Assembly (NCBI GenBank): GCA_964507075.1
Contig: CAZDOL010000001.1
Location: forward strand, 43,201 to 75,200
Length of the DNA stretch: 32,000 bases
Direction: 5' to 3'
Source: an uncultured Gammaproteobacteria bacterium
GTDB taxonomy: Bacteria > Patescibacteriota > Patescibacteriia > UBA2591 > UBA6264
Shown: piece after piece, positions 1 to 32,000 of the stretch
Layout of the letters: each line of letters begins with the position of its first letter
Numbering within the stretch: the stretch's first letter is position 1
Notes under the pieces: model-generated
The model's input: only the letters and a program-made list of their open reading frames with translations
The model's database searches: none
Told to the model about the DNA's origin: nothing
Made by a program: the position numbers and the translations under genes

Positions 1-1
1 C

Positions 2-1156
2 GATATTAATGGGGCTGATTTAATTGTGGTTAATATGTGTTCGGTTAGGCAATCAGCAGTAAACAGAATTTATGGATTAAGTAAAAAATTAGCTGATATT
101 AAAAAAAATAAACCTGAACTAAAAACGATTCTTACAGGATGCATTTTAAAGGCAGATCGAAAAAAAATGGAAAATAAATTTGACCAAATAATCAGCATTC
201 AAGATATTGATTGTCTTTTCAGTCCTGTTTCAACCGAGCATTATCTTTCGGCCCTCCCCCTTTATTCCTCTTCCTTCTCGGCTTATGTCCCAATTATGAC
301 CGGCTGTAATAATTTTTGCTCTTATTGTGTTGTGCCTTATGTGCGAGGCAGAGAATATTCCCGTCCAACTTCAGAAATCATTACTGAAATTCAAAAAATC
401 GTTAAAAGAGGTTATCATGAAATTATATTATTGGGACAAAATGTCAATTCTTATAAAAATAAAAATGGTCAGCATTTCCCTGAACTACTAAAAACCATTC
501 ACAATATCCCTGGTAATTTTTGGCTCAGTTTTATTACCTCTCATCCTAAAGATTTTTCCGATGAATTAATTGAAGTAATGGCTAATTCTCCAAAAATTTG
601 CCCCTATCTCCACTTAGCTGTTCAGTCCGGGGATAATCAAATTCTCAAAAAAATGAACCGAAATTATACCATAGAACAATATAAAAAAATAATATCTAAA
701 ATTCGCCGAAAAATACCACAAATCAACATTTCTACTGATATTATTGTAGGCTTTCCGGGAGAAACAAAAAGACAGTTTGCGCACACTAAAAAATTAATGA
801 AAAAAATTAAGTTTGATATGGCATATATCGCTCAATACTCACCTAGGCCAAACACCAACGCAGCCAAATTGAAAGACAATATATCTACCAAAGAAAAGAA
901 AAAAAGAGATAAAATCCTAAATCAAATCTTAACAAAAACAGCCCTTCAGAATAACCAAAAATATATTGGTCAAAAAACTGAAGCCTTAGTTATTAATCCC
1001 TATCAGGCCAAAACAAAAAGTTTTAAAAAAATTAAATTAGACAAACCTGCTGTTCCAGGCGCATTCATTTCTTGCCAAATTACCGCTGCTCAAGCTTGGA
1101 GATTAATCGGGCATCCTCTTGATGCGACGCAAAATAACAACATAAATTCCAATTAA
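2..1156 (+). CDS. miaB: MiaB-family radical-SAM tRNA methylthiotransferase, 5' end cut by window edge
   Basis: The frame is open from base 2 (DINGADLIVVNMCSVR), so the GTG at 26 in the ORF track is internal. Radical-SAM CxxxCxxC motif (CNNFCSYC), LLGQNVNSY, LHLAVQSGD and a TRAM-like C-terminus are present. miaA lies nearby. Confidence 0.85.
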   Translation, partial: DINGADLIVVNMCSVRQSAVNRIYGLSKKLADIKKNKPELKTILTGCILKADRKKMENKFDQIISIQDIDCLFSPVSTEHYLSALPLYSSSFSAYVPIMTGCNNFCSYCVVPYVRGREYSRPTSEIITEIQKIVKRGYHEIILLGQNVNSYKNKNGQHFPELLKTIHNIPGNFWLSFITSHPKDFSDELIEVMANSPKICPYLHLAVQSGDNQILKKMNRNYTIEQYKKIISKIRRKIPQINISTDIIVGFPGETKRQFAHTKKLMKKIKFDMAYIAQYSPRPNTNAAKLKDNISTKEKKKRDKILNQILTKTALQNNQKYIGQKTEALVINPYQAKTKSFKKIKLDKPAVPGAFISCQITAAQAWRLIGHPLDATQNNNINSN

Positions 1157-1792
1157 CAAAATACCGAGGGGGATAATATTCCACTGCAAATTAAACCTCA
1201 CAATACTATTATACAAACCGTGAAGTAAGAAAGCCCAAAAAAGACCGAGTAAGGGAAGATATCTTGAATATTTGGGATTAAATTTGACTAATCCCCAATA
1301 ATACCCAATGATTCCTCCTGTTAAAAAATGAATTAATGTTGTGGTCAATCCCCTAAGCAAAATAAGGCTTGTGCCAGACCATATATTCGGAGACAAAAAA
1401 CCATAAAGGATATTTTCACTAAAGGCAAACCCTAAACCTAAAGTCATGCCATAAATAAAACCATCCCTAATTTGATTAAAATGTTGAGCTCGATAAATTC
1501 CCAAACGAAAAATAACATATTTTGCCAATTCTTCAAATAGACCATCAATTAAAAAAGAACAGAATAATATCATCAAAATTGGACCTAAAATTAAATTCTT
1601 TTCACTCCAATCAGTTAAATTGCCCGTAATCAACATTAAAGGGATGGTAACTAAACATCCCAACAAAAAAACTCTAAAAATTTGCCCAGCTGGTTCTGGG
1701 GCCGAACGATCTAATCTTAAGCAAACCAAAAGCCATATTCCAATGGGCAAAGCGCTGAATAATAAATAAATTAAAAAAATTTGATAATTCAT
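1103..1792 (-). CDS. PrsW-family intramembrane protease (multi-pass membrane protein)
   Basis: Polytopic hydrophobic protein with the EExxK motif (FEELAKY) and a C-terminal H-containing motif (LLHGLYN) typical of PrsW-type proteases. Confidence 0.65.
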   Translation of the reverse strand: MNYQIFLIYLLFSALPIGIWLLVCLRLDRSAPEPAGQIFRVFLLGCLVTIPLMLITGNLTDWSEKNLILGPILMILFCSFLIDGLFEELAKYVIFRLGIYRAQHFNQIRDGFIYGMTLGLGFAFSENILYGFLSPNIWSGTSLILLRGLTTTLIHFLTGGIIGYYWGLVKFNPKYSRYLPLLGLFWAFLLHGLYNSIVRFNLQWNIIPLGILLIGIYVVILRRIKRMPD

Positions 1793-1816
1793 AGCATCTT
1801 TAATGCTACCTCAACT

Positions 1817-2755
1817 ATGAAAAAAAATAAACCCCCATTAATAATCATTTGTGGACCAACTGGCTCGGGCAAAAGTTCTCTTGCTTTAAAATTGGCCAAA
1901 GGATGTTCAATAAAAAATCAAAATGTTGAAATTATATCCGCGGACAGCAGGGCTATTTATAAAGGAATGGACATTGGCACTGCCAAGACATTGCCAAGCG
2001 ATAATAACGGAATCACGCATCACATGATTGACATTGTTGACCCAAGTCAAAAATTTACCGTAGCTTTATTTAAAGAAAGGGCCACAAAAATTATTAAAAA
2101 AATCCATCAACAAAAAAGAATACCCTTTCTTGTTGGCGGCACAGGATTATATATCAGCGCCATTGTTGACAACTTAACAATCCCTAAAGTTAAACCAGAT
2201 GAAAAAATCAGAGCTAAAATGGAAAAAGAAATCAATAATAAGGGCCTAGATTTTGTCTGGCAAAAATTATTAAAAATAGATCCACAAGCCAAACACTTTG
2301 TGCAAAAAGAAAATCCTCGTCGAGTGATTAGAGCCATAGAAGTTTGTTTAAAAACAGGACAACCCTTTTCTCAACTACGAACTAAAGCCCAACCAAAATT
2401 TGAAACCCTACAAATCGGCCTTAAAACAGAAAGAACAAAACTATATTCTCAAATTAATCAAAGGGTAGAACAAATGATTAAAAATGGATTAGTGAAAGAA
2501 GTTAGAGAATTGATTAAAAAATATCCCGCATCTAATCCAGGTTTGACCAGCATCGCTTATCAAGAAATCATATTATATCTGGAAAATAAGATTACACTAC
2601 AAGAAGCAATTGATTTAATTAAAAAAAATACGCGCCATTACGCACGTCGTCAAATAACTTGGTTCAAGAAAGATAAACGCATTCATTGGGTTGCTACATA
2701 TTCCCAAGCAAATCAACTAATCAAAAATTTTCTGCTTCACCAATCAAGAAACTGA
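1817..2755 (+). CDS. miaA: tRNA dimethylallyltransferase
   Basis: N-terminal P-loop (IIICGPTGSGKSSLA), SADSRAIYKGMDIGTAK, LVGGTGLY and YARRQITWF. ATG at 1817 is preferred over TTG at 1781 because it places the P-loop at the usual distance from the N-terminus. Confidence 0.9.
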   Translation: MKKNKPPLIIICGPTGSGKSSLALKLAKGCSIKNQNVEIISADSRAIYKGMDIGTAKTLPSDNNGITHHMIDIVDPSQKFTVALFKERATKIIKKIHQQKRIPFLVGGTGLYISAIVDNLTIPKVKPDEKIRAKMEKEINNKGLDFVWQKLLKIDPQAKHFVQKENPRRVIRAIEVCLKTGQPFSQLRTKAQPKFETLQIGLKTERTKLYSQINQRVEQMIKNGLVKEVRELIKKYPASNPGLTSIAYQEIILYLENKITLQEAIDLIKKNTRHYARRQITWFKKDKRIHWVATYSQANQLIKNFLLHQSRN

Positions 2756-2766
2756 ACACCCTAACA

Positions 2767-2797
2767 AAAAGTTTGGACACCGAGTGTCCAAACTTTT
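2767..2797. repeat. REP-like hairpin copy A1 (AAAAGTTTGGACAC-CGA-GTGTCCAAACTTTT); likely bidirectional terminator
   Basis: Perfect 14-bp inverted repeat with a 3-nt loop, A-run before and T-run after on both strands. It sits between the convergent stops of miaA (2755) and the Y1 transposase-like gene (2798). It is identical to the copy at 25305-25335. Confidence 0.8.
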
Positions 2798-3481
2798 CTA
2801 CTCTAATAGAAATCTCTTAATTCGCTTATTTTCCTTTATTCTCTTTAAAGAATCTTTAGCAAACCCTTTATAAGCCTCCGCATTGCCAAATTGGTCCAAT
2901 ACAATATCCTTTTCACAAAAACCTTTCTTATTTCTATTGTTTTTATTAGAATCACTCTCAACGTATTCGTCCCAGCTTGATTTAAAAAGTTCAGTGGCCG
3001 AGCCACTGAACTTTTCTAAATTATGTACCTTATAATTTAAATTAATATAAGTACTTAAGTGCAATAAATATTCATTAGAACCTATATGAATCGCTTGGTA
3101 TTTCCCTTGACACAATGACCCGCTCCGTTTATATTTTTTATTAAAATATTCTGTATATCCAGTGCCTAACCTATGCATAAATTTTTGAATCCCCTTGTCA
3201 ACTAATTGTTTCAAAATAAAATGATAATGATTCGGATTTAAGCAATAACAAACAAAATTAACCAATTTTTTCTTTTTGGAAAGTTCAGTGGCCGAGCCAC
3301 TGAACTTTTTTCTCAATCTCTTTGCTTCATAAATACTATCAATTGGATTCATAGTATTAAATTCTTCCATGCTCAAAAAAAATCTATTTAAATCTTCTTG
3401 GCATTCAAAAATTATACGCTTATCTACTCCACGATTATAGATATGATAATATTCGTCATTAACAAATTTAACTTTTCTCAT
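2798..3481 (-). CDS. IS200/IS605-type Y1 (HUH) transposase-like protein, RayT-like
   Basis: N-terminal YYHIYNRGVDKRIIF, HUH motif in LNPNHYHFIL, and a Tyr-containing C-terminal motif STYINLNY. The gene is flanked on both sides by REP-like hairpins. The ORF is intact despite two internal hairpin copies. Confidence 0.65.
   Translation of the reverse strand: MRKVKFVNDEYYHIYNRGVDKRIIFECQEDLNRFFLSMEEFNTMNPIDSIYEAKRLRKKFSGSATELSKKKKLVNFVCYCLNPNHYHFILKQLVDKGIQKFMHRLGTGYTEYFNKKYKRSGSLCQGKYQAIHIGSNEYLLHLSTYINLNYKVHNLEKFSGSATELFKSSWDEYVESDSNKNNRNKKGFCEKDIVLDQFGNAEAYKGFAKDSLKRIKENKRIKRFLLE
2985..3015. repeat. REP-like hairpin copy B1, inside the Y1 transposase-like ORF (AAAAGTTCAGTGGC-CGA-GCCACTGAACTTTT)
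   Basis: Perfect palindrome read directly. It is translated in-frame on the minus strand as EKFSGSATELF. Confidence 0.8.
3280..3308. repeat. REP-like hairpin copy B2, inside the Y1 transposase-like ORF (AAAGTTCAGTGGC-CGA-GCCACTGAACTTT)
   Basis: Nucleotide-identical core to the copy at 2985-3015. It is translated in the same relative frame as KKFSGSATELS. Confidence 0.8.
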
Positions 3482-3512
3482 ATATATATTTATATCTCTT
3501 TTAAAGACTAAT

Positions 3513-3541
3513 AAAGTTTGGTGACCGAGCCACCAAACTTT
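3513..3541. repeat. REP-like hairpin copy C1 (AAAGTTTGGTGAC-CGA-GCCACCAAACTTT, one A/C mismatch)
   Basis: Inverted repeat abutting the gatB stop (3542) and upstream of the Y1 transposase-like start (3481). Confidence 0.75.
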
Positions 3542-5041
3542 TTATAAAAATTTTGTTAATAACTTCTTGATTAAATCTGGGCTTATTTGCCCTTTTGTTT
3601 TTTTAACTGTTTGGCCTATTAAAAATTGAATGGCATTAGGATGACCCTTTTTGATTTTATCCACTATTTCAGAATTATTTTTAATAACATCTTGAACAAT
3701 AACTTCTATCTTTTCTGATTCAATAATTTCCAGAGAACCAAACTCTAACAACAAAGAGCCAGCATCTTGTCCTGTTTGAAACATTTTTTTCAAAATTTTT
3801 CGACCTAAAATATTAGATAACTTTTTCTGATATATTAAAATAATAAACTCAGTAAAATTTTCACAAGAAACACTGGATTCTTTTTTATTAGATTCTTGTG
3901 AAAAAACTAAATAATAATTGATGAACCAATTGGCAATTAATCTAATTATTTTTTTCTTATTTCTTTGCCATATCTCTGGTTCACTAGCGTCCATTCCTTC
4001 ACAAGAACTAATCCAGTCTTGCATTTTTTTGATAACCTCTTCTATGAAATACAATCGAGTTGGCAATGCAGTCAATATTCTAATTTCATCTTCTGAAAAG
4101 CAATATTTTTTTCGCCAACGCTTCCTTTGCTGAGCTGGCAATTCGGGCAAAGATTTGCTTAATTTTTTAATATCAAATGGAAATTCTTTGGATTTGGTAA
4201 AAAAAACTGGTAGATCTGGCTCCTTAAAATATCTATAATCTTTGGTCTTTTCTTTACTTCTCTGCTCAACTGTAATTCCTTTTTGTGCATCCCAACCACG
4301 CGTTATCTCTATTTTCTGCACTCTGTTATCGCGCCACAGCTCAGTCTGTCTTTTGATTTCATACCTTAGAGCATCTTCTACAGCCTTAAATGAGTTAAGG
4401 TTTTTTATCTCTGTTTTGGGATAAAGATTATCTCCGTTGTTTTCTGGTCTTAAAGAAATGTTGACATCACACCTCATCTGCCCATTTTCCATTTCTGCAT
4501 TGGAAACATTTAATGCCCGAGCTATCTCCTGTAATTCTTGTAAAAAAAATTTAGCCTGAGAAGGACTCTCTATATCCGGTTTAGTTACTATTTCAGCCAA
4601 AGGCACTCCTGCGCGATTAAAATCCAATAAGCTATAACCTTCTTTTGAATGCAGTAATTTAGCAGTATCTTCCTCAATATGTATTCTCTCTAAATTAATT
4701 CTTTGTCCCTTGATGTCCAAATGTCCTCCAATAATTAAAGGAGAATAATATTGACTAATCTGATATCCTTTGGGCAAGTCTGGATAAAAATAATTTTTAC
4801 GATCAAACCAAAAACTTTCCGCTACCTCTCCCTTTAATGCTAACCCTAAAAGCAAAACTTTTTCTATTACTTTTTTGTTTAAAACTGGCAAAACCCCAGG
4901 ATGACCCAGGCAAGTTGGACAAACATTAATGTTGGGTAAAACACCCTGAACCTTATTCAAGCAAGAACAGAATAATTTGCTCTTTGTGTTAAGTTCCAAA
5001 TGAATTTCTAAGCCAATAATAGACTTTAAGTTAAGATGCAT
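3542..5041 (-). CDS. gatB: Asp-tRNA(Asn)/Glu-tRNA(Gln) amidotransferase subunit B
   Basis: IGLEIHLELNTKSKLFCSC, CPTCLGHPGVLP, RKNYFYPDLPKGYQISQ, DFNRAGVPL, CDVNIS and a C-terminal YqeY-like tail. Confidence 0.95.
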   Translation of the reverse strand: MHLNLKSIIGLEIHLELNTKSKLFCSCLNKVQGVLPNINVCPTCLGHPGVLPVLNKKVIEKVLLLGLALKGEVAESFWFDRKNYFYPDLPKGYQISQYYSPLIIGGHLDIKGQRINLERIHIEEDTAKLLHSKEGYSLLDFNRAGVPLAEIVTKPDIESPSQAKFFLQELQEIARALNVSNAEMENGQMRCDVNISLRPENNGDNLYPKTEIKNLNSFKAVEDALRYEIKRQTELWRDNRVQKIEITRGWDAQKGITVEQRSKEKTKDYRYFKEPDLPVFFTKSKEFPFDIKKLSKSLPELPAQQRKRWRKKYCFSEDEIRILTALPTRLYFIEEVIKKMQDWISSCEGMDASEPEIWQRNKKKIIRLIANWFINYYLVFSQESNKKESSVSCENFTEFIILIYQKKLSNILGRKILKKMFQTGQDAGSLLLEFGSLEIIESEKIEVIVQDVIKNNSEIVDKIKKGHPNAIQFLIGQTVKKTKGQISPDLIKKLLTKFL

Positions 5042-6407
5042 TTTTAGCGGTTAAAATTACGGGAATAGTCATTAATATAATTTGTAAATCAAATAATAAA
5101 GACCAGTTCTCTATATAATAAATATCTAATTTTGCTTCTTCTTCAAAAGATAATTTTGAACGACCAGAAATTTGGGGTAAACCAGTTAACCCAGGTTTAA
5201 TGGCTAATAACTGCTTGTGATGTAAGGCATAATTAGCTATTTCTTGGGGTTCGTGAGGACGCGGACCAACCAAGCTCATTTCTCCATTGATAATATTAAA
5301 TAACTGAGGTAATTCATCCAAACTTGTTTTGCGCAAAAAACGACCAAAACGAGTTATTCGCGGATCATTTTTCATTTTAAACAAGGGCCCCTCCCTTTCA
5401 TTATGTTTTAATAACTCCTTCTTGAGTTTTTGTGCGTTAGGAATCATAGAGCGAAATTTATAAAGCTTAAAAGGATGATTTTTTTGACCAATTCTTTTAA
5501 GGCTAACAAAAACCGGTCCGCGAGAATCAATCCTAATAATAACAACCAAAATTAAAAAAACTGGAGACAAAAGTATTAAAGCCAAAAAAGCGATGATTAA
5601 ATCAAAAAAACGTTTGACAATTCTTCCCCAACCACAAAGAGCTGTTTGTCCTAAAGTAATAATTGGAACGCCATTAATTGCTTCCATCTGCACATTACTT
5701 GCTAAAGAACCAAAAATGTCAGCCGCATATCTAAAAATAATTTGATGCTCCTGGCAAAAATCAATAATTTTCAATACTTCTGAGCGCTCTAAAAGAGGGT
5801 CTGTTTGGATAATTTGATTTATCTCTCTTGTCCGCCCCAACCATTTCTCTTGTAAATTTGAAAATGATTTGGGATTACCTAAAACTTGATACCCAACCCC
5901 AGAATTATTTTGTAAATAATTAATAATTTGTTCTGTGGTTTTGTCTTTTCCTAATATTAAAACTGGTTCTAGATTTTTTCCCTTTCTATAAGCTGACAAT
6001 TCTAAAACATGAATCAACGCCCTTCCCATACTAACAAAAATAATAGAAACTATCCAAGCTGCTAAAATAATAAAACGGGAAGAAAAATATTCTCCTTTAA
6101 AAAAAATAAAAGCCACAATAAGCATTATACCCATAGAACAAGCTAAAAATATTTTAGGAACTTCTTTGGAAAACCTGCGTTTCAATCCCAGATTATAAAG
6201 ACCAGATAAAATAAAAATGCCTAGCCAAAGCAAAGCAATTAAAAGAATTGAAATAAAATATTCCTTAAATGGAATTTCGTAAATAACCGGTCGCAAGCTT
6301 GTGAATGCAGTAAAACGTAAGAAATAAACAAAAACTCCGGACAAAATCAACATAAGATAATCTGCGGGTACTAAAAAAGTAGCAAAAAATAAATCATTTC
6401 TTTTCAT
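5031..6407 (-). CDS. Polyprenyl-phosphate glycosyl-phosphotransferase (WbaP/bacterial sugar transferase family)
   Basis: N-terminal TM bundle and a C-terminal sugar-transferase domain (KLYKFRSM, DELPQLFNIINGEMSLVGPRP, KPGLTGLPQISGRS). Confidence 0.85.
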   Translation of the reverse strand: MKRNDLFFATFLVPADYLMLILSGVFVYFLRFTAFTSLRPVIYEIPFKEYFISILLIALLWLGIFILSGLYNLGLKRRFSKEVPKIFLACSMGIMLIVAFIFFKGEYFSSRFIILAAWIVSIIFVSMGRALIHVLELSAYRKGKNLEPVLILGKDKTTEQIINYLQNNSGVGYQVLGNPKSFSNLQEKWLGRTREINQIIQTDPLLERSEVLKIIDFCQEHQIIFRYAADIFGSLASNVQMEAINGVPIITLGQTALCGWGRIVKRFFDLIIAFLALILLSPVFLILVVIIRIDSRGPVFVSLKRIGQKNHPFKLYKFRSMIPNAQKLKKELLKHNEREGPLFKMKNDPRITRFGRFLRKTSLDELPQLFNIINGEMSLVGPRPHEPQEIANYALHHKQLLAIKPGLTGLPQISGRSKLSFEEEAKLDIYYIENWSLLFDLQIILMTIPVILTAKNAS

Positions 6408-6422
6408 ATGATTTTTAGTATA

Positions 6423-6462
6423 ACAAAAAATAAAACAAAATCCCAGAGCATAAGCTCGGGGA
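6423..6462 (-). terminator. Putative intrinsic terminator after RNase P RNA
   Basis: On the minus strand, UCCCCGAGC-UUAU-GCUCUGGGA (one mismatch) is followed by UUUUGUUUUAUUUUUU, about 12 nt after the predicted rnpB 3' end. Confidence 0.5.
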
Positions 6463-6473
6463 TTAAGTATTTT

Positions 6474-6842
6474 AGATAAACCTATAAGCCGAATTCTGTT
6501 CCGTTAATTTTACAAAAAACGGGATGACTATTTATCTAGACTTAATGTTACCATTAAACTCTAACGACCTACCGAAATTTGGTCTTGCACTCAAATAAGG
6601 ATTTAGCCGTTTCATCGTGACCTTTGTTCTATAATCACGCTCACCCTCTTAAATAAATTTGAGAGGGTGCCTCAACTTTTGCAAGTTTTGGCGTCTCTGT
6701 TCGCACCTCTACTGATTTCGTCTAAAATAGATAAAATCAGCGACGGGAATTACCCGCTATCCTTCTCCTTGTCGCCAAGGGAGTGTTCGGACTTTCCTCT
6801 TAACAACCCATAAGGGCTATCAAGCAGCCATCTAGTTTATCT
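6474..6842 (-). ncRNA. rnpB: RNase P RNA, bacterial type A
   Basis: The minus strand carries GAGGAAAGUCCGAACAC (CR-I), CUAGAUAAAUAGUCAUCC and ACAGAAUUCGGCUUAUAGG (CR-V). The P1 helix pairs AGAUAAAC(U) at the 5' end with AGGUUUAUCU at the 3' end. Ends are approximate. Confidence 0.9.
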
Positions 6843-6880
6843 ACTTAATATGATGGCATAATTTCTCTAAAAAATCAAGG

Positions 6881-7291
6881 TTAAGAAAACAAATTTTGAT
6901 CAATAACTTGATTTACGAGACTGTCAGCTTTTTTGTTTTTTTCTCGTGGAATATGATAAAAATTAACTTGTTTAAAAGATTGAGACAAATTCCAAACTCT
7001 TAAAAACAAAACCCCTAGTTCTTGATTTTTCACCTTATATCTTCGGTTTAATTGCTCCACAATTAATTTGCTGTCTAAATAACAATCCACAATGCTTGCT
7101 TTTAATTTTTTTACTTTTTCTAATCCCGAAATAAGAGCTTGATATTCAGCTTTGTTATTTGTTGTATGGCCCAAAAACTGAGAATGTTCTTGGATAATTT
7201 TGTGGTTGCTGTCATAAATAACAACCCCAATTCCTCCTGGGCCTGGGTTTCCACGAGCTCCACCATCAGTATAAATTATATATTTCATCAT
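6881..7291 (-). CDS. rnhA: Ribonuclease HI family protein
   Basis: YTDGGARGNPGPGGIGVVI, NNKAEYQALISGL, DSKLIVEQL and KNKKADSLVN supply the type-1 RNase H D-E-D-D residues. Confidence 0.85.
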   Translation of the reverse strand: MMKYIIYTDGGARGNPGPGGIGVVIYDSNHKIIQEHSQFLGHTTNNKAEYQALISGLEKVKKLKASIVDCYLDSKLIVEQLNRRYKVKNQELGVLFLRVWNLSQSFKQVNFYHIPREKNKKADSLVNQVIDQNLFS

Positions 7292-7295
7292 TTTG

Positions 7296-8993
7296 TTAAT
7301 TTGATTTTTTAATATCTACTACTTTCATTTGTAATTCTCGTGTCCCATTCCATTGATTAACGTCTAATTTAAAAACTATATCTATTTTCTGCCCTTGTTT
7401 AAAATTAGTCATTATAGAAGCAGAGTTAAAATAAATCATTTTACGACCTCCTTCTACAAAAAGACGATAATGCTGATTATTTTTACCCACTGATTGAATT
7501 TTTTCTAAAATTATATTTTTTACTAAAAAATTGGGCTGAGAATTTTCGCAACCAAATGGCTCAAACTTAATCAATTCTTCGTACAAATTCCAATTAATGT
7601 CATCTGGGTTAATTTCTGCTTCAACAGATAATTTAGGAGCTATCGCATCTAAATCTAAAACTTGCTCTGCTTTTTTCAAAATTTTTTCTTTAAAATCATC
7701 AAAACAACCTGTTCCATTTAGGGTAAAACCAACTGCTCCACTGTGCCCACCAAAGCCCTTAAAATATTTACCCTCCGTCTTGAGAAAAGCAAACAAATCA
7801 AATCCGCTAATAGAACGCCCAGAACCAGTAAGATTTTTGCCCTCTTTTCTTAAAATTAAAGCTGGCCTGTAAAAAGCGTCAACTAATTTATTAGCTACTA
7901 AGCCCAAAACGCCACCTGGCCAATCTTCTCCTAAAGCTATAATAATTTTATCTTTCTCGTTAACCTTAATTGATTTAAAAACTTTTTCAGTTATCTTCTG
8001 TCTTTGCGTGTTTAATAAGTTCAGGTGTTGAGCATGTTCATCAGCTTCACTTTGGTTAAGAGACAAAAATAAACCCAAGGCATCAGTGGCATGATTAATG
8101 CGACCAGCAGCATTAATTCGTGGACTCAATTGATAGCCAACATTACCTGCATTCAAAGAACCTGTCTCAAGGGAAGAATGTTTTATTAATGATTTCAGTC
8201 CTAAATTACGAGTTTTATTTAAAACAACCAAACCATATTTGCTTAAAACCCTATTTTCTCCGAGCAAGGGCATAAAATCCGCGATTGTACCAAGAGCTAC
8301 TAAATCTAACAGCCATTTTTCGGTCGCCTCTTTATCTGAAAGAGGACAATCTTTATGTCTTAATAATCCCTGAATTAATTTAAACGCTACCCCCACTCCA
8401 GCCAAAAATTTAAAAGGATATTTCTCTCGTTCTAATTGGGGATTAATTATGGCCAAAGAGTTTGGCAACTTAGATGGTTCGCGATGGTGGTCAGTTACAA
8501 TCACGTCAATATTTGATTTATTAGCTAAGTCAATCTCTTCAATATTAGAAACCCCACAATCACAAGTAATAATCAAATCTATTTTCTGTTTGATAAAATC
8601 TTTGATAGCCTTCTTGTTAAGCCCATAGCCATCTTTTTGTCGGTCAGGAATATAAACATGCAAGTCTTTTATTCCTATTTTTTTAAACACCTCAAATAAA
8701 ATAGTTGAAGATGTCACTCCATCTGTGTCATAATCTCCGCAAATAACCACCTTTTCATTATTTTTAATTGCTTGATATATGCGACTAACAGCTTTTTTCA
8801 TATCCTTCAATAAAAAGGGGTCGTGGATATCTTGAGAATAATCAGGATGCAAAAATTTATCAATCTTTTCTTGGGTTTTAATCCCTCTGTTTGCCAGCAA
8901 TTGTAAAATAACCGAATTAATCTCCGGAAATTTATTTTGAAAATCTTTAGAAATTGGGGGAAAAACCTCCCAAATTTTCTGCATATCTTTCAT
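7296..8993 (-). CDS. recJ: Single-stranded-DNA-specific exonuclease RecJ
   Basis: DHH motifs (ICGDYDTDGVTS, ITCDCG, VTDHH), DHHA1 region (GGHSGAVGF) and an OB-like C-terminus. Confidence 0.9.
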   Translation of the reverse strand: MKDMQKIWEVFPPISKDFQNKFPEINSVILQLLANRGIKTQEKIDKFLHPDYSQDIHDPFLLKDMKKAVSRIYQAIKNNEKVVICGDYDTDGVTSSTILFEVFKKIGIKDLHVYIPDRQKDGYGLNKKAIKDFIKQKIDLIITCDCGVSNIEEIDLANKSNIDVIVTDHHREPSKLPNSLAIINPQLEREKYPFKFLAGVGVAFKLIQGLLRHKDCPLSDKEATEKWLLDLVALGTIADFMPLLGENRVLSKYGLVVLNKTRNLGLKSLIKHSSLETGSLNAGNVGYQLSPRINAAGRINHATDALGLFLSLNQSEADEHAQHLNLLNTQRQKITEKVFKSIKVNEKDKIIIALGEDWPGGVLGLVANKLVDAFYRPALILRKEGKNLTGSGRSISGFDLFAFLKTEGKYFKGFGGHSGAVGFTLNGTGCFDDFKEKILKKAEQVLDLDAIAPKLSVEAEINPDDINWNLYEELIKFEPFGCENSQPNFLVKNIILEKIQSVGKNNQHYRLFVEGGRKMIYFNSASIMTNFKQGQKIDIVFKLDVNQWNGTRELQMKVVDIKKSN

Positions 8994-9005
8994 ACTTTAT
9001 TTTTA

Positions 9006-9024
9006 TTGGTGGCCGAGCCACCAA
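9006..9024. repeat. REP-like hairpin copy C2, left flank degenerate (TTGGTGGC-CGA-GCCACCAA + ACTTTT)
   Basis: Same core stem and loop as the copy at 3513. It lies between the recJ start (8993) and the alr stop (9042). Confidence 0.65.
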
Positions 9025-9041
9025 ACTTTTACTTAAGTTTA

Positions 9042-10157
9042 TTATTTATAAATTCTTGGTATGTCTGAGTTAATCTTAGTAACTACCTCATAATTAATAG
9101 TTCCTATTTTTTTTGCTATATCATCTGCGCTAATAATGCGATTATTTTGCTTACCAATTAAAACTGCTTCATCCCCTGCTTTAACTTTAGCCACACGAGA
9201 AACATCAACCATAATTAAATTCATACAGACACGCCCCCTAATTGGACAAGAAATTCCGCGGATTAATACTGAACCACAATTAGAAAGACGACGATCATAA
9301 CCATCAGCATAGCCAACGGGCAAAACAGCCAACTTGGTTTTAGAACGAGTTATAAAAGTGCAATCATAACCTATGGAAACTCCTGCTGGTAAAGATTTAA
9401 CCTGAATTATTCTTGTTTTCCAAGATAAAACTGGTTGCAAATTAATTGAAAAAGATTTTTTATTGGCCATTCTTTGAGTGTCTTTTGATGGCCATAAGCC
9501 ATAAAGACCAATCCCTACTCTAACCATATTAAAAAAGGTGTGAGGATTGTTAATAATTGTCGCTGAACAAGCAGCATGAGCTAATGGTATTTGCCTTTGG
9601 TCAATAATTTTTAGAAATTTTTGAGTTTGTTGATTGGTATAGGATTGATTTTTAGATTCTGAATCAGCATAATGCGTAAAAATCCCTTGTAAATTTAAAT
9701 GCTTAAATTTTTTAATTTTTTTTATAAAATCATCGGCTTGTTCTGGCAAAACTCCAATCCTGCTAGCGCCAGTATCAATCTTGACATGAATATTAACAAT
9801 TTTATTTACTTTTTGTCCTTCTTGGGCCAGAAAACTGGCTTGAGACAAAGTATAAACTGGAAAATCAATATTTTGACGAATTGCCTCTTTCACATCAGAA
9901 GAAAGAGGATAATAACTCAAAATAAAAATAGGGGCCCTAATCTTGGCTTGACGCAATAGTAACGCTTCTTTTAGGTTAACTACCCCCAACCAATCAGCCC
10001 CTGCCGATAAGCAAAATTTTGCCACCGCTAACATACCATGACCATAAGCATTTGATTTTACTATGGCCATAATTTGTCTTTGCGACCCAACTATTTTCCG
10101 AAATTGTTTTAAATTATTTTGAAGACACGATTTTCTAACTTCAATCCAAGTTAACAT
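9042..10157 (-). CDS. alr: Alanine racemase
   Basis: PLP-lysine motif VKSNAYGHG, GIGLYG, and the C-terminal beta domain with YEVVTKI. Confidence 0.9.
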   Translation of the reverse strand: MLTWIEVRKSCLQNNLKQFRKIVGSQRQIMAIVKSNAYGHGMLAVAKFCLSAGADWLGVVNLKEALLLRQAKIRAPIFILSYYPLSSDVKEAIRQNIDFPVYTLSQASFLAQEGQKVNKIVNIHVKIDTGASRIGVLPEQADDFIKKIKKFKHLNLQGIFTHYADSESKNQSYTNQQTQKFLKIIDQRQIPLAHAACSATIINNPHTFFNMVRVGIGLYGLWPSKDTQRMANKKSFSINLQPVLSWKTRIIQVKSLPAGVSIGYDCTFITRSKTKLAVLPVGYADGYDRRLSNCGSVLIRGISCPIRGRVCMNLIMVDVSRVAKVKAGDEAVLIGKQNNRIISADDIAKKIGTINYEVVTKINSDIPRIYK

Positions 10158-10174
10158 AGGAATATCAAATTGAC

Positions 10175-11635
10175 TTATTTCTTTGGTTTTAAAATTGGAA
10201 ACAAAATAACCTCTCTAATGTTCTGAGTATTGGTCAGAATATTGACCAATCTATCAATCCCTATTCCTTCTCCAGCTGTTGGGGGCATACCATATTTTAA
10301 GGCAGTTATAAAATCTTGATCAGAGCTCTGCGCTTCTTCGTCTCCCTGTTCTCGTAACCGACTTTGGTCTTGAAACCTTGTTTGCTGATCTAAAGGATCG
10401 TTTAATTCAGAAAAGGCATTACATATCTCCATCCCTTTAACCAACAATTGAAATCTCTCCACATAGTTAGGACGATCTGGAATTTTCTTGGCTAAAGGAG
10501 ATAATTCCAATGGATGATTGATTATAAAAGTGGGCTGAACAATTTTAGACAAAACAAATTCTTTATATAATTCATCTAATATTTTGCCCCTACCCCAAGT
10601 TTTATCTATTTTTATGCCTAAAGATTTTACTTGAAATGTTAAATCTTTAATTTCCTTATACTCATCAATGTCAATCTTTGTTTCTTTAATTATGGCTTGT
10701 CGAAAATCTAAACAAGGATAAGGTGGCTTAAAATTAATAACTTGCCCTTGACATTCTATCTTTAAATCAGAAAAACCTAAATTTTTCAACAAAAAAACCA
10801 TTAATTCTTCGGTCAAAAGCATTAAATCATTGTAATCGGCATAAGATTGATAAAATTCTATTTGAGTAAATTCAGGGTTATGGGTCCTATCTAATCCTTC
10901 ATTACGAAAACAGCGAGCAATTTCATATACTCTTTCTATGCCACCAATAATCAACCTTTTTAAATAAAGCTCGGGAGCAATTCTTAAATAAAGCTCAGTA
11001 TTTAGGGCTTGATGATGAGTTATAAAAGGTTTAGCTGTAGCTCCTCCAGCTAAGGTTTGTAAAATGGGTGTTTCTACTTCCAAAAAATGCCTATGATCAA
11101 AAAATTCTCTAATTAGTTTAATTATTTTACTGCGAACAGCAAAAATTTTGCGCACTTCAGGATTAGAAATTAAATCTAAATAACGTTTCCTGAATCTAGT
11201 TTCAATATTTGATAAGCCATGCCATTTTTCAGGCAAGGGCAAAAGTGATTTACATAAAAGCAAATAAGCTTCCGTCCTAAGAGTGTTCTCTCCCTTTTTG
11301 GTTTGAAAAAGTTTCCCTTTAATTTGCAAAAAATCACCAATATCAATATTCTCTACAAAAAAATTATAATCCTTTTGCCCTAATTCATCTTGATTTAAAA
11401 AAAATTGAAATCGACCCGAAGAATCTTCTAAATTAGCAAAACAAGCCTTACCGTGCAATCTTAAAAGAACTAAACGGCCCGTCAAAATTACCCTTTTGCC
11501 AGCTTTTTCTATTTGATTAAAATTAGAATCTGCTTCTTGACAAGTATGAGTACGCTTTCCCTTAGAAGGATAAGGATTGACACCTTGCTGAATAATATTT
11601 TTTATTTTCTTTATCCTGTCGGATTCAATGCTCAT
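10175..11635 (-). CDS. lysS: Lysine--tRNA ligase (class II)
   Basis: N-terminal OB anticodon-binding region, then FLEVETPILQ, LRIAPELYLKRLIIGG, YEIARCFRNEG and GEGIGIDRL. Confidence 0.95.
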   Translation of the reverse strand: MSIESDRIKKIKNIIQQGVNPYPSKGKRTHTCQEADSNFNQIEKAGKRVILTGRLVLLRLHGKACFANLEDSSGRFQFFLNQDELGQKDYNFFVENIDIGDFLQIKGKLFQTKKGENTLRTEAYLLLCKSLLPLPEKWHGLSNIETRFRKRYLDLISNPEVRKIFAVRSKIIKLIREFFDHRHFLEVETPILQTLAGGATAKPFITHHQALNTELYLRIAPELYLKRLIIGGIERVYEIARCFRNEGLDRTHNPEFTQIEFYQSYADYNDLMLLTEELMVFLLKNLGFSDLKIECQGQVINFKPPYPCLDFRQAIIKETKIDIDEYKEIKDLTFQVKSLGIKIDKTWGRGKILDELYKEFVLSKIVQPTFIINHPLELSPLAKKIPDRPNYVERFQLLVKGMEICNAFSELNDPLDQQTRFQDQSRLREQGDEEAQSSDQDFITALKYGMPPTAGEGIGIDRLVNILTNTQNIREVILFPILKPKK

Positions 11636-11706
11636 AAAATTAATATTCTTAAAAAATGTCCTAAATTAAGTTTAACATTTATAAAAAAAGAAACAAGAAA
11701 TTAAAT

Positions 11707-11867
11707 TAGACCTATTGTATAATAAATTACGTAACGAAATTTTCAGATTTTGAGGCAAATTTTCAAAACAATTTTTGAGGTTTAGCCTAGCTAAGCTAAA
11801 AAAAATTTTGGGGAATTTGGCCAAAATATGTAAATTGCAGTAGTAAAATTATTATGCAATAGGTCTA
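11707..11867. repeat. 161-bp intergenic element bounded by a 19-bp inverted repeat (MITE-like or structured RNA)
   Basis: TAGACCTATTGTATAATAA (11707-11725) pairs with TTATTATGCAATAGGTCTA (11849-11867), with one T/G position. It fills the lysS-greA spacer. Confidence 0.4.
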
Positions 11868-12326
11868 TTATACAATCTGGACAATTTTAATATCTATAAT
11901 TCCCGCAGGGGCTTGTAATTTAACCTGTTTATTTTTTTTCTGACCAATTAATGCCTTGCCTAATGGAGACTCGCAAGAAATACAGCCCTGGCTTGGGTCT
12001 GCTTCGTTACTCCCTACAATCAAATATTCTTTAACCTGCAAATTAATTTCCAAAACTACTTTAGAGCCCACTGAAACCACTTCTCTGCTTATTTTATCTT
12101 GATCAATAATTTTAGCCTCTTTTAATAATTTTTCTAAACTTTTTACTTTCATCTCAGCAAGCGCTTGCTCTTCTTTGGCAATTTCAAATTCAGCGTTTTC
12201 AGACAAATCACCCATTTCAATAGCTAAACTAATCCTCTTAATAATTTGAGGAATTTTAACTATTTTCAAAAATTCTAATTTTTCTAAAATTTTTTCTTTT
12301 CCTTTGGGTGTTAAAAATTCAGTCAT
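11868..12326 (-). CDS. greA: Transcription elongation factor GreA
   Basis: LTPKGKEKILEKLEFLK coiled-coil N-domain and the C-terminal SPLGKALIGQKKN motif. ATG at 12326 is preferred because the upstream 13 codons overlap a terminator hairpin. Confidence 0.9.
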   Translation of the reverse strand: MTEFLTPKGKEKILEKLEFLKIVKIPQIIKRISLAIEMGDLSENAEFEIAKEEQALAEMKVKSLEKLLKEAKIIDQDKISREVVSVGSKVVLEINLQVKEYLIVGSNEADPSQGCISCESPLGKALIGQKKNKQVKLQAPAGIIDIKIVQIV

Positions 12327-12348
12327 AAATAAATAATTAAAGAGAAAC

Positions 12349-12383
12349 AAAAAAACGACTCCCAATGAAAGGTGTTAATTGGG
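12349..12383 (-). terminator. Putative intrinsic terminator
   Basis: On the minus strand, CCCAAU-(11 nt)-AUUGGG is followed by AGUCGUUUUUUUG. It lies downstream of the small ORF ending at 12462. Confidence 0.45.
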
Positions 12384-12461
12384 TTATATGAAAATAACTA
12401 ATTGTGAGCAAAGCGAATAACAAGGTTCTGACGAGCGAAGCGAGGAATGGTTCTTATAAAT

Positions 12462-12785
12462 TTACTTCTGAAGTGAGAATTTTATATCATCTGGAATAGG
12501 TATTTCTTGCTTTTTGCTCACCCCTGGATAACGCCAGGCCGTAATAATCTTTACTTTCTTACCTTCTATTAATTGATACATTAGCCATATCTCCGTTGGG
12601 CGCTTACAAGAACCAACAGTATTCATAATGGCTATAGTGGTTGGAGCAATGCCTTCTTCGCGCCGTTCATGCTTATAAAATAACTTTCTTAATTTTTGTT
12701 CTGAAAGGCCATAATGTTTCATTTTTTCTATAGCATGTTTGGTCCAAACAAAATGTTGATCATTCTGTGGATATTTAAAAAACAT
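12462..12785 (-). CDS. Hypothetical small protein (weak DUF4258-like resemblance)
   Basis: The ORF is trimmed to M38 (MFFKYPQ...) because the upstream part overlaps the ftsA C-terminus. WTKHAIEKMKHYGLSE loosely resembles DUF4258-type small proteins. Not confidently recognised. Confidence 0.45.
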   Translation of the reverse strand: MFFKYPQNDQHFVWTKHAIEKMKHYGLSEQKLRKLFYKHERREEGIAPTTIAIMNTVGSCKRPTEIWLMYQLIEGKKVKIITAWRYPGVSKKQEIPIPDDIKFSLQK

Positions 12786-12793
12786 AAACGATC

Positions 12794-14035
12794 TTAATAT
12801 GAAAATAGATTCTTGAACAAACTCTTTAATCCTTTGCCCTGAGAAGAAAAAACACTTCCTCTTGTTTCTTTTTGACTTGGGCGCTTCATGCCCCAAATAA
12901 CCAAGCCCACAGCTGTAGCAAAACTAATATCTAATGCCTTATTATTGCCGCTAACAAAACCGCGAGAAGAACCCAAGGAAGAAGGAACTTTAAAAATACT
13001 TTTAGCTACATCGGTCAAACCTTCCAGTTTAGATCCAGCACCAGTTAAAACAATCCCTGCTGGCAATTTTCCCCTGCGTCCTATACTAACTAATTCTTCG
13101 TCAATAAGTTTAAACATTTTTTCGCACCGTCCCCTAATAATTTTGGAAACTTCTTTTTTGGAGGCCGACCCTCTCTCTCTTTGGTCTAAACTTGCAAAAT
13201 CGATTTTTTCGGTTTTAATCATACTAAGTGGCAAAGCTGTTCCATAATTAACCTTAATCATCTCTGCCAAATCTATTGGCACCCTTAATCCAATTGCCAC
13301 GTCAGTGGTAATATAACGGGAACCAAGTGGAATAATTTTAACGCTTAAAATGTTCCCTTCTTCAAATACAGCAATATTAGTAGTAGTATTACCGATATTC
13401 ACTAATAAAACTCCTAATTCTTTCTGCCTTTTGTCCAACACTGCTTCGGCCGTAGCTAAAGGATTAACAACCAACTCATTAATTTTAACGCCAGTCCGAG
13501 CAAAACATTTAGTTAAATTTTTAATTTGATTGGTTAAACCCAAAATAACTTGCGCGTCTACTTCCAAACGAGTTCCAGTCATGCCAACTGGATCAATAAT
13601 GCCTGGTTGATTGTCAATGGAAAAACTGCGTGGCAAAATATGCAAAATTTCATAATTAGCAGGAGTGGCTACTGTCTGTGCAGCTTCTAAAACCCTACCC
13701 ACGTCATCATCTTTGACTGCTCCGTCCGCCCTAGCAACTGATATTACTCCTCTGCTCTCCTGAGAAACTATATGAGTTCCAGAAACTCCTACAAAAATAT
13801 CCTGAACTGGCAAACCAATAACTTTTTCAATCTGTTCTAAACAAGCAGAAATACTGGAAACAGCATCTTCAATGTTGGTAATTTCCCCTTTGCTAATTCC
13901 TTCAGAGTGAGTTTCAGCTACTCCAATTATATCTAAAATTCCTTCTGAGCGAACTTGACCTACGGCTATTCTAATATAATTTGATCCTAAGTCTATTCCA
14001 CTAATAATTTTTTGCCTGTTACGTACCATAAACAA
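12794..14035 (-). CDS. ftsA: Cell division protein FtsA
   Basis: Actin-like ATPase motifs (GIDLGSNYIRIAV, VGVSGTHI, LVNIGNTTTNIAVF, VLTGAGSKLEGL). The start could instead be the nearby M3. Confidence 0.9.
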   Translation of the reverse strand: MFMVRNRQKIISGIDLGSNYIRIAVGQVRSEGILDIIGVAETHSEGISKGEITNIEDAVSSISACLEQIEKVIGLPVQDIFVGVSGTHIVSQESRGVISVARADGAVKDDDVGRVLEAAQTVATPANYEILHILPRSFSIDNQPGIIDPVGMTGTRLEVDAQVILGLTNQIKNLTKCFARTGVKINELVVNPLATAEAVLDKRQKELGVLLVNIGNTTTNIAVFEEGNILSVKIIPLGSRYITTDVAIGLRVPIDLAEMIKVNYGTALPLSMIKTEKIDFASLDQRERGSASKKEVSKIIRGRCEKMFKLIDEELVSIGRRGKLPAGIVLTGAGSKLEGLTDVAKSIFKVPSSLGSSRGFVSGNNKALDISFATAVGLVIWGMKRPSQKETRGSVFSSQGKGLKSLFKNLFSY

Positions 14036-14420
14036 AATTTAAAATTTTTTCTGCATTCTGTTGCATCAATAATGCCTGTTTCTTTATTTTATGACTGTAT
14101 CCCAAAATATGAAGAAAACCATGCACTAATAAAATGGATAATTCCTTTTTTCTGCTGTGCCCCTGGGTTTTAGCTTGATTTATTAACCGAGGCCAACAAA
14201 TAATAATTTCAGCCGGATCTTCAAAAGACAAAACATCTGTTATTTTGTTTTCTTTCCGATATTTCCTGTTCCATTTTTTTATTTCTGAATTACCAACCAA
14301 GGCTACAGACAAAACATCTATATTCTTGCTTTTAATTATATCAGCCGATTCTAACAGGATATCTTTAATCCATTTCTTATTAATAGGAGCAGAAACAACA
14401 TTATTGACTTCAATTAGCAT
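14019..14420 (-). CDS. ybeY: Endoribonuclease YbeY (rRNA maturation)
   Basis: Zinc motif HGFLHILGYSH and upstream TDVLSF. Confidence 0.9.
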   Translation of the reverse strand: MLIEVNNVVSAPINKKWIKDILLESADIIKSKNIDVLSVALVGNSEIKKWNRKYRKENKITDVLSFEDPAEIIICWPRLINQAKTQGHSRKKELSILLVHGFLHILGYSHKIKKQALLMQQNAEKILNFVYGT

Positions 14421-14426
14421 AAACGA

Positions 14427-14633
14427 TTACTCTCCTAAAGAGGTTAAGGGCTCTACAATTATGGCTTGATTGGGACAATTCTCTTCTGCTAATTTATTGC
14501 AACCCAAAATTTCAACCGAAGATTTCAAAACTATTGCTTTTCCATCCTCGCCCATTTCATAATTGGCAGGGCAAACAGCGCTACAGGCGCCACACCCAAT
14601 GCATTTGTCCTTGGTTAAAAGAATCTTGAACAT
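14427..14633 (-). CDS. Small 4Fe-4S ferredoxin
   Basis: CIGCGACSAVCP cluster motif plus a distal Cys-Pro (ENCPNQAI). Confidence 0.8.
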   Translation of the reverse strand: MFKILLTKDKCIGCGACSAVCPANYEMGEDGKAIVLKSSVEILGCNKLAEENCPNQAIIVEPLTSLGE

Positions 14634-14645
14634 ATTTTTTCTGAA

Positions 14646-14915
14646 TTATTTCTTGCCTTTTCCCCCTTTTTCCTCTTTTGTGTCCTTAAAGACCTTTTTT
14701 ATATCTTGAGCGCCATCCCGAACTTCATCTTTCATCTCTTTAATCTCATGAGCTGCTTTTTTGGCAATATCTAAAAATTTATCTTTAGCTTTTCCTATCT
14801 TTTCTTTTAATTCGCCCCTAGTTTTTGTTCCAGATTCTTTAGCGAAAAGCAATCCTAAAATAGCGCCAAAAATACTGCCCAAAAAGCCGGCTTTAAAAAT
14901 TTTTTTAATAGACAT
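14646..14915 (-). CDS. YtxH domain-containing protein
   Basis: N-terminal GFLGSIFGAILGLLFA helix followed by a charged Lys/Glu-rich helical region. Confidence 0.65.
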   Translation of the reverse strand: MSIKKIFKAGFLGSIFGAILGLLFAKESGTKTRGELKEKIGKAKDKFLDIAKKAAHEIKEMKDEVRDGAQDIKKVFKDTKEEKGGKGKK

Positions 14916-14926
14916 AAAATTTAAAA

Positions 14927-15796
14927 TTAATTTAATTTATTATCCTTTAATTTTAACACTTTTGGATTATTTAATAAAGAAGGATACAAATATTTTTTCT
15001 TTTTATTCTTTTTTATTTTATCCCAACCAGAAAGAATAACAACTGCTTCCGAAGCCACTAAACCTAATTTCTTTTCATCCTCCTCTTTTACGACAAATTT
15101 ATCTTTATCTTCTGAAAAACTATCTACTATTAAACAAATAGCTCCAGCTCGCAAATTATAAAGACTGGCCAATGTTAAGATTGGGGCAACTTCCATTTCA
15201 ATATTGCTAACTTTTGCCATTTGTAGCTTAGAAATAAGTTCCTTGCTTTCTGGGTTAGAATAACCTCCGAATCCTTCACGTCCTTCTCCTACATAAAAAG
15301 AATCTTGACTAGCAGTTAATCCTAAATGATATTTAATATCTAACTTCTCGCAGGCCTCAATTAAGGCCAACACTACTTCATAATTAGCCAAAGCAGGATA
15401 TTCTAAAAAAATATAATCTTGGCTAACACCTTCTAATCTAACTGCGCCCGTAGAAATTACAAAATCTCCTAATTGAATCTCTGGCTGCAAAGCACCAGCT
15501 GTTCCCACGCGAATAAATGTATCTGCCCCCAAACGAGCAGCTTCTTCTATGGCAATTGTGGCTGAAGAGCCTCCAATCCCAGTTGAAAGACAAGAAATAT
15601 CCACTCCCTTAAATTTGCCTCTCATAGAAAAAAATTCCCTATTTTCTGCTACTTTTTTCTTTCTATCCCAAACTTGGGCAATTTTATTAACCCTTTGGGG
15701 GTCGCCTGGTAAGAGAAGATAATTAGCTAAATCACCAGCTCCACAACCAATATGATATTGTTTTTTTTTCTTGGAACTTATTTTTTTTAATGGCAT
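14927..15796 (-). CDS. Nucleoside phosphorylase, PNP/UDP family 1 (uridine phosphorylase-like)
   Basis: LLPGDPQRV, STGIGGSSATIAIEE, FIRVGTAGAL and SNIEMEV. Confidence 0.8.
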   Translation of the reverse strand: MPLKKISSKKKKQYHIGCGAGDLANYLLLPGDPQRVNKIAQVWDRKKKVAENREFFSMRGKFKGVDISCLSTGIGGSSATIAIEEAARLGADTFIRVGTAGALQPEIQLGDFVISTGAVRLEGVSQDYIFLEYPALANYEVVLALIEACEKLDIKYHLGLTASQDSFYVGEGREGFGGYSNPESKELISKLQMAKVSNIEMEVAPILTLASLYNLRAGAICLIVDSFSEDKDKFVVKEEDEKKLGLVASEAVVILSGWDKIKKNKKKKYLYPSLLNNPKVLKLKDNKLN

Positions 15797-15845
15797 ATAT
15801 AATATTTTACTATTATTCTTTTAATTTGTTAAGAGCTTATTAATT

Positions 15846-17339
15846 CTATTTCAATCTCTTTTTAAGCTCTTTAACTAACTTAGTAACATCAACTTTTTCC
15901 TGGTTGCCTGTTTTCATGTCGCGAATAATAATAGTTTTGTCTTTGGTTTCTTGCTGGCCCAAAATTAAAGTCAATTTAACGCCCATTTCATCTGCTATTT
16001 TCATTTGTGATTTTAGGCTAGTTTTAGCCAAATTCTCAGCTATTTTAATTCCCTGTTTCTGTAAATCATTAAAAATCCTTAAGGCCTGACGCGCAGCTGA
16101 TTCTCCAATTTGAGCAAAGAAAACCTGCGGGCCTTGGCTCAGAGATACTCTCACTCTCTGAATTTTAATTTCATTAATAATTCTCTCCAAGCCGTAAGAT
16201 ACTCCGGTCCCCGGAGTTTCACGCCCACCTAAACTTTCTATCAAAGGATCATATCTCCCTCCCCCGCCTAAAGCTGTTTGGCTTGAATTTGAATCTTCTT
16301 CGCCCTCAGAAACAGCTGGCCATAATTCAAAAACTGTTCTGGTGTAATAATCTAAACCTCTAACTAAATAAGGATTTAAAGTATAAACCACATTTGCTTC
16401 GTCTAAACATTCTAAAACTTTAGTAAAATGATTTTTGCAATTTGGGCATAAAAAATTAATTAATTGCGGAGCTTGACGCGTGATTTCTTGACATTGAGGC
16501 ACCTTACAATCTAAAACCCTTAATGGATTTTTGCTTAAACGCTTTTGGCAATCTGGACAAAGCGTTCTGCTCCTAGAGCGTAAATACTTTTTTAATTCCT
16601 CTCGATATGTAGTTCTACAATTCAGACAACCCAAACTATTAATTTGAATATTAATTTGAAGTCCTAAATCCTGAAAAAGTGTTTGAGAAAATAGAATAAT
16701 TTCCGCATCAATTAAAGGACTTTCTGATCCTAAAACCTCAAGCCCAAATTGATAAAATTGACGAAAACGGCCAGCCTGCGGGCGTTCATAACGGAATACC
16801 GGTCCATAGTAAAAAAATTTCAAGGGCTGGGGAAGATTAAACATCCCATGTTCAATATATGCTCGCGCGACAGAAGGGGTAAATTCTGGTCGTAAAACCA
16901 CTTTTTTTCCGCTGCGATCTGTAAATTGATACATCTGTTTCTCTACTATATCTGTAGCTATTCCTGTTGATTTCTCAAATAAAGCCCTTTCTTCTAGAAT
17001 AGGAGTAATTATCTCTTGAAAGCCATAAGCTTTGGATAATTTGACTAATTTTTTTATCAAATATTCCCTAACTATTTGGTCTTCAGGCAAAATGTCTTTC
17101 ATGCCACGCAAAAGCTTGGGAGTATATCTAGACCTACTAACTTCAATCGCTTCTGTTTTCTTGTTTATAACTTTTAGTTTTGAAATTTTCTTCTTGCTGA
17201 TTTTTGCTTTAATAACTTTTGCCAACTTAATCTTCTTGGCCCCAACAATAACTCGTTTCTTTTTAGGCTTTACTTTACGCTTTATTAAAGCCTTTTTAGA
17301 ACTCTTTGGCTTCTTTTTGGGATTTTTTAATTTTGCCAT
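15846..17339 (-). CDS. hisS: Histidine--tRNA ligase with ~79-aa Lys-rich N-terminal extension
   Basis: LRGMKDILPED, LRPEFT, FRYERPQAGRFRQFYQFGLEV, NPLRVLDCK, GGGRYD and a C-terminal anticodon-binding domain. The extension is an uninterrupted in-frame ORF in AT-rich DNA. Confidence 0.9.
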   Translation of the reverse strand: MAKLKNPKKKPKSSKKALIKRKVKPKKKRVIVGAKKIKLAKVIKAKISKKKISKLKVINKKTEAIEVSRSRYTPKLLRGMKDILPEDQIVREYLIKKLVKLSKAYGFQEIITPILEERALFEKSTGIATDIVEKQMYQFTDRSGKKVVLRPEFTPSVARAYIEHGMFNLPQPLKFFYYGPVFRYERPQAGRFRQFYQFGLEVLGSESPLIDAEIILFSQTLFQDLGLQINIQINSLGCLNCRTTYREELKKYLRSRSRTLCPDCQKRLSKNPLRVLDCKVPQCQEITRQAPQLINFLCPNCKNHFTKVLECLDEANVVYTLNPYLVRGLDYYTRTVFELWPAVSEGEEDSNSSQTALGGGGRYDPLIESLGGRETPGTGVSYGLERIINEIKIQRVRVSLSQGPQVFFAQIGESAARQALRIFNDLQKQGIKIAENLAKTSLKSQMKIADEMGVKLTLILGQQETKDKTIIIRDMKTGNQEKVDVTKLVKELKKRLK

Positions 17340-17377
17340 ATATTATACATTAAATTTATATTCTAATGTTCTAATGA

Positions 17378-17947
17378 TTAAAATACTGGAGTTTCAATTA
17401 ATCCGAATCTATCAAAAGGCCAACCCCTTAAACTGGCTCGACCAACTATTCTATTTTCTTTAACTGCTCCAAAAGATCTTGAATCCAAACTCATGCTCCT
17501 GTTATCTCCCAAAACATAGTATTCGTCGTTTTCTAATTGAATTTCTATTTTGCCTGGAGTGGCTAATCCTGGAGCTAAATAATCCCCTTCGTTCAATTTT
17601 TCTCCTTTAAGAAATTCTGAATTAGTAATATAAATCTCGCCTTTTTCTATAGAAATTTTTTCACCTGGCAAACCAATAATTCTTTTAATTAGGTAATCCT
17701 TGTCATTTGCCGGTGGATGGAAAATAATCACATGTCCTCTTTCTGGCGCATTCAAACGATAATTAATCTTTCCAACTATTAAATAATCTTTATCATAAAA
17801 ATTCGGCTCCATAGAAGGCCCAATAACATAAAAGGGCTGAAAAATAAAATAATGAATGGGCCAAACTATCACAAAAGCAATAATTGCTAATTTAATTATA
17901 TCAAAAACAAATAACAGGAAAAATGGAACTTTTCTTTTAATTTTCAT
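17378..17947 (-). CDS. lepB: Signal peptidase I
   Basis: N-terminal TM segment, catalytic GPSMEPNF, IKRIIGLPGE and GDNRSMSLDSR. Confidence 0.9.
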   Translation of the reverse strand: MKIKRKVPFFLLFVFDIIKLAIIAFVIVWPIHYFIFQPFYVIGPSMEPNFYDKDYLIVGKINYRLNAPERGHVIIFHPPANDKDYLIKRIIGLPGEKISIEKGEIYITNSEFLKGEKLNEGDYLAPGLATPGKIEIQLENDEYYVLGDNRSMSLDSRSFGAVKENRIVGRASLRGWPFDRFGLIETPVF

Positions 17948-18278
17948 CTTTTTTTTCTTTTAGACTTATGCTCCTAACTATTTTAGCAATTCGGGTATCC
18001 ATAATATGTAAACGAACAGTAAAATAAAAAATAAAATAAAAAATAGCCGCCAAAGAAAAATAAACCACTACATCTGCGCCTCTGCCGACCCCCAGAAAAC
18101 GAGCTAGATAATCAGTAGCTTCGGGATAAATTACTATTGTGCTAGCTATTAACCAAAAAAAGAGCCAAATTAAAAAATTAGTAACTCTAATCTGTTGATT
18201 CTTTAATCTCCTCCCTAAACGAATAAAAATTATTAAAACAAAAAGTAAAAATAATATTTTAAATAAAATCATAGTCAA
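17937..18278 (-). CDS. DUF2304-like small membrane protein
   Basis: Three to four TM helices, located immediately downstream of a GT2 gene as is usual for this family. Recognition is from memory of family architecture only. Confidence 0.55.
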   Translation of the reverse strand: MTMILFKILFLLFVLIIFIRLGRRLKNQQIRVTNFLIWLFFWLIASTIVIYPEATDYLARFLGVGRGADVVVYFSLAAIFYFIFYFTVRLHIMDTRIAKIVRSISLKEKKDEN

Positions 18279-18284
18279 AAAAAA

Positions 18285-18986
18285 TTATTTAATGAATTTG
18301 CGCAAAAGAAGGTTAAAAAAAGTTTTAATACCGGTAGATAAATTTTGGGTCTTACCCAAATCAGGTTTAGAAGAAGAATATTCAGTATAAATTCCCTCAA
18401 TTGGAATTTCTTTTAATCGTAAATGATTATTTTTTATTTCTTTAAAAAATTCAGAAGAAACTTCCATTTCTCTGCTTTGGATATTTATTTTCTCTAAGGC
18501 CAAAGAATTAAGCGCTCTTAAACCTGATTGGCTATCAGTTGTTTTGATTCCGAACAAAAAGAAAGTAAATAGATTGGCGAACCAATTGTAAAACCATCTA
18601 ATGGCTGGAACAGATTCGTCTCTTTGGTTAAAAGATTTCCCTAAAAAGCGTGAGCCGACAACAAAATCAGCCCTGGACTCTTCTATGGGTTTAATTAATA
18701 AAGGAATATCTTCGGCTCTGTGCTGTCCATCAGCATCCATGGTAACTACTATTTCTGGATGGTATCGGCGAGCCGCCATTAATCCTGTAGCTAAAGTAGA
18801 CCCTAATCCTAAATTTATAATATGACGATATGTCTTGGCGCCAGCTTCCATAGCTATTTGGCCCGTTCTGTCCGTCGACCCATCATCAACAACAATTACC
18901 AAAGAACTCTCTCTAAGGGCTGCGCGAACGACCCCAGCAATAACTTTTTCTTCATTGTATGCAGGGATAACAACTATAATTTTCAT
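18285..18986 (-). CDS. Glycosyltransferase family 2 (polyprenol-phosphate sugar synthase-like)
   Basis: VVIPAYNEE, VVDDGSTDRT, MDADGQH and SGLRAL. Confidence 0.85.
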   Translation of the reverse strand: MKIIVVIPAYNEEKVIAGVVRAALRESSLVIVVDDGSTDRTGQIAMEAGAKTYRHIINLGLGSTLATGLMAARRYHPEIVVTMDADGQHRAEDIPLLIKPIEESRADFVVGSRFLGKSFNQRDESVPAIRWFYNWFANLFTFFLFGIKTTDSQSGLRALNSLALEKINIQSREMEVSSEFFKEIKNNHLRLKEIPIEGIYTEYSSSKPDLGKTQNLSTGIKTFFNLLLRKFIK

Positions 18987-18995
18987 TAGAAATTT

Positions 18996-20039
18996 TTATT
19001 CGTCATATTTTTCTACCAAAGGTTGCAAAAGAATACGATTAGCCTTTACGTAATCAATCATCTTTTCTAATCCTGCTTCTAAGGTAATGACAGGAAACCA
19101 TTCTAATTTTTGTTTAATTAAAGATATGTCTGGCAGACCCAAGGGTCTCATGAATGACAAAAATTCTTTGAATTTAATACTTGAAGTTGAGCCTGTTAAA
19201 TCAATAATCCGTTGAGCCAAGTCTGTCAAAAAATATTTACGAGAATCTCCTAAATTAAATGGACCAGATTCCTCTGAAGACATTATCTTGGTTAGCCCTT
19301 GAATAATGTCATCAATATAGCAGAGAGAAGTAGCAAATTTTTCATCTCCGTAAATCACTAAAGGCTTATTATTCAGGGCCTGCAAAACAAAATCAGGAAC
19401 CATCTGACCATCAAACAGCATTTCTCGTGGACCATAAACCCTAAAAATACGAGCTATTTTAGCATCTATATTATATTTTTGACGATAAGTGATTATTGAT
19501 GTCTCACTAATTCTTTTTCCCTCATCATAGCAAGCCCTAGGACCAGTAAAATCAACTTGGCCTAAATCAATTTCTTTAATCAAATTATCTCCGCCTGGAC
19601 CATAAACTACTGACGAAGAAGCAAAAAGCAACCTTGATTGATAAAACTTGGTTAATTCTAGTATATTAATCGTTCCAAAAATATTAGTATGGAGAGTTTG
19701 AATTTGAGAATTATCAAAATTCTTAACAGAGGTAGGGCAAGCTAAATGGTAAATCTCTTGTATCCCGCGCAGTTTAATCTGAAAATCTTTTAATTCAGAG
19801 AATTGAGTCAAGTCTAAAGATTGATTAATGTCATACTTCAGTAAGCGAAAATTCGGCTTTTGTAAAAGATGCTTAATGTTTTCAATGTGGCCACTGTAAA
19901 AATTATCCACACAAATAACATTATCTCCGTCTCTGACCAAATGGTCACAAAGATGAGATCCAATAAAACCAGCTCCGCCCGTAACTAAAACATTCTTTTT
20001 ATCTCCCTGATAAAATTTTTGTTTTTCTTTTGACGACAT
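18996..20039 (-). CDS. NAD-dependent epimerase/dehydratase, UDP-glucuronate decarboxylase-like
   Basis: VLVTGGAGFIGSHL Rossmann motif, VDNFYSGHIENI, FASSSVVYG and catalytic YDEGKR. Confidence 0.8.
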   Translation of the reverse strand: MSSKEKQKFYQGDKKNVLVTGGAGFIGSHLCDHLVRDGDNVICVDNFYSGHIENIKHLLQKPNFRLLKYDINQSLDLTQFSELKDFQIKLRGIQEIYHLACPTSVKNFDNSQIQTLHTNIFGTINILELTKFYQSRLLFASSSVVYGPGGDNLIKEIDLGQVDFTGPRACYDEGKRISETSIITYRQKYNIDAKIARIFRVYGPREMLFDGQMVPDFVLQALNNKPLVIYGDEKFATSLCYIDDIIQGLTKIMSSEESGPFNLGDSRKYFLTDLAQRIIDLTGSTSSIKFKEFLSFMRPLGLPDISLIKQKLEWFPVITLEAGLEKMIDYVKANRILLQPLVEKYDE

Positions 20040-20053
20040 AATAAATAATTAAA

Positions 20054-22192
20054 TTATTTTGTTATAATCCTAGATAAACTAATTTTTCCCTGAGGATTGA
20101 TGTCTGTTATTTTAACTTGAATTTTATCTCCCTCTTTCATAATATCGCTAGGATGATTGATTCTACGATCACTCATTTTAGAAATATGCAATAATCCATC
20201 TTGTCCTGGCACTAATTCTATAAAAGCTCCGAAGTCCACAATTTTCACCACTCGACCCTCAAAAATTTCTCCTGCTTCTAATTCTCGCGTGATGTCTTTA
20301 ACCCATTTAACCGCCCTAGATAATGATTCTTTGTCAGGAGAAGAAATAGACACAGTGCCAGTTTGTTCAATTTCAATCATGGCCCCAGTTTTATTAATAA
20401 TCTCATTGATTATTTTGCCGCCCGGACCAATTACATCCCTAATCTTTTCAGGATTAATTTGAAAGACTATTACTCGCGGAGCGTATTGAGATAATTCCTC
20501 TCTTTCTTTGCTTAAGACACTAATCATTTTATCTAAAATTTGAGAACGCGCTTTTTTAGACGCCTCAAGTGTCTCTTTGATAATTTCGGGCGTTAATCCT
20601 TTTGTTTTTGTGTCTAACTGTATAGCTATGATACCCTCTTTGCTTCCAATAACCTTAAAATCCATTCCGCCAGGCCCATCCTCTAAATCTTGCATATCAG
20701 TTAAAACCTTATAACGCTTAAAACCATTAACGTCTTCTTCTGACGCTAGACCAATGGCTATTCCAGCCACTGGTTTTTTAATTGGGATGCCAGCATCCAT
20801 TGACGCTAAAACTGAAGCACAAAGAGATGCCATAGAGCTAGAACCATTAGAGGAAAGAACCTCTGAGACAATACGAATAGTGTAAGGGAACCCTTCTCTG
20901 TCTGGGATTATTGGCAACATCCCCTTCTCAGCCAAAGCGCCGTGCCCTATTTCTCTACGGCTTGTTGACCTCATTGGCTTGGTTTCGCCAGTGCAAAATG
21001 GAGGAAAATTATAATGATGCATAAATGGTTTGCGGATATTTTCTTCCATTGTGTCCAAATATTGTTCAGAACCTGGTGCTCCTAATGTTACAATAGAAAG
21101 CACTTGAGTTTCACCTCGTGCAAAAAGAGCTGAACCATGAACCCTTGGCAATACTCCGGCACTACAACTTATTGGACGAATTTCGTCAAGTTTACGTCCA
21201 TCAATGCGCTTATCTTTGTCTAAAATTCCTAAACTAACTTGATGGTAAATTAATTCATTAGCATATTCAATCGCTTTTGTACGTTTTTCTTTGCCAATAT
21301 TTTTTTCTAAGAGAATCTCTTCTAATTTTGCTCTTGTTTTCTCAGCAGCACCAATTCTATCTTTTCTGCTTTTCAATAGTTCGGAAAACAAATATTTCGG
21401 CGCCTCTTTATTAACAATATCCTCTGTCATCTTTTTTAGCTCCTCTCTGGTTGGTTTTTCGTCTGATGAAGGTGCTTTGATGATTAGGGGTATTTTTTCT
21501 TTCCCAGCTTTTTTTTCAATCTCTTTTATAAAATCATTGATTTGATCGCATGCCTTAACTCCATACTGAATTGCTTCAGCCATTACTTCATCACTCACAT
21601 CTTTAGCGCCGGCCTCAATCATTAAAACACGACCATTAAGCCCACTAACAAATAAATCTAAATCGCTTTTCTCTCGTTCATCATAACTTGGATTAAGAAT
21701 CCATTGTTCTTTATTTTCTGTATCGCCCAAAGACCTAGATACACGAACTCCTGCTATTGGCCCTTCCCACTCAATGTCAGAAATAGCCAAAGCAATAGAA
21801 CTAGCGCAAAATGCTACAACATCTGGATCATTTTCCTGGTCAACTGAAAGAACAGTTAATACAACTTGCACTGCCCGACGACAATCTTGGTTAAAAAGAG
21901 GTCTAACTGAACGATCAATTAAACGACCAGTTAAGACTGCTTCATCAGCGGGTCTAGTTTCTCTCTTAATAAAACGCGAACCCTTTATTTTGCCCGCAGC
22001 ATAAAACCTTTCCTCATATTCAACAGATAATGGGAAATAATCAACCCCCTCCCTTTGTGAAGACCCTAATACTGCTGTAGCTAACACAGTAGTTTCACCA
22101 TATTGGACAACACAACTACCATTTGCTTGGCCAGCAACTTCCCCAATCTTAACAATCATCTTTTTTCCTCCGATTTCTTTTGTAAATTCCAT
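20054..22192 (-). CDS. pnp: Polyribonucleotide nucleotidyltransferase (PNPase)
   Basis: Two RNase PH domains, KH (IRDVIGPGGKIINEI) and S1 (GRVVKIVDFGAFIEL) domains. Confidence 0.95.
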   Translation of the reverse strand: MEFTKEIGGKKMIVKIGEVAGQANGSCVVQYGETTVLATAVLGSSQREGVDYFPLSVEYEERFYAAGKIKGSRFIKRETRPADEAVLTGRLIDRSVRPLFNQDCRRAVQVVLTVLSVDQENDPDVVAFCASSIALAISDIEWEGPIAGVRVSRSLGDTENKEQWILNPSYDEREKSDLDLFVSGLNGRVLMIEAGAKDVSDEVMAEAIQYGVKACDQINDFIKEIEKKAGKEKIPLIIKAPSSDEKPTREELKKMTEDIVNKEAPKYLFSELLKSRKDRIGAAEKTRAKLEEILLEKNIGKEKRTKAIEYANELIYHQVSLGILDKDKRIDGRKLDEIRPISCSAGVLPRVHGSALFARGETQVLSIVTLGAPGSEQYLDTMEENIRKPFMHHYNFPPFCTGETKPMRSTSRREIGHGALAEKGMLPIIPDREGFPYTIRIVSEVLSSNGSSSMASLCASVLASMDAGIPIKKPVAGIAIGLASEEDVNGFKRYKVLTDMQDLEDGPGGMDFKVIGSKEGIIAIQLDTKTKGLTPEIIKETLEASKKARSQILDKMISVLSKEREELSQYAPRVIVFQINPEKIRDVIGPGGKIINEIINKTGAMIEIEQTGTVSISSPDKESLSRAVKWVKDITRELEAGEIFEGRVVKIVDFGAFIELVPGQDGLLHISKMSDRRINHPSDIMKEGDKIQVKITDINPQGKISLSRIITK

Positions 22193-22307
22193 AATCTTAT
22201 CTTTTTAATGGGGACTGTCCCCTTTTTCCGTGCCCTGCAAACTCGCTTTAGTTCTACATCGTATCCAGATTTTTTGGATTTGGCACGATTTAACTTTTTT
22301 TTATTAT

Positions 22308-22892
22308 TTATTTTTTATTTATTATTTTTTTATTTCTATTCCAGTTATTATTTTGTTTATGTCTTGTTGTAACTTTTTTTCGGATCAAAAAATCGCTCCC
22401 CCTTCCTCCTAAATCCGAAAAATCATCCACTTTTTTTATTAGATTAGAGGAGGTTGTCCTCTTAAAAGACAATAACTCAACTCGGCAACCCTTATTTTCC
22501 TTTAAATATTGAACCAAAGGAATAAAGTCGCCGTCGCCAGTAACTAAAACCACTACATCTAATTTATCAGCTAACTTGATAGCATCCACCGCCAAACCAA
22601 CATCCCAGTCCGCTTTTTTCATTCCTCCAGGAAATATTTGTAAATCCTTAACCTTTAATTCAAAGCCATATTTAGAAATGGTTTCAAAAAATGCCTGTTC
22701 TTCGGAAGTATTAGAACAAATTACATAAGCAATGGCTCTAATGAGTTGCCTATCTCCTACAGCTACGCTCAAAATTTTATCAAAATTTACATTAGCGTTG
22801 TACAAATTTTTGCCAGAATGATACATGTTCTGGACGTCAATAAAAACGCCCACTCTCTGATCTTTATGCTGTTGATCATTACGTTTAGACAT
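22308..22892 (-). CDS. NYN/LabA-like domain protein (PIN-like putative RNase) with Lys/Asn-rich tail
   Basis: VGVFIDVQNMYH, VVLVTGDGDFIPLVQYL and RVELLSF. Confidence 0.75.
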   Translation of the reverse strand: MSKRNDQQHKDQRVGVFIDVQNMYHSGKNLYNANVNFDKILSVAVGDRQLIRAIAYVICSNTSEEQAFFETISKYGFELKVKDLQIFPGGMKKADWDVGLAVDAIKLADKLDVVVLVTGDGDFIPLVQYLKENKGCRVELLSFKRTTSSNLIKKVDDFSDLGGRGSDFLIRKKVTTRHKQNNNWNRNKKIINKK

Positions 22893-22950
22893 ATAATTAA
22901 ATTACTTTAATTTTTATACGATAATATTTAATTTCAAGCTCTGCTTATAA

Positions 22951-23223
22951 TTATTTACGTTTTATTTTTTTAATAATTTTTTCATAACTAACCGCATCAT
23001 TAATTTTTAAATATTTAATAAATTTGCGGCGCTCACTAACTTTTTGAACTAAACTGCGTCTGCAGGAAAAATCATGAATATGTTTTTTCAAATGTTCAGT
23101 CAATTCTTTGATTTCCTTACCCAAAAGACCTATTTGAACCTCTGCAGAACCAGTATCTTGAGGATTTTTTTGAAAATCTTTAATAACTTCTTGTTTTTTT
23201 TCTTTTTTCGCTTTATTTGCCAT
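22951..23223 (-). CDS. rpsO: 30S ribosomal protein S15
   Basis: DTGSAEVQIGLL, LTEHLKKHIHDFSCRRSL and RRKFIKYL. Confidence 0.9.
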   Translation of the reverse strand: MANKAKKEKKQEVIKDFQKNPQDTGSAEVQIGLLGKEIKELTEHLKKHIHDFSCRRSLVQKVSERRKFIKYLKINDAVSYEKIIKKIKRK

Positions 23224-23320
23224 AAATCTTATATTTTACCAACAAATTATATCTCCTTTTATCATATATTATCTTAATATAAATGTCAAACTTTACTCTG
23301 AACAAAAGCGTCGTGAAATC

Positions 23321-23349
23321 TTGACAAAACGCCAAATAATCAATAGAAT
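23321..23349 (+). promoter_or_regulatory. Sigma70-like promoter for the recombinase gene (TTGACA-17-TAGAAT)
   Basis: TTGACA at 23321-23326, a 17-nt spacer, and TAGAAT at 23344-23349. Only 9 nt separate the -10 element from the ATG at 23359, implying a very short or absent leader. Confidence 0.45.
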
Positions 23350-23358
23350 AAAAAAAGT

Positions 23359-24288
23359 ATGCCTACTGAAATAAAAAAATTAATCACTGAATTTTTAGAA
23401 TATTTAGAAATTGAAAAAGGTTGCAGTCCTTTAACTATCAGGAATTATGATTTTTATTTGCAAAGATTTGTTAAACAATCTAAAATAAACTCTCCAAAAG
23501 AAATCACCAAAGAAACTGTTAGACAATTCCGCCTTTGGTTATCGCGTTTAAAAAATTATCATCAGGATAATTTATCTTTAGCAACCCGAAACTATCATTT
23601 GATAGCCATTCGTTGTCTTCTTAAATATCTGGCCATTAAAGATATTCCCTCTTTAGCTCCTGAAAAAATTGAACTAGCCAAAACAGGAGAAAGGCAAATA
23701 TCCTTTTTAGAGGGGGATGATTTAGAAAAATTACTTGACGCTCCCCTTCAAGTGAAACAAAAAGAAATTATTACCTATCGCGACAAAGCTATTCTGGAAC
23801 TGCTTTTTTCAACTGGCTTAAGGGTTTCTGAATTAACCAACCTCAAAAAAGAAAACATAAATCTCAAAAAAGATGAATTCAGCATAAAGGGCAAGGGCCA
23901 AAAATGGCGTCTGGTGTTTCTGTCTAACCAAGCCAAATATTGGTTAAAAAAATATTTAGAAAAAAGAACCGACATTGACCCAGCACTTTTTATACGTTAT
24001 GATAGGGCATCAAAAAATAACCAAAAATCACTAGGTATTACTCCTCGTTCTGTCCAAAGATTGGTTCAAAAATATTCTAAAGTTGCCGGCTTAACTCGCA
24101 AAATCAGTGTTCATACTCTTCGGCATAGCTTTGCCACCGACCTATTGTCTGGTGGAGCCAATTTACGAGCAGTTCAAGAATTGTTAGGACATCGAAATAT
24201 AACTACTACTCAAATTTATACTCATGTCACAAATCAACATTTAAGAGAAATATACCAAAATTTTCACGACCAAAAAAGAAAAAAATAA
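23359..24288 (+). CDS. Tyrosine site-specific recombinase, XerC/XerD family
   Basis: N-terminal SAM-like core-binding domain (FLEYLEIEKGCSPLTIRNY) and catalytic region HTLRHSFATDLL...LLGHRNITTTQIYTHV (R-H-R-Y). Confidence 0.85.
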   Translation: MPTEIKKLITEFLEYLEIEKGCSPLTIRNYDFYLQRFVKQSKINSPKEITKETVRQFRLWLSRLKNYHQDNLSLATRNYHLIAIRCLLKYLAIKDIPSLAPEKIELAKTGERQISFLEGDDLEKLLDAPLQVKQKEIITYRDKAILELLFSTGLRVSELTNLKKENINLKKDEFSIKGKGQKWRLVFLSNQAKYWLKKYLEKRTDIDPALFIRYDRASKNNQKSLGITPRSVQRLVQKYSKVAGLTRKISVHTLRHSFATDLLSGGANLRAVQELLGHRNITTTQIYTHVTNQHLREIYQNFHDQKRKK

Positions 24289-24333
24289 CGCTGAAGATTG
24301 AATAATTTGAAAATTAAAGGATTAAGGGATTTG

Positions 24334-24372
24334 ATGTTCCTATGTTCTCATGTTCAAATGTTCTCATGATTC
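24334..24372. repeat. Five tandem 8-bp units ATGTTCNN (last unit degenerate)
   Basis: ATGTTCCT ATGTTCTC ATGTTCAA ATGTTCTC ATGATTC, read directly. It lies immediately upstream of the duplicated tRNA-Arg 5' segment. Confidence 0.6.
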
Positions 24373-24374
24373 AT

Positions 24375-24387
24375 GCCCCTATAGTTC
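24375..24387 (+). repeat. 13-nt duplicate of tRNA-Arg positions 1-13 (GCCCCTATAGTTC)
   Basis: Exact match to 24491-24503, the 5' acceptor strand plus U8 A9 and the 5' D-stem strand of the intact tRNA-Arg. Confidence 0.8.
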
Positions 24388-24490
24388 CCTCCTTCGCTCA
24401 AATTTGCATTTGAGCTTCGGAAGGGCAAGCATCAACATTAAAAGGTTTGCTCGCCCATCGAAGCTTCGATGTAAATCGAAGCGTAGTTGG

Positions 24491-24565
24491 GCCCCTATAG
24501 TTCAACGGATAGAACGAGAGACTTCTAATCTCTAGATAGAGGTTCGATTCCTCTTGGGGGTACCA
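24491..24565 (+). tRNA. tRNA-Arg (anticodon UCU), CCA encoded
   Basis: Manual cloverleaf. Acceptor GCCCCTA/TGGGGGT (two G-U pairs). D arm GTTC-AACGGATA-GAAC. Anticodon arm AGAGA-CTTCTAA-TCTCT. T arm AGAGG-TTCGATT-CCTCT. Discriminator A followed by CCA. Confidence 0.9.
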
Positions 24566-24571
24566 TTTCAT

Positions 24572-24609
24572 GGCGGCTATAGTTCAATGGTAGAACAGCG
24601 GATTGTGGG
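24572..24609 (+). pseudogene. Truncated tRNA-His: 5' half only, ending in the anticodon loop
   Basis: G-1, acceptor strand GCGGCTA, TA, D arm GTTC-AATGGTA-GAAC, A, anticodon stem strand GCGGA, loop TTGTGGG (GUG). No TCCGC strand, no canonical T arm and no TAGCCGC acceptor strand follow in the next ~800 nt. Confidence 0.7.
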
Positions 24610-24629
24610 TTTATCCACAGCACGATGTT

Positions 24630-24658
24630 TTGACATCTATATAAAATTAGGCTATAAT
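24630..24658 (+). promoter_or_regulatory. Perfect consensus sigma70 promoter (TTGACA-17-TATAAT) driving the HNH gene, probably leaderless
   Basis: TTGACA at 24630-24635, an exactly 17-nt spacer, and TATAAT at 24653-24658. Seven nt (AGTAACC) separate the -10 element from the ATG at 24666, so the expected transcription start is about at the A of the ATG. Confidence 0.6.
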
Positions 24659-24665
24659 AGTAACC

Positions 24666-25142
24666 ATGCCTTATGTTAGATGTAAAATCTGTGATAAAAA
24701 ATTCTACACCAAGCCATCGTACTTAAAACTTGGTTGGGGAAAATATTGCTCAATAAAATGTAAACGCATAGCCCAGTTAAAGGGGAAATTTGTAAAATGT
24801 CATACTTGCGGCAAAAAGACATGGAAAGCTCCCAAAGCATTGAAGCATTCAAAAAGCGGGAATTTCTTTTGTTGTAAATCATGTCAAACCATATGGAGGA
24901 ATCAATATTATTCTGGACCAAAACATCCTAATTGGAAAGGCGGAGAACATAGGCAATATAGAAAAATATTGCTTAAAAATGGCAAAACACCAGTTTGTCA
25001 AATCTGTGGACTAAAAGATAAAAGAGTGCTTATAGCACATCATAAAGATAGAAACCGAAAAAATCAGACCATTGAAAATCTTATATGGTTATGTTTAAAC
25101 TGTCATCACCTAGTGCATCATTACAATAAATCTATCCATTAA
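24666..25142 (+). CDS. HNH endonuclease with two N-terminal zinc-ribbon-like repeats
   Basis: CKICDKKF...CSIKC and CHTCGKKT...CCKSC repeats, then the HNH core CQICG...IAHHKDRNRKNQTIENLIWLCLNCHHLVHH. Confidence 0.85.
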   Translation: MPYVRCKICDKKFYTKPSYLKLGWGKYCSIKCKRIAQLKGKFVKCHTCGKKTWKAPKALKHSKSGNFFCCKSCQTIWRNQYYSGPKHPNWKGGEHRQYRKILLKNGKTPVCQICGLKDKRVLIAHHKDRNRKNQTIENLIWLCLNCHHLVHHYNKSIH

Positions 25143-25153
25143 TAATTATTATG

Positions 25154-25228
25154 GCGACCTTGGTGTAGGAGTAGCACAAAAGCCTGTGGAGCTTTCGGCA
25201 GGGGTGCAAATCCCCTAGGTCGCCCCAT
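25154..25228 (+). tRNA. tRNA-His (anticodon GUG) with encoded G-1 and CCA; atypical T-loop
   Basis: G-1 pairs with C73. Acceptor GCGACCT/AGGTCGC. D arm GTGT-AGGAGTA-GCAC. Anticodon arm AAAGC-CTGTGGA-GCTTT. T arm AGGGG-TGCAAAT-CCCCT has G where the near-universal U55 is expected. Confidence 0.85.
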
Positions 25229-25229
25229 A

Positions 25230-25258
25230 AAAACATCTCTTTTTTAGAGGTGTTTTTG
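25230..25258 (+). terminator. Intrinsic terminator after tRNA-His
   Basis: AAAAACATCTC-TTTTTTA-GAGGTGTTTTT, with a T-run after the stem. Confidence 0.6.
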
Positions 25259-25303
25259 TGTATAAAAAATACTTGCCCATGTCGGACCTAGGCAAGACTA
25301 TTA

Positions 25304-25336
25304 AAAAAGTTTGGACACCGAGTGTCCAAACTTTTT
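25304..25336. repeat. REP-like hairpin copy A2 (identical to 2767-2797); likely bidirectional terminator
   Basis: AAAAAGTTTGGACAC-CGA-GTGTCCAAACTTTTT lies between the convergent tRNA-His cluster and the stop of the 25359 gene. Confidence 0.8.
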
Positions 25337-25358
25337 AATTCCCAAACTCTTAATTTTA

Positions 25359-26780
25359 TTAAAAAATAGGGGTTCCTTCAGCGTAAGATTTGATTTCTTC
25401 CAATTTAATTTCTACTACATCTGAAAAACTAAAATTTAATTTTTCTAAAATCTGAGGTGAAGTTACCCATCTCTTTATCTTTTGGTCCAATAAATAAACC
25501 TTCTCTCCTCCCTCTGCTCTGATTAAATAATTTTGAGGCAAAGCCCTGATAATTTCCTGACCAACAGTAACTATTTCATCAAACTTACCATAAGCATCAA
25601 CCATTGCTTGGCTTAACATATGTCTAATAGTACCATTTTGGGAAACCAAATAAACCTTTTCGTCTCCCTCAGCCCGAATAAATTTTACCAAAGGCATTTC
25701 TTGGATAGTATGCCCTAAACTAACAATACCATCCCAAATACCCCCAACACCCTCAAAAACATTCGGAGCATTAAGCCATAAACGAAAACCATTTAAATTA
25801 AGATAAACCTTTTCGTCGTCTTTTTCTTTAATAAACTGAACATCACTATCCTGTAAATCCCCTTCTTCCTCAAAAAAACGAATAATTGGATCGGGCTCAT
25901 ATGGCACAATTGAAGAAATACAAAACACTGAAGATTCGCAATTAACATTAAAGGTTTCTTCTTTCCAAGAATCATTTAAATATTTGGATTCTGCTTGTTC
26001 TAATTTTGTCCAAAGCAAAAAATTATTTCCTGATTTATTGGTTAAATATCCATATTTATAGTCGTCATCTACTCCTTCTGGCTGGTATTTGAATCCATAT
26101 TTATAATTTGTCCTATAATGCAAAGTTGCTGAATCCAAGATATTCTCTAAAGCGTTCCATTGATTCTCTTTTTCCGATTCCCGAATACTAACAATTGGAT
26201 AATGACCAAAATATTTATAATACTTATCTAAAACTTTCTTCATTCTGTTTAAATCTGATGCCCTTTTCTTATCTCTATTTTTGGGTCCATTTTCAGAAAG
26301 ATCTTTTAATTCTGTTCTTAAATATAATTCATCAATCTCTGGAGATAGATTAGGATTGGATGTAGCTAAAAATATCTTAAGACGCATTTTTTTGGTAATA
26401 GTATGGGGTTCAAAGGAACTGCCCCAGGTTAAAGGATATTCTCTAATATCGTCGTCAAAGCTAATAAAAGCTAAAACATGAGTTCCTGCTGGCTGGCTAT
26501 AAACACCCGTAAGAGTCAATGAATAAATATGAGGATTAAAACGAATATCATCTGTCCATAAAACCCCAGAAGAAACAAAACCCTCTTCTTGCTCTTCTAA
26601 AGTTACATTACCTCTTTCCCAATGAATTGTGCTGTAATCCCAATCAATAATTCCAGATGAATTGAAATCATATTTTTTTTCAGCATACTTGATGGGAATC
26701 GGTCCCAAAGCTAAAAGCGCCCGCGCAGGGATTATAGAAATAAAAAAAATGCTTAAAATAATTATCTTAAATCGTCTCAT
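25359..26780 (-). CDS. Secreted hypothetical protein with three C-terminal ~45-aa repeats
   Basis: The start is trimmed to M21 (MRRFKIIILSIFFISIIPARA signal peptide). An internal RDKKRASDLNRMKKVLDKYYKYFGHYP segment resembles the motif that follows the N-terminal helix of pilin-like proteins. No family was recognised. Confidence 0.6.
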   Translation of the reverse strand: MRRFKIIILSIFFISIIPARALLALGPIPIKYAEKKYDFNSSGIIDWDYSTIHWERGNVTLEEQEEGFVSSGVLWTDDIRFNPHIYSLTLTGVYSQPAGTHVLAFISFDDDIREYPLTWGSSFEPHTITKKMRLKIFLATSNPNLSPEIDELYLRTELKDLSENGPKNRDKKRASDLNRMKKVLDKYYKYFGHYPIVSIRESEKENQWNALENILDSATLHYRTNYKYGFKYQPEGVDDDYKYGYLTNKSGNNFLLWTKLEQAESKYLNDSWKEETFNVNCESSVFCISSIVPYEPDPIIRFFEEEGDLQDSDVQFIKEKDDEKVYLNLNGFRLWLNAPNVFEGVGGIWDGIVSLGHTIQEMPLVKFIRAEGDEKVYLVSQNGTIRHMLSQAMVDAYGKFDEIVTVGQEIIRALPQNYLIRAEGGEKVYLLDQKIKRWVTSPQILEKLNFSFSDVVEIKLEEIKSYAEGTPIF

Positions 26781-26811
26781 ATTTAATATTAAAGCAAAAA
26801 ATAGGCCTTTC

Positions 26812-26957
26812 GTCAACCCCCACACCAAACAGCAATACATTTTTAATGCGAGCCGTTATTTAACGGTTTAATTTATTTATTCGTTGCAAATTTATTTTGC
26901 TTCAAAAAAGCTTAAAATGCAAGAGAGCATTATTGCTGTTATGGTGTGGGGGTCAAC
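26812..26957. repeat. Intergenic structured element closed by a ~22-bp inverted repeat
   Basis: ACCCCCACACCAAACAGCAATA (26816-26837) pairs with TATTGCTGTTATGGTGTGGGGGT (26931-26953, one bulged base). Smaller hairpins lie inside. Confidence 0.45.
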
Positions 26958-27002
26958 CCCATGACAAACCCGTCGGGTTAGTCATCTAGGTTGGTCATAG
27001 GT

Positions 27003-27803
27003 TTAATTTCTAAACTTTTTAATTATCAAAATAATTAAAATTATTCCCAAAAATATAGCGCTAACTATAAAATATGGTTTCAAAGATTCAAAATTAATAA
27101 CACGAGTATGGCCTGAACCTTCTAAAGTTAAAAATCCTAAACTTGCTTGTGGCAAAATATCGGGTTCAATTGCAATAAAATTAATGTCTTGGTCGCTACG
27201 GGGCAAAAGCCTTAACTCATCATTGCTTTGATTTAATATCCCTATGATTTCTAAATTATCTCCCTCTTGAATAATCCCTTTGTTAATTTTTGCGTATTCT
27301 TTAATATAAATTGTTATCTCTGATTGCCCGTTGCTGATAAAAATCCGCGAACCAGTTCTTTCTATAACCTCACCCTGAATCTTGAGCAATTTACCAACCA
27401 AACTATAATTAATCTCTTTAATCTCAACTACTTGTGGCTCAATTATCAACTGGCGCTCCAAAATTCCAATATCCTCTTGGCTTTTAATATTAATTCTCTT
27501 TTCTTCTCTTGCTTGAGAAACAACACCCTGAACTGCAATTTTATCACCTCTTTTTAATTTTGGAAAATCTTTGTAATAGGAGTAAATTTGAACTCCATTA
27601 ATATAAAAAAACTGGAGTCCTAAAACCCCAGGTTCAACTATTACTATTCCTTCTGTTTTAACCGTTCTGCCAACATCTAATTCTTTAATGTTCTCTGGCG
27701 AAACATATTGAAAATCAACGGCAAAAACTTGATTACAAAATATTAAAAATATCAACAAGAAAACAAAAAAACCAACAATTCTTATTTTTTTAATATTTGT
27801 CAT
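27003..27803 (-). CDS. Membrane-anchored hypothetical protein with two OB-fold-like segments
   Basis: N-terminal signal peptide (cleavage-like VFA-VD) and a C-terminal TM helix with a basic tail (IILIILIIKKFRN). Two internal segments with an OB-like pattern are present (GRTVKTEGIVIVEPG...GDKIAVQGVV and GKLLKIQGEVIERTG...GDNLEIIGIL). The fold call is an impression only. Confidence 0.5.
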   Translation of the reverse strand: MTNIKKIRIVGFFVFLLIFLIFCNQVFAVDFQYVSPENIKELDVGRTVKTEGIVIVEPGVLGLQFFYINGVQIYSYYKDFPKLKRGDKIAVQGVVSQAREEKRINIKSQEDIGILERQLIIEPQVVEIKEINYSLVGKLLKIQGEVIERTGSRIFISNGQSEITIYIKEYAKINKGIIQEGDNLEIIGILNQSNDELRLLPRSDQDINFIAIEPDILPQASLGFLTLEGSGHTRVINFESLKPYFIVSAIFLGIILIILIIKKFRN

Positions 27804-27821
27804 ATATATTTTTTTGAAAAC

Positions 27822-27846
27822 TTTTTGGAGACTTAGTCTCCAAAAA
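27822..27846. other. Hairpin TTTTTGGAGAC-TTA-GTCTCCAAAAA between the giant gene and the next gene; possible weak terminator
   Basis: 11-bp inverted repeat read directly. On the minus strand it is followed only by GUUUUC, so a terminator function is uncertain. Confidence 0.35.
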
Positions 27847-27933
27847 AAATTCTCTCCAATCTATAACATCTTAAAAAATAATAGACCCAAAATCCTAAGT
27901 ACCTAAGTACCTAATCCCCCAATTACCCAACCC

Positions 27934-30900
27934 TTATTCTTCTTCTGTTTCTACGGGAGGGAAACAAATTGTATTGCCATTAGGACAACATGGATCGCCA
28001 CTAATTGCGGGACAATCATCACCCGTCCAATCGCAATCTGAGAAAGGTGACTCTCCTGCTTCACTGGTAGCAGTTGTTTTATAATAATAATTGACATAAG
28101 GCAAAATGCGTTTGTCGGTATAGCAACAAATGCTTGCGTCTCCTGCTATAGTAATGCCACAATTGCCGTCAGGATTGCCCTGGATATGACAAACATAATT
28201 TGGACAGTTTGTGCAATTTGATTCATCTTCTAAAGCATAGCCACAATTTGTATCCAATCCTTGAATATGACACTCACCGCTTAAACTGCAATTATCATAT
28301 CCACAATTGCCCGCTTCATAATCAAATTTAATCTGCTCAGCTGTTCTTGCAACATTATAAATCGCCACATTGTCAATCAAACCATTAAAAAACATTCCAG
28401 CTGATTGTAAATGCCTGCCTATAACTAATTCCTGATTATTTGTATCAATACTGCCTACAATTACTGTTGTATTCTTCAATATTCCGTCAACATAAATTTT
28501 TATATTCACTCCATCATATGTCCCTGCAAGGTGGTGCCATTGATCAAATGTTATTGAATCGCCAGAATCCGCTTCATAAGGAGAATCTGATACAGATATT
28601 CTGAAGCGAGGCTTGCCTGAGGTTAAATTTAATTCATACATAGCATACGGGTCTTCAAAAGATGTATGTCCTTTAGACACGACTCTTGCGTCATAAGACA
28701 TTGTTCCGTTTGTTGGCTTTATCCATGCCTCAACCGTTATCGCCCCTGTAATCTCTATACCAGTCTTACTTGGAACTGTTATATAATCACCACTCCCATC
28801 AAAATCCCCGGCATAACTAAATTTACCACTAGGCGTAGTGCTTAACAAATTCTCGGCTGTTCCATGATTTGCAGGGGTCTGATTAGAAGAATCCCTAACT
28901 TCTTTATTGATTCCATCCCAACTACTTTCATTCATCTTCCATTGAGCCATTAACCCAGTATAATCCATTCCTTCTCCTAAATGACTTATCATTCCAAAAT
29001 TTTCACTACTACTTAAAGAATTATAAACATTGTATCCATCTGCGCTACCATCGGGCTCCCAACCCCATGTCAACTGAATCTCTCCACAAGTATCATCATC
29101 AATTGTCGGAGTCTCAGGACTACAAAGTGTTGTTCTTTTCCATACTGGGATAGGGTCGTTAGAATTATATGTTGAACCAGTTTCGTTATGAGCTTGTATT
29201 TTATAACAATAACCAGTATTGGCGATTAGTCCAGCATCTTGAAGAGAACACTCCTCGTCTGTGCAAGCACCACTCAAGACATTTCTTTCAGTATAATCAC
29301 AAGTAAGGCATCCAGCTTCTTCTTCGCCATCGCAACGCTCATAAGTATAACTTTCCGCCCAAACCGAAGGATCCCAATAGACAAACAATTGCTCGCATCC
29401 TTCAGTATTATTAATCTCTGTAATCTCAAAATCAAATGGAGCTGGTGGGTCGCCATATTCATGGTCATAATCATCCCAACCAACACAGTATGGGTCTTTT
29501 TTATTATAGTCCGCCAATACTTGCGCAGCTATTCTGGCAACATTATAAATAGAAACATTGTCAATTAGCCCATGAAAAAAAACATTAGAGTCGGTTACAT
29601 TACTTCTGCCAATCCATAAATTATTAACCCCCAACGTGATTATCGTACCTAATCCAGTATATGATTGTTCGTCTTCTGCTCCTCCATCAATATAAAAAGT
29701 AATCGTCTTGTCAGTATCGTCACGCACAACCGCAATATGATGCCAATTAGTATCATTGATTGTGCCTACACTATATCTATTCACATCAGTGGTCCCGTCT
29801 CCAAAAATAATCGTTAATTGGTCAGCGCTATTTATTTCAAAACGCAAAAAATGATCTTTGCCTGATGCTGATGTTATATTATCAGACATAATAACATCAC
29901 GAGTATCAATTGAATTTCTCTTAATCCATGCTTGTATTGTTGTTGTTGGAACCTCCAAGCTATCTCCGCTTCCGCAATCTATATAATCATCAAATCCGTC
30001 AAATTCGCCCGCGCTATTAAATATGCCATCAGTATTTGGAACTGCTCCATAAGCAGTGCCGGGATATTTGGGCAATGGACTACTATCCACTACACCATTA
30101 GTTATTGGACCAGCGCTATTAACCCAACTCGGCTCATCCATCAACCAATTAGCAACCAAACCCGTTGTATCCATGCTTGTGTCCGCATATCTGTTGGCCA
30201 TATATCCACCAATAGTATAAAAAGTATCATAATCATCTAAATAAAGTCCCCAAACCTTACCAGCCTTAGTGGCACCTTGTAATTTCAACCACCCTCCATC
30301 TCCCAAGGCAACAACCTTAGCCCAACCAGAAACTTCCATTTTAGCATCCGCCCAAATATCTTTTGCGCTTCTGCCCGAAAGAAATCCAACATTAGCACAA
30401 GACCAAATTGCTACATTATCAATAACACCATTAAAATAAGTATCCATTTCCAAATCTCCCATTTTTGCGCCAACATATAACTCATTATCTTTGTCAGACA
30501 AAGAGTCAGGAGGAGTTTGTAAAGGAAATTCTACATCTACTCGCGCACCATCAACAAAAAGTTGCAGAGAAGCATCATTAGTGCCGACTTTTGCTATATA
30601 CTTGCCCACCACATGATGCCATTTGGTTGTATCAGTAATTGGAGCATTACGACAAAATGCACCTAAACCCTCACATGTAGCGTCTGCAGAACAAAGAGTG
30701 TTTTCGTTGCTACCACCAAAACAAATTCCCAGAGCTTGGGTAATCGTGGCTTCAACTTCACTCGCATTAGCCACGCTAAAATTTAATCTATTATTTAAAT
30801 CAAACCAAAGGCGATAACTTTTGCCCTCAACAGCTTCATCCCATTTGCCAATAATTGTCTGTTCACTACCAATTGTTCCTCTTTTCACCCATGCCTCCAC

Positions 30901-31797
30901 CGTTAAATTCCCACTGATACTCAAACTCTCGCTGTCATCTGCCTGAATATAATCATCCTCGCCATCAAATTGCAAAGCGTCTTCAAATTTTCCATTAGCC
31001 AAAATCGGAAGGTCGTTACCGCTTAGTGTGTTGCCATAACCATAATTAGAACTGTCCGTGAGCGCTTCTGCTATATCCCCGTTCATTTTCCAATGCGCTT
31101 TTAGTTTATCTCCATTTGCCGAATAACAAGGAGCCTTAAGTGTGCTTATATCTAAAAAATTTTCTACGCCATCACCAGAACAACTAAAAACACAGGTACC
31201 ACCCGGACAGCCATCGTCATTAATGCATGTTTGATTATCATCGTTGCTACATATCCATGTTGGCTTACCAACACAAGCCCATGGAAATGGCCATCCATGA
31301 GGTGGCTTAACATTGTCCGGACAACCAGAGCAATCAGTACAAGTATTATAATTCTGACAAGAAGTACAATCGGCGCACTTACAACTCTTGCCAAAACAAA
31401 TCCACCCAACTTTATCTGACCAAGCATAACCCATTAAAGCATCACCAATATAATTTCCTAACGATGTATCAACATAAGTAACTCCGTAATTATTTTGCCA
31501 CGACCCCCCCGAACCATTCAGTTCCTCTGGACAATCTAATCCCCCCGAGCAACAATTTTCAAAAACATAATCATAATCAAAATCATTGTAACAATTCATA
31601 GAAATCCATCCCATATTTTCCCCCCACGCCCAACCACGAACATTGTCACTGGTTCCCGCCTCTACGCCCATAAAATTATTTTCCCACCATTTTAAAATCT
31701 GAGAATGATTAAAAATAATAAAAAACCCCAGAATAATTAATATCCCGGAAATTAACAAAATTTTAAAACTCTTTTTTTTATATAATTTCAAACCCAT
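27934..31797 (-). CDS. Giant secreted/anchored Cys-rich surface protein with three LamG (concanavalin A-like lectin) modules and FN3-like segments
   Basis: N-terminal TM anchor. Three modules each contain (L/I)TVEAWVK/IQAWIKR/ITVEAWIKP, then W-H-H, then F(N/H)G(V/L)IDNV(A/S)I(W/Y). Many CxxC-type clusters. FN3-like YCYKIQAHNETG and IQLTWGWEPDGSADGYNVY segments. Confidence 0.85.
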   Translation of the reverse strand: MGLKLYKKKSFKILLISGILIILGFFIIFNHSQILKWWENNFMGVEAGTSDNVRGWAWGENMGWISMNCYNDFDYDYVFENCCSGGLDCPEELNGSGGSWQNNYGVTYVDTSLGNYIGDALMGYAWSDKVGWICFGKSCKCADCTSCQNYNTCTDCSGCPDNVKPPHGWPFPWACVGKPTWICSNDDNQTCINDDGCPGGTCVFSCSGDGVENFLDISTLKAPCYSANGDKLKAHWKMNGDIAEALTDSSNYGYGNTLSGNDLPILANGKFEDALQFDGEDDYIQADDSESLSISGNLTVEAWVKRGTIGSEQTIIGKWDEAVEGKSYRLWFDLNNRLNFSVANASEVEATITQALGICFGGSNENTLCSADATCEGLGAFCRNAPITDTTKWHHVVGKYIAKVGTNDASLQLFVDGARVDVEFPLQTPPDSLSDKDNELYVGAKMGDLEMDTYFNGVIDNVAIWSCANVGFLSGRSAKDIWADAKMEVSGWAKVVALGDGGWLKLQGATKAGKVWGLYLDDYDTFYTIGGYMANRYADTSMDTTGLVANWLMDEPSWVNSAGPITNGVVDSSPLPKYPGTAYGAVPNTDGIFNSAGEFDGFDDYIDCGSGDSLEVPTTTIQAWIKRNSIDTRDVIMSDNITSASGKDHFLRFEINSADQLTIIFGDGTTDVNRYSVGTINDTNWHHIAVVRDDTDKTITFYIDGGAEDEQSYTGLGTIITLGVNNLWIGRSNVTDSNVFFHGLIDNVSIYNVARIAAQVLADYNKKDPYCVGWDDYDHEYGDPPAPFDFEITEINNTEGCEQLFVYWDPSVWAESYTYERCDGEEEAGCLTCDYTERNVLSGACTDEECSLQDAGLIANTGYCYKIQAHNETGSTYNSNDPIPVWKRTTLCSPETPTIDDDTCGEIQLTWGWEPDGSADGYNVYNSLSSSENFGMISHLGEGMDYTGLMAQWKMNESSWDGINKEVRDSSNQTPANHGTAENLLSTTPSGKFSYAGDFDGSGDYITVPSKTGIEITGAITVEAWIKPTNGTMSYDARVVSKGHTSFEDPYAMYELNLTSGKPRFRISVSDSPYEADSGDSITFDQWHHLAGTYDGVNIKIYVDGILKNTTVIVGSIDTNNQELVIGRHLQSAGMFFNGLIDNVAIYNVARTAEQIKFDYEAGNCGYDNCSLSGECHIQGLDTNCGYALEDESNCTNCPNYVCHIQGNPDGNCGITIAGDASICCYTDKRILPYVNYYYKTTATSEAGESPFSDCDWTGDDCPAISGDPCCPNGNTICFPPVETEEE

Positions 31798-31825
31798 CTT
31801 TCTTTTAATGTTTGGTTATTGCCTG

Positions 31826-31922
31826 CCCCGTGGGAGCCTTGCCCGCCGATGAGGCGGGGTAGCGACTTTACGGGGTTTCTTGCCCGTCCTCCGCAGTAGC
31901 AGGCTACTGCTACGGAGGATGG
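31826..31922. other. GC-rich structured island (candidate ncRNA or 5' leader of the giant gene); family unknown
   Basis: Nested helices CCCCGT(31826-31)/ACGGGG(31870-75) enclose CCCGCC-GATGA-GGCGGG. They are followed by CCGTCCTCCG+CAGTAG-CAGG-CTACTG-(CTA)-CGGAGGATGG. CTTGCCCG is directly repeated at 31838 and 31879. Confidence 0.35.
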
Positions 31923-32000
31923 ATATCTTGTTTCTTTAACTTAACATTTCTAAGAAAGGGTCGAATTTCAACAAAAAAACTCGACCCTCATAAAAACTTT

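Follow-up and report, generated by a model that had tools for sequence, protein, structure and literature searches.

The 775-bp unit at positions 2767-3541 of the window (the whole 32,000-nt stretch of Patescibacteria DNA analysed) very probably codes for a RAYT-like Y1/HUH nuclease of single-stranded DNA, maintained by selection, and contains a short perfect palindrome in four copies. The palindrome is most likely the recognition hairpin of the Y1 enzyme. A large clade of Patescibacteria inherited this four-site layout from its ancestor; the site positions are old and only the sequence of the palindrome turns over.

The unit has a hairpin at each end and is flanked by gatB and miaA, which are convergent. 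The Y1 gene (RayT-like, class 2 TnpA-Y1; minus strand, 2798-3481) is an open reading frame of 227 aa. The upstream hairpin, UP (3513-3541; AAAGTTTGGTGACCGAGCCACCAAACTTT), adjoins the gatB stop and is separated from the Y1 ATG by a 31-nt spacer (3482-3512, minus strand), while the downstream hairpin, DOWN (2767-2797; AAAAGTTTGGACACCGAGTGTCCAAACTTTT), touches the Y1 stop, with the convergent miaA stop 11 nt away. Two further hairpins, S1 (3280-3308) and S2 (2985-3015), are inside the gene and are both translated in frame as KFSGSATEL (residues 59-67 and 157-165, respectively). Both occupy variable loops that flank the HUH-Tyr catalytic core: S1 the one linking helix A to strand β2, upstream of HUH, and S2 a position after the catalytic-Tyr helix and before the conserved SSW tail motif. 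In the mRNA, UUUUU comes after S2. The exact 29-mer AAAGTTCAGTGGCCGAGCCACTGAACTTT is found at 2986-3014 and 3280-3308, with none expected from shuffled sequences. A RayT-like Y1 gene between palindromes, with two same-family copies in frame and two identical stretches of about 29 nt read as KFSGSATEL, is what an earlier note on this DNA had described, and all of these features are present where the note placed them.

The pattern AAAGTT-N6-CCGAG-N6-AACTTT occurs at five sites in the window against 0.27 expected, always with CCGAG on the plus strand. The fifth site, absent from the earlier note, is a solo copy between tRNA-His and a convergent ORF (pattern at 25306-25334, palindrome at 25304-25336) that is identical to the DOWN copy. 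A sixth, more distant palindrome, also solo, at 27822-27846 (TTTTTGGAGACTTAGTCTCCAAAAA) has a different core and is of the general family type TTGG-N11-CCAA, a pattern found in hairpins of other loci too. As single-stranded DNA the hairpins fold with free energies of -10.8 to -15.2 kcal/mol and z-scores of -7.0 to -8.6 (UP, -10.8 and -8.1). A search of positions 2400-3900 against Rfam gave no family above threshold, only sub-threshold chance matches.

The protein matches Pfam Y1_Tnp (PF01797) over residues 58-147 with 30.9 bits (cut-off 23). At E <= 0.1 this was the only Pfam match, and no C-terminal HTH-like domain (Bac_DnaA_C, HTH_23 or HTH_28) was detected. The HYH motif is encoded at 3221-3229 and YINLN, with the catalytic Tyr, at 3035-3049. 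Alignments A1, A4 and A5 show no variation in H85-Y-H87 and Y145, and the HuH-Y distance is 60 aa. The AF2 model of the 227-aa protein, built with a 138-sequence alignment, has the Y1 fold (pLDDT 80.9; a 30-sequence alignment gave an unusable model with pLDDT 51.7). Its low-confidence segment, residues 61-69, overlaps the S1 region, which is predicted to be disordered. The best Foldseek match of the model was 4er8_A, E. coli RayT bound to a REP hairpin (E 4.8e-4), followed by the IS608 and ISDra2 TnpA proteins. The family sequence profile found no relative among PDB sequences, and fold comparison alone found one. The score against NCBIfam REP_Tyr_transpos, 20.3 bits, is below its cut-off of 80. 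In the Tyr motif of the window protein, YINLNY, the N of the class 2 motif Y---NP is present and the P absent, and distant members of the family have YIHLNP or YINLNP.

The layout was followed in 74 homologous genes from Patescibacteria genomes (about 50-99% protein identity), all metagenome-assembled and sampled with at most 10 kb of flank per Y1 gene. Hairpins were detected by strict Watson-Crick criteria, which inflate the paired percentage and deflate G-T counts. They recur at four sites: upstream of the gene (66 genes), at about codon 60 (50 genes), at about codon 155 (55 genes) and after the stop (57 genes), with all four occupied in 30 of the 74. The palindrome centre coincides with codon position 2 in all 105 intragenic copies (50/50 at S1 and 55/55 at S2), and the two flanking palindromes of a gene usually have the same core. 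Seven genes keep UP and DOWN and have neither internal site; the internal hairpins are dispensable in some lineages. Distant homologues that carry no hairpin have loops of similar length at the S1 and S2 positions. Conservation of the sites across the clade, their invariant register and these loops together establish that the positions are old. The boundary of the clade is not sharp, because the peptide-level palindrome signal of distant representatives fades below about 45-50% identity.

These results bear on the origin of the intragenic copies. The earlier note had taken them for element insertions; a recent insertion does not agree with their occurrence at S1 in 50 and at S2 in 55 of the 74 genes in an invariant register. 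The note had asked whether the segments are lineage-specific insertions in loops; they do lie in loops, which have similar length in distant hairpin-less homologues. Its own refuting condition, homologues with the same segments in the same places, had a third outcome: homologues do have segments there, but each encodes its own genome's variant of the hairpin.

The element common to the copies of a unit and to the few solo copies in the genome is in general 23 nt long, ACTTGG-N11-CCAAGT, and 29 nt in the clade of the window. Arm identity is 0.87 within units and 0.64 between units, and arms are identical in 64% of within-unit comparisons compared to 3.8% of those between units. Inside a unit, only columns 6-28 reach an identity of 0.77 or more (0.84 or more in columns 6-27), and outside them it is at background level. 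The identity has sharp edges without flanking homology, unlike that left by RecA-type conversion. Of 180 pairs with the same stem, 56 have the loop in flipped orientation, and the flips alter residues. Syntenic orthologues show core variants changing site: the DOWN core of the window is the core at all four sites of locus L087, and the S1/S2 core of the window is that of the DOWN site of L081. Similarly, in L018 and L040, paralogues in one genome, S2 of one has the core of the other.

The palindrome is maintained as such within the coding sequence. Double changes were seen in 10 of 11 stem pairs, and compensatory cells numbered 116 and 105 against about 30 in shuffles, values reached in 0 of 500 shuffles; strong covariation was seen at S1 on alignment A2 and at S2 on alignment A3. 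G-T pairs are very few in the stems, a count that the strict detection deflates. Compensation confined to Watson-Crick pairs indicates a constraint at the DNA rather than the RNA level. Quasi-palindrome correction by template switching could, however, produce compensatory stem changes without selection. The encoded peptides differ freely among homologues (FGHRVSK, LRSSASQ, LGGSAA and others), and in most of them the two peptides of a given protein are similar. A synonymous change on one arm can be matched by a non-synonymous change on the other, as in CACC..GGTG versus CATC..GATG.

The gene order RNaseH/Bac_transf/gatB/Y1/miaA/PrsW/miaB is kept in relatives, in which the neighbouring proteins are 79-93% identical. 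Against syntenic orthologues (dS 0.15-1.4) the dN/dS of the Y1 gene is 0.13-0.25; to judge from these substitution patterns the gene is under purifying selection, and it is inherited vertically. Paralogues within genomes are divergent, and no near-identical copies were seen. Among close relatives the entire block from hairpin to hairpin is present in some, missing from others and decayed in still others. L084 and L085 have directly adjoining gatB and miaA stops and no hairpin, and outgroups are also empty; L088 and L089 have a decayed remnant of the unit. Loss is proven by the decayed remnant in L088 and L089 only, and an NJ tree of gatB built for gain versus loss of the unit was unresolved (bootstraps 19-72%).

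In the DNA flanking the Y1 loci the element is scarce. Units account for 219 copies, and the roughly 1 Mb of flanks for 67 solo ones, with about 3 to 4 copies per 0.75-kb unit versus 0.04-0.07 per kb in the flanks. The enrichment at Y1 genes, for which the earlier note had proposed a test, is about 100-fold, and the REP 'population' appears thin, given the few solo copies. In 22 cases family palindromes lie within other long ORFs, and REPIN-like inverted pairs were found at L037 and at the UP site of L081. The feet of the hairpins are C[CT]AC...GT[GA]G, with GTRG on the 3' side and part of the stem, and those of intragenic copies CAAC...GTTG; the 5' GT[AG]G tag typical of REPs is absent at the hairpin foot.

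The region upstream of the gene has promoter-like features. TAnnnT ending 5-8 nt upstream of the ATG is found in 48 of the 74 genes compared to 6.9% of random positions, and the spacing TTGGnn-17 nt-TAnnnT-N6-ATG in 19 of 61 UP hairpins. At the UP hairpin of the window no convincing promoter overlap and no canonical TAnnnT was seen. Its spacer has an AT-rich, -10-like TATAAA 7 nt upstream of the ATG, owing to which a leaderless start of the Y1 gene is possible, though the signal is weak in the window.

From these observations a mechanism of enzyme-mediated hairpin exchange and autoregulation can be proposed, tentatively and with somewhat less than even confidence. The Y1 enzyme would bind the hairpins when the DNA is single-stranded, cut at the conserved feet and rejoin, exchanging the element between existing sites. 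Such exchange would preserve site, length and reading frame, and the intragenic copies may persist owing to permissive loops and continual renewal. Through the intragenic and upstream copies the protein probably dampens its expression; in many relatives the upstream copy appears to sit between the -35 and -10 of a predicted leaderless promoter. Self-regulation by the hairpins is a hypothesis, also raised in the earlier note, that would fit the promoter-like -35/-10 elements often found around the upstream hairpin in the broader family. Taken as one, the identity of the unit and the mechanism make an explanation that we regard as reasonably probable.

Could the unit instead be an IS200-like insertion sequence that is, or recently was, active, with UP and DOWN as its subterminal end hairpins and the internal hairpins incidental? 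It is of IS200 size and bounded by hairpins, it behaves as a presence/absence block (L084 and L085 empty, L088 and L089 with a decayed remnant), and in many relatives a promoter adjoins the upstream hairpin, as in IS ends. This is nevertheless unlikely, with orthologues resident at the same chromosomal site at the dS and dN/dS values given above, no near-identical copies and only divergent paralogues within genomes. The Tyr motif is also class-2-like (Y...N; NP in distant members) and not Y...Q, and the solo hairpins and those in the ORFs of other genes point to movement of the palindrome by itself. The nucleotide identity of the two 29-mers, the 22 palindromes in other long ORFs and the known in-frame REP/RPE insertions (PMC3733652) would suit a one-off collateral event, two recent in-frame landings of a mobile hairpin in the window gene. 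That event is very improbable, being contradicted by the conserved sites and register of 105/105 intragenic copies in the 74 genes and by the similar-length loops that hairpin-less distant homologues already have. Moreover, the element is 23 or 29 nt long, neither a multiple of three, so that simple insertion would break the frame.

The palindromes could also be host regulatory hairpins (bidirectional terminators or attenuators) that have nothing to do with Y1 activity and are made alike by generic gene conversion or palindrome correction. The four unit copies of the window do resemble A-tract/T-tract terminators, all copies in the window being of the form A-tract/stem/T-tract; UP comes right after the gatB stop and was marked as a terminator-like sequence of the minus strand, DOWN has convergent stops on either side, the solo copy comes after tRNA-His, and S2 has its UUUUU. 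Yet GC-richer clades have hairpins without U-tracts and the four sites unchanged, for which reason a pure terminator reading was rejected as sufficient. The enrichment at Y1 genes, identity that stops exactly at the element edges, Watson-Crick-only compensation and the lack of an Rfam family above threshold also speak against this improbable alternative. Finally, KFSGSATEL and its relatives might be a functional protein motif with the DNA palindrome as a by-product, as the likeness of the two peptides of one protein in most homologues might suggest. This is scarcely credible, since the motif reading is contradicted by the palindromes outside the ORF and by the covariation, in which synonymous changes on one arm are paired with non-synonymous ones on the other. 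The free variation of the peptides, the residues altered by loop flips and the predicted disorder of S1 are no more favourable to it.

A selected Y1 nuclease with its four hairpins, the reading preferred here, bears on the function of RAYTs for their hosts and on the spread and uniformity of REP-type hairpins. It offers a compact natural test system, with the presumed substrate at four known positions within and beside the enzyme gene. The element sequence turns over in concert with edges sharp to the nucleotide, and the tiny host genomes (Patescibacteria) have few other copies; on account of these properties enzyme-hairpin co-evolution, mapping of cleavage sites and possible autoregulation through promoter and coding-region hairpins become directly testable. 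A strict DNA-palindrome constraint can persist inside translated sequence over long evolutionary distances, and gene annotation and selection analyses should allow for it in coding sequence. A broader proposal, which we hold to be rather doubtful, is that of a domesticated Y1 nuclease family on the scale of the phylum, whose own gene would serve as a fixed four-slot scaffold in which the enzyme swaps a 23-nt cassette, with gene, promoter and substrate co-evolving as a self-regulating module. If true, the 23-nt palindromic cassette would possibly be the smallest mobile unit known, and two of its slots would be translated loops bracketing the catalytic core.

Among known systems, the E. coli RayT REPtron (PDB 4ER8) is like the window unit in having a low-copy, vertically inherited Y1 gene with bracketing cognate hairpins that are also found elsewhere in the genome. 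In the structural alignment the two proteins share 9% sequence identity. E. coli REPs have a 5' GTAG and occur in hundreds of copies. We know of no intragenic REP copies reported for the subclass of E. coli RayT. IS200 (IS200/IS605 family) resembles the unit in its size of about 0.7 kb, its single Y1 gene, the subterminal hairpins at both ends, the upstream one adjoining the promoter and able to act as a terminator, and its presence or absence as a block. It differs in that the window has YINLN and not Y...Q, no multiple identical copies, long-term syntenic residence under purifying selection, and hairpins also inside the gene and as solo copies. Palindromic repeats read in frame inside functional genes are known as Rickettsia palindromic elements and intragenic REPs (De Nocera et al. 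2013, PMC3733652). Like these, the window family has palindromes in other long ORFs; whereas they are scattered in unrelated genes, the window family has two sites conserved across a gene family, and its host gene is that of the presumed cognate enzyme.

The motifs of the window protein, NHYH, F124-Q125, YINLN and S168-S169, match by eye those of subclass 2.1 TnpA-Y1 (Bertels group 1; TIRYT), namely NH[YF]H, FQ, Y[IV]HLN(P) and a tail SS motif in about 230 aa (Table 1, PMC6006769). Subclass 2.1 also has flanking repeats of low abundance; its genes have no REP-like hairpins nearby according to Quentin et al. (PMC6006769), and many of its proteins have a C-terminal HTH-like domain, for which the window protein has no Pfam match. 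The closest parallel in layout is subclass 2.4 TnpAREP (Bertels group 4 RAYT; PMC6006769), also a Y1/HUH gene flanked by its own palindromes, with extra copies inside the ORF that leave the frame unbroken and are thought to occupy peripheral loops. In subclass 2.4 the insertion is in the β3-αC loop between HuH and Y and the HuH-Y distance is enlarged, whereas the two sites of the window gene are outside this interval, S1 before β2 and S2 after the Tyr helix. The motifs also differ (NHYH/FQ/YINLN versus NH[IFV]H/WQ/YIxNNP; Table 1, PMC6006769), and the window has no GT[AG]G tag and a Patescibacteria host. The in-frame REPs inside subclass 2.4 tnpAREP genes were reported by Quentin, Siguier, Chandler and Fichant in 2018 (PMC6006769), so the arrangement is not undescribed, as the earlier note had supposed; that report is of a looser version of the layout, in other bacteria. 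The window family is set apart by fixed sites, element length and codon register, and a layout of two fixed sites in a fixed register, with concerted turnover, appears to be new relative to the 2018 report.

The Y1/HUH RayT-like gene lies on the minus strand at 2798-3481 and its ORF encodes 227 aa. The 29-mer AAAGTTCAGTGGCCGAGCCACTGAACTTT occurs exactly twice in the window (2986-3014 and 3280-3308), against a chance expectation of none, and both copies are translated in the frame of the gene as KFSGSATEL. Related palindromes flank the gene: DOWN (2767-2797) adjoins the stop codon and UP (3513-3541) is located 31 nt 5′ of the ATG, directly after the gatB stop. The ORF, the 29-mers and the flanking palindromes were as the earlier note had described them, and its hairpin-bracketed Y1/RayT-like gene with two in-frame copies within is real and unusual. 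A degenerate palindrome pattern was found at 5 sites in the window (0.27 expected), the fifth being a solo copy identical to DOWN at 25306-25334 (hairpin 25304-25336). This solo copy, which resembles a bidirectional terminator, is separated by ~77 nt from tRNA-His (25154-25227) upstream of it and by ~22 nt from the end of a 493-aa convergent ORF that has no Pfam match. A sixth palindrome, TTTTTGGAGACTTAGTCTCCAAAAA at 27822-27846, is of a broader family type that fits TTGG-N11-CCAA; its core is absent from the Y1 gene sites, and it immediately precedes the start of ORF 27003-27803 (minus strand; DUF5689/OB-fold-like). All window palindromes are stable as ssDNA (-10.8 to -15.2 kcal/mol, z-scores -7.0 to -8.6).

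The identical 29-bp direct repeats of the gene (2986-3308) are spaced by 294 bp, or 98 codons, and slipped-strand deletion between them would excise the entire HUH-Tyr core in frame. Elsewhere in the window, a Cys-rich 158-aa ORF (24666-25142) between tRNA-Arg and tRNA-His (region 24350-25230) scored 21.0 bits for HNH endonuclease, borderline relative to the cut-off of 21.4, and just upstream is a gene for a Xer-like tyrosine recombinase (23359-24288). The two may form a small mobile or homing module.

The Y1 protein matched Pfam Y1_Tnp above cut-off and carries HYH and YINLN motifs; it scored far under the cut-off of the NCBIfam RayT equivalog. An AlphaFold model was built from 138 sequences (pLDDT 80.9). 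In the model, the peptide at the first intragenic site, S1 (residues 59-67), overlaps residues 61-69, a stretch of low confidence that follows helix A and precedes the β2-β3 HUH hairpin, and that at the second, S2 (residues 157-165), is placed with moderate confidence and flanked by the Tyr helix and the conserved SSW motif. The top PDB match was E. coli RayT with bound REP hairpin (4er8_A, E 4.8e-4), ahead of IS608 TnpA and ISDra2 TnpA.

Relatives of the protein numbered 4,159 at E ≤ 0.001 in a 90%-clustered collection, and the family formed 202 clusters at 50% identity (E ≤ 1e-30). Among the 120 matches listed, the organism names given by the source were all Patescibacteria, Parcubacteria or "bacterium". 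Record titles of several TPA MAGs (L001, L004-L008 and others among the fetched loci) read Gammaproteobacteria, Bdellovibrionales, Saccharibacteria or Woesearchaeota despite a Patescibacteria-type gene and hairpins; these deposited labels are probably unreliable. A short variable peptide was present at the same two places in 30/30 aligned homologues, and the two peptides within one protein resemble each other. From 79 genomic loci fetched, hairpins were mapped around 74 Y1 gene copies. The four-slot layout is conserved: UP, starting ~46 nt before the ATG, was found in 66/74 genes, S1 (~nt +175) in 50/74, S2 (~nt +450 to +475) in 55/74 and DOWN (~5 nt past the stop) in 57/74, with the complete set in 30.

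The palindrome centre fell on codon base 2 in 50/50 S1 and 55/55 S2 copies. Because the conserved arms are stop-free in all frames, this register is not forced by stop avoidance; it suggests two sites of ancient origin, with their sequence renewed in place. The earlier note, in proposing element insertion into this gene, misjudged the age, since the same sites recur across 74 genes with a register of 105/105; a one-off insertion is contradicted by the family-wide sites and register. Loops of comparable length are present at both positions in distant homologues without hairpins, and therefore the palindromes sit in variable loops that were already there and are not clean insertions of 10 aa.

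The palindrome is strongly associated with Y1 genes, its density being ~100-fold higher in the hairpin-to-hairpin Y1 units than in ~1 Mb of flanks (219 versus 67 copies), where solo copies occur at 0.04-0.07 per kb. Other long ORFs contain 22 of these 67. Some of the ORFs that hold a copy are very long, up to 2,882 aa (L015 7657; L024 4217; L032 665, 2282, 5677, 7741 and 7831), and in non-Y1 long ORFs the register varied overall, with 10, 7 and 4 copies in the three codon positions, in contrast to Y1 genes. Paired inverted or fused double palindromes at L037, L028 and L030 (UP and DOWN) and L081 (UP) resemble REPIN-like dimers.

S1 and S2 palindromes were aligned by their centres as gap-free 33-mers. 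TTGG and CCAA were near-invariant, with 11 nt between them, and 10/11 stem pairs had changes on both sides. Compensatory cells numbered 116 and 105 at the two sites versus ~30 in shuffles, and 0/500 shuffles reached the observed values, in hairpins picked by Watson-Crick criteria and where quasi-palindrome correction could yield the same changes without selection. The signal collapsed in slid controls. The outer S2 stem covaries as well, for example CACC..GGTG versus CATC..GATG, a change that is synonymous in one arm and non-synonymous in the other. Constraint on the palindrome inside the coding sequence acts at the DNA level; G-T pairs are rare in the stems, a scarcity that would fit better with DNA than with RNA as that level. 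Peptide-level function of the KFSGSATEL-type segments was contradicted.

The copies evolve in concert. Arm identity was 87% within units versus 64% between units, and arms were fully identical in 64% of within-unit versus 3.8% of between-unit comparisons. Within-unit column identity was at least 0.77 over columns 6-28 and at least 0.84 over columns 6-27. Columns 6-28 are precisely the 23-nt palindrome ACTTGG-N11-CCAAGT; one base beyond either edge identity is at background, and there is no flanking homology that would support ordinary homologous conversion. The loop was flipped in 56/180 site pairs with a common stem. Extragenic feet, the bases at the hairpin base (C[CT]AC...GT[GA]G, GTGA, GTAA), are unlike the intragenic CAAC...GTTG, and in the fixed register three common extragenic 3′ feet, GTGA, GTAG and GTAA, would be read as AAG-TGA, AAG-TAG or AAG-TAA. 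Cores vary among orthologous gatB/miaA loci and move between slots: the GGACAC core of window DOWN and the solo copy occupies 4/4 slots in L087, the CAGTGG core of window S1/S2 is the DOWN hairpin of L081, and in one genome with two paralogues (L018, L040) S2 of one has the core type of the other. Concerted evolution is confined to the element and includes swaps between slots and flipped loops.

A TAnnnT hexamer with its end 5-8 nt upstream of the ATG was present in 48/74 genes versus 6.9% at random positions, a placement that suggests leaderless mRNAs. The left arm of UP (TTGGnn) is exactly 17 nt upstream of TAnnnT in 19/61 UP hairpins, often as CCAAGTGGTATAAT-N6-ATG; in these relatives UP is within the predicted core promoter. 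The 40 nt upstream of the ATG at L060, L034, L021, L027, L031 and ~15 other loci read [TTGG-N11-CCAA]GTGGTATAAT-N6-ATG, which, from the sequence, implies a leaderless mRNA and positions the hairpin between a TTGGnn that resembles a -35 and an extended -10. Window UP is terminator-like, after the gatB stop, with merely a weak TATAAA before the ATG, and core-promoter overlap there is not clear.

Relatives with a Y1 protein 72-76% identical share the context RNaseH/Bac_transf/gatB/Y1/miaA/PrsW/miaB, their neighbour proteins being 79-93% identical. Among seven syntenic orthologues dN/dS was 0.13-0.25; the gene is therefore not a pseudogene, a possibility the earlier note had raised, and is a selected, syntenic, RayT-like gene. 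Close relatives, found through a gatB anchor in metagenomes, showed four states of the gatB/miaA site: unit present (L087, L091, L095), abutting stops with zero hairpins (L084, L085), hairpin-less short spacers of 75-82 nt (L086, L090, L092) and a decayed remnant (L088, L089). The site was empty in two outgroups (gatB 51% identical to that of the window). The remnant (L088 4498-4713, L089 3475-3731), only a 42-aa N-terminal Y1 fragment with a degenerate hairpin, shows the unit in decay. At L084 (2340-2420) and L085 (2255-2330) the stops lie within a few nt without a palindrome, and thus both flanking hairpins belong to the unit and not to the neighbour genes. From the four states and the empty outgroups it follows that the whole unit is a presence/absence block and that loss occurs; the gatB tree did not resolve the number of gains and losses.

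An IS200-like mobile element would account for this presence/absence block but not for its long stay at a syntenic locus. Hairpins that serve as terminators or attenuators would suit the AT-rich copies of the window, a reading that does not fit the family. We favour the palindrome as a putative substrate of the Y1 enzyme, which would cut and rejoin at the conserved feet and exchange the element between existing slots. Such exchange would keep site, length and frame constant and would also account for the sharp edges and loop flips. Hairpins in promoter and ORF could further confer negative feedback.

Bertels et al. 2017 (PMC5581495) described RAYTs as genes that are low in copy number, inherited vertically and housekeeping-like, and intragenic REPs and RPEs are known in other genes (PMC3733652). 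The arrangement was thought in the earlier note to be undescribed; in-frame REPs within their own tnpAREP genes are already known for subclass 2.4, where they were called a 'unique feature' and 'remarkable' and read as tolerated peripheral loops (Quentin et al. 2018, PMC6006769). Full-text searches on REPtron and TnpAREP, and on RAYT with Patescibacteria, did not turn up a description of the present family. It differs from subclass 2.4 in that its protein motifs look like those of subclass 2.1, a group in which REPs were not found (PMC6006769), its hairpins are without the 5′ GT[AG]G tag and their sites are outside the HuH-Y interval. It differs further in that element length and register are fixed and turnover is concerted and sharp-edged.

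Follow-up and report, generated by a model that had tools for sequence, protein, structure and literature searches.

Homing endonuclease genes normally spare their hosts, either by hiding in self-splicing introns or inteins or by sitting between genes. Transfer RNA genes are classic attachment sites, and the genomic islands and prophages that target them carry a copy of the displaced tRNA segment; such integrative elements work with a recombinase and short att repeats of identical sequence, and the tRNA that they restore is a chimera, usually in its 3' part. The cyanobacterial tRNA-fMet intron is an example of a group I intron in a tRNA gene. The closest known analogue of the locus described here is SegB of phage T4, a free-standing GIY-YIG homing endonuclease encoded in the phage tRNA gene cluster (PMC2330249). 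SegB recognises a conserved T-psi-C motif of tRNA genes and spreads its own gene and neighbouring tRNA genes by "intronless homing", in the course of which markers of the recipient's tRNA region are lost (PMC2330249). Group I introns with homing endonuclease genes occur in the anticodon loops of bacterial tRNAs (PMC3984707; 10.1101/2020.01.27.920355), and I-TevI represses its own gene by way of an operator resembling the I-TevI homing site (PMC2988022).

The locus lies within a window of 32,000 nt (the whole stretch of DNA that was analysed, to which all positions refer). The features that an earlier note on this DNA had described were all present, with only small corrections of coordinates, and the locus is laid out as follows:

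23359-24288, tyrosine recombinase gene (xerC), 200 nt upstream of the tRNA cluster
24491-24565, forward strand, tRNA-Arg(TCT) (ARAGORN; Rfam 69.9 bits)
24572-24608, forward strand, remnant of the resident tRNA-His gene (G-1, acceptor 5' strand, D arm, anticodon-stem 5' strand, loop through G37)
24609-24629, forward strand, left end of the cassette, with the motif ATCCACAG at 24613-24620; similarity to the cassette of related locus L013 starts here
24630-24658, forward strand, sigma-70-type promoter TTGACA-17-TATAAT (12/12 match)
24666-25142, forward strand, zinc-ribbon/HNH protein of 158 aa, with two N-terminal TRASH-like zinc-ribbon units and a C-terminal HNH nuclease domain
25153-25227, forward strand, complete cassette tRNA-His(GTG) (ARAGORN; Rfam 58.1 bits)
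25221-25259, forward strand, right junction and terminator: CGCCCCA common to the 3' ends of the cassette and resident tRNAs, then a hairpin and T-run

The comparisons below show that a mobile cassette of ~620 bp was inserted after G37 of the resident tRNA-His gene and took the place of the remainder. We consider the explanation as a whole, with the HNH protein as the agent of the insertion, probable; within it, cleavage, the position of the target, immunity and autoregulation are inferred. Like SegB, the cassette places a free-standing endonuclease gene among tRNA genes. Unlike SegB, which is a phage enzyme of the GIY-YIG type, it is chromosomal in cellular bacteria, encodes a zinc-ribbon HNH protein and concerns one tRNA (His), and it leaves a truncated resident gene behind while supplying a replacement copy from its own promoter. 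As with the group I introns of tRNA genes, an endonuclease-bearing element occupies the anticodon-loop region and the cell keeps a working tRNA, but there is no ribozyme and no splicing; the cassette carries a whole spare tRNA, and the interrupted gene is dead. With tRNA-targeting integrative elements it shares the insertion in a tRNA gene, element sequence that keeps the tRNA functional and a fragment at one end, and it differs from them in having no recombinase or repeat, a complete foreign tRNA, a 5' remnant and an endonuclease gene as cargo. The rRNA introns described from Patescibacteria in 2022 likewise place selfish endonuclease genes in essential conserved RNA genes of the same phylum; those introns are removed from the rRNA precursor, whereas the cassette is not an intron and replaces the gene. 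No description of a chromosomal destroy-and-replace arrangement, or of an HNH/tRNA-His module in these bacteria, was found in the literature searched.

Both the tRNA-Arg and the intact tRNA-His were called by ARAGORN and Rfam when the calls proposed earlier were made, and the fragment between them was matched by a tRNA-His HMM (positions 1-38, nhmmer, E=1e-6). This remnant is identical over 37/37 nt (100%) to G-1 through G37 of the intact tRNA-His genes of L097/L105 and L101. The 5' half reported at 24572-24609 is therefore real, but it ends with G37 at 24608, since the next base (G at 24609) already departs from T38 of the resident gene. Its partner 3' strands, said to be absent downstream, were not detected anywhere in the 32-kb window with up to 3 mismatches allowed, and neither this search nor an Rfam scan of 24000-25600 found an intron or a split-tRNA partner for the remnant. 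The remnant is the dead leftover of the 5' half of the resident gene.

An uninterrupted allele, which the earlier note had suggested looking for at the syntenic junction, was found in L095/L096, L097/L098 and L099. In these relatives an intact tRNA-His without an HNH gene lies at the junction between xerC and a gene of 473-476 aa, and it carries exactly the predicted 3' half (TCCGC...TAGCCGC). XerC of the HNH-less relatives is 85-95% identical to that of the window, and the gene order is shared (PNPase-NYN-S15-xerC...473aa-DUF5689-LamG; L095 without the PNPase-NYN block). The tRNA-Arg(TCT) is the conserved upstream neighbour of tRNA-His in the HNH-less relatives, located 11-20 nt 5' of the intact gene in L095, L097 and L099; in L093, an intact resident-type tRNA-His without HNH lies 1.8 kb from tRNA-Arg. 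The half-tRNA without an endonuclease gene that would have spoken against an insertion did not turn up, and 8/8 metagenome matches to the half were intact genes. The insertion into the resident tRNA-His that had been proposed is established by the identity of the remnant to the intact gene at the same junction. The left junction is exact at G37, and resident positions 38 to ~70 have been replaced by the motif, the promoter, the HNH gene and a foreign tRNA-His.

The cassette spans ~24609-25227, and the HNH gene is its only ORF. Behind this ORF, a complete and diverged tRNA-His(GUG) is present as described, with G-1 at 25153 and G1 to A76 at 25154-25227 (10 nt from the HNH stop codon to G-1, 11 nt to G1); C73 and the CCA end are encoded, the usual G18G19 position is missing from the D-loop and the T-loop reads TGCAAAT. 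This tRNA differs from the resident gene in all stems; it is foreign from end to end and no chimera of host and element sequence. Its foreign origin is demonstrated by two comparisons, in which it was 59% identical to the resident tRNA-His and 87% identical to its counterpart in L013, the closest HNH relative. The tRNA-His at this locus is now the cassette's copy. The G55 of its T-loop had been read as a cassette-specific recoding. That reading did not hold, since the resident tRNA-His of the HNH-less locus L115 has G55 too; the combination of G55 T-loop and AG D-loop was accordingly rejected as a cassette-specific immunity change and represents a natural tRNA-His class of the phylum.

L013 is the nearest neighbour of the window for both the HNH protein (71%) and the tRNA-His. 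Similarity between the two loci is confined to the segment from ..TTATCCACAG through the 3' end of the tRNA, and because it stops at the cassette edges, beyond which the resident remnants and the flanks differ, the cassette moves as a unit. The right junction falls within the last 7 nt of the tRNA: the resident flank starts again at CGCCCCATAAAAAC in the window, and alignment with the HNH-less loci L093 and L095 picks up again at CGCCCCAT-AAAAACATCTCTTTTTTAGAGGTGTTT. The terminator that had been noted after the tRNA is present (hairpin and T-run, ~25233-25259), but it belongs to the resident locus and is common to the HNH-less relatives.

The 158-aa protein is a putative homing endonuclease. 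Its Pfam HNH match was borderline (21.0 bits against a cut-off of 21.4) and the Pfam matches of its TRASH-like zinc ribbons were below cut-off; at full length it matched the phage family phrog_1271 "HNH endonuclease" (PHROG, E=2e-15), which supports the HNH assignment made from the sequence alone. Matches to PADLOC "HEase" were weak, and PDB profile matches were to the En domain of a group II intron maturase, the HNH of IscB and I-HmuI. More than 345 homologues of ~157 aa were found, besides ~3,400 clusters of remoter HNH proteins with several zinc ribbons; the mean column identity of the family was 57%, and the Cys, His and Asn residues typical of the HNH motif and the zinc sites were invariant in 20 homologues. 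By the Pfam, PHROG and PADLOC matches and these invariant residues, the criterion of a nuclease of recognised homing-endonuclease fold was judged to be met. The AlphaFold model was mediocre (pLDDT 62.8 overall, ~79 in the HNH part), and a structure-based assignment was dropped because Foldseek of the model against the PDB returned nothing below E=0.1. No close relative of the HNH protein was found in IMG/VR viral contigs, where the best was only 32% identical, and a phage origin of the cassette was rejected on this basis.

The motif ATCCACAG, near the cassette's left edge, corresponds to a tRNA-His anticodon loop (CTGTGGAT) in reverse complement and stands exactly 9 nt before the -35 element. 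It has a single match within the window, and a hairpin with TGTGG of the remnant is possible. Across the family, CCACA[GA]-N9-(-35) was present in 40/84 loci (0.04 in shuffles), and in 15 loci the motif weakly resembles an inverted tRNA-His segment in one register. Among 33 strict matches in 675 kb, 31 were upstream of HNH genes, so the motif was rejected as a general promoter element of these genomes; the remaining two, which represent a single sequence (L115/L116), follow a tRNA-His at a distance of ~50 nt. As in I-TevI, a sequence like the presumed target (here the inverted anticodon-loop region of tRNA-His) stands at a fixed distance from, and extends into, the endonuclease gene's own promoter; unlike in I-TevI, the motif has the opposite orientation to the target and precedes the -35. 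It may be an operator that mimics the target and through which the nuclease would repress its own promoter, an inference for which there are no binding or repression data.

The promoter that follows is the only 12/12 match to TTGACA-17-TATAAT within 23000-26000, and its -10 hexamer is 7 nt from the ATG at 24666, in keeping with the perfect promoter and spacing claimed before. When the best promoter was taken for each locus, 59/84 scored >=10/12; the distance from -10 to start codon was 6-8 nt in 64/84 loci (mode 6), and a Shine-Dalgarno-like core was present in only 2/84. Conservation of this leaderless geometry across the family is thereby established. The promoter drives a leaderless HNH mRNA, and presumably a single transcript carries both this mRNA and the cassette tRNA-His, from which RNase P would free the tRNA.

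The interpretation given to this locus in the earlier note is supported, and all the computational checks suggested there turned out in its favour, but the locus is not a one-off; it is a member of a phylum-wide family, with 416 related loci in species-representative genomes of the ultra-small Patescibacteria. A check for tRNA pairing of HNH genes elsewhere, also suggested there, placed the start of a tRNA-His(GTG) -23 to +39 nt from the HNH stop in 75/80 examined loci, and the same linkage was found in four further unrelated contexts, demonstrating it for the family as a whole. A 5' remnant of tRNA-His adjoins the cassette as well in 33/84 loci, and 26/84 have a tRNA (mostly Arg(TCT)) whose end lies 45-100 nt upstream of the HNH start. 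In 19 loci the ORF and the tRNA share 15 nt, and tandem HNH genes precede tRNA-His in L056 and L074. The same arrangement was found on 24 contigs from ENA, NCBI and JGI, and it is neither a chance pattern nor an assembly artefact. Identities of HNH and tRNA-His were only weakly correlated across the family (rho 0.09), which means that nuclease and tRNA do not always travel together; strict co-divergence of the two was rejected family-wide and is clear for the window/L013 pair alone. Remnants break off at tRNA positions ~26-45 in the 18 mapped loci and at ~18 in the LAGLIDADG locus L119. Given this spread over ~25 positions (~18 to ~45), with no single site, reading the cleavage site from the remnant ends was rejected.

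A second lineage repeats the pattern. L010 has a remnant and an HNH gene; in its relatives L115 and L117 the tRNA-His is intact and there is no HNH gene. In L119/L120, a remnant and a consensus leaderless promoter are combined with a gene that scores 29.8 bits for LAGLIDADG_3, above the cut-off, and with a tRNA-His of the same sequence as that of L010; a LAGLIDADG endonuclease gene thus occupies the same tRNA-His niche. Presence/absence polymorphism at the same locus among close relatives, as required of a free-standing homing endonuclease gene, is seen in both lineages (the window against L093, L095, L097 and L099; L010 against L115 and L117). The window also fulfils the criterion of a location in or beside a conserved target gene with co-converted flanking markers (truncation at G37 and a foreign tRNA-His that matches that of L013).

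In the proposed mechanism, the HNH protein would bind and cut HNH-less tRNA-His genes in or near the anticodon arm, which is inferred without cleavage data. Cutting would take place where such DNA encounters a copy with the cassette, probably following uptake of DNA, and repair of the break would copy the cassette across. A left junction inside the tRNA would leave the 5' remnant in place, and a crossover in the upstream tRNA-Arg would give a "clean" insertion, for which the tRNA-Arg(TCT) at 24491-24565 is the likely left homology arm. Differing from the resident in all stems, the cassette tRNA-His may escape cutting; because it necessarily keeps the YTGTGG loop, the inferred immunity must lie elsewhere. 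A wider reading, for which we would claim slightly less than an even chance, is that Patescibacteria harbour a guild of intronless cassettes that colonise tRNA-His genes with at least two unrelated nuclease families (HNH, LAGLIDADG). Each would put the resident gene out of action and substitute a tRNA-His of its own, transcribed from the cassette's consensus promoter behind a leaderless nuclease mRNA, leaving the host's supply dependent on the element, and a target-mimicking operator (ATCCACAG-N9-(-35)) would tune expression.

The tyrosine recombinase gene near the tRNA cluster, and the large serine recombinase genes that adjoin tRNA-His in L004, L007 and L120, would fit an integrative element that used tRNA-His as its attachment site via the adjacent Xer-type or another integrase. 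This scar, one of two simpler explanations left open in the earlier note, is very improbable: the same xerC occupies the same position, beside S15, in all HNH-less relatives, including those with the empty site, and the ~620-bp cassette has one ORF, encodes no recombinase, has no direct tRNA repeat at its ends (remnant and intact tRNA are 59% identical) and contains an intact copy that is wholly foreign. The criterion of an integrase with direct att repeats is not met. The other explanation, decay of one copy of a tandem tRNA-His duplicate with an unrelated gene landing between the copies, accords with two tRNA-His-like sequences in tandem on one strand, but it is scarcely tenable when the relatives have a single copy to which the remnant is 100% identical, the intact copy has only 59% identity to the remnant and the layout of remnant, endonuclease and tRNA recurs with different sequences in many lineages. 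We give almost no credence to a reading of the fragment as the 5' exon or 5' half of a tRNA-His that contains an intron, is split or is assembled in trans, even though the break is at the canonical 37/38 intron position and bacterial tRNAs can carry group I introns in their anticodon loops (10.1101/2020.01.27.920355). Downstream there is a complete tRNA-His, and remnant breakpoints vary among loci. A group I intron or other structured RNA was rejected, since the Rfam scan of 24000-25600 gave no intron or ribozyme family at E<=10, only the two tRNAs and noise. With the 3' exon absent from the window, there is no ribozyme core between two exons, and a separately encoded 3' half, as in a split or permuted tRNA, is lacking within the 32 kb at <=3 mismatches.

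It is conceivable, though in our judgement unlikely, that the HNH gene and tRNA-His are mainly a functional operon with a selected cellular role, spread by ordinary recombination, the nuclease not being the agent of insertion; the protein could regulate by binding the anticodon-like motif or act as a nuclease in processing or quality control, or it could be the toxin of a toxin/antidote pair in which the tRNA is resistant. The dN/dS of the HNH gene is 0.015-0.1, which is purifying selection as strong as that on the neighbouring gyrB (dN/dS 0.015-0.05 in this comparison), and in the L080/83/85/86 clade the gene has co-diverged with gyrB to dS 0.3-1.0. Sampled ORFs were nearly all intact and constant in length (the sampling was biased towards intact ORFs), and the 57% column identity, the 15-nt overlaps and the conserved motif and promoter geometry also favour a cellular function. 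Speaking against it, the gene is present or absent at the same site among very close relatives in two lineages, an unrelated LAGLIDADG gene fills the same niche with the same tRNA-His, truncated resident genes adjoin 33 of the 84 cassettes, tandem HNH copies occur and homing or phage HNH endonucleases are the families that match best. Insertion of a mobile cassette remains the preferred reading, and the selection complicates its purely selfish form. A purely selfish endonuclease gene is expected to decay after fixation, and purifying selection of this strength means that the HNH gene is not a decaying parasite, which raises the question of why a "selfish" nuclease stays intact after it has become fixed. 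Under the guild reading, host dependence together with continuing homing would explain the housekeeping-like selection.

The arrangement represents a third way for an endonuclease gene to spare its host, in which the element enters a single-copy gene for an essential RNA and supplies a spare of that gene (the cutting being inferred). If the mechanism is true, it would be a natural bacterial "cleave-and-rescue" gene drive on one tRNA in hundreds of Patescibacteria species, and it would explain why tRNA-His genes have been replaced horizontally and why tRNA fragments occur in these genomes. A further gain would be a set of small zinc-ribbon/HNH nucleases whose DNA target is defined and conserved, and with which one could study how zinc-ribbon modules build up specificity.

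The locus lies on a contig of low G+C content from a member of the Patescibacteria (Candidate Phyla Radiation), and identical sequence was found in ASNW01000006.1 (GCA_000405165.1) and 23 further contigs. Between a tRNA-Arg and an intact tRNA-His, a 5' fragment of a tRNA-His is followed by a promoter, an ATG and an ORF:

24491-24565, tRNA-Arg(TCT) (ARAGORN and Rfam)
24572-24608, tRNA-His 5' fragment of 37 nt (tRNA-His HMM match, positions 1-38)
24630-24658, promoter TTGACA-17-TATAAT, the sole 12/12 match in the region
24666-25142, HNH ORF of 158 aa, its ATG 7 nt past the -10 element
25154-25227, tRNA-His(GTG), with G-1 at 25153 (ARAGORN and Rfam)

The earlier note had described this arrangement correctly, given that partner strands for the half-tRNA occur nowhere in the window and no Rfam intron or ribozyme family matched at the locus. 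The half-tRNA itself was confirmed, and the sole coordinate correction concerned its end, which is G37 at 24608.

HNH-less relatives were located via the neighbouring XerC-type recombinase, and their contigs were then compared. Several genomes with XerC 85-95% identical to that of the window had no HNH gene, and the gene order PNPase-NYN-S15-xerC ... 473/476-aa protein-DUF5689-LamG was kept in most of the XerC relatives (other genes stand in place of PNPase-NYN in L095). At the same junction these relatives carried tRNA-Arg(TCT), a gap of 11-20 nt and an intact tRNA-His, except that the two tRNAs are 1.8 kb apart in L093. The intact tRNA-His of one relative, L097, consists of GGCGGCTATAGTTCAATGGTAGAACAGCGGATTGTGG followed by TTCCGCTGACGAGGGTTCAATTCCCTCTAGCCGCCCCA; window positions 24572-24608 are identical to its first 37 nt, and its remainder contains the predicted TCCGC and TAGCCGC strands. 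On the right flank, CGCCCCATAAAAACATCTCTTTTTTAGAGGTGTTTTT... 3' of the window's intact tRNA-His aligned with sequence 3' of the resident tRNA-His in L093/L095. The 5' identity and the right-flank alignment show that resident positions 38 to about 70 have been swapped for about 620 bp. The resident 5' half was found at eight further loci in metagenome contigs, always within intact genes, six of them with an intact tRNA-Arg just 5' of the tRNA-His.

The adjacent tRNA-Arg has a similar scar (24376-24491). As in L093/L094, the upstream flank runs straight into the first 13 nt of the gene (GCCCCTATAGTTC, 24376-24388). In the window, a strongly folding insert of 103 nt (24389-24491, MFE -40 kcal/mol) comes next, ahead of the complete tRNA-Arg; the insert was present as one copy in all DNA examined and was missing from the relatives. 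Another truncated tRNA gene of the cluster was seen in L102/L106, where the 3' end of a tRNA-Arg alone (..TTGGGGGTACCA), preceded by unrelated sequence, lies ~110 nt 5' of an intact tRNA-His. Intergenic DNA around the tRNA pair in L099 (4470-4990) is filled by copies of the palindromic repeat ATGTACGAGGTCGAACCTCGTACAT.

The tRNA-His of the cassette shares 59% identity with the resident gene, every stem being different, and 87% with the tRNA-His downstream of the HNH gene in L013, whose product is the closest homologue (71% amino-acid identity). The window and L013 aligned from ..TTATCCACAG via the promoter and ORF to the tRNA 3' end and nowhere else; 5' of the cassette they have different tRNA-His remnants with different breakpoints, and their 3' flanks are unrelated. 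Such a pattern is expected if related cassettes inserted twice, independently. Family-wide, HNH and tRNA-His identities were weakly correlated (rho 0.09, 1/500 permutations), and therefore the tRNA is not always co-transferred with the nuclease.

Across these genomes, roughly one tRNA-His gene in four has G for T55 in its T-loop, xGCAA (window 25153-25227, L009, L013, L023, L030, L046, L055, L057, L059, L067, L069, L080, L083-L086, L092, L115 and others). All G55 genes have AG at the usual G18G19 place of the D-loop, apparently a covarying tertiary pair. An HNH-less resident tRNA-His (L115) has the variant too, so this is a natural class of tRNA-His in the phylum.

Scanning one genome per species yielded 416 related loci, with record titles naming Patescibacteria lineages or generic uncultured bacteria. 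Among the best 80 of these 416, tRNA-His(GTG) lies downstream on the same strand in 78 and starts -23 to +39 nt from the HNH stop codon in 75, and the same layout was found in four more homologues in unrelated contexts. The ORF overlaps the tRNA-His by 15 nt in 19 of the best 80 (L009 3484-3498, L021, L023, L030 and L055 are examples of such overlap), so RNase P processing of a co-transcript would leave the nuclease mRNA without its stop codon, a possible built-in brake on nuclease expression. A tRNA-His 5' remnant abuts the cassette upstream at 33 of 84 loci; at 26 of the remainder the 3' end of a different tRNA, in most cases Arg(TCT), lies 45-100 nt 5' of the start codon. The promoter matched consensus at ≥ 10/12 positions at 59 of the 84 loci, and the -10 element is placed 6-8 nt 5' of the start codon at 64, with a mode of 6 that puts the start-codon A at +1. 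Given this conserved geometry and the rarity of Shine-Dalgarno-like cores (2/84), the leaderless HNH mRNA suggested earlier is supported, without transcript data.

A second lineage was represented by L010, where a remnant precedes an HNH gene with its tRNA-His. In its relatives L115 (flanking protein 85% identical) and L117 (75%) the HNH gene is missing and the tRNA-His is intact. In addition, the terminator flank upstream and the tRNA's first 16 nt are common to L115 and L010. In L119/L120 (72%) the remnant is shorter, to about position 18, and a promoter (TTGACC-17-TATAAT) stands 6 nt 5' of the ATG of a 149-aa ORF with a GFFDGEG motif and a Pfam LAGLIDADG_3 match above cut-off; the tRNA-His is identical to that behind the L010 HNH. 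Because two unrelated endonuclease families share one layout, there is strong evidence that the tRNA-His site is a homing niche. Tandem HNH paralogues before a single tRNA-His (L056 2318-3280, L074 2005-3019), as though the site had been invaded twice, point in the same direction. Large serine recombinase genes directly beside HNH/tRNA-His or LAGLIDADG/tRNA-His pairs (L004 663-2348, L007 3495-5123, L120 5626-7263) suggest that the tRNA cluster also serves integrative elements as an attachment site.

The sequence CCACA(G/A) was found exactly 9 nt 5' of the -35 element at 40 of 84 loci (8 nt at two; 0.04 in shuffles), and 31 of 33 strict matches in 675 kb of phylum DNA were upstream of HNH genes. 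ATCCACAG and the tRNA-His anticodon loop CTGTGGAT are reverse complements, and the segment spanning the -35 and the motif gave weak reverse-strand tRNA-His HMM matches at 15 loci, in one register throughout. Where the remnant retains TTGTGG, it pairs with the motif as a hairpin, reaching into the anticodon stem at some loci. The best precedent is I-TevI, whose own promoter is repressed via an operator similar to the site it homes to (PMC2988022). By this analogy the motif may be a target-mimic operator repressing the HNH promoter; alternatively, it may be left over from fold-back repair. Outside HNH promoters, strict copies of ATCCACAA-N9-TTGACA were observed only in L115 (2930-2975; same in L116), ~50 nt 3' of the intact, HNH-less tRNA-His and preceding a toxin-antitoxin-like Gp49-family/HTH gene pair. 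This copy may be the footprint of a lost cassette or a promoter module shared with another selfish element.

In the 158-aa protein, two zinc-ribbon units at the N terminus precede an HNH domain at the C terminus. Its Pfam HNH match was borderline, phrog_1271 ("HNH endonuclease") matched over the full length (E=2e-15), and profile searches of solved structures gave weak matches to the group II intron maturase endonuclease domain, IscB and I-HmuI. Cys, His and Asn typical of the HNH motif are invariant in 20 homologues; in all, the protein has > 345 homologues, of nearly constant length and 55-75% identity. The wider protein set comprises ~3,400 representative clusters at E ≤ 1e-10, many of 250-590 aa with 3-10 repeated zinc-ribbon units and then one HNH domain; other tRNA genes are conceivable genomic partners of this wider set.

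Selection was assessed on a sample skewed to intact genes, as the search relied on conserved peptides. HNH dN/dS was 0.015-0.1; in one clade (L080/L083/L085/L086), HNH dS (0.28-0.59) tracked that of adjacent gyrB (0.20-1.09), with dN/dS equally low in both, from which vertical inheritance under strong constraint is inferred for that clade. A decaying parasite does not fit these values, and the constraint complicates a selfish reading. It is compatible with an endonuclease obliged to stay active, or with a role gained for the carrier, such as control of the promoter from which the cell's tRNA-His is now made.

The interpretation of the locus as an endonuclease cassette inserted in tRNA-His was upheld in every computationally testable respect. 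The history of insertion and replacement is close to certain, and nuclease-driven homing, with cleavage inferred, is the best-supported mechanism and probably the correct one. Where integrative elements occupy tRNA genes, a short duplicated segment makes the gene whole again. For group I introns that sit in tRNA anticodon loops and carry endonuclease genes, splicing solves the same problem (PMC3984707; 10.1101/2020.01.27.920355). The closest known system is SegB of phage T4: this free-standing endonuclease, encoded in a cluster of tRNA genes, recognises a motif in tRNA genes and spreads its own gene along with neighbouring tRNA genes (PMC2330249). Unlike these three, the cassette is chromosomal and has neither intron nor recombinase; the 5' part of its target is left as a dead remnant, with a complete replacement tRNA provided under the cassette's own promoter. 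No description of this HNH/tRNA-His destroy-and-replace arrangement was found in the literature searched; the element is of a known kind, the free-standing homing endonuclease with tRNA cargo, and the present case is a variation on it.
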